Of a stretch of DNA of 31,778 bases, positions 1 through 31,778 are shown in pieces. The stretch is from an uncultured archaeon (GTDB lineage Archaea; Asgardarchaeota; Thorarchaeia; Thorarchaeales; Thorarchaeaceae), in the NCBI GenBank assembly GCA_964458565.1, contig CAYWJO010000041.1, positions 1 to 31,778 of the forward strand, given 5' to 3'. Within the stretch, counting starts at the first letter, position 1. Each line of letters starts with the position of its first letter. Position numbers and translations under genes: made by a program. The notes under the pieces were generated by a model. It saw only the letters and a list, made by a program, of their open reading frames with translations, was not told the DNA's origin and ran no database searches.

Positions 1-221
1 AGCCCCAACCCAGCAATCGCAAGAGCTACTAGGGTATTTGAGGTCGAGGCATTCTCTTGTCTGATATTCTCATAATATTCTGCACGGTCAACTGTGAATT
101 CAATAAGAGTGACTATGCGCTCGTATAGAAAATCTAACTGTTCGGGATCTTTGGGAAGTGGTTTTGATATAATCTCAAAATAGCGTTTCTTGAAGTCTTC
201 CTCTTCAGTAATTCTATTCAA
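1..221 (-). CDS. Partial hypothetical protein (runs off the left edge), probably membrane-associated
   Basis: Manual translation from TTG at 221 is open to the edge: MNRITEEEDFKKRYFEIISKPLPKDPEQLDFLYERIVTLIEFTVDRAEYYENIRQENASTSNTLVALAIAGLG... A purine-rich GAGAGGATGA lies immediately upstream, and a hydrophobic stretch begins at the edge. Confidence 0.65.
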   Translation of the reverse strand, partial: MNRITEEEDFKKRYFEIISKPLPKDPEQLDFLYERIVTLIEFTVDRAEYYENIRQENASTSNTLVALAIAGLG

Positions 222-412
222 TCATCCTCTCTCCGCAGGAATAGTACTATCGTTATGACTTCAACCGTTACTTCAGCTCCAATTATCACGTCATTGTATC
301 TCCCACATATTTCAGAAAATAAAATGATTTGAACTACTTATTACTATTGGAACACAAATTGATACAACAAGTTCATTTCATTTCAAATCTCTTACATGTT
401 GACAGGTAATGA

Positions 413-556
413 GTGTTACGAGAAATAGATGGAGGTCCTACATGGACAACCATCACTGTACCAACTCCTGGTGCATCAAACGAAGGTACCACACTCTCTA
501 TTGGCATGGAATTATTTGTACTCTTTGCGAACGGCTCAATTTCAAGATGGGCTTGA
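413..556 (+). pseudogene. Probable 3' remnant of a BNR/Asp-box repeat protein
   Basis: Frame not in the ORF track reads VLREIDGGPTWTTITVPTPGASNEGTTLSIGMELFVLFANGSISRWA*. DGGxTW matches the Asp-box (S/TxDxGxTW). It is preceded by in-frame stops and followed by a terminator-like hairpin. Confidence 0.4.
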
Positions 557-574
557 ATATTGAAGAATTGAGAA

Positions 575-604
575 GGGGACTTTTCAGTCCCCCACTTTTA
601 TTTT
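575..604 (+). terminator. Hairpin plus T-rich tract
   Basis: GGGGACT-tttc-AGTCCCC (perfect 7-bp stem, 575-592) followed by cacttttatttt. Confidence 0.55.
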
Positions 605-698
605 AAATCACATTGTTTCGATAGGGTAAATAGTCTAATGCAGCTTTCTTATCTGCTTTCACGTCGTTAAAATATTATACTAGATTTGAGGTTGTTGC

Positions 699-1400
699 AT
701 GGATTTTCCCGATGATTTGAGATCCGCTGAGGATTATTTGAAACAAGCAGAGTCAGAGTTTCTGGCTGGAACTGATGGAGTAGCTGAAGCACTATTATTT
801 AGACTATCAACGGGTTCTTTCTCTTCTGATGCAAAAACAGCACGAGAACAGATGGAGAATCTGGATGAGTCTCGTTATGTAAAATGGGATCGATGGGTGA
901 AGAAATTCGTCTTCGAAGCTTCATTCTGGAAGGACGAGGGGTATCCAAGTATTGACACCACTACACTTCAAGCTAGTAATCCCGATTGGTATTCGAAGAG
1001 AACAGATACAACATCCTTCGTACGGGAATTGATGATTCTTCGAACTGTGTTGCCACCTACTGTTGACGGTGAGCAAAACGGACCTTCAACCCCCCTAGGT
1101 GATCCTGCAAACAGATGGTTGCTTGATTTTGTCGCTCTTTCCAATCTACGTCTATCTTTCAAGATACATTGGGAGCAGTTGGTGCGAGAAATTGTGATGA
1201 AACGACATCAGACCAATTTAACGCTTGTAGCTGAACGACTTGGTCTGACAATTTCAGAGATTCTTCATATCGCAAATAAAATCAGAGATTTAGATGATCA
1301 TGTGATTGAGCATGATGTGAGCGATTCTAGTAAGAATCTGACATATGTACGGAGAAAACCCGATCCTAGTTTAACTCCTCGGGTAGACATAGCTGACTGA
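699..1400 (+). CDS. Hypothetical protein, possible C-terminal HTH/winged-helix-like segment
   Basis: 233-aa ORF with GAGGT RBS and an upstream TTAAAATA box. C-terminal LTLVAERLGLTISEILHIA resembles a helix-turn-helix. No family recognised. Confidence 0.7.
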   Translation: MDFPDDLRSAEDYLKQAESEFLAGTDGVAEALLFRLSTGSFSSDAKTAREQMENLDESRYVKWDRWVKKFVFEASFWKDEGYPSIDTTTLQASNPDWYSKRTDTTSFVRELMILRTVLPPTVDGEQNGPSTPLGDPANRWLLDFVALSNLRLSFKIHWEQLVREIVMKRHQTNLTLVAERLGLTISEILHIANKIRDLDDHVIEHDVSDSSKNLTYVRRKPDPSLTPRVDIAD

Positions 1401-1670
1401 AACAACTATTTTCCAGAGATTAGTAATAGCCCGATAAAATAAAAAAAGGGCATATGAATCCCCTTTATGACCCTCATTTGGATTTGTTTCTCATACCTGT
1501 ATGGCAGATAGTTATATCCACTATTTTCCCCCTTACAACAGCATAAAAACAGAATTATTTTCAGATTCTGTCTGCTTTCTGTCAGTTCTCTGAATTCTAT
1601 TTTGCCTCCGGTAATCGTTAATGTAGAGCTTAAATATAGCTATATCTGCAGTGGTTTGAAGGTGTTTGAA

Positions 1671-2576
1671 TTGTTCAAGTATTCTGCTGAGCAAAAGACG
1701 CTCACAATAGGCGGTGTAAAAATTGGCGGACTACCAGGCAGGAATGCCACTGTAGTTATTGCGTCGATATTCCATTCGAAGGATCGCCTTGTCAAAGATG
1801 CAGAGACCGGTGATATTGACAAAAAGAGGACTGAAGACATCCTTGCTACGTTATCGGAGATGAGTGAGAAAACAGGACTTCCTACAATGCTGGATGTTGT
1901 TGCTTCAACATCAAAAGCGATGGAGAGTTACCTACAGTATCTAGTGGATACTTGCGGCTTTCCGTTGATGATAGATGGATCTGGTGACAATGCTGTCAAC
2001 TCTGCAGGGATTCTGATAGCAAAGGACTCTGGATTTCTTGACAGAGTCATCTTAAATTCTATAACACCAGAAACTAAGGATGAGGTCTATGAGGTCATCA
2101 AGGCCACAGGTCTCCAGAATGCACTTCTCTTGACCTTCAATACGAGTGCGGTAGCATCTATCATAAAACGTGTTGAGATAGCAGACCACCTGATTGAGCG
2201 GGCTCGTGGGACTGGAATAACCAACATACTACTTGACACAGGCGTCTTGGACCTTCTCACGTTAGGTATGGCATGCAAAGCACAGATGATTCTGAAGGAT
2301 AAATACGGACTTCCTGTAGGAAATGGTGCTCATAATGCAGTTAGTACATGGCGTGGTCTGGTCCCAAAGTTTGGAATGGCCGCAAGAACTTCAGCTTCTG
2401 TTGGTTCAAGCTTGATACCAGTGGTCCTTGGAGCGGATTTTGTGCTGATGGGACCTGCTAAGGAGGCTCCTATCGTATATCCGTCCATAGCGATGGTTGA
2501 TACAGTCTTGTCTGGTAGTCTTTTGGAGGATCGAATCCGCCCTGAAAAACCGCACCCGAGATACTTGATAAGCTAA
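1671..2576 (+). CDS. mtrH: Tetrahydromethanopterin S-methyltransferase subunit H-like (MtrH/MtgA family) pterin-binding methyltransferase
   Basis: N-terminus FKYSAEQKTLTIGGVKIGGLPG..TVVIASIFH, plus LMIDG, ILNSI, LLDTGV, GLPVGNGAHNA and GADFVLMGP, match MtrH. Start moved from 1602 to TTG 1671, after GAAGGTG and a TTAAATA box at ~1630. Confidence 0.9.
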   Translation: MFKYSAEQKTLTIGGVKIGGLPGRNATVVIASIFHSKDRLVKDAETGDIDKKRTEDILATLSEMSEKTGLPTMLDVVASTSKAMESYLQYLVDTCGFPLMIDGSGDNAVNSAGILIAKDSGFLDRVILNSITPETKDEVYEVIKATGLQNALLLTFNTSAVASIIKRVEIADHLIERARGTGITNILLDTGVLDLLTLGMACKAQMILKDKYGLPVGNGAHNAVSTWRGLVPKFGMAARTSASVGSSLIPVVLGADFVLMGPAKEAPIVYPSIAMVDTVLSGSLLEDRIRPEKPHPRYLIS

Positions 2577-2931
2577 TCTAAAAACCAAGAATGCATCTGC
2601 ATGCTTCTTCGTGGCATCGACTGTGTTCTGTATTGTCCCCTGGAATTTCATGCTGCTAATTAGTTTGGTAGAATCCAGATTTACTTTACCGAAAGATCAC
2701 GAATAGTTGTTAATTGCTGATGCCGGAGCCACCAGTTGCTCCGAAAACAAGGAGATTCATTCTTTTCCCCTTTTAAGACAAATTCTCATTTTAGTTTCCC
2801 ATATAATTTATTCATTATGAAAATTAATTGCGATTTAAAGCACAGAAGAAAAAGGTGTATTTTTATACCATTAATGATCTTGAATATACTTAATCCTTCG
2901 TTTACAGAAGGAAGGAAGGGAGATTTTCAAT

Positions 2932-3816
2932 TTGATAACAAAACATAGAAGATTGACCACTCCTCTTGTTGCTATCGTTCTTCTGTTAGTATTATCGTTG
3001 CAGCTTCCGTTCCAGGAATCGGTACGGGCAACAGAACTCTCCGCAGACAACTTCAATGATATGGACTATAATGGTTGGGGTACTTACGGTACAATTTGGG
3101 ATAGAACTGAAAGTACATATTATCCTGCTGGTGTTGGGAATTTTTCTGCTGAGGATAGAACATTGAAGGTCACAGGACCCGGTGGCAATTGGACTCGTCA
3201 ATCCATTAATGTAGCTTACATGAATCACTCAATTAATTTTGGGACATGGAGCTTCGACCTGTTTGTAGTCGATAATCCAGGTGGGGAGATTATTATTCAT
3301 TTAATTTCTGATCACTATAATCCACCACAACACATGTCCGCAATTCCAGGTCCATACCTGAATGACAGTTACTGCTTCATGATAGCGACGCATAATATAG
3401 GTGGAAATTATAATAGACCAATGATTTCCTTCTGGAGATTTGATGATGGTTCAATCATTCATCTTGACGAATATGTTGTTGGACCAAGTACATATACATG
3501 GACAAATTGCTGGACACACTTCGATGTGACACGAAATTCCACTGGGTATTTCAACATATATATCAATGAAACTCTCCGCATATCAAGACAGGAACACGCT
3601 ACTATCCCATCTGGTTACTTTGTCTTTGCAGGTCAAAGTGGTCAAGCCATTGATAACGTAGTAATATTAGACTACATTGTCCCACATCCACCTTCTGAGC
3701 CAACTACACCACCGATACCAGGACTCGATTTAACAGCTCCTTTGATTATTATTGGCACTATTGAGCTGATCATCATTATTCTCTTGGTCGTACTCCACAT
3801 CAGAAGACGCCCATGA
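2932..3816 (+). CDS. Exported, C-terminally membrane-anchored protein with a concanavalin/LamG-like beta-sandwich
   Basis: Signal peptide (KHRR plus hydrophobic core). Aromatic beta-rich domain (GTWSFD, WTHFDVTRNSTGYFNIYIN, IDNVVI). Pro/Thr linker, then TM helix and RRRP tail. Confidence 0.75.
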   Translation: MITKHRRLTTPLVAIVLLLVLSLQLPFQESVRATELSADNFNDMDYNGWGTYGTIWDRTESTYYPAGVGNFSAEDRTLKVTGPGGNWTRQSINVAYMNHSINFGTWSFDLFVVDNPGGEIIIHLISDHYNPPQHMSAIPGPYLNDSYCFMIATHNIGGNYNRPMISFWRFDDGSIIHLDEYVVGPSTYTWTNCWTHFDVTRNSTGYFNIYINETLRISRQEHATIPSGYFVFAGQSGQAIDNVVILDYIVPHPPSEPTTPPIPGLDLTAPLIIIGTIELIIIILLVVLHIRRRP

Positions 3817-3818
3817 TT

Positions 3819-3855
3819 AGGTGTTTGTAGGGCGAAAGCCCTACACCTCTTTTTA
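3819..3855 (+). terminator. Hairpin with GAAA tetraloop and T-tract
   Basis: TGTAGGGC-gaaa-GCCCTACA (8-bp perfect stem, 3826-3845) then cctcttttt, directly after the stop at 3816. Confidence 0.75.
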
Positions 3856-3872
3856 TTCAGAAGATAAAACCA

Positions 3873-3880
3873 TTTAATAT
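3873..3880 (+). promoter_or_regulatory. TATA-like box of tautomerase copy 1
   Basis: TTTAATAT with 20 nt to the start position. The same box and spacing recur at 18369-18376. Confidence 0.6.
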
Positions 3881-3900
3881 CTACAATTCAAGAACCACTC

Positions 3901-4104
3901 ATACCAACTGTTGATGTTAAGATGTGGAAAGGCGTATCTGAAAAAGCTGCAGAACACATCATCTCGGGAATAACGAAGGTCTTTGTTGAGCTAGGAATTC
4001 CAGAACGAGCTGTCGAAGTCATTATTCTAGAGATCCCAAAGACTCACTGGGGGATTGAGGGAAAACCAGCCTCAAAATCGATGGCTTATGCAAAACCTCC
4101 CTAA
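3901..4104 (+). pseudogene. 4-oxalocrotonate tautomerase family, copy 1, with ATA in place of the ATG start
   Basis: Collinear with 18397-18600 (about 25 differences in 204 nt by manual count). Reads ATA-CCA-ACT where copy 2 reads ATG-CCG-ACC. The ORF-track start at 3922 would lose catalytic Pro1. Confidence 0.7.
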
Positions 4105-4282
4105 AAGATTCCTGAGTATGTGTATCCGGTCCACTGAATAAGGTATTGAATTAAACCCTAAATGGAATCATTTCTGAGAGGTCCTTAGTCATATTTAGAA
4201 TAAAAACTACTATTTCGTAACAACTCCAACAATGCCAAATAGGTTTATTTCGTGAGAAAATAATAAACGAAAATTGACGAAA

Positions 4283-4954
4283 ATGAGAAGACAATCAATG
4301 TGTATCCTCTTTGTTCTGTTGTTGGGAGCTGCCTTGTTTGTTGGTCTAGCATACGTTTACCTCTCCCAAACAGAATTGGTTAACTATGATGAGACCTTGG
4401 TTATTTATGAGGACACATATCCCGGTGCTGAAAACATCTCAATTTACTATGATGTCTGTTTTCATAATGTGACATTTAATGTGGTCGATGATCCAGGTTT
4501 CATGATCAAAATCAATTGGAAGCTAACAGTTCTTGTCGAAGGGGCAACAGGAAAAAACACTAGGCTTCAAGTGACAAATAGTTCGAATGATGAGTACGTG
4601 ACCATTCAAATATTGAAAGAAAACCCCGCTGATGTATGTGCATTAAATAAAGGAGATGCAGAAGCAATAGTCAATGTTACTATTAATAGGGCATATACAC
4701 TTGATATCGAGGCGTCAGCAGGACATGGCAATATCAATTTAACCGCTAGCGATGCAATTTTTCAAAACATATACTTTCATCATGGCATAAATTGCCCGGG
4801 TAATAATGGAATTGACATAACAAATTCAACCATCTATAGGGATCTAACCTGTCAAGTCGCAACAGGCACTTTTTGGGTACGACTTGATACTGTATATATC
4901 GGAGGTACATTGTCATGTACACCCGCAAGTAGTGGGACATTGATAGTAATATGA
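4283..4954 (+). CDS. Membrane-anchored exported beta-strand-repeat protein (DUF4097/adhesin-like)
   Basis: N-terminal basic plus hydrophobic helix, followed by repeats like IEASAGHGNINLT and CQVATGTFWV. ATG 4283 preferred over TTG 4274. Confidence 0.65.
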   Translation: MRRQSMCILFVLLLGAALFVGLAYVYLSQTELVNYDETLVIYEDTYPGAENISIYYDVCFHNVTFNVVDDPGFMIKINWKLTVLVEGATGKNTRLQVTNSSNDEYVTIQILKENPADVCALNKGDAEAIVNVTINRAYTLDIEASAGHGNINLTASDAIFQNIYFHHGINCPGNNGIDITNSTIYRDLTCQVATGTFWVRLDTVYIGGTLSCTPASSGTLIVI

Positions 4955-5108
4955 AGACACTCCAGCGTCATGAATTATTCCGAGTTCTGATGTATGCAAT
5001 CAAGTGGTTTTGTCATCCAATTTAAATACAACGTAAGATTTTTAGACAATAACTGTTTAATATCGATGCAAACAGGGACCAGAAGTATATCCAAAGTGCA
5101 CAAATCAA

Positions 5109-5158
5109 GATAAAGTTCTTGTCAGGAACGGAGATTCTAGTGACGAAAAGTGCCTCCG
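5109..5158 (+). repeat. Direct repeat copy A (50 bp) of the RBS/start region of the kinase at 6706
   Basis: GATAAAGTTCTTGTCAGGAACGGAGATTCTAGTGACGAAAAGTGCCTCCG matches 6669-6724 except for one substitution and a 6-bp duplication. Confidence 0.92.
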
Positions 5159-5326
5159 CCAGTTTAGTCTTCTTGTGGTTGTAAGTTACCGCGTTTATTC
5201 TTCTCTCACTTCAGCTGTTTAGTGTCCTCAGGAAGTCTAATAAACCTGAGTTCCTTCAACTTTAATACAATTCAGTTCATTCAAGCATTAGGAATATACT
5301 GCAATCAAAATGGAGGTCACAATATC

Positions 5327-6655
5327 GTGCAGAGTGCGACAGTCGCTGATCCACTCATCCTTCTACTAATTGAAGCAACAATTGCACTCCTTCTACTAGT
5401 ATCACTTGGGCTCTATAGGTATTCAAGTGGAGTTCGGTATAAACTGTGGGCATTGGGTTGGACAACTTACACCACCACCTCATTAATTTCTATTATAATA
5501 ACTGCAACGGGTCTTACACTGACTGATGGTATAATGGCCTCAGGCATGCTTGTGGGGTCTATTCTTTTTCTTGATGGAGCGAAAGAATATCATAGAAAAG
5601 GAACAGGCTTATTGATTTACATTCTAGCAGTTATAATTGGATTTGTTGTAGTGCTAATTGGGATCGTTCTTGGAATTTCATATGCTATAGCGTTCTCAAT
5701 TCTCGGGGTGATTGTAACCTATTCATGTTGGTATTCAGCAATTCAATTCAGTAAAAATGTGGCTACGAAAGGTGGGGATTATTGGGTTTCATATATTGGA
5801 TTGATGCTCTGGGGTTTTTCCACACTGCTTTTCCTACCATTCGGACTTATCCCACAATTCGAGGATTTTCTGATAAGTATTCAGGTTTTACTTACATCAT
5901 CAGGTGTCATCATAACTGGTACTGGTCTCTTATCATACTTCATTCGAAACACATCTGAAAATCTAGGTGCTCAATATGAAATCTCTCAATTGCTGGGGAG
6001 TATCCTCAGTCATGATGTTCGCAATTACGTGGGCAGTCTTAATGAATCAATTGATCAAGCTATTGCCTCTGAACAGGATCGTGAGATGTGGCTTGAACTA
6101 GCATCAGAGATAATCACCAGTATGACTGATTTCGTGATGGACATTCGATACATAACTGCAACAGTAACGCGTGTAGAACATAACAATGCAGAGCTAAGAC
6201 TTTCTGATATTCTGCAAGAAGTTTCTACAAGAGTTGCACGCGAATATAATCTCGAATCGGGTAGAATTGCAATCGACCTTGATGAAGATGCGTTAATTCT
6301 TTCCTGTAAAATTGTCAAGGAGCTGTTTTGGAATATTTTCGACAACGCATTCAAACATGGGACACAGATTCTCACGGTGCGAGCTTACAAGAAATTGAAG
6401 GAGGGTGTGATCGTAGAAATTCTTGACCGAGCTGGAGGCCTGCCATTAGAGATTCAAGAATTCCTTAATAATTCCAGTTCACTTTCTAGTCCGTCTGCAC
6501 CTGGGATTGGTCTTGGTATAATCCTTATCCGTGGTCTTACTTTGCTCTGTGGTATACCAATGAAAATTCAAGATGTTTTGGAAGATGAACAAGTTGTTGG
6601 GTCGTTAATCCAACTGAAATTCAAATATCAAGACTCAGTTGTTGTAGATGAGTAA
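5327..6655 (+). CDS. Membrane-bound sensor histidine kinase (about 7 TM helices)
   Basis: Multi-TM N-terminus. H-box LSHDVRNY, N-box NIFDNAFKHG, G1 DRAGG, G2 GIGLG. Start moved to GTG 5327 after GGAGGT (ORF track gives 5222). Confidence 0.88.
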   Translation: MQSATVADPLILLLIEATIALLLLVSLGLYRYSSGVRYKLWALGWTTYTTTSLISIIITATGLTLTDGIMASGMLVGSILFLDGAKEYHRKGTGLLIYILAVIIGFVVVLIGIVLGISYAIAFSILGVIVTYSCWYSAIQFSKNVATKGGDYWVSYIGLMLWGFSTLLFLPFGLIPQFEDFLISIQVLLTSSGVIITGTGLLSYFIRNTSENLGAQYEISQLLGSILSHDVRNYVGSLNESIDQAIASEQDREMWLELASEIITSMTDFVMDIRYITATVTRVEHNNAELRLSDILQEVSTRVAREYNLESGRIAIDLDEDALILSCKIVKELFWNIFDNAFKHGTQILTVRAYKKLKEGVIVEILDRAGGLPLEIQEFLNNSSSLSSPSAPGIGLGIILIRGLTLLCGIPMKIQDVLEDEQVVGSLIQLKFKYQDSVVVDE

Positions 6656-6668
6656 ATTCAAATAGACT

Positions 6669-6724
6669 GATAAAGTTCTTGTCCTTGTCAGGAAAGGAGA
6701 TTCTAGTGACGAAAAGTGCCTCCG
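6669..6724 (+). repeat. Direct repeat copy B (56 bp)
   Basis: GATAAAGTTCTTGTCCTTGTCAGGAAAGGAGATTCTAGTGACGAAAAGTGCCTCCG. Contains the AAGGAG RBS and GTG start of the downstream kinase. Confidence 0.92.
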
Positions 6725-8130
6725 ATGTGATTCCAGAATGGTTAGCTAAATACATTCTAGGCGAGGTTGATGATGGTATCTATATCGTTGACACGAACTT
6801 GAATATTATAGCCGCTAATGAGACCGTAGTAAGATGGTCTAAAACGAATGGCTACACAGATTCAATTGCTGGAAAAAATGTTATAGAAGTGCTACCTTTT
6901 CTCAACGAAACAGCGATCTCGCATATCAAGGAAGTTCTTGATACTTCAAAACCTATTCGTGCAGAGTACATATGGCCACTAGAACAAAACAGGGTAGTAG
7001 TAGCACAGATTGTTCCCTTACTGACTCCTGATACTATTCCACAGGCTCTTACTGTTGCAAGAGATGTTGGAGAACAGCGAAAGATTATAGATGGGCTCAT
7101 AAAACGAGAACTAGCAGCTAGGTTACTTCTTGAACAGGTTAATGATGGCATCCACCTCTACACAGTGGAAGGGGAGATTATTTACGCTAATGGATCTCTA
7201 TCTACGCAACTAGGATACACCCAAGATGAACTATTGAAGTTACAGCCATTTGACATAGATATCAGTCTCAAGGAAGCGAACCTACCACCCATTCGTGAAG
7301 AGTTGTTGACGCAAGGACACCTGCTATACGAAACATCGTTCGTTACAAAGGATGGTCGAAAAATAAATACTGAGGTCAATAGTAATCTGGTTCAATACTA
7401 TGGAAAAGACGCAATTCTCTGCATTTCAAGAGATGTTTCTGAACGCCGTATTGTCATTGACGACCTAGATATTTATTCAATAAAAGGTCAACTGGAACGG
7501 TCCAACCGCGACCTTGAGCTGTATACAAGTCTACTACAGCATGACCTACGAAGGGATCTTCAGGTAGTATTAGCACAGGCGGATTTATCAAAAATTGAGC
7601 CTTTAGCGAATGAGCGAGAAGTCAAATCCCTGAAGGTAATTCAGGCTGCTATAGATCGAATGTCAAAATTACTCGATATGCTACAAACCACACGGGAAAT
7701 AGCAGAACAAGAGCTTGAAAGCTGCATCCGTGCTACAGCATCTCAAGCCAGAAATATGAATCCGGACTTGCATATTGAGATGGTAAACAACACAGGAAAT
7801 GATCCGATTCGAGTATCTGCAGGTCGTTTACTTCCGCTTGTCTGGACAAACCTCTTTAGAAATGCTGTAAGTTTCGCTGGCCCCGAAGCTAGCATTCAAG
7901 TAACTATTTCCAGCAATTTGGAAAAAGTCATTGTTGAGGTGACAGATGACGGTCCAGGAGTATCAGATGATATCAAAATGCATCTTTTTGAAAAAGGGGC
8001 ATCTACAACTGGAAGTGGATATGGACTCTATCTTTGTCGGAAAATTGTTGAAGCATATGGAGGTACAATAGAACTTATCAACCAAGAAAAAAGGGGGGCT
8101 CAGTTCAGAGTATCATTACTCCATGCATGA
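6706..8130 (+). CDS. Cytoplasmic PAS-PAS sensor histidine kinase
   Basis: Two PAS domains (DGIYIVDTNLNIIAAN; DGIHLYTVEGEIIYAN...KDGRKINTEVN). H-box LQHDLRRD, NLFRNAV, DDGPG, GSGYGLY. Start at GTG 6706 after AAGGAG. Confidence 0.92.
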   Translation: MTKSASDVIPEWLAKYILGEVDDGIYIVDTNLNIIAANETVVRWSKTNGYTDSIAGKNVIEVLPFLNETAISHIKEVLDTSKPIRAEYIWPLEQNRVVVAQIVPLLTPDTIPQALTVARDVGEQRKIIDGLIKRELAARLLLEQVNDGIHLYTVEGEIIYANGSLSTQLGYTQDELLKLQPFDIDISLKEANLPPIREELLTQGHLLYETSFVTKDGRKINTEVNSNLVQYYGKDAILCISRDVSERRIVIDDLDIYSIKGQLERSNRDLELYTSLLQHDLRRDLQVVLAQADLSKIEPLANEREVKSLKVIQAAIDRMSKLLDMLQTTREIAEQELESCIRATASQARNMNPDLHIEMVNNTGNDPIRVSAGRLLPLVWTNLFRNAVSFAGPEASIQVTISSNLEKVIVEVTDDGPGVSDDIKMHLFEKGASTTGSGYGLYLCRKIVEAYGGTIELINQEKRGAQFRVSLLHA

Positions 8131-8251
8131 CCTTTGGTAGATTCGTTCAACTTCTATTCTGATGTATGATCTATGGTAAAGTTACTGTAGTTATCACTAG
8201 TGGAGTCAATCAACTCAATACGAACAGTGTATGTGGAGATAGAGTTTACAA

Positions 8252-9157
8252 TCAGGAAGATACCACAATATATCCAAGGACAATGATGCTAGTGAGAATT
8301 CCTAGACCATAGACTGTATCAAGAAGTATCTGTGTTACTGCCACGTCAAATATCATGATTGTGTAAGTACTCAATAGCATTATTCCAATCGCCATTGTAA
8401 CTAGGAAAATCCTCTCAAAGCTTGTCAATGGCTTCTTATGTAATGTGAAAGAGCGCAACCAAAGCACAATTAGAGGTAGAACGATTGGAGGAAGTACGAT
8501 TAATGCGATACCTAATGGAAACAGCATGACTCCACTAAGTTGAGCTTGAAGGTTGTCCAATTTCTCTCTATACCTTTCAAACTCTTTTGCATATACCTTA
8601 CCGTAATCCTTGTGCACTCGGGTCTGGTAGCCACTCCAGAGTGAGAATTTAGCATCACCAATTCGTTTCTGGATTTTGTCTTTCCTAGACTTCGTGTATT
8701 CAGGTTGATATATTCCTTTGATCGCAGGAAGCACATAGATAGATATCATCAATGACCAGATACCGTAGATTGAGATTAGCAAATCAAGAATGGTTTCTCC
8801 ACCTGAAAAGTACACTCCTGCTATCTTGTATATTCCATATACAACTATGATTACAACCGGGATCAGGAGTGCTAGTTTTATTCTTCTAGCAAAAGATACG
8901 TTTCCTTTCATTCCATCTGAAAATATCCTTAAAACAAAACTACACAACGAAGCATAGGTCAGCATTATCCCAATTCCACTAAGCACCTTCATTGTTACAC
9001 CCGACATAGAAAAGAGAAAGATCATGTAGTCTGTGGAAATGAGGGTGGATAGATCCCATGCATTGATGTAGAAAAGCCCTATCAGGAGAAAAAGTCCGAT
9101 TATCATTGCGAAAGCGTAAAGTTCTCGAGATTTCTTGGTGATTATTTCTGCTGCCAT
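8252..9157 (-). CDS. Hypothetical polytopic membrane protein
   Basis: 301 aa with about 7 hydrophobic segments around a basic cytoplasmic loop. GAGGAG RBS upstream. Confidence 0.8.
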   Translation of the reverse strand: MAAEIITKKSRELYAFAMIIGLFLLIGLFYINAWDLSTLISTDYMIFLFSMSGVTMKVLSGIGIMLTYASLCSFVLRIFSDGMKGNVSFARRIKLALLIPVVIIVVYGIYKIAGVYFSGGETILDLLISIYGIWSLMISIYVLPAIKGIYQPEYTKSRKDKIQKRIGDAKFSLWSGYQTRVHKDYGKVYAKEFERYREKLDNLQAQLSGVMLFPLGIALIVLPPIVLPLIVLWLRSFTLHKKPLTSFERIFLVTMAIGIMLLSTYTIMIFDVAVTQILLDTVYGLGILTSIIVLGYIVVSS

Positions 9158-9317
9158 TCTAATGGACTCCTCTATATAGGTAGACCTGATTCGTTTATGA
9201 TAAGTTTCTGTATCTTCTTAATACACTTTCTTTGATAGCATATTTGAAAATGCACACAATTTATGAACGCACAACGAGAAATTCTATATAACAACTCTTA
9301 AGTCATCACTCAAATGC

Positions 9318-10697
9318 ATGGATTACGGTGATAGAATCTTGACCAAAATGTTTGGTACAAACGGTGTCCGTGGTGTAATAAACAAAGACCTTACTGTTGA
9401 TATGGTCCTCAAATTGAGTCGTGCTATTGGCTCTGTGCTAGGACCGGGTACATTTGGTATAGCACGAGATTCACGGATGGGCGGTGAAATGTTCACTGGA
9501 GTATTGACTTCTGGGTTGACCTCGACAGGTTGTTCGGTTGTCAATCTTGGTTTTGCGCCAACTCCGACTTTGCAGTATATGATTCCCAGACTAGGATGTA
9601 TCGGTGGAGTTATGGTCACAGCATCACACAATCCTCCTCAATTCAATGGAATCAAAGCGCTAGGGTCCAATGGAATTGAGGTAACTCGCGAAACCGAAGA
9701 TCAGATTGAGGCAGTCTACCACTCGAACAAGTTTAGAATTGCTGATTGGAATGAAATTGGTCAAGTCACACATAATGACTCTGCAATTGATGTGTATTTA
9801 GCCGGAATCAAATCTCTCCTTGATGTCGAAGTAATAAAGAAGAAGAAACTGAAAGTGATTGTTGATTGCGCTAATAGTGTGGGGGGTTTAGTGACACCCC
9901 GACTATTAAGAGAACTTGGATGTACAGTAGTTTCACTTAATTCTCAGTTAGATGGTTCATTTCCGGGACGAAATCCAGAACCTATCCCTGAGAATATCAA
10001 AGACCTAGCCCACGCGGTGAGCGCCATTGGGGCTGATCTAGGCGTAGCACATGATGGTGATGCAGATCGAGCAACCTTTGTTGATGAAACGGGCAGAGTC
10101 CTGTGGGGTGACCAATCCTTTGCATTGATTGCCTCGCGAGTATTGGCTAGGAAACATGGGTCAACTCTAGTTACGCCTGTTTCAAGCGGCCGACTTATTG
10201 AAGATGTAGCCCGAAAAGCTGGTGCTAAGATAGACTGGACTGTGGTTGGAAGTGTTATTGTTTCGCACAGGCTCATGGAGATTGGTGCAGAACTTGGGGG
10301 TGAGGAAAATGGTGGGGTATTTTATCCAGCTCATCAGCCTGTCCGTGATGGTGCAATGACTGCCGCTCAAATTGTGGAAATGATTGCTCTAGAAGGCAAG
10401 ACACTCTCACAGCTTGTCAGTGAACTTCCTGTATATTTCAATACAAAGGTGAAAGTACATATTCCTCAAGAAAAGAAGGAACCGCTTCTAGAAGCACTAC
10501 TTGAATTAAGTAAGGATATGAATCGTATAACACTAGATGGCTTGAAGATAATCCGCGATGAAGGCTGGATTCTCATCAGACCATCTGGCACTGAGCCTAT
10601 CTGTCGTTGTTTTGCCGAAGGAACCACGCAAGAAACTGCAGACCGTCTTAGTGAAGAAGGTGTTGAGCTCATTGAGCGTGCAAAGAAACTGATCTAA
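9318..10697 (+). CDS. glmM: Phosphohexomutase (phosphoglucosamine mutase / PMM-PGM family)
   Basis: MFGTNGVRG, catalytic TASHNP, metal loop DGDADR, sugar loop GEENGG, RPSGTEP. The true start may be slightly downstream of the GGTGA. Substrate specificity cannot be resolved from motifs. Confidence 0.9.
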   Translation: MDYGDRILTKMFGTNGVRGVINKDLTVDMVLKLSRAIGSVLGPGTFGIARDSRMGGEMFTGVLTSGLTSTGCSVVNLGFAPTPTLQYMIPRLGCIGGVMVTASHNPPQFNGIKALGSNGIEVTRETEDQIEAVYHSNKFRIADWNEIGQVTHNDSAIDVYLAGIKSLLDVEVIKKKKLKVIVDCANSVGGLVTPRLLRELGCTVVSLNSQLDGSFPGRNPEPIPENIKDLAHAVSAIGADLGVAHDGDADRATFVDETGRVLWGDQSFALIASRVLARKHGSTLVTPVSSGRLIEDVARKAGAKIDWTVVGSVIVSHRLMEIGAELGGEENGGVFYPAHQPVRDGAMTAAQIVEMIALEGKTLSQLVSELPVYFNTKVKVHIPQEKKEPLLEALLELSKDMNRITLDGLKIIRDEGWILIRPSGTEPICRCFAEGTTQETADRLSEEGVELIERAKKLI

Positions 10698-10783
10698 TCC
10701 CTCTTTCCATTATCTAGTGTAATCTCAAAAGGAAATGATGGACTGATTTGACACCTGAATTATAACTGCTGAAAATGCCAGTT

Positions 10784-11016
10784 CATAATGCTTATTTCAA
10801 GATGCATGGTAGGTATTGGTACTGGATAGTGTCTTTGTATCCACTGGTAATGTGATTAGCTTATGTTGAGAGTAGCTTATGTGAGCAGCTATACACCCAG
10901 AGAGTGTGGAATAGCCACTTTCACAGAGGATTTGACTAAAAGTATTGACGAACTCCATGTCTTGGAACCTGCAGCTATTATTGGCATAAATGACCATGGC
11001 TCATCCTACAACTATG
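10784..11016 (+). repeat. Copy 1 of a 233-bp diverged duplication (GT4 upstream region plus first ~51 codons)
   Basis: Aligns without net gaps to 15361-15593. Both start CATAATGCTTAT, have the ATG at offset +79 and end AACTATG. Confidence 0.85.
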
Positions 11017-12026
11017 GAAAAGAAGTAGTAATGCAAATTGATGCGAATGACGAGAGTACATATCGCCAAGTAGCTGATCAAATCAACAATTCCGATTTTG
11101 ATTTGGTCAATGTCCAACATGAGTTTGGTCTTTTCGGTGGAGATTGGGGAAATTATCTCTTAACGTTCCTTAAAAAATTGAGCAAGCCATGCATAACTAC
11201 CATGCACACGACACTTTCACCCAATTCAAGGATATTTCAGACACCCGAAAGTAAAGCAGCCCACGACAAAGTAGTGAAAGGGATAGGGCGATACAGCTCT
11301 GCCATTACTGTTATGACGAAGATGGCGGCCAACATCCTTCAGAAGAGCCATAATATTGACGCCAATAAAATCAGAATCATTCCGCATGGAACTCCACCTA
11401 TACCATTTGTTTCAAGCGAGACAGTAAAGGACGCTTTAAGTTTGGATGGGCGAGTTGTTTTGTCTACATTCGGTCTCTTGAGTCGTGACAAGGGAATTCA
11501 TAATGCAATTAAAGCTCTGCCAGATATCATCAAAGAGTGGCCTGATATTCTCTATTTAATAATTGGAGCAACTCATCCACAAGTAAGACTGCGTGTGGGC
11601 GAGAAATACAGAAAACGCCTTGTGAATTTAGTGAAGAAGCTAAAGTTAGAGAAGAATGTTAAGTTCCACAATAGATTCTTGAGTAAAGACGAACTTATTC
11701 AATACCTACAAGCTACGGACGTGTACATCTGCCCCTATGTCAACGTGGGTCAGCTTTCGAGTGGAACTTTGACATATGCTTTAGGGGCTGGAAGAGCCAT
11801 TGTTTCTACTCCTTTCTATTACGCGAAAGAGGTTCTAGATGAGGGCCGTGGAGTACTGTGCAAATTCAAAAACCCTGCTTCCATTACCGATGGTATCAGA
11901 CATCTCTTAAAAAACCCTGAACAGAGAGCTCATATTGAGAAGCTGGCATATGAGTACGGTCAGGATATGACGTGGTCCAAAGTAGCTTCGAAATATGTTT
12001 CCTTATTCAACGAAGTGATTCAATAG
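10863..12026 (+). CDS. Glycosyltransferase family 4 (YxPRxCGIATF subfamily)
   Basis: SSYTPRECGIATFT, VQHEFGLFGG, TFGLLSRDKG, GATHP and QLSSGTLTYALGAGRAIVSTP. GT-B fold. Confidence 0.92.
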   Translation: MLRVAYVSSYTPRECGIATFTEDLTKSIDELHVLEPAAIIGINDHGSSYNYGKEVVMQIDANDESTYRQVADQINNSDFDLVNVQHEFGLFGGDWGNYLLTFLKKLSKPCITTMHTTLSPNSRIFQTPESKAAHDKVVKGIGRYSSAITVMTKMAANILQKSHNIDANKIRIIPHGTPPIPFVSSETVKDALSLDGRVVLSTFGLLSRDKGIHNAIKALPDIIKEWPDILYLIIGATHPQVRLRVGEKYRKRLVNLVKKLKLEKNVKFHNRFLSKDELIQYLQATDVYICPYVNVGQLSSGTLTYALGAGRAIVSTPFYYAKEVLDEGRGVLCKFKNPASITDGIRHLLKNPEQRAHIEKLAYEYGQDMTWSKVASKYVSLFNEVIQ

Positions 12027-12165
12027 ACAGGAGGATGGATTCTATCGATCTTCCCTTTTTCAACTTCAGTTAGCTGCATATGATAATGTTCGTGCTATGT
12101 AATCTAACTTCAAATACTACAGATTACGAAGAGAAACGTGTATCTAGCATATCTAGCTCGTAATT

Positions 12166-13359
12166 TCATTCAGAAACTGCTTCTTGTGAGAAACTTCGAA
12201 CTTCGTCAAAAAACAGGGTTTTTTTCTGTTCGACTGACACCGCGGCGTACAGATACATCGCTGCTGACCAACTCTGCCAGTCTTGCCCTCTTGGTGTACC
12301 ATCTTGAGCGCGAAACCATTCATTAAAGCCGAAGTCGACTTTAGCTTCACGTGAAGGGCGAACCAGTTCGGTCAATGCGAGCAGTTTTTTTTCCGCCAAT
12401 GAAATCCTGCCTGCCGCCACAATCGCAGCTATGTAGAAACCGCAAACAAAAGGCCAGACTCCTCCGTTGTGATATTCCCCAGGAAGATTGAACTTAGCGT
12501 ATCTCGGATGCCAATCTCGATCCTCTGGCTGAATGTAGGGGAAATAATTAGGGGGGAGGTCAAGCGCTAGCTGGCCTTGTTCACGCATTGTCTGACATTC
12601 ACGCTCAATCCACGAAACCATGCTCTTGGCTCTCGACGGGGAGGCGAGACCTGAGATGATAGCCAGGCTGTTGCCTAAGAGGTCGAAATGTTCGTCACTA
12701 AGGACTTTATACACCCAGGCAGCATAATAGGGTCTTTGACGGGGTGCCAATCCCTTTTTGACGGACTCAGGCTGAACTTCACCACTAATCCTGTACTTGT
12801 TCAACTCATTCCGAATCCTAGAGGCTCTCTCGGTTTTATTGTGCAAGAGAAGATAGCTGTAGACAATGGTATTCACATAAAGCCCGTACCCCAAAATCCA
12901 TTGCTCATCTCGCCAATCACTGGTTGGCAATTGGGCTACCATCTCTTCATTTGCCGGACTCTGGTATTCCATCCATGTCATCGCTTTCTGTACCGCATCA
13001 TCAAGGAAGTTGGCTTCCCTGGTTACCTTTCTGTATAGACCGACGTCTAGAAGAAAAAGAGGTGTTGAATCGCTTGAATTAAGTTCATCTGGGTCATGAA
13101 CAAGTACCGGAATTTGCCCTAAATGGCTTTGATTTTTAGCTAGCGTCTGGAGTACACGTCGCAGAATTGATATTAGACTTTGATTCCCGCAGGCCAGTAC
13201 GCCTAGCCCGGATATTAAGAGATCACGGGTGTAAGGCTCTGGGTACCCCCATCCAGCAGTTCTAGGTAGCGAGTTGTACGGGCCTCGGGCATTGTGCAGC
13301 AAGACCTCCAGGGCTGCTTCCTTGGCTTCGCTAATACTAGCCCATTGTTGTGGCTTCAT
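12166..13359 (-). CDS. (alpha/alpha)6 glycoside hydrolase, GH100 invertase-like / amylo-alpha-1,6-glucosidase-like
   Basis: YPEPYTRD, FDLLGNSLAI, YHNGGVWP and FNEW...QSWSAAMYL parallel the GH100 motifs (YHNGGSWP, QTWS). Confidence 0.82.
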   Translation of the reverse strand: MKPQQWASISEAKEAALEVLLHNARGPYNSLPRTAGWGYPEPYTRDLLISGLGVLACGNQSLISILRRVLQTLAKNQSHLGQIPVLVHDPDELNSSDSTPLFLLDVGLYRKVTREANFLDDAVQKAMTWMEYQSPANEEMVAQLPTSDWRDEQWILGYGLYVNTIVYSYLLLHNKTERASRIRNELNKYRISGEVQPESVKKGLAPRQRPYYAAWVYKVLSDEHFDLLGNSLAIISGLASPSRAKSMVSWIERECQTMREQGQLALDLPPNYFPYIQPEDRDWHPRYAKFNLPGEYHNGGVWPFVCGFYIAAIVAAGRISLAEKKLLALTELVRPSREAKVDFGFNEWFRAQDGTPRGQDWQSWSAAMYLYAAVSVEQKKTLFFDEVRSFSQEAVSE

Positions 13360-13360
13360 C

Positions 13361-14503
13361 TTATGTAACTCCCAGCCTTTCTGAAATTAGCTGAACGAAC
13401 TTCTTTGCCACAATTCGGTAGTCATAGTTCTCTACCACTCTTTTCCTCCCTGCTTCTCCCATCCGCCTTCGCAGTTTCTCATCTTGCATAAGAGTCAACA
13501 AGTGGTTGGCTATATCATAGACACTGGCTCGATAATCGACCGTATGCGGATTCTTAAAGACAATCCTATGCTCTGGTTCCCAGCCTGACTCCTCCCCGAC
13601 AGTTGTTTCTTTCATCATGATCTCCATAGCGACATCGGCCAAAAAAGCTGTTTCACCATGGACTAGTGTTTCAACCAAAGCCATAGCTTTGATAGACAAT
13701 ACCGGTTTGCCGCAGGCTCCTGCCTCAACCTGCGGCATTCCGAATCCCTCTAACCTTGAGGGAGCAGCATAAATGTCGCACGCATTCAGAAGGTACGGCA
13801 TGAAATTCCGCGAAACGATGTTTGTGGTGTAAACCACCTTATTCATTATTCCTAGGGAGGTCGCTAGCTGAAGATCCATGAGATTCTGCTCCAAGGTCCT
13901 GGGCTGTGGCCAGACCTTGCACACGTATTTCCAATCCGGCGCTTTGCCATCAATAATCGCCAGAGCTTGCATCACTTCCTGTGCGCCCTTGGATGCGGCA
14001 TCTCCGCCTACAGTAAGGATCATAAGTTCATCAGGCTTAACGCCAAGTGCATCACGGACATAGGCCACTTTCTGATCATTCTTGTCACGTGGCACGAAGG
14101 ATTCAGTATCCACTCCAACCGGTAAGACCTCTATATTCTCACCGTGCAGACCATCGCGTCTGTAGACATCTTTAACCCATTGCGATGTAACCAGTATGAG
14201 GGGTAGTGCGTTAAGGATCTCCTGATAATTCGCTACATAGCCATCAGCCACTAGCCAGGGCACCGGCAGGACTCCACACCGCTGAGAATGGAGAACTAGA
14301 TCTGGTATATTTCCCCAGTAGCCCACTCCCACAACTACATCCGGTTTGAACCAGCGGTAATACCATTCCTTTTCCTGCGCAGACAAATAATGAGCCGCTT
14401 GAGCGTCAATCCCCAATTCTTTGAGTCCCTTGTAGAGTAAGTCACCTTGGGTTGCCAGTCCTCCAGGGGGAGGTGGATAGTCGTATAGAACTAGTACTCT
14501 CAT
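13361..14503 (-). CDS. Glycosyltransferase family 4
   Basis: PPPPGGLATQG N-terminal loop, KG motif, and CDIYAAPSRLEGFGMPQVEAGACGKPV (E-x7-E). Start overlaps the upstream stop (ATGA). Confidence 0.92.
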   Translation of the reverse strand: MRVLVLYDYPPPPGGLATQGDLLYKGLKELGIDAQAAHYLSAQEKEWYYRWFKPDVVVGVGYWGNIPDLVLHSQRCGVLPVPWLVADGYVANYQEILNALPLILVTSQWVKDVYRRDGLHGENIEVLPVGVDTESFVPRDKNDQKVAYVRDALGVKPDELMILTVGGDAASKGAQEVMQALAIIDGKAPDWKYVCKVWPQPRTLEQNLMDLQLATSLGIMNKVVYTTNIVSRNFMPYLLNACDIYAAPSRLEGFGMPQVEAGACGKPVLSIKAMALVETLVHGETAFLADVAMEIMMKETTVGEESGWEPEHRIVFKNPHTVDYRASVYDIANHLLTLMQDEKLRRRMGEAGRKRVVENYDYRIVAKKFVQLISERLGVT

Positions 14504-15153
14504 CGCTTTCTCCTCTCAGTTTTTAACCATTTTCGGAATTCAACAGGGGATTGGAAACACCAGAACGCTTCTTCCCTCATGACGATATCAGCTTCATATG
14601 TCCCTAGAGCAAAGCCGTATATGTCAGTAACGATAATGTGTTTCCTTCTCCATATGTCCTCGGGTAGGTATGATTTCAGATGTGCCATCTTGATCGCTTT
14701 AGGGAGATCCTTCTTACCACCCTTTCCCCCATCCTCATAAGCGAACATCCAGACCTCTTTTGCTTTAATCAGTTCTTTCTCCCATAGCATAGCAACTGCT
14801 GTCCCGGTTTCTTCGTGGCGTCGATGCCTTGTGTATTCTCCATGTGGACTGTGGGTTATAATCAGATCGAAATGCTTCTCAGGCAATAAGGAGAGCACCA
14901 TTTGTTGCACATCAGCTTCGGATAGAGGCAATTGCTCTGGTCCATCATCGAGATCACCGATTGCACTAACTCCACCAAGTTGCTGGACAGCGCGGATGAA
15001 TTTTGGCGCCCTATCCGTGTCGCTTCCACGACAGAGCGATATAATTGTCCAATGCCAGTCCGAGTGGATGAGCACAGTCCCGCCAGCCCAGATTGTTTCA
15101 TCATCTGGGTGAGCTACAATCATAGCTGCTGTGAAATAATTCCTCTTTTCCAT
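14500..15153 (-). CDS. PIG-L / LmbE family de-N-acetylase
   Basis: IVAHPDDE zinc motif and THSPHGEYTRHRRH second His motif. Confidence 0.9.
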   Translation of the reverse strand: MEKRNYFTAAMIVAHPDDETIWAGGTVLIHSDWHWTIISLCRGSDTDRAPKFIRAVQQLGGVSAIGDLDDGPEQLPLSEADVQQMVLSLLPEKHFDLIITHSPHGEYTRHRRHEETGTAVAMLWEKELIKAKEVWMFAYEDGGKGGKKDLPKAIKMAHLKSYLPEDIWRRKHIIVTDIYGFALGTYEADIVMREEAFWCFQSPVEFRKWLKTERRKR

Positions 15154-15360
15154 ACAGTCTAGTTACGATGCGAGAAATAAAGATGTAGCTATGATCAAAC
15201 GATGTCTTAGTGAATTCGCTACTTCGTCCACTCTATTTCGAGGATCTCGCCACTCTGGTCTTCATGGACGGTGGAGTGATGGGTGGAGCGTTATGGAGAT
15301 GCGCGACAAGTATCACGATGATAGTGGTCGCATTGACAACACAAATTCTGGGAGCTAATA

Positions 15361-15622
15361 CATAATGCTTATCTCAGAATGCAAATCAAGTATTCATACA
15401 GGATGGTGGCTTTGAATCCTCTGGTGATGTGATTAATCTATGCTTGATGATCTTAATTTTTGCAGCTATACGCCTAGGGAGTGTGGAATAGTCACCCTCA
15501 CCGAGGACTTAACTAGGAGGATAGACGTGCTCTGCTTCTTGAAGCCAGCATCTGTTCTAGCTGTGAATGAGCCCAGCTCATGCTATAACTATGTTTCATT
15601 ATTAAGAGAAATGATTCAGTAG
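15361..15622 (+). pseudogene. Truncated relic of the GT4 gene at 10863 with its upstream region (repeat copy 2, 15361-15593)
   Basis: ORF 15440-15622 CSYTPRECGIVTLTEDLTRRID..LKPA....NE..SCYNY aligns to the N-terminus of 10863. Homology stops at 15593. Confidence 0.85.
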
Positions 15623-15627
15623 AGAGG

Positions 15628-16680
15628 ATGGTGGATCCAATCAAACTTCCTTCAATCAACTGCAGTTGGCTGCAAGCTCTGACCGACGATACAGGTGTCC
15701 TCCAGCACGCAAAATCCTCGATTGCTGACAGGAGAGAAGGATACACTACTGATGATAATGCTCGGGCGCTTATGGCTGTTCTCAAGTACTATGGACTTCG
15801 TAGAAGGAAGCGAGCCCTGAAGTTTGCTGGGATCTATCTCAGCTTTCTTCTTTACGTATTGAAGGATGATGGGCGAGTTCACAATCTTGTGGGATACAAT
15901 CGTAGCTTTCTCGATGAGGAGGGGTCTGAAGACTCACTCGGTAGGGTTCTCTGGGCTTGTGGTTATTCTCAGGACACCCTGATTCCCCAAGACTTCAAGA
16001 CGACGGCGAAAGAAATCTTTGACAGGAGCCTGATTTGGGCGTTGGGATCTGGTTCACCTCGGACCCAGGCCTTTGTTATCCTAGGTCTTTATCACTATGC
16101 TGAGGCGTTCCCTCAAGACAAGAACTCTCGGTTAAATATGATTCATCTAGCTGATCGACTCTGCGAGGGTTACAGACATGAGTCTACGTCGTCGTGGCAA
16201 TGGTTTGAACCGTCCCTCACCTATGCAAATGCTCGTCTCCCTCAAGCGCTTTTCAGGGCCTACCAGACAACCGGAAAACAGGCCTATCTCCAAATCGCCG
16301 AGAAGACTTTCGAGTTTCTTGCAGTGAATGGCATCGTTCAGGACGTGTTCCAGCCTGTGGGTAATCAATTCTGGCACAGAAGAGACGGAGAGAGGGCACT
16401 CTACGATCAACAGCCAATTGAGGCGTCATGTATGGTGGAAGCAGCATCCACCGCATTTAAGGTAACAGGAAAGGAGCAATATTCTAAGATTGCATGGACT
16501 GCGTTTGAATGGTTCATGGGGAAGAACTCAAAGAACGTAATGGTCTACAATCCAGCCACAGGCGGCTGTTATGACGGAATAACACCCGAAGGTCTCAATA
16601 GAAACCAAGGGGCAGAGTCAGGTCTCTCCTATCTCTTGGCGCGCCTTGAGATGGAAACTCTGAGGAAGAAAGAGCCATAG
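15628..16680 (+). CDS. Six-hairpin glycosidase-like protein, the usual C-terminal or downstream partner of YxPRxCGIATF-type GT4
   Basis: LTDDTGVLQHA, GYTTDDNARAL, SEDSLGR, WFEPSLTYANARLPQAL, YDQQPIE, GGCYDG and NRNQGAES. GAGAGG RBS. Confidence 0.85.
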   Translation: MVDPIKLPSINCSWLQALTDDTGVLQHAKSSIADRREGYTTDDNARALMAVLKYYGLRRRKRALKFAGIYLSFLLYVLKDDGRVHNLVGYNRSFLDEEGSEDSLGRVLWACGYSQDTLIPQDFKTTAKEIFDRSLIWALGSGSPRTQAFVILGLYHYAEAFPQDKNSRLNMIHLADRLCEGYRHESTSSWQWFEPSLTYANARLPQALFRAYQTTGKQAYLQIAEKTFEFLAVNGIVQDVFQPVGNQFWHRRDGERALYDQQPIEASCMVEAASTAFKVTGKEQYSKIAWTAFEWFMGKNSKNVMVYNPATGGCYDGITPEGLNRNQGAESGLSYLLARLEMETLRKKEP

Positions 16681-16706
16681 AGTTTACTCAGAGAAACAGA
16701 GATCAA

Positions 16707-17591
16707 CTAGGGAATAAGTTCGCCCAGTTCAAACTCAGCCCCGCATACAACCGAATCAGCTCCGCCATAATAGATCAGAAGCTTGTCATCCAACAGGACG
16801 CTCCCACAGCTAAACACGACGTTAGGTACCTTGCCAAACCTTTCATAATCCTCCCTTGGCTCCAATATCGGTTTTTCCGAACGATAGAGAATGTTCTCAG
16901 GATCATCCTTGTCGATCAAGAGAGTGCCAAGGCGATAGACATAGTTATAGTCCACCCCATGGTAGATGAAAAGCCAGCCCTCATTGATCTTAATGGGTGG
17001 CCCTGCGGATCCAACTTTGAGGCTGTCCCAACTATTGGGTCTGGGTTGCATCACGGCCTTCATATTGCACCATCGTTTCAGGTCGTCGGAATACGCTATG
17101 CACAAATAAGGTTCAATACGGTGATACATCACATAACGCCCCTTTATCTTCCTGGGGAATATCACCGCGTTCTTGTTGAGAATGCCATCAAAGGGTAACC
17201 ATCTCTCTCGCCAGTTCCAGTGGCTTGATACCAGGTCTTCTATTGAGATCGATGTGATGGAAACTTGGTATGCGTTTATAGGATGACTCCTGTATGCTGT
17301 ATAGGTCATCAGGCAATCCCCATCCATTTGTGTGAGTCGCGGGTCTTCACAGCCTAGATCCTCAGAGGAATTTGCTGGTGCGAAAGCTGGTTCGGGCTGT
17401 CGTGTGTCGATTGAATAGCCATCCGAGGAATTTGCGTATCCCAGCCGTGACACACCATCATCCCCCATGGCGCGATAGAGGATGTGGACCTTATCCCCGG
17501 CATAGAGGGCGGCGGCATTGAACACCTCTCTATTTTGCCAGTAATGACCTGATACAGGTTCAAGGATTGGATTGTTTTTAAACCGCTTCAT
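16707..17591 (-). CDS. Glycoside hydrolase family 130 (beta-mannoside phosphorylase/hydrolase)
   Basis: NPIL, VFNAAA, GCEDPR, NKNAVIFP, IYHGV, VPNVVFSCG and YYGGAD five-bladed propeller motifs. AGGAG RBS. Confidence 0.92.
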   Translation of the reverse strand: MKRFKNNPILEPVSGHYWQNREVFNAAALYAGDKVHILYRAMGDDGVSRLGYANSSDGYSIDTRQPEPAFAPANSSEDLGCEDPRLTQMDGDCLMTYTAYRSHPINAYQVSITSISIEDLVSSHWNWRERWLPFDGILNKNAVIFPRKIKGRYVMYHRIEPYLCIAYSDDLKRWCNMKAVMQPRPNSWDSLKVGSAGPPIKINEGWLFIYHGVDYNYVYRLGTLLIDKDDPENILYRSEKPILEPREDYERFGKVPNVVFSCGSVLLDDKLLIYYGGADSVVCGAEFELGELIP

Positions 17592-17636
17592 TAGTTTTTT
17601 CTCCTAGTGTTACATCAAAGATTCCTAGCGTTTGTC

Positions 17637-18014
17637 TTAGTGCATATCAAGGACTTCATCCAAAATCGTTCTGACACTAAGGAGGCCAATAAGATGACCC
17701 TGCTTATCGGTTACTGGCAAGTGTCGTATATTATGGGATTTCATGATATTCTTGGCTTCTGCGAATGTGGAACCCTCTTCTACTGTCTTGAGATTAGTCG
17801 TCATGACATCCTTGAGTGGTGTACTCAAGGGAACTTCAGAAGATACCACTCGGATTGCGTCCCGTTCTGTGAATATCCCCTCACACTTCCCATCCTTGTC
17901 GATGATAATGATCGAGCCAATATGCTTGTGATGAAGGGTGCTAATCGCCTCTTTGATAGAGATATCCCCCGAAGCAGTCACTACATCTTCAATCAGCATA
18001 CCGTTGATTTTCAA
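17637..18014 (-). CDS. CBS-domain pair protein
   Basis: IGSIIIID..GIFTERD and IRHLPVTD..LIGLLSVR. Upstream of and co-oriented with GH130. Confidence 0.9.
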   Translation of the reverse strand: MKINGMLIEDVVTASGDISIKEAISTLHHKHIGSIIIIDKDGKCEGIFTERDAIRVVSSEVPLSTPLKDVMTTNLKTVEEGSTFAEAKNIMKSHNIRHLPVTDKQGHLIGLLSVRTILDEVLDMH

Positions 18015-18066
18015 TCAATCGCCTCATCTATTCCTTGCTAGACAGGAGTATTTAACATGATTGTTT

Positions 18067-18196
18067 GTCCTTATCGATGGAGCACACCCCCCAAAAAAAC
18101 TTCGAGTAACAAACAGTTCGTATGGCAAGTTTGTGACCATTCAAATATTGAAGGAAAACCACGCTGATATATGTACTTTAAATGCAGGAGATGCAG
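18067..18196 (+). pseudogene. Internal fragment homologous to 4529-4661 of the gene at 4283-4954
   Basis: VLIDGA...LRVTNSSYGKFVTIQILKENHADICTLNAGDA vs VLVEGA...LQVTNSSNDEYVTIQILKENPADVCALNKGDA. Shared GTGACCATTCAAATATTGAA. Confidence 0.85.
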
Positions 18197-18368
18197 CATT
18201 CTATATGCCTCATGCGCAGCGGGTAGAAGAAACAGGAGTGTGAGAGAGATTCTTCTTCTTACAAAATCAACTTGAACTCCTTCTCTTGACGGTAGGTAGT
18301 CTAGTCCGAATATCTCGCAGTATATATAAGACATGAAATGCAAACGGCAAAACCAGAAATCAGAATTA

Positions 18369-18376
18369 TTTAATAT
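18369..18376 (+). promoter_or_regulatory. TATA-like box of tautomerase copy 2 (probably leaderless transcript)
   Basis: TTTAATAT with 20 nt to ATG 18397, conserved with 3873-3880. Confidence 0.6.
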
Positions 18377-18396
18377 CCAAAATCCAAGGATAACTC

Positions 18397-18600
18397 ATGC
18401 CGACCGTTGATGTTAAGATGTGGAAAGGTGTATCTGAAGACGCCGCTGAACATATTATCTCAGGGATTACGAAGGTCTTTGTAGAGCTAGGAATTCCAGA
18501 ACGAGCTGTCGAAGTTATTATTCTAGAGATTCCAAAGTCCCATTGGGGAATCGAGGGAAAACCGGCTTCAAAATCGATGGCTGACGCAAAACCTCCCTAA
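18397..18600 (+). CDS. 4-oxalocrotonate tautomerase family protein, intact copy
   Basis: Met-Pro N-terminus, 67 aa, AVEVIILEIPKSHWGIEG. Confidence 0.9.
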   Translation: MPTVDVKMWKGVSEDAAEHIISGITKVFVELGIPERAVEVIILEIPKSHWGIEGKPASKSMADAKPP

Positions 18601-18695
18601 GAAAATCTTGAGTAATTGATTCAGTGGGTCCACCCTGAACATTATTTGCATGCGTGAGTAGGTATATAATAACACTCAAATTTACTATTATTAGA

Positions 18696-18917
18696 ATGAA
18701 CGAAACTACTTCGAAAAATGGGTCGAGCCGCAAGAATATCCACCTTGGTGATACAGTCGATATTGTGCAAAAGATGGATCAACGCACAGGAAAGCTCACT
18801 CGTGGAGTTGTGAAAGATATCCTCACAAACTCACCCCGTCATCCACACGGCATAAAGGTGCGGTTGCAGACTGGTCAGGTGGGGCGTGTCCAAACAATCA
18901 TCAAAGTGACCAATTGA
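18696..18917 (+). CDS. YwbE / DUF2196 family protein
   Basis: VDIVQKMDQRTGKLTRGVVKDILTNSPRHPHGIKVRLQTGQVGRV. ATG 18696 preferred. Confidence 0.88.
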   Translation: MNETTSKNGSSRKNIHLGDTVDIVQKMDQRTGKLTRGVVKDILTNSPRHPHGIKVRLQTGQVGRVQTIIKVTN

Positions 18918-19957
18918 AAACAAATGGAGCTGACCAAAGAATATTGGAACTCACAAGTTACAAAGATGAAATCCTTGATCAAATAGCCAGAGAGTATCCG
19001 AACCTTAGGCAATCAAAGATGAGTGAGTTCAAACAGATATTGGGCGGTGCTGACACAACCATCTACGGATTCGACTTAATAGCAGATTCTGAATCGATTC
19101 CTCTCATTCTGCGAATTTATCGACCCGCCTTCTCCGATTCTGCAGAGAGAGAATTCAGGGTGATACAGTTTCTTCATGCAAAGGGAATTGGAGTTCCCAG
19201 ACCATTCCTCCTCAATAACAGATCAAAATCAACTGGCAGAGCCTATATTGTAATGGAGCGTGTTGAAGGACGGCTTCTCTCTGATGAACTCCGCGCTTCA
19301 CAATCCACTCCTCGATTCGGTCACCTATTGGAGTTGTTCGTAAGGAACCTTGTTGCGATACATTCTGTTGACTGGACTGAGGGTCTAACCTTTCTAGATA
19401 GATACGAAATCAAGGAAAACTCGCACTTGTTCTTCACCTACGAGTTATCGACGCCGAAGAAGATAATCGCGGAATATGGAGTTGATGTTTTATCTCCTGT
19501 AATCGACTGGATGGAGGCTAACCAGGATGAACTCGGAGACCCTTGTCTTCTACACGCTGATTACCACAGTATGAATAATCTTGTGAGAGATGACGATAGT
19601 CTTGTGACAATTGACTGGGGGGCAGCGAAATTAGGTGACCGTAGATACGACCTAGGTTTTGCAGCAATGGTTCTTAACTCAATGTATTTTGACCAGACAG
19701 AGAAGTTGGTTTCGATGTACCAATCCCTCTCAGGGCAGAAGATTCAGAGCCTCGAATATTTTATGGTTCTCTCAGCCCTCTGGAATCTGTTGAGAATCTA
19801 CTCGTGCGCGTTCGACTATCAAATAACTAGCGAGAGTGAGGAAACAGCTAATTTATTCCTCAAAGATTATCGCGCTTACAGTGTGAATATTGTTAGGACT
19901 ATTCAGGAAACAACCGGGGTGACCCTGGCTAAACTACTTATTGTCTTGGGGCAATAA
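18914..19957 (+). CDS. Aminoglycoside phosphotransferase/choline kinase-like (APH family) phosphotransferase
   Basis: GG glycine loop, LILR, YIVMERVEG, Brenner motif LHADYHSMN, IDWG and GDRRYDLG. Overlaps the upstream stop (TTGA). Confidence 0.88.
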   Translation: MKTNGADQRILELTSYKDEILDQIAREYPNLRQSKMSEFKQILGGADTTIYGFDLIADSESIPLILRIYRPAFSDSAEREFRVIQFLHAKGIGVPRPFLLNNRSKSTGRAYIVMERVEGRLLSDELRASQSTPRFGHLLELFVRNLVAIHSVDWTEGLTFLDRYEIKENSHLFFTYELSTPKKIIAEYGVDVLSPVIDWMEANQDELGDPCLLHADYHSMNNLVRDDDSLVTIDWGAAKLGDRRYDLGFAAMVLNSMYFDQTEKLVSMYQSLSGQKIQSLEYFMVLSALWNLLRIYSCAFDYQITSESEETANLFLKDYRAYSVNIVRTIQETTGVTLAKLLIVLGQ

Positions 19958-20115
19958 TATTCTCTCTTCGTCAGGAAGAACCGCCACCTCAAATTTGAAT
20001 CAGGATAACTTCTGGGCAAGTACCCAGGTCCGAAAATCTCATGATTTCTACGGTCCATTCCTACAAATTGAGGATGAGTCTCCCATTTACATGACTTTCA
20101 TGGTCTCTCTAGAAT

Positions 20116-20619
20116 CTAACCTTCAGCTAGGAATTCAAATCCGGGCATATTCCTCAGCGAGTTCAAGTCTGCATCTTCACGAGCCCACTCTCTCAAGGAT
20201 TCGTCATTTTCAAGAGCAGTCCTGAGAAAATCCATAGCCTCCTCGTTTCGACCCAAGAATGCATAGTAGCATGCGAGATAGTAGTATGCGAGGTTGAGTT
20301 CTTTCTTATCAATCTCTACTCTCAACGCATTTTCAGTAGATTCAATTGCAGCTTCGTAATCCCCGAGCTCTCTCTGAGTACGTCCGAGATACAACCAGGG
20401 CCAGAATTCCTCTGGTTCAAGATTGATTGCAGCTGAGAACGCATCAGCAGCTTCAACAAAATCCCGTTTCCGTTTCAGAATGAGGCCAAGTTGATATTGA
20501 AGCTGCCATGATTCTTCATATTTATACAATGCGTGTCTGATGAGCTCTTCAGCATCCTCAATCCTACCTTCCTCTTGTAGGTGTTCTGATTGCTTCACTA
20601 GTTTCTCAATTTCGTTCAA
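20116..20619 (-). CDS. Tetratricopeptide repeat protein
   Basis: TPR consensus repeats (YQLGLIL...AADAFSAAINLEP; WLYLGR...AAIESTENAL) and terminal AYYYLACYYA...AREDADLNSLR. Confidence 0.88.
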   Translation of the reverse strand: MNEIEKLVKQSEHLQEEGRIEDAEELIRHALYKYEESWQLQYQLGLILKRKRDFVEAADAFSAAINLEPEEFWPWLYLGRTQRELGDYEAAIESTENALRVEIDKKELNLAYYYLACYYAFLGRNEEAMDFLRTALENDESLREWAREDADLNSLRNMPGFEFLAEG

Positions 20620-20951
20620 GATTCTACCAGCTTCTTTGCGATGTTTTCAAATTCACCATTACCAGTATAGAATGATTCGCTTTTAGGCCATACGATGGAT
20701 ACACTATTTGGAATCGCCAAGAGTCCTTGATATGCAATTATCTAGGACTATTTAGAAGAGTCCTAAAATTGCAGAGAAATTCGATATTCTAAGCATGTGA
20801 ACAATTGTAGAAGACAAACTAAGCCCGGTCTGAAAATCTTACGACCCATGATGTTGCATCTTAGAGTTTTAGAATCGGATATTCTAGTGATGGAAAGACC
20901 CATATTTGGAGGAACAGTCAAAAAAGCAATTCTGTACCGGAGGAGAAACAG

Positions 20952-21461
20952 ATGATGAAGACACTTCAAGAAAAGATTGCTGAGGAAATAGTCGGGGAAC
21001 TCAAGAGAGACTCATCAGTAGTTGGAATTGAAATCTGTGGAAGTCTAGCAAGAGGAGAGATAAAACCTCATTCCGACATCGACATTGAAGTGACATCTGA
21101 GAGTGTTGAGATGCATCAATTCATCGAGGAATTCAGAGGAGAAATTAAAGTTGATATGAGCATCACCCCATTGGAAGTTCTTCTGGAGTCTGTTGAAACC
21201 CATCCCTTCCTTCTTTATTCTTCAATGTGTGTGAAAATTGTTTACGACCTAAGGGGTATCCTCAAGCAGATTCGTGACAGACTAGAGATCCACTTTGACA
21301 GACATCCTGAGATTGTGAATTTCTGGGAAGAGAAATTGGATCTATATTTAGCGGCTAAAACGAAAGGAGAAGAACCCGAAGGCTATCGATCTGTTCTTGA
21401 TGAGGCTGAATTGAGATTCTCTAATGACAAGAAGATATCAAGGAGCTTCTTTCGGAGCTAG
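20952..21461 (+). CDS. Pol-beta superfamily nucleotidyltransferase domain protein
   Basis: GSLARG...SDIDI motif, third Asp in KVDM, helical C-terminal extension. GGAGGAG RBS. Confidence 0.85.
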   Translation: MMKTLQEKIAEEIVGELKRDSSVVGIEICGSLARGEIKPHSDIDIEVTSESVEMHQFIEEFRGEIKVDMSITPLEVLLESVETHPFLLYSSMCVKIVYDLRGILKQIRDRLEIHFDRHPEIVNFWEEKLDLYLAAKTKGEEPEGYRSVLDEAELRFSNDKKISRSFFRS

Positions 21462-21656
21462 TTTGCCTTGATCTGAACTGGAAGATTAAAGCTTTCTTCT
21501 TCTAACCTTCTCAATATCTCTCCGTAGATACCCGTATATTATACATCCACAAAATCTCTGACGCAAGAAACTCAGGTTCAAAGATATCATGAACCATAAC
21601 GATTGAGTACTTCAATTCAGTGTGGCCTTGACACTGCACGAGCTATTTCCGTTAGA

Positions 21657-21681
21657 CGTGGGAGTCAATTCGCCTCCCATG
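21657..21681 (-). terminator. Possible terminator hairpin between convergent genes
   Basis: CGTGGGAG-N9-CTCCCATG inverted repeat 30 nt past the stop of 21712-23871. Confidence 0.4.
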
Positions 21682-21711
21682 GTTGTTCTAAGGACAGTCG
21701 TCACTCATGTC

Positions 21712-23871
21712 TTACGAGCTTTTTCTAGAGTTCAGAAAAGCACCAAGTCCTAGGAACAGAGCTACGACTGCTATTGCTAATCCTGCGGTGGATATAATGA
21801 ATCCAACCTCGATGGCTCCATCTCCAGTGGTACCATTTCCATCAGACGCTATCACAGTGACTATGAAAGTCGCTGAATCGAAGTTACCAACAGGATCGAA
21901 GACCCTTATCTCGAGGTTATATACGCCAACAGCTAATGTACTGCTATTAGTGATAATGCCATTGTCATCAATCGCAAAGGCTGATGAACCAGTCAGTTCC
22001 CAGCTATCAATCCCGGACTCATCATAGGCTCCTACTTGGAGGATGAATGGTAACCCTTCTTCTATGGAGATGTCATAAGGTGACACAATCCACACAGGAG
22101 AAATATCATCAACTGGCTCTTCACCCACTATCACATAGAATTGAGCATTCAACATGTTGTCATGATTGTCATAGACTGTTAGAGTAAAAGGATATTCACC
22201 TCTTGGAAGCATGAGTGCATTCTTGATTATCGCTATGCCTGTGTTAGCAGACGAGATATCTGTCAGAGTGAAGTTCTCTGTGTCACTGCTCGTCCATCTG
22301 TCAATCCCAGCAAGGTCCCACGCAATCATCTGGAACTCCACTGACTCTCCATATGCATAGCTCCTGTTCTCAACTTGTGAATTCCAGACAGGAGCCACTG
22401 TGTCTTGGACTGTTACCTTGAAGGTTCCTTCAACTAATGTACCGTATACATTTGTCGCAGTCACATCCAGTGGATAAATTCCCACTTCAAGTAGGATCTT
22501 ATTGTTGATGACTCCTTCGTTGTCAATGATGAAATGTGAGGTGTCATTGATGTACCACTCATCAACGGGCGGAGGGGAGATGATATCAAGAGCATACTCA
22601 AAATCACTACCGTACTCTACTATCTGGTCTATTGGTGTAGGATTCCATACTGGTACTGTTGGTTCGAATACCAATGGATGATGATCCGCATCCGGATTGG
22701 TTCCATCACAGTAATAGGGGACATCTCCAAAACCGTCATTGTTTTGATCGAATCCTGAGTAGTCATCATAATAACCATATTCTATGTTATTGTCAGGCGA
22801 AAGGCACTCAACATGAATAGGATTGTTCTTGAATGTACTCCACAAGTAGTCATTATAGGATGACGTCCCAGAAATCTGAATACCCTGATTTTCACTATCT
22901 AAGAAGAGGTTGTTTGTACAAAGCATACCACCCGCATTGGTGACAAGTAACCCGACAGAATTTCCTATCAGTGTACAATCAGATATTATGCAGTCTGTCA
23001 GAAATGACACATAGATACCAGCAAGACCATTGCTGCAATAGTTGTTCACTATCACGTTATTATCAGAGTTTGAGACGAAGATTCCCCCTACATTATTATT
23101 CGCACACATGTTTCCTATTATTGAAACATTCAAACAAAACTCAACTCGTACCCCCCTCTGACTTATATCAATCAAATCATTGTTCTCTATCGTTGAATAC
23201 TCGCAAGTGGTGAGCCATAGACCATGGGTAGTACCATTTATCCTATTCTCAGAGATGATGGTGTTATTCGAGAGGGACAACGTAATGGAAAAATCAGTGA
23301 CAATCCCACTTACAATACCCATTATTGTGTTGTTAGTAATTATACAATTCTCAGTAACCGCATGAATTCCGTGGCGATTTTGGTAGAATGTGTTATTCTC
23401 AATGCGGCAGTTCGATGCATTGGTCAACCAAATCCCAGCTCTGTCACTCCGGTTTGCCCTTACGAGAAAGCAGTCCCTGATGACAAAATGAACTGACGTG
23501 TTTTCTATCAGGATGCAATTTCCATCTTCTCCATTACGGTCGATGTCATAGCCCTCTATGATGTAGGGTTGTGCTTCGCCGCCATTTCCATCCCATCCTT
23601 CAAGGCTGGCAGTGTCATCAAACTCTAGATTCCCATTAATAGTGATGGGATCATGGTCTATTCCTGCAGCGCGCAGGTTCTTCTCAGGGCTCTCAGGAAT
23701 AACGATTCCTTCATCATGCTCAGCTCTCCGGTTTGCTGTTGGTAACTCACTCGAATAGGGAATGAATGTCAAAAATAGACCAACCAGAATGACTGAGGCA
23801 ATGTAAGCGTGCATTCCTCTCTTCTTCATTTCTACTCTCCACTCATACGTATTTGATGGGTGCCTAGGCAT
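21712..23871 (-). CDS. Surface protein with right-handed parallel beta-helix (NosD/CASH-like) repeats, cadherin/Ig-like domains and a C-terminal TM anchor
   Basis: Signal peptide (likely start MKKRG). HDPITING..WDGNG....PYIIEG, many GIxL/NN repeats, repeated DTVAPVW/DDISPVW Ig-like units, TM plus RKSS. Confidence 0.88.
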   Translation of the reverse strand: MPRHPSNTYEWRVEMKKRGMHAYIASVILVGLFLTFIPYSSELPTANRRAEHDEGIVIPESPEKNLRAAGIDHDPITINGNLEFDDTASLEGWDGNGGEAQPYIIEGYDIDRNGEDGNCILIENTSVHFVIRDCFLVRANRSDRAGIWLTNASNCRIENNTFYQNRHGIHAVTENCIITNNTIMGIVSGIVTDFSITLSLSNNTIISENRINGTTHGLWLTTCEYSTIENNDLIDISQRGVRVEFCLNVSIIGNMCANNNVGGIFVSNSDNNVIVNNYCSNGLAGIYVSFLTDCIISDCTLIGNSVGLLVTNAGGMLCTNNLFLDSENQGIQISGTSSYNDYLWSTFKNNPIHVECLSPDNNIEYGYYDDYSGFDQNNDGFGDVPYYCDGTNPDADHHPLVFEPTVPVWNPTPIDQIVEYGSDFEYALDIISPPPVDEWYINDTSHFIIDNEGVINNKILLEVGIYPLDVTATNVYGTLVEGTFKVTVQDTVAPVWNSQVENRSYAYGESVEFQMIAWDLAGIDRWTSSDTENFTLTDISSANTGIAIIKNALMLPRGEYPFTLTVYDNHDNMLNAQFYVIVGEEPVDDISPVWIVSPYDISIEEGLPFILQVGAYDESGIDSWELTGSSAFAIDDNGIITNSSTLAVGVYNLEIRVFDPVGNFDSATFIVTVIASDGNGTTGDGAIEVGFIISTAGLAIAVVALFLGLGAFLNSRKSS

Positions 23872-24036
23872 AAGATGCGTTTGTACTTATATAAAAGGTG
23901 ATGGACATTTGATTTGAGGATAACTTATCGAAATATGAAAATGGGCAAAAGAAAATTGGAGTGTTTCATAGAAGAGCATCTTTTTTAAACAAGTACAACT
24001 CATCATGAAGAAAAGAACCCACTTGCTGTTGATAAT

Positions 24037-24315
24037 CTAGGACTGGTTTACCTTCTCTATCCTCTGAAGTATTTCGTCTACCTTTTCCTTAGAGAGAATT
24101 TCTCTGATGGCATCAAGTTCGTTTTAGCTTCTTATTATAATCCCCATCTTATTCATTGGATTTCCACTCTTGCCAATCGGATTGATCTCTACAGCTAAAT
24201 AGGCTGGATCATTCTTTGATTGAGGTATCTTTCTGATGAATATTCCAGGTTCAGCAGTCCTTAGCCGTTCGAATTTCCTCCCGTGCTTGAGCATATCTCT
24301 CAATGATTCTTCCAT
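24037..24315 (-). pseudogene. Archaeal-type hypothetical protein interrupted by an in-frame TAA at 24124-24126
   Basis: After ...LAVEINPIGKSGNPMNKMGIIIRS* the same frame continues NELDAIREILSKEKVDEILQRIEKVNQS* to TAG at 24037. GGTGA RBS at the start. Confidence 0.65.
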
Positions 24316-24496
24316 TCAGATCACCCGTTCTATCTAGTTCACCATCTTGATAAATTATATCACATTTTACTCACCTATAAAACTGATACGTGCTTCTTAG
24401 GTTTGAAGAGTTAATTACCATACAATTGTTATGGGCTGAAATCAAAATATTCATTTTAAGATAAAATGTAGTCCATCACCAATATCGAGGTCGTGA

Positions 24497-25300
24497 ATGA
24501 AATTGAACTCAGGTTTAGGATATAGTAAAGAGCGAGTTCCGAAATCACGTAAGCTGATTATAGAGAGCTGCGATTACGCATTAAAAGACCATAGAATGTT
24601 TGGATTATTTGAAGCGGATGTGACAGAGGCGCGAAGGCTGTTACGTAAGTACAAAGAACAGAGCGATGAGTCAATATCTTTCACTGGCTGGATTGCAGCA
24701 TGTGTAGGAAAGGCTGTTGGAGAACACAAACAGGTTCATGCACTAATGATTGGAAAACACTTTGTGATATTTGATGATGTAAACATCAACATCCTTATCG
24801 AAACCATCCTTGAGGGCCGAGTATATCCTGTCAACTACATTTTGAAATCAGCAAATACTAAGACTGTCATGGAGATTAATCGTGAGATTCGTGAAGCACA
24901 GAAGAAGAAGGAGGAAGATTATACTGAGGCTAAGGAAAACCGTGGTATCAAAGTACTGCTATCTGTTCCAAAGTTCCTGAGAGCCCTTCTTTTCTGGCGT
25001 AAGGTTCGTAAGAATCCAGTCTTCATAAAGGAGAAAATGGGGACAGTCGCTGTGACCTCAATAGGCATGTATGCCAAATCTGGTGGATGGGCAATTCCTC
25101 TTGGACTTCATGCAGTCAATATAGCCGTCGGTGGAATATCTGAAAGACCTGGATTTGTAGGTGACAAGATTGAGAAGAGAGAATACTTAGCGTTAACAAT
25201 GACACTCAATCATGATGTTGTCGATGGAGCTCCAGCAACTCGTTTTGTCGCGAGACTCATTGAACTTCTAGAAGTGGGTCATGGTCTTCCATCTTCATAA
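24497..25300 (+). CDS. Stand-alone 2-oxoacid dehydrogenase acyltransferase (E2) catalytic-domain protein
   Basis: EADVT, ISFTGW, GTVAVTSIGM and LTMTLNHDVVDGAPATRFV. No lipoyl or E3-binding domain. Confidence 0.88.
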   Translation: MKLNSGLGYSKERVPKSRKLIIESCDYALKDHRMFGLFEADVTEARRLLRKYKEQSDESISFTGWIAACVGKAVGEHKQVHALMIGKHFVIFDDVNINILIETILEGRVYPVNYILKSANTKTVMEINREIREAQKKKEEDYTEAKENRGIKVLLSVPKFLRALLFWRKVRKNPVFIKEKMGTVAVTSIGMYAKSGGWAIPLGLHAVNIAVGGISERPGFVGDKIEKREYLALTMTLNHDVVDGAPATRFVARLIELLEVGHGLPSS

Positions 25301-25455
25301 TCACCAAGGTTCCACGTGTTAGATGCTTGAAGGTCTAATTATCATCCAATTCTGATGGAGCACGGGCAGCTTTCATTATGTATCATTAGTATCCTCAAGT
25401 GGTTTGTGTAGTGGTAATTGTTAGAGGTTTATTTCACACAGATCTAGTCGAATAA

Positions 25456-25722
25456 TTGGTACTGTGGCTTATGCGTTCATCATCATATTCAATAGTTGTA
25501 ATCAAGCTTATCGCAGATGACGCCATATCTCTAACGCATCCTCATAGGACTCCACAAGAGTTGGTTCCAATACAGGGAATACGTTTTGGTTTCAAAGGTG
25601 CAGAAACAAATACGATTACATTCGTTGAAATGGAATCCGGTATTGTCACCGCGTTTCAATTTCAGGGTGGAGGAGGATTCTTTGCACAACTCATAGAGGC
25701 AGAGAAAATCGAAGAGAGCTAA
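25456..25722 (+). pseudogene. Possible 3' gene remnant (short beta-rich C-terminal domain)
   Basis: Protein-like ELVPIQGIRFGFKG..TITFVEMESGIVTAFQF with no convincing start. Loosely resembles C-terminal domains of serine hydrolases. Confidence 0.3.
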
Positions 25723-25954
25723 TAATTTGCAAAATTCTGAGCAAGAGCTACTCTGAAATTATATATGAGGATAGAATCAGAACAAACGGTCTTTCCATAG
25801 TAGAGAAATAAGGATTGGGCGAGGATAACTGCTATCGATAAGAATACTTGAATTATATTTGCTTGTCTTAGCGACAGGGCAAGAACTCAGGTCTAAAAAA
25901 TTTCCTGCTCATGACGACTAATGATATGTAAGTCAGTGATTTCACTTTAATTAG

Positions 25955-26653
25955 TTATACAATAATTGACTCGATGTGAACGAGTAATATTGAGGCAAAG
26001 TCTTGTTCGGCATTATAAAAGAACAAACCAATCACCAAGTATAATTCTGTTGTTCCAAGTTCTGCTTCGTCTATTATAACATCATATGAAGGGTGGTGTT
26101 GAAGAGGTAAATATACCCAGATAGTGACCTCAACCGGAGGGCAACAAGTACAAAGTGGGACAAATTGATGAAGCTGGAACCCATCTGTGTGTCTTTGCAC
26201 AATACTACCATTTACTTCAACATATTGATCATCATATTTTTCGCCAAAGTTCGTGAGTTCGAATAAGTTCACCTTCATCCTATCTTCAGGAATCTCATCG
26301 AACCAACGCTCACCCACTACATGGTTAATCCAATCATCACTCGGATCAGCATCAACAATAATCAGGGGGGTTATTAGAAGTAGGATTATTGGAAGAATAA
26401 TTGGTAATGCATTTGTCTTGGGTCCTAGTTTGCTTTCTGCTGATGTGGCCGCACAAACCTGACATGTCTTTGCTTCCGGATCCTTAAATTGACCTTCAAC
26501 AGTCGCAAGTCCTGCTACGATCAGAATGATTCCATTGATAATGGACATATATGGATCATACTGAATTCGAAAGACGAGTATAACGATACCAAGGGCGAAA
26601 AGTAGCCACCCATGATTTAACCTTGTCCTCTTTTTTATCATACTAACACCCAC
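25955..26653 (-). CDS. DUF1980/TIGR03943 (YcgQ)-like membrane protein
   Basis: Two TM helices, CQVC, a third TM, then a soluble OB-like domain (YVEVNGSIV...FQLHQFVPLCTCC). Lies directly downstream of a DUF318 permease, as YcgQ does with YcgR. Confidence 0.65.
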   Translation of the reverse strand: MGVSMIKKRTRLNHGWLLFALGIVILVFRIQYDPYMSIINGIILIVAGLATVEGQFKDPEAKTCQVCAATSAESKLGPKTNALPIILPIILLLITPLIIVDADPSDDWINHVVGERWFDEIPEDRMKVNLFELTNFGEKYDDQYVEVNGSIVQRHTDGFQLHQFVPLCTCCPPVEVTIWVYLPLQHHPSYDVIIDEAELGTTELYLVIGLFFYNAEQDFASILLVHIESIIV

Positions 26654-27693
26654 GCAAATACATTAACAAAGTATCCCAGAGCCAATATGAGAATCATAGA
26701 TAGGAAGAGGTAAGTGAATATCAATTTCTTTCTGAGATAACCAAACATCATTCCAACGTATGCCATTCCAAGAAGAGGTCCTGCAAGGAAAAAAGAAACC
26801 AACCCGCCAGTACTAAGTCCTAAATCCTGAAATGTCTTGCCGATTGGAGGATCAGCTGTTGGACAGAGACAGAAAATGATACCCATCATTAGACCAACAG
26901 GTATTGAAATCAGAATTGATGTGAAGAATCCATAGAAAAGAGATTGGTCGAGGACCGCAATGAAGAAGGTGAGAATTGTTACAGCAAAGACAAAGTATTT
27001 TCCAACCTCAAGCATTTCTTCTCCAATATCCCAGAAGATTTGAGTCCATGTTGGTATCACAGTTGAAGGCTCTTCAGGTGCTCCGTACGCACGACCTCCA
27101 ACAATTATCTTGTCATCGAAAACCCTCTCCGAGAGTATCGGTCCGTCATAGAGCATATCAAGTAAGACACCTCCAATTATGCCAATAATAATCATTGATA
27201 CCATTCTAACGAGAGCCATAGGTATACCAAATATCGCCGCAGTGACGACAAACACTACTGGGTTAGCAGCTGGAGAAGAGAACATGAATGCAAACGCAGC
27301 TCGGCGAGGCATTTTCTGCTCTACGAGTGTGGCGAAGATTGGCAGAATACCGCAAGTGCACACTGGGACTGCAATCCCCATGAGGGCACCCAGGACAACT
27401 CCTGCTCGTTCATGTTCTGCTAATCGTGTCATTATCTTTTCGATTGGAATGTATACCTTGAAGATACTCCCTATCACTATCCCCATGAGTAGATAAACCA
27501 GAGATCCAAAAAAGATGCCAGCAAAAACTCTAGTAAAAAGGGATAAGTTGAATGATGGTATATTAAAGTGAAACCAAAAAATCAACACCATGAGAAAAAC
27601 TGTGAGAAGTAGAAATCGGATTTCGTATATTGTTCTGAGTGGAGATGTTTTTGCCTTTTCCAGAGAGATTTGTACCGTTCTCTGATCACTCGT
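26638..27693 (-). CDS. DUF318 (ArsP/YcgR-like) permease
   Basis: PVCTCGILP, AFMFSSPAANP, CLCPTADP and FFLAGP, multi-TM. First ATG is 27591, but the frame is open and hydrophobic back to ACG 27693. Confidence 0.88.
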   Translation of the reverse strand, partial: TSDQRTVQISLEKAKTSPLRTIYEIRFLLLTVFLMVLIFWFHFNIPSFNLSLFTRVFAGIFFGSLVYLLMGIVIGSIFKVYIPIEKIMTRLAEHERAGVVLGALMGIAVPVCTCGILPIFATLVEQKMPRRAAFAFMFSSPAANPVVFVVTAAIFGIPMALVRMVSMIIIGIIGGVLLDMLYDGPILSERVFDDKIIVGGRAYGAPEEPSTVIPTWTQIFWDIGEEMLEVGKYFVFAVTILTFFIAVLDQSLFYGFFTSILISIPVGLMMGIIFCLCPTADPPIGKTFQDLGLSTGGLVSFFLAGPLLGMAYVGMMFGYLRKKLIFTYLFLSMILILALGYFVNVFAWVLV

Positions 27694-27695
27694 AC

Positions 27696-30125
27696 TTATC
27701 TCCTCCTCTTTGCAGCCATAAGAGCGATAATTAAGACGACAGTAAGCACCACCCCAATAATTGCTGATACGAATATATCTGTGAGCGCACCTCCTTCACC
27801 ATATGAAATCACATAGGATCCAGAATCCAATTCGAATATAGTTCCGTAGACATCCACGACGGTTATGCGATAGGTGATATTTGTCCCTATTGGATAGGGT
27901 CCGAGTTCGATTCCGTAGCTATCGCCGTAGTTGTCAAGAGCTATTGTGTCTTCCATATTTCCGTCATCATAATTCATTGTTATGGATGATATCATCCTTG
28001 GGTATAAGCTGTTATCCAGAAGACGGATTGTAACATTCCTTTGGTTTCCGACAGTTTCGGTATTAATAGTTATATTCGCAATCATTCCACCAAGATTCAA
28101 GTAGATAGGATCAGGCGTGTTTATTCCATTGACAAGTTTCAGAATGAATCTAGCCTTCATGTAACCAAAATATTCTGCATTTGCAGTGAAAGTAATGATA
28201 CTGCTGGAATGTGGCGCGACATCAGTTAGTATGTGGGATTGTTCGAAACTCAATGCTTTGTTTATGAATGGAGTACAATTGAAATGTACTCCGTAATCGT
28301 GCCGATTGGTGAAGTTAAGCATTATGACAACTTCACTCTTAGGTTCAGATACACCTAGATTTGGTGTAGTCGCAATCAGGTCCAAACCAAGAACAGTGTC
28401 TGAAACTGCATCACTTGCAGATCTTAGTGCAGCTGATGGATTCCAATAAGAAAGAGCGACCTGAGCTTTCTCCAAACACATCCGTGAGTAACCATAATTC
28501 ATTCCACTGGTTTCGAGAATCTCAATCTGGTCAGTAGCATTGTCGATTGCAAGTTCAGCTTCTTCCCATACTTCAAGGTAGCGATTAACCCAGATTTCCT
28601 GTCCAAAGACTACTCCATTATACAGGTCAAGGACTACTATCCGTTTTTCGCTTATGGCATCAATTAAATCCCACACAGAGATACTATCTTCTGGTCCTGT
28701 AGGATTCTTTACGAAAACAACATTCCTTACTTTTCCGAGATTAGCTGCTGAGTGTCCATCACAAGAACCGATGAAAGGTCTGAAATACGCAGTTTCACCG
28801 AGCCCATGGAAGTAACCCCTATTTGTCACTTCGAAGGCGTCATATCCATATGCATCAAAATTCTCCCAAACTGGTGCATATGCGAAACCTATTGTGGGAT
28901 GACTGAAGACCGCCATGGCACCCTGTGCGTGTATCTCATCCACCGCTGTCTGTGTATTTGTGGTATAGATTTGGTCGGTTAATGGAAAGCCAACTGAGTG
29001 GGGGATACTTGAGAGCTCTGCACCCACGAAGACCTTGCAGTCAAAACCATATCGTTCTTCGTATTCTTTAGCTTTCAGAGCCCCATAGATACCATTTCTA
29101 GCTGCTCTGTCATAGGAATGATCTGATACTACAAACCAATCAAGACTAACTTCGAGAGCTCTGGTCATCATATCGAGAGGGGTATTTAACCCATCACTAT
29201 ATGTAGTATGATCATGAAAAACACCATTATATAGATTGTATTCATCCAACTCACTCTTATTCAAAGACGGGCCTCGTCCAACTTTGATAATCGCCATATC
29301 GGGGGGGTCAGCAATCCTATATTCGTTTCCAACCAACCAGTCAATAACATTCAACGAAAACTGGAAATGATCGTTTGGGTTTTCTTGCCAAGTTTCATGA
29401 CGATACTGCATGAAAGGGGCTAGAGAACCAACAGCAACTACACGTCCAGTATCTATTTCTGCTGCAGCAAGAATTGCTTTGTCATCATAGAACGCCAGAG
29501 CTTCAGATGGAGTTTGTATAGTCAATGAACAACCTGATATTTGGTCACACTTGGTTTGTAAAGAACTCACATTCTGTGTGATAAAGTGATTGGAGATATC
29601 ATCATCATCCCTGAGACTCCGACCAATTATTCTATCACTATTGAATGTAATACCGTATTCCTCTGATATGGGATTCAAATTCGACGGGGTATAATCCCAA
29701 TCTGTTGCAGATTCCACCCCGACTAGTAAGAGGCCGCCTCCAGAGCTTACGAAATTGTGAATAGCATTCACCTCGCTCTCGGATAGTGGGATCATTGGGA
29801 AAAAAAGACAAATGACATCATAGTCGTTAATGATACCGCTATCTAGTGCTGAATTCCAATTATTTGAGACAGTGTAATTATACTCCCCCAGCAACCAACC
29901 AAACATTGACGCATTTCCTGGAGTCCACATATCAGAAGCATTTCTTGAATGTGACTCGTCACACAATATCTTTGCACTTTTGAAAGATTGAGCAGCTTCA
30001 GAAGTTTCATCATTATTGAGCTCAATCATATTATCCTCTTGATTGATAAAAGGGAACGTACAAACTAATGTTGAGAGAACTACAACCATTAAGATTGCAC
30101 TCGATTTCAATTGCATTGACTGCAA
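27696..30125 (-). CDS. Exported membrane-anchored PHP-family (CehA/McbA-like) metallohydrolase with N-terminal GATase-like (DUF4350-type) domain
   Basis: Signal peptide. ILCDESH...FVSSGGGLLLVG...GRVVAVGS. PHP motifs HDHTTYSDG, SDH, GAE, SHP and SCDGH. Ig-like region, TM plus KRRR. Confidence 0.85.
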   Translation of the reverse strand: MQSMQLKSSAILMVVVLSTLVCTFPFINQEDNMIELNNDETSEAAQSFKSAKILCDESHSRNASDMWTPGNASMFGWLLGEYNYTVSNNWNSALDSGIINDYDVICLFFPMIPLSESEVNAIHNFVSSGGGLLLVGVESATDWDYTPSNLNPISEEYGITFNSDRIIGRSLRDDDDISNHFITQNVSSLQTKCDQISGCSLTIQTPSEALAFYDDKAILAAAEIDTGRVVAVGSLAPFMQYRHETWQENPNDHFQFSLNVIDWLVGNEYRIADPPDMAIIKVGRGPSLNKSELDEYNLYNGVFHDHTTYSDGLNTPLDMMTRALEVSLDWFVVSDHSYDRAARNGIYGALKAKEYEERYGFDCKVFVGAELSSIPHSVGFPLTDQIYTTNTQTAVDEIHAQGAMAVFSHPTIGFAYAPVWENFDAYGYDAFEVTNRGYFHGLGETAYFRPFIGSCDGHSAANLGKVRNVVFVKNPTGPEDSISVWDLIDAISEKRIVVLDLYNGVVFGQEIWVNRYLEVWEEAELAIDNATDQIEILETSGMNYGYSRMCLEKAQVALSYWNPSAALRSASDAVSDTVLGLDLIATTPNLGVSEPKSEVVIMLNFTNRHDYGVHFNCTPFINKALSFEQSHILTDVAPHSSSIITFTANAEYFGYMKARFILKLVNGINTPDPIYLNLGGMIANITINTETVGNQRNVTIRLLDNSLYPRMISSITMNYDDGNMEDTIALDNYGDSYGIELGPYPIGTNITYRITVVDVYGTIFELDSGSYVISYGEGGALTDIFVSAIIGVVLTVVLIIALMAAKRRR

Positions 30126-30266
30126 TCACCGTTAATTTAGTTCATATGCTTATAAATAAAGAATTGGTATGTTGGGTTTTCAGAGAATTATCTCTGCATC
30201 ACATCTAACCGCGATAAGATATTCATACAACACCTGATTGACTCATCTGGTGGTGAAACAAGGCTG

Positions 30267-30287
30267 TGAGAGGGAAAACCTCTCTCA
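30267..30287 (-). terminator. Possible terminator hairpin after the ferredoxin gene
   Basis: Imperfect inverted repeat TGAGAGGG-aaaa-CCTCTCTCA, 25 nt past the stop. Confidence 0.4.
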
Positions 30288-30311
30288 TTGAATTTGAATC
30301 GCGTCTTTTTC

Positions 30312-30731
30312 TTAGTCAATTCCCCACCAATCCGGGACCTCGTGATCCAACCATACGGGTTCTGGTGTCACTTCGTCCTCCGTGTCTTTTCCAATACTGT
30401 CATGAATCACTCGATTGAATGTTTCACTTGCACTTACTGTCATATCATTCTCCACGACCACTTGACAAGCTAGGAAGACTGCGGGGTGGTCGAATTGGGG
30501 TTGGCCGGATGCTATTAGTTTTTCAAAGCGTTCCTTCTGAGCTTGAGTCTTCTTTGTTGGTACTCCCTTGTGAATGGTGACCCTGCAGGTAGTGCATTTA
30601 GCCTTCCCCCCACAGGTATGGACTATGTCAACCTCGTGATCGATGAGCGCTTTGAGCAGCTTCGTCCCGCTCTCCACAGTGAATTCCTTCTGAACATCAC
30701 CCATGAAGTCGACTACTGTTACTTTTGGCAT
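30312..30731 (-). CDS. 2Fe-2S ferredoxin
   Basis: C-x5-C-x2-C (CGGKAKCTTC) plus LACQ, with an acidic C-terminal extension. Confidence 0.9.
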   Translation of the reverse strand: MPKVTVVDFMGDVQKEFTVESGTKLLKALIDHEVDIVHTCGGKAKCTTCRVTIHKGVPTKKTQAQKERFEKLIASGQPQFDHPAVFLACQVVVENDMTVSASETFNRVIHDSIGKDTEDEVTPEPVWLDHEVPDWWGID

Positions 30732-30748
30732 GGCTATAAGATAGGTAC

Positions 30749-30777
30749 GGTCCCACTAAAATGCATTGCGTGGGACC
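30749..30777. promoter_or_regulatory. Perfect inverted repeat over the ferredoxin promoter (candidate operator)
   Basis: GGTCCCAC-N13-GTGGGACC, 18-46 nt upstream of the ATG at 30731. Confidence 0.5.
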
Positions 30778-30959
30778 TAACGCACCTCACACGATTGCAT
30801 CTGTTTCTCTTGCCTGAGATATTCAACCTGTTACAACAATTATAGGAACAGTGGTTTCACGGTCTGGTTCCACCAAAACCCTTATGTAATTCTGTGCATA
30901 ATTCCATAATTGTGCGATATATTATTGCATCATGAAAATAAATGGTTGAACGATTTTCA

Positions 30960-31568
30960 ATGAAACTAGCATTTTCTTCTACTGGTCAGGGTCTAGATGA
31001 TCAGATTGACCCTCGATTTGGTAGATGTCAATATTTTGTAATTGTAGATTCAGAAACGATGGGTGTTGAATCATTCGAGAACATGGCTGCAGGCGCATCT
31101 GGCGGAGCTGGTATTTCAGCAGCTCAAACTGTTGCAGATAAAGGAGCACAAGTAGTTCTAACCGGCAGAGTTGGTCCTAATGCTGATCAAGCTCTCTCAG
31201 CAGCTAATGTAGAAATCATAACCGGTGTTTCTGGGACTATTCGAGACATGGTCAATGCATACAAAAGTGGTACATTACAGAGTACAATTACGTCAGATGA
31301 AGCAGGAATGACTGGATTTGGTATCGGGCAGGTCCAAGCAGGATATGGATCTGGAATGGGTATAGGACGAGGAGGAGGGCGAGGACGAGGACAAGGTGGC
31401 GGACGTGGAATGGGATTTAAACGATGGGCTGGTGCTAATTCCTCGCTATCTCAGCAACCTCTTGATTTCAGCACGCAGGATACTGGACTATTGAAACAAC
31501 AGCTGGACACGATTTTAGAAAAACTAGAGCAGATTGACGAACGACTGAAAAAATTGGAGGGCCAGTAA
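30960..31568 (+). CDS. NifB/NifX (dinitrogenase FeMo-cofactor biosynthesis) family protein with Gly/Arg-rich tail and DUF5320-like coiled coil
   Basis: IDPRFGRCQYFVIVD, GGAGISAAQ, GPNA, then GMGIGRGGGRGRGQGGGRGMG and LKQQLDTILEKLEQIDERLKKLE. ATG 30960 preferred. Confidence 0.88.
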   Translation: MKLAFSSTGQGLDDQIDPRFGRCQYFVIVDSETMGVESFENMAAGASGGAGISAAQTVADKGAQVVLTGRVGPNADQALSAANVEIITGVSGTIRDMVNAYKSGTLQSTITSDEAGMTGFGIGQVQAGYGSGMGIGRGGGRGRGQGGGRGMGFKRWAGANSSLSQQPLDFSTQDTGLLKQQLDTILEKLEQIDERLKKLEGQ

Positions 31569-31778
31569 GCCCATACCAACAGTTGGTCATACACATCTCT
31601 AAAAATCCAATTCATTTTACAAGTGAAAAGTGAGTGGATGAAAAGGGATAAATCAACGACAACTTAAATCTGCCAAAAGACTGTCACAAAGAGCTTTTTT
31701 GGTCACAATAAACACATTCCCCTAATTTTAGATTTAAATATCTGATATTCTGTAAATAGAGATGTGTCATTAGTAGCT

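Follow-up and report, generated by a model that had tools for sequence, protein, structure and literature searches.

Background

Eight genes for soluble sugar enzymes lie together between positions 9318 and 18014 of a contig from an uncultured archaeon, which raises the questions of what these enzymes make or degrade and whether they do so as a single pathway. The stretch of DNA analysed here (31,778 nt; from here: the window) had been described in an earlier note, made from the letters alone, as carrying one self-contained cluster for a build-and-recycle cycle of a small glycoside or a mannogen-like reserve in a probable Asgard archaeon. The host is indeed an Asgard archaeon, a Thorarchaeote, as the top protein matches are to named Thorarchaeota.

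Composition of the locus

All eight open reading frames, their coordinates and their domain assignments were upheld. At the level of equivalog families, only the GlmM cut-off was passed and all others were missed. None of the eight proteins contains a transmembrane-like segment in 19-residue Kyte-Doolittle windows; the peak mean of 1.86 comes from the GH100-like protein, in a conserved helix of its barrel. The window encodes no flippase, polymerase or sugar transporter, in agreement with the earlier description.

The unity of the cluster did not hold up. It combines two gene modules, both conserved and uncharacterised, that many archaea and bacteria carry either jointly or singly. Module A comprises a family GT4 glycosyltransferase (GT4a), a six-hairpin protein and a GH130 enzyme with a CBS gene just upstream of the latter, while module B consists, in this order, of genes for a PIG-L deacetylase, a second GT4 (GT4b) and a GH100-like protein. 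We found no published characterisation of either module in the literature. With a probability of about 0.5, we read the region as a composite cytoplasmic locus that makes and breaks a soluble glycoside or short oligosaccharide through two modules sharing GH130. The output would probably be an intracellular glycoside containing glucosamine and beta-mannose that is built and recycled.

GH130 and the CBS protein

The GH130 gene (16707–17591, reverse strand; PF04041, 212 bits) encodes an enzyme of the beta-1,2-mannoside phosphorylase type. Its closest characterised homologues are the beta-1,2-mannoside phosphorylases Teth514_1788 (PDB 9fj8, E 1e-70) and Teth514_1789 (7fip, E 2e-68). Models of beta-1,2-mannobiose phosphorylases gave the best score for every cluster GH130 tested, the window protein reaching 303 bits on NF052550, under the cut-off of 450; by subfamily it is closest to GH130_6. 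Basic residues are kept at the positions that are basic in the two Teth514 enzymes, and N139, K140, R158, K192 and H211 are invariant across 29 archaeal orthologues. This enzyme may add and remove beta-1,2-linked mannose reversibly, via mannose-1-phosphate and phosphate.

Its placement in the beta-1,2-mannoside phosphorylase clade fits the idea of a mannogen-like or small-mannoside cycle, and the earlier note's reading as a whole is partly supported. The gene families, their linkage and fusion and the conserved residues are shown directly by the sequences; the product and the direction of flux, synthesis or salvage, are what we infer. The mannogen of Leishmania is likewise a beta-1,2-mannan of the cytoplasm, which GH130-fold enzymes both assemble and phosphorolyse, yielding Man-1-P. 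That cycle, however, runs on GT108 mannosyltransferase/phosphorylases whereas the window enzyme is a GH130, and the window's GT4, six-hairpin and CBS proteins have no Leishmania counterpart. We know of no archaeon with a demonstrated beta-1,2-mannan. GH130_6 enzymes were reported to have weak in vitro GDP-Man transferase activity, which the authors consider possibly without physiological meaning (PMC12814180).

The gene for the stand-alone CBS-pair protein (17637–18014, reverse strand; PF00571, 95.6 bits, two repeats) shares the strand of GH130 and lies 45 nt upstream of it. The two genes adjoin in all Thorarchaeota loci covering that flank, in most Bathyarchaeota and in one of two Methanocellales loci. 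Through this CBS protein, GH130 may respond to adenine-nucleotide levels. Among the 54 six-hairpin loci with sufficient flank, GH130 is near the six-hairpin gene in 35 and a CBS gene is present in 16.

The known relatives of GH130 could also be taken to indicate catabolic salvage, in which imported beta-1,2-mannosides or GlcNAc/Man glycan fragments, for example sediment debris from N-glycans or fungal mannan, would be dismantled; GH130 would release Man-1-P and the mutase would pass it to glycolysis or GDP-mannose synthesis. GH130 phosphorylases are classically catabolic, and PIG-L-family deacetylases and (alpha/alpha)6 hydrolases are also found in amino-sugar catabolism. Such a scheme was proposed for the Thermoanaerobacter cluster Teth514_1785-1796, which houses the closest characterised GH130 homologues; their genes adjoin a GT4 'alpha-mannosyltransferase' and a hypothetical protein, the enzymes are cytoplasmic, and the arrangement was interpreted as GDP-mannose salvage (PMC4264767). 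Yet that cluster, read as salvage, has an ABC transporter, a GH5 and a mannose-1-P guanylyltransferase, all lacking from the window, which adds the six-hairpin protein, the CBS protein, the mutase and the PIG-L/GT4/GH100-like module. No sugar transporter is recurrent in ~160 related loci either, and two nucleotide-sugar-type GT4s at the core, one of them fused to the six-hairpin protein in other genomes, are hard to square with pure catabolism. We therefore regard salvage as unlikely. Counting against our own make-and-break reading, phosphatases, kinases and nucleotidyltransferases were not recurrent in the ~160 neighbourhoods.

GT4a and the six-hairpin protein

GT4a (10863–12026, forward strand; Pfam Glycos_transf_1, 76.5 bits) is a retaining GT-B glycosyltransferase. 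Its nearest solved relative, at a weak E of 3e-6, is PimA, a GDP-Man alpha-mannosyltransferase. In 74 of 80 archaeal and bacterial loci the GT4a gene immediately precedes the six-hairpin gene; as in each scan, these were the 80 most similar loci, which are phylogenetically related, so that the counts overstate independence. The pair occurs in Thorarchaeota, Bathyarchaeota, Methanocellales and DPANN-type archaea as well as in Armatimonadota, Acidobacteriota, Bacillota, Chloroflexota and Planctomycetota. In 28 of these 80 loci both are fused as one protein of ~800 aa; for the one example checked by Pfam (796 aa) the GT4 was confirmed in the N-terminal half, the six-hairpin half being a tblastn match.

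For the six-hairpin protein (15628–16680, forward strand) there was no Pfam match clearly above its cut-off, the best being C5-epim_C with 23.5 versus 23.3 bits over 34 residues. Its AlphaFold2 model is an (alpha/alpha)6 barrel (mean pLDDT 82), with YPO2471 of Yersinia pestis (7tem) as the best structural match (Z 33.3), followed by GH9 exo-glucosaminidases, GH76 enzymes and cellobiose 2-epimerases (Z 27–30). A profile search found 7tem at E 9e-15, and a DD motif and an NxNxGAE motif are common to both proteins. D42, D43 and E330 are invariant, and H27 is the sole invariant histidine. The protein belongs to an uncharacterised (alpha/alpha)6 family. Its sole solved homologue, YPO2471, is a structural-genomics protein with no known activity (PDB 7tem) and differs from the window protein in its annotation as exported, its greater length (427 aa) and the lack of any known linked GT4 or GH130. 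Homologues of the six-hairpin protein are often annotated as 'glycosyltransferase'.

Within the proposed make-and-break cycle, GT4a would add a second alpha-linked sugar, possibly mannose, and the six-hairpin protein, with its conserved Asp-Asp...Glu set, might process or cleave the GT4a product. It would be unusual for a synthase to carry a fused hydrolase of its own product, and an alternative is that the six-hairpin protein acts as a transglycosylase or catalyses a non-hydrolytic reaction. GT4 enzymes are retaining, so GT4a itself cannot make the beta-mannoside of GH130; the chemical link between GT4a and GH130 is therefore an assumption. The cyclic beta-1,2-glucan synthase Cgs combines a GT84 domain, an (alpha/alpha)6 transglycosylase domain and a GH94 phosphorylase domain. 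Module A resembles it in joining a nucleotide-sugar transferase and a six-hairpin protein, which are fused in many genomes, with a beta-1,2-glycan phosphorylase, but has a retaining GT4, an uncharacterised six-hairpin family and a GH130, involves mannose and lacks membrane domains.

Module B

The genes for the PIG-L/LmbE-family de-N-acetylase (14500–15153; PF02585, 37.6 bits, cut-off 28.2), the MshA/BshA-like GT4b (13361–14503) and the GH100/GDE_C-like (alpha/alpha)6 protein (12166–13359; PF12899, 51.3 bits, residues 184–373) are packed on the reverse strand, GT4b overlapping PIG-L by 4 nt and being 1 nt apart from the GH100-like gene. Of 53 metagenome loci with enough flanking sequence, 51 have the three genes in colinear order, and their proteins are 60–80% identical across these loci; the GH100-like protein shares 60–79% identity with bacterial and Bathyarchaeota proteins. 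The deacetylase motifs are intact (AHPDDE metal/base motif at residues 14–19; HRRH, matching HxxH). PF12899 covers the C-terminal half alone of the GH100-like protein. Alkaline invertases in the PDB match the same half (E 1e-7), and the invariant E347 falls within the block aligned to their C-terminal catalytic region.

GT4b and PIG-L share families and a two-step add-glucosamine logic with MshA/MshB, BshA/BshB, PIG-A/PIG-L, BtrM/BtrD and GpgS/GpgD. GT4b might use a nucleotide sugar to place GlcNAc on a small acceptor, and PIG-L would deacetylate the product to an alpha-glucosaminide, as do MshA/MshB, BshA/BshB and PIG-A/PIG-L, with the GH100-like barrel as a candidate for the matching inverting hydrolase. 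We infer these donors and acceptors, as well as the regulation by CBS, from family membership. In contrast to the known GT4 and PIG-L/LmbE pairs, module B lacks ligase, flippase and aminocyclitol genes and has a GH100-like barrel as its fixed third gene. A comparable pairing is the sucrose cycle of cyanobacteria and plants, composed of sucrose-phosphate synthase (GT4) and GH100 alkaline/neutral invertase, in which a GT4 synthase stands beside a cytoplasmic GH100-fold inverting hydrolase of its own small glycoside. The alignment of the window protein to invertases is, however, limited to the C-terminal half at E ~1e-7, and the obligatory deacetylase implies an amino sugar rather than glucose.

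The nearest solved relatives of GT4b are MshA (7qsg, E 2.6e-12) and then BshA (2jjm, 3mbo), and PIG-L corresponds to MshB/BshB, so module B could conceivably supply the GlcN-acceptor core for a mycothiol- or bacillithiol-related low-molecular-weight thiol. GT4b, however, misses every NCBIfam equivalog cut-off, those of MshA (68 versus 462) and BshA (48 versus 274) by far, no cysteine ligase of the MshC/BshC type and no acetyltransferase is recurrent in the 80 module B neighbourhoods, and the constant third gene is the GH100-like one instead. A thiol product thus appears very improbable.

Another candidate product is a membrane glycolipid or glycoconjugate precursor, for which GT4b and PIG-L would make a GlcN-lipid head group, resembling GlcN-phosphatidylinositol or GlcN-phosphatidylglycerol, and the PimA-like GT4a would add mannose, giving a GPI- or PIM-like core assembled by peripheral enzymes at the cytoplasmic face. 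GlcN-PI is made by a GT4 and a deacetylase, the kinship of GT4a to PimA would suit this route, GT4b matches the GlcNAc-PG synthase model weakly (42 bits), and the genome encodes an inositol-1-phosphate synthase. GlcN-PG of Pseudomonas is also made by a GT4 and a deacetylase, gpgS/gpgD (PMC12713373). The modules, however, have no linked flippase or membrane protein, whereas gpgSDF includes one, and it is hard to see what a soluble phosphorylase and two soluble barrel proteins would contribute to lipid assembly. The 60–80% identity of module B between named archaeal and bacterial sources with differing lipid backbones argues for a lipid-independent acceptor. A lipid product is accordingly unlikely, and we favour the soluble glycoside.

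The phosphohexomutase

The first gene of the locus (9318–10697, forward strand) encodes a mutase with four PGM_PMM Pfam domains that belongs to the archaeal GlmM/PMM family (TIGR03990, 555.7 bits, cut-off 439). It may convert hexose-6-P to hexose-1-P and back, thereby supplying the cycle or drawing from it. Its membership in the cluster, as previously proposed, is borne out within Thorarchaeota, where it lies directly upstream of GT4a in loci L025, L030, L114, L115, L116, L122 and L123. This linkage is largely confined to Thorarchaeota, being seldom seen outside them, and weakens the single-cluster reading. So does the presence of three mutase paralogues in the genome, of which the one on contig C20 also passes TIGR03990 (525.7 bits).

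Linkage and possible transfer of the modules

The modules recur in other archaeal and bacterial genomes, the co-occurrence on which the earlier note had made its proposal depend, and most loci and genomes carry one module alone, so the modules may serve separate pathways. Where at least 6.5 kb upstream of module B was available, GH130 is beside it in 14 of 30 loci and the six-hairpin gene in 12 of 30. All eight genes are kept in four Thorarchaeota genomes. Propionispira raffinosivorans DSM 20765 is among the natural carriers.

The adjacency might merely reflect shared mobility, with two unrelated pathways having arrived on the same transferred DNA. The predominance of single-module loci is consistent with this, as is the distribution of module B, which among 151 Asgard genomes was found only in this one and in three of eight genomes of one related genus. 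The five genes at 12166–17591 have 47–49% G+C against a genome mean of 40.9%, in the top 0.5–0.8% of 1.2-kb genome windows, and a GT4a relic marks a rearrangement. Modules A and B, or module B and GH130, are nevertheless found next to each other repeatedly, in lineages that are unrelated and with differing gene order: both modules are carried by L072, L074 and L077 (two unclassified archaea and one Pacearchaeota MAG), two arrangements exist in Thorarchaeota, and further recurrences are L124, L125, L127, L130, L159, L160, L177, L178, L182 and L188. Whichever module it accompanies, the GH130 belongs to the same functional clade. Mere co-transfer is hence improbable, and functional sharing of GH130 remains our preferred reading.

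Of a decayed second GT4a copy, the relic (15354–15627, forward strand) retains the promoter region, ~150 nt at the 5′ end of the coding sequence and a 3′ remnant in the ~40 nt that precede the six-hairpin start. Direct repeats link 10777–10865 to 15354–15442 (75%) and 10885–11016 to 15462–15593 (73%). In genome G117, the counterpart of positions 15587–15627 is the 3′ end of GT4a with its spacer (85%). The relic, absent from the earlier note's description, is also present in genome G020 (L115) and metagenome contig L121, at 88% identity.

Gene content of the cluster

All eight open reading frames that the earlier note had placed at 9318-18014 are present and, according to ORF and domain or profile calls, belong to the families it named. 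They encode an archaeal GlmM-type phosphohexomutase (9318-10697, plus strand), a glycosyltransferase, GT4a (10863-12026, plus), a GH100/GDE_C-like barrel protein (GH100-like; 12166-13359, minus), a second glycosyltransferase, GT4b (13361-14503, minus), a PIG-L deacetylase (14500-15153, minus), a six-hairpin protein (15628-16680, plus), a GH130 enzyme (16707-17591, minus) and a CBS pair protein (17637-18014, minus). GT4a, six-hairpin protein, GH130 and CBS are here called module A, and PIG-L, GT4b and GH100-like protein module B. The proposed Asgard host is in keeping with both GH130 and the GH100-like protein, which are 85-91% identical to sequences labelled Candidatus Thorarchaeota. The absences noted earlier also hold: none of the eight cluster proteins has a TM-like hydrophobic stretch, and the flanking genes of the window include no sugar transporter, flippase or polymerase. 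These flanking genes encode histidine kinases, an MtrH homologue, DUF2196, an APH-family kinase, TPR and NosD-like proteins. The DUF2196 gene overlaps the start of the kinase gene by 4 nt (18654-19957). In the related Thorarchaeota loci that were examined, no such kinase gene was detected next to the cluster, so the APH-family kinase probably does not belong to it.

The mutase scored 555.7 bits against TIGR03990 (archaeal phosphoglucosamine mutase), above the equivalog cut-off of 439. It is one of three paralogues in the genome, and since a second one also exceeds this cut-off (525.7 bits), the choice between GlcN-P, Man-P and Glc-P as substrate is not narrowed; the enzyme could serve GlcN-P or Man-P.

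Module A in archaea and bacteria

A profile scan with one genome per species detected at least 591 proteins related to the six-hairpin protein, and the 80 best-scoring loci, which are not phylogenetically independent, were analysed. In 74 of these 80 loci GT4a immediately precedes the six-hairpin gene in the same orientation, and in 28 the two form a single ORF of about 800 aa. These fusions are strong evidence that both proteins act in one pathway; they also account for the database label 'glycosyltransferase' of the six-hairpin protein. GH130 is close to the six-hairpin gene in 35 of the 54 loci with enough flank, and a CBS gene accompanies GH130 in Thorarchaeota, Bathyarchaeota and Methanocellales. 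By record titles, module A occurs in Bathyarchaeota, Methanocella, Woesearchaeota, Pacearchaeota and Iainarchaeum among the archaea, and in Armatimonadota, Acidobacteriota, Bacillota (including cultured Propionispira), Chloroflexota and Planctomycetota among the bacteria.

The GH130 protein matches PF04041 over its full length (residues 2-292; 212 bits, cut-off 26), its nearest relatives being the two Thermoanaerobacter beta-1,2-mannoside phosphorylases with biochemical proof of activity (PDB 9fj8 and 7fip, E ~1e-70). In GH130 phosphorylases the phosphate is held by three conserved basic residues, in place of which beta-1,2-mannosidases have Glu; the hydrolase branch of the family is recognised by this loss (PMC4599007). 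By motif alignment rather than structure, R158, K192 and H211 correspond to the HR, RVG/KIG and YH positions of Teth514_1788 and 1789, and these basic residues (HR, K/RxG, YH) are invariant, together with an NK motif, in all 29 archaeal orthologues. Since the residues whose loss marks hydrolases are kept (PMC4599007), the enzyme should be a phosphorylase and not a hydrolase. The best-scoring model was NF052550 (beta-1,2-mannobiose phosphorylase) with 303.4 bits; as this lies below the equivalog cut-off of 450, the exact substrate stays at candidate level. GH130 proteins from bacterial versions of both modules likewise scored best on beta-1,2-mannobiose phosphorylase models. A complex prediction for GH130 and CBS from paired 29-row alignments gave a score of 0.00, which is no verdict for or against binding. 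In other Asgard families, three tandem GH130 copies occur at G030:C3:111447-114341 and G040:C9:60671-63596 (genome, contig, positions); two of the three lie within one open frame of ~1,044-1,052 aa and may thus encode a protein of two fused GH130 units.

The six-hairpin protein is predicted to form an (alpha/alpha)6 barrel (pLDDT 82) and has no Pfam match clearly above cut-off. By sequence, a single solved relative is detectable, YPO2471; its function is unknown, and it has DD and NxNxGAE motifs in common with the six-hairpin protein. Below YPO2471 in the structural ranking follow GH9 exo-glucosaminidases, GH76 mannanases and cellobiose 2-epimerases (Z 25-30), too close in rank to tell which of GH9, GH76 and AGE is the nearest in function. 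Membership in the AGE/cellobiose 2-epimerase superfamily needs conserved catalytic histidines in addition to the (alpha/alpha)6 fold. The fold match to this superfamily reaches Z 26-27; H27 is the only invariant His among the 29 sequences compared, which argues against an AGE-type epimerase, and with no Pfam AGE match in the protein we give this assignment low weight. For the GH76 alpha-1,6-mannanases, the Pfam model PF03663 scored 18.1 bits, below its cut-off of 25.9; a profile search matched the B. circulans GH76 across 86 residues with E 4e-4, and the fold match has Z 25-29. The pair D42-D43 is invariant, and its correspondence to the adjacent catalytic Asp-Asp pair of GH76 is putative. The six-hairpin protein might also be related to the MDIP synthase of Thermotoga.

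Module B in archaea and bacteria

In the PDB sequence comparison GT4b was nearest to MshA and BshA, the glycosyltransferases of the first step towards the low-molecular-weight thiols mycothiol and bacillithiol; membership there would call for an equivalog-level score together with a linked cysteine ligase. It scored 68 bits against the MshA model TIGR03449 (cut-off 462) and 48 bits against the BshA model TIGR03999 (cut-off 274), and no cysteine ligase family recurs among the module B neighbours examined; the thiol reading was accordingly given low weight. The PIG-L protein belongs to the PF02585-type deacetylases (37.6 bits, cut-off 28.2) with the metal-binding and catalytic motifs AHPDDE and HRRH (HxxH) intact; a PDB sequence search with it returned zero matches at E up to 0.1. 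The GH100-like protein matches PF12899 with 51 bits (cut-off 23.6) over profile positions 250-429 of 435 only, and its alignment to invertases is limited to its C-terminal half; a GH100 alkaline/neutral invertase should match in full length and have both catalytic carboxylates. The invariant E347 is part of the stretch corresponding to the C-terminal catalytic region of invertases. By comparison with the invertase motif, D148, in the invariant SDWRDE stretch, is a candidate for the N-terminal catalytic Asp.

About 6,400 proteins are related to the GH100-like protein, and some named from Bathyarchaeota (MCG-15), Dehalococcoidia, Planctomycetota and Bacteroidales share 65-79% identity with it. 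Among the 80 best-scoring metagenome loci, again not phylogenetically independent, PIG-L, GT4b and GH100-like genes are colinear in 51 of the 53 with room for all three, with identities to the window proteins of 66-92% for GT4b and 60-86% for the GH100-like protein. At least 6.5 kb upstream of module B was available in 30 loci, of which 14 contain GH130 and 12 the six-hairpin gene; in several loci GH130 is the gene immediately before PIG-L and is co-directional with it. ORF clustering around ~160 related loci showed the remaining neighbours to be lineage-specific only (CorA, TrkA-C, MFS, AI-2E transporter, pyruvoyl arginine decarboxylase, arginase).

Arrangements in Thorarchaeota and probable horizontal transfer

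We compared the DNA around GH130 orthologues in seven related Thorarchaeota loci. The conserved unit there has GT4a and the six-hairpin gene directly adjacent on one strand, with no gene between, and convergent with GH130, which is preceded by the CBS gene. The window differs in that the minus-strand PIG-L, GT4b and GH100-like genes (12166-15153) separate GT4a from the six-hairpin gene. Just upstream of the latter, 274 nt (15354-15627) represent a decayed GT4a copy. Preserved are the promoter region with ~150 nt of the coding start, at 73-75% identity to 10777-11016, and ~40 nt adjoining the six-hairpin start, which match the GT4a end and spacer of the Thorarchaeota genome G117 at 85%. As both GT4a ends are represented, a second GT4a gene formerly stood here and has since been largely deleted. 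The relic, also present with 88% identity in genome G020 and metagenome contig L121, is, judged from these alignments, the mark of a recombination between two diverged module A copies.

In G117 and G132 the order is mutase, GT4a, six-hairpin, GH130, CBS, PIG-L, GT4b, GH100-like, and G020 has the rearranged order of the window, relic included; thus the eight genes are kept together in four genomes and two arrangements. Of the earlier claim of a self-contained single cluster, the linkage of the eight genes in these four Thorarchaeota genomes stands, and its unity does not: the locus is a composite of two modules. As most genomes carry one module only, the two may belong to separate pathways; their recurrent pairing in different gene orders speaks for a connection. 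Flank markers are permuted between close relatives (1602-2576 and 18654-18917 in the window, loci L023 and L115 in G020): the window has MtrH, cluster, DUF2196, and G020 has DUF2196 upstream of the mutase and MtrH beyond CBS, all orientations being kept. Apparently the entire cluster was relocated or re-inserted in one piece.

The GH100-like, GT4b, PIG-L, six-hairpin and GH130 genes (12166-17591) have 47-49% G+C and a GC3 of 45-54%, values of G+C reached in just 0.5-0.8% of 1.2-kb windows of a genome with a mean of 40.9% (sd 2.3%). GT4a (41.6% G+C) and the mutase (GC3 34.6%) look native. Among 151 Asgard genomes sampled, the GH100-like gene is confined to this genome and 3 of the 8 genomes of one related genus. 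This sparse occurrence, the high G+C and the cross-domain identity suggest that module B has spread horizontally. Here, the six-hairpin and GH130 genes may have been replaced, and the composition suggests that part of the locus was recently acquired or replaced.

Interpretation and significance

The component families are known, and the locus would be a cluster for cytoplasmic glycoside synthesis and turnover; a cytoplasmic make-and-break glycoside system is the most economical reading of the gene content. Each retaining GT4 would be paired with one barrel protein, and the reversible GH130 would handle the beta-mannosyl bond. A GT4 and deacetylase pair is a known route for adding glucosamine to a small acceptor, and GT4b and PIG-L would install it in this way. 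Gene context does not name the acceptor, as the ~160 related loci share no recurrent phosphatase, kinase or nucleotidyltransferase in the vicinity of either module; several donors and acceptors are feasible, since sugar-1-P nucleotidyltransferases and inositol-1-P synthase are encoded elsewhere in the genome. Synthesis of a glycolipid precursor would place a membrane lipid in this role. Module B has passed between archaea and bacteria with its proteins still highly identical, which instead favours a soluble acceptor that both domains share.

Catabolic salvage is the interpretation given to a Thermoanaerobacter cluster in which GH130_6 enzymes are joined to a GT4 and a transporter (PMC4264767). 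The likeness to our locus is the linkage of GH130_6 and GT4; the difference is the transporter, none of which recurs near the modules across the related loci examined.

Within the make-and-break reading, we tentatively propose, with a probability of about 0.3, that both modules constitute an unrecognised cytoplasmic pathway spread by transfer between archaea and bacteria. It would make and recycle a new glycoside or oligomer with an alpha-glucosaminide core extended by beta-1,2-mannose, a 'prokaryotic mannogen' or a new amino-sugar compatible solute, with GH130 as a reversible phosphate-driven polymerase and the six-hairpin protein as founder of a new glycoside hydrolase or transglycosylase family active in fusion with a GT4. 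A mannogen-type reserve would entail that cytoplasmic beta-1,2-mannan accumulates and is turned over.

A literature search found no published description of the modules, the GT4-six-hairpin fusion or the GH130 linkage, and archaeal GH130 genes appear there solely under the generic heading of 'mannan degradation'. The modules are abundant in sediment and soil genomes (~6,000 proteins per family search) and very strongly conserved, and no characterised member was found. Elucidation of the product would correct the labels of thousands of 'glycosyltransferase', 'amylo-alpha-1,6-glucosidase' and 'mannan degradation' genes, would probably define at least one new CAZy-type family (six-hairpin/YPO2471) and would decide whether beta-1,2-mannan reserves or amino-sugar solutes exist beyond trypanosomatids and actinomycetes. 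For Asgard biology the weight is lesser: this is an accessory locus, some of which appears to be a recent acquisition.

Cultured carriers offer usable models for module A. In Propionispira raffinosivorans DSM 20765 (locus L082, 7622-12078), GH130, GT4, six-hairpin and a second GT4 gene form a co-directional operon, which adjoins an amino-acid-type ABC transporter; P. arboris DSM 2179 (locus L087) likewise has the order GH130-GT4-six-hairpin by tblastn.
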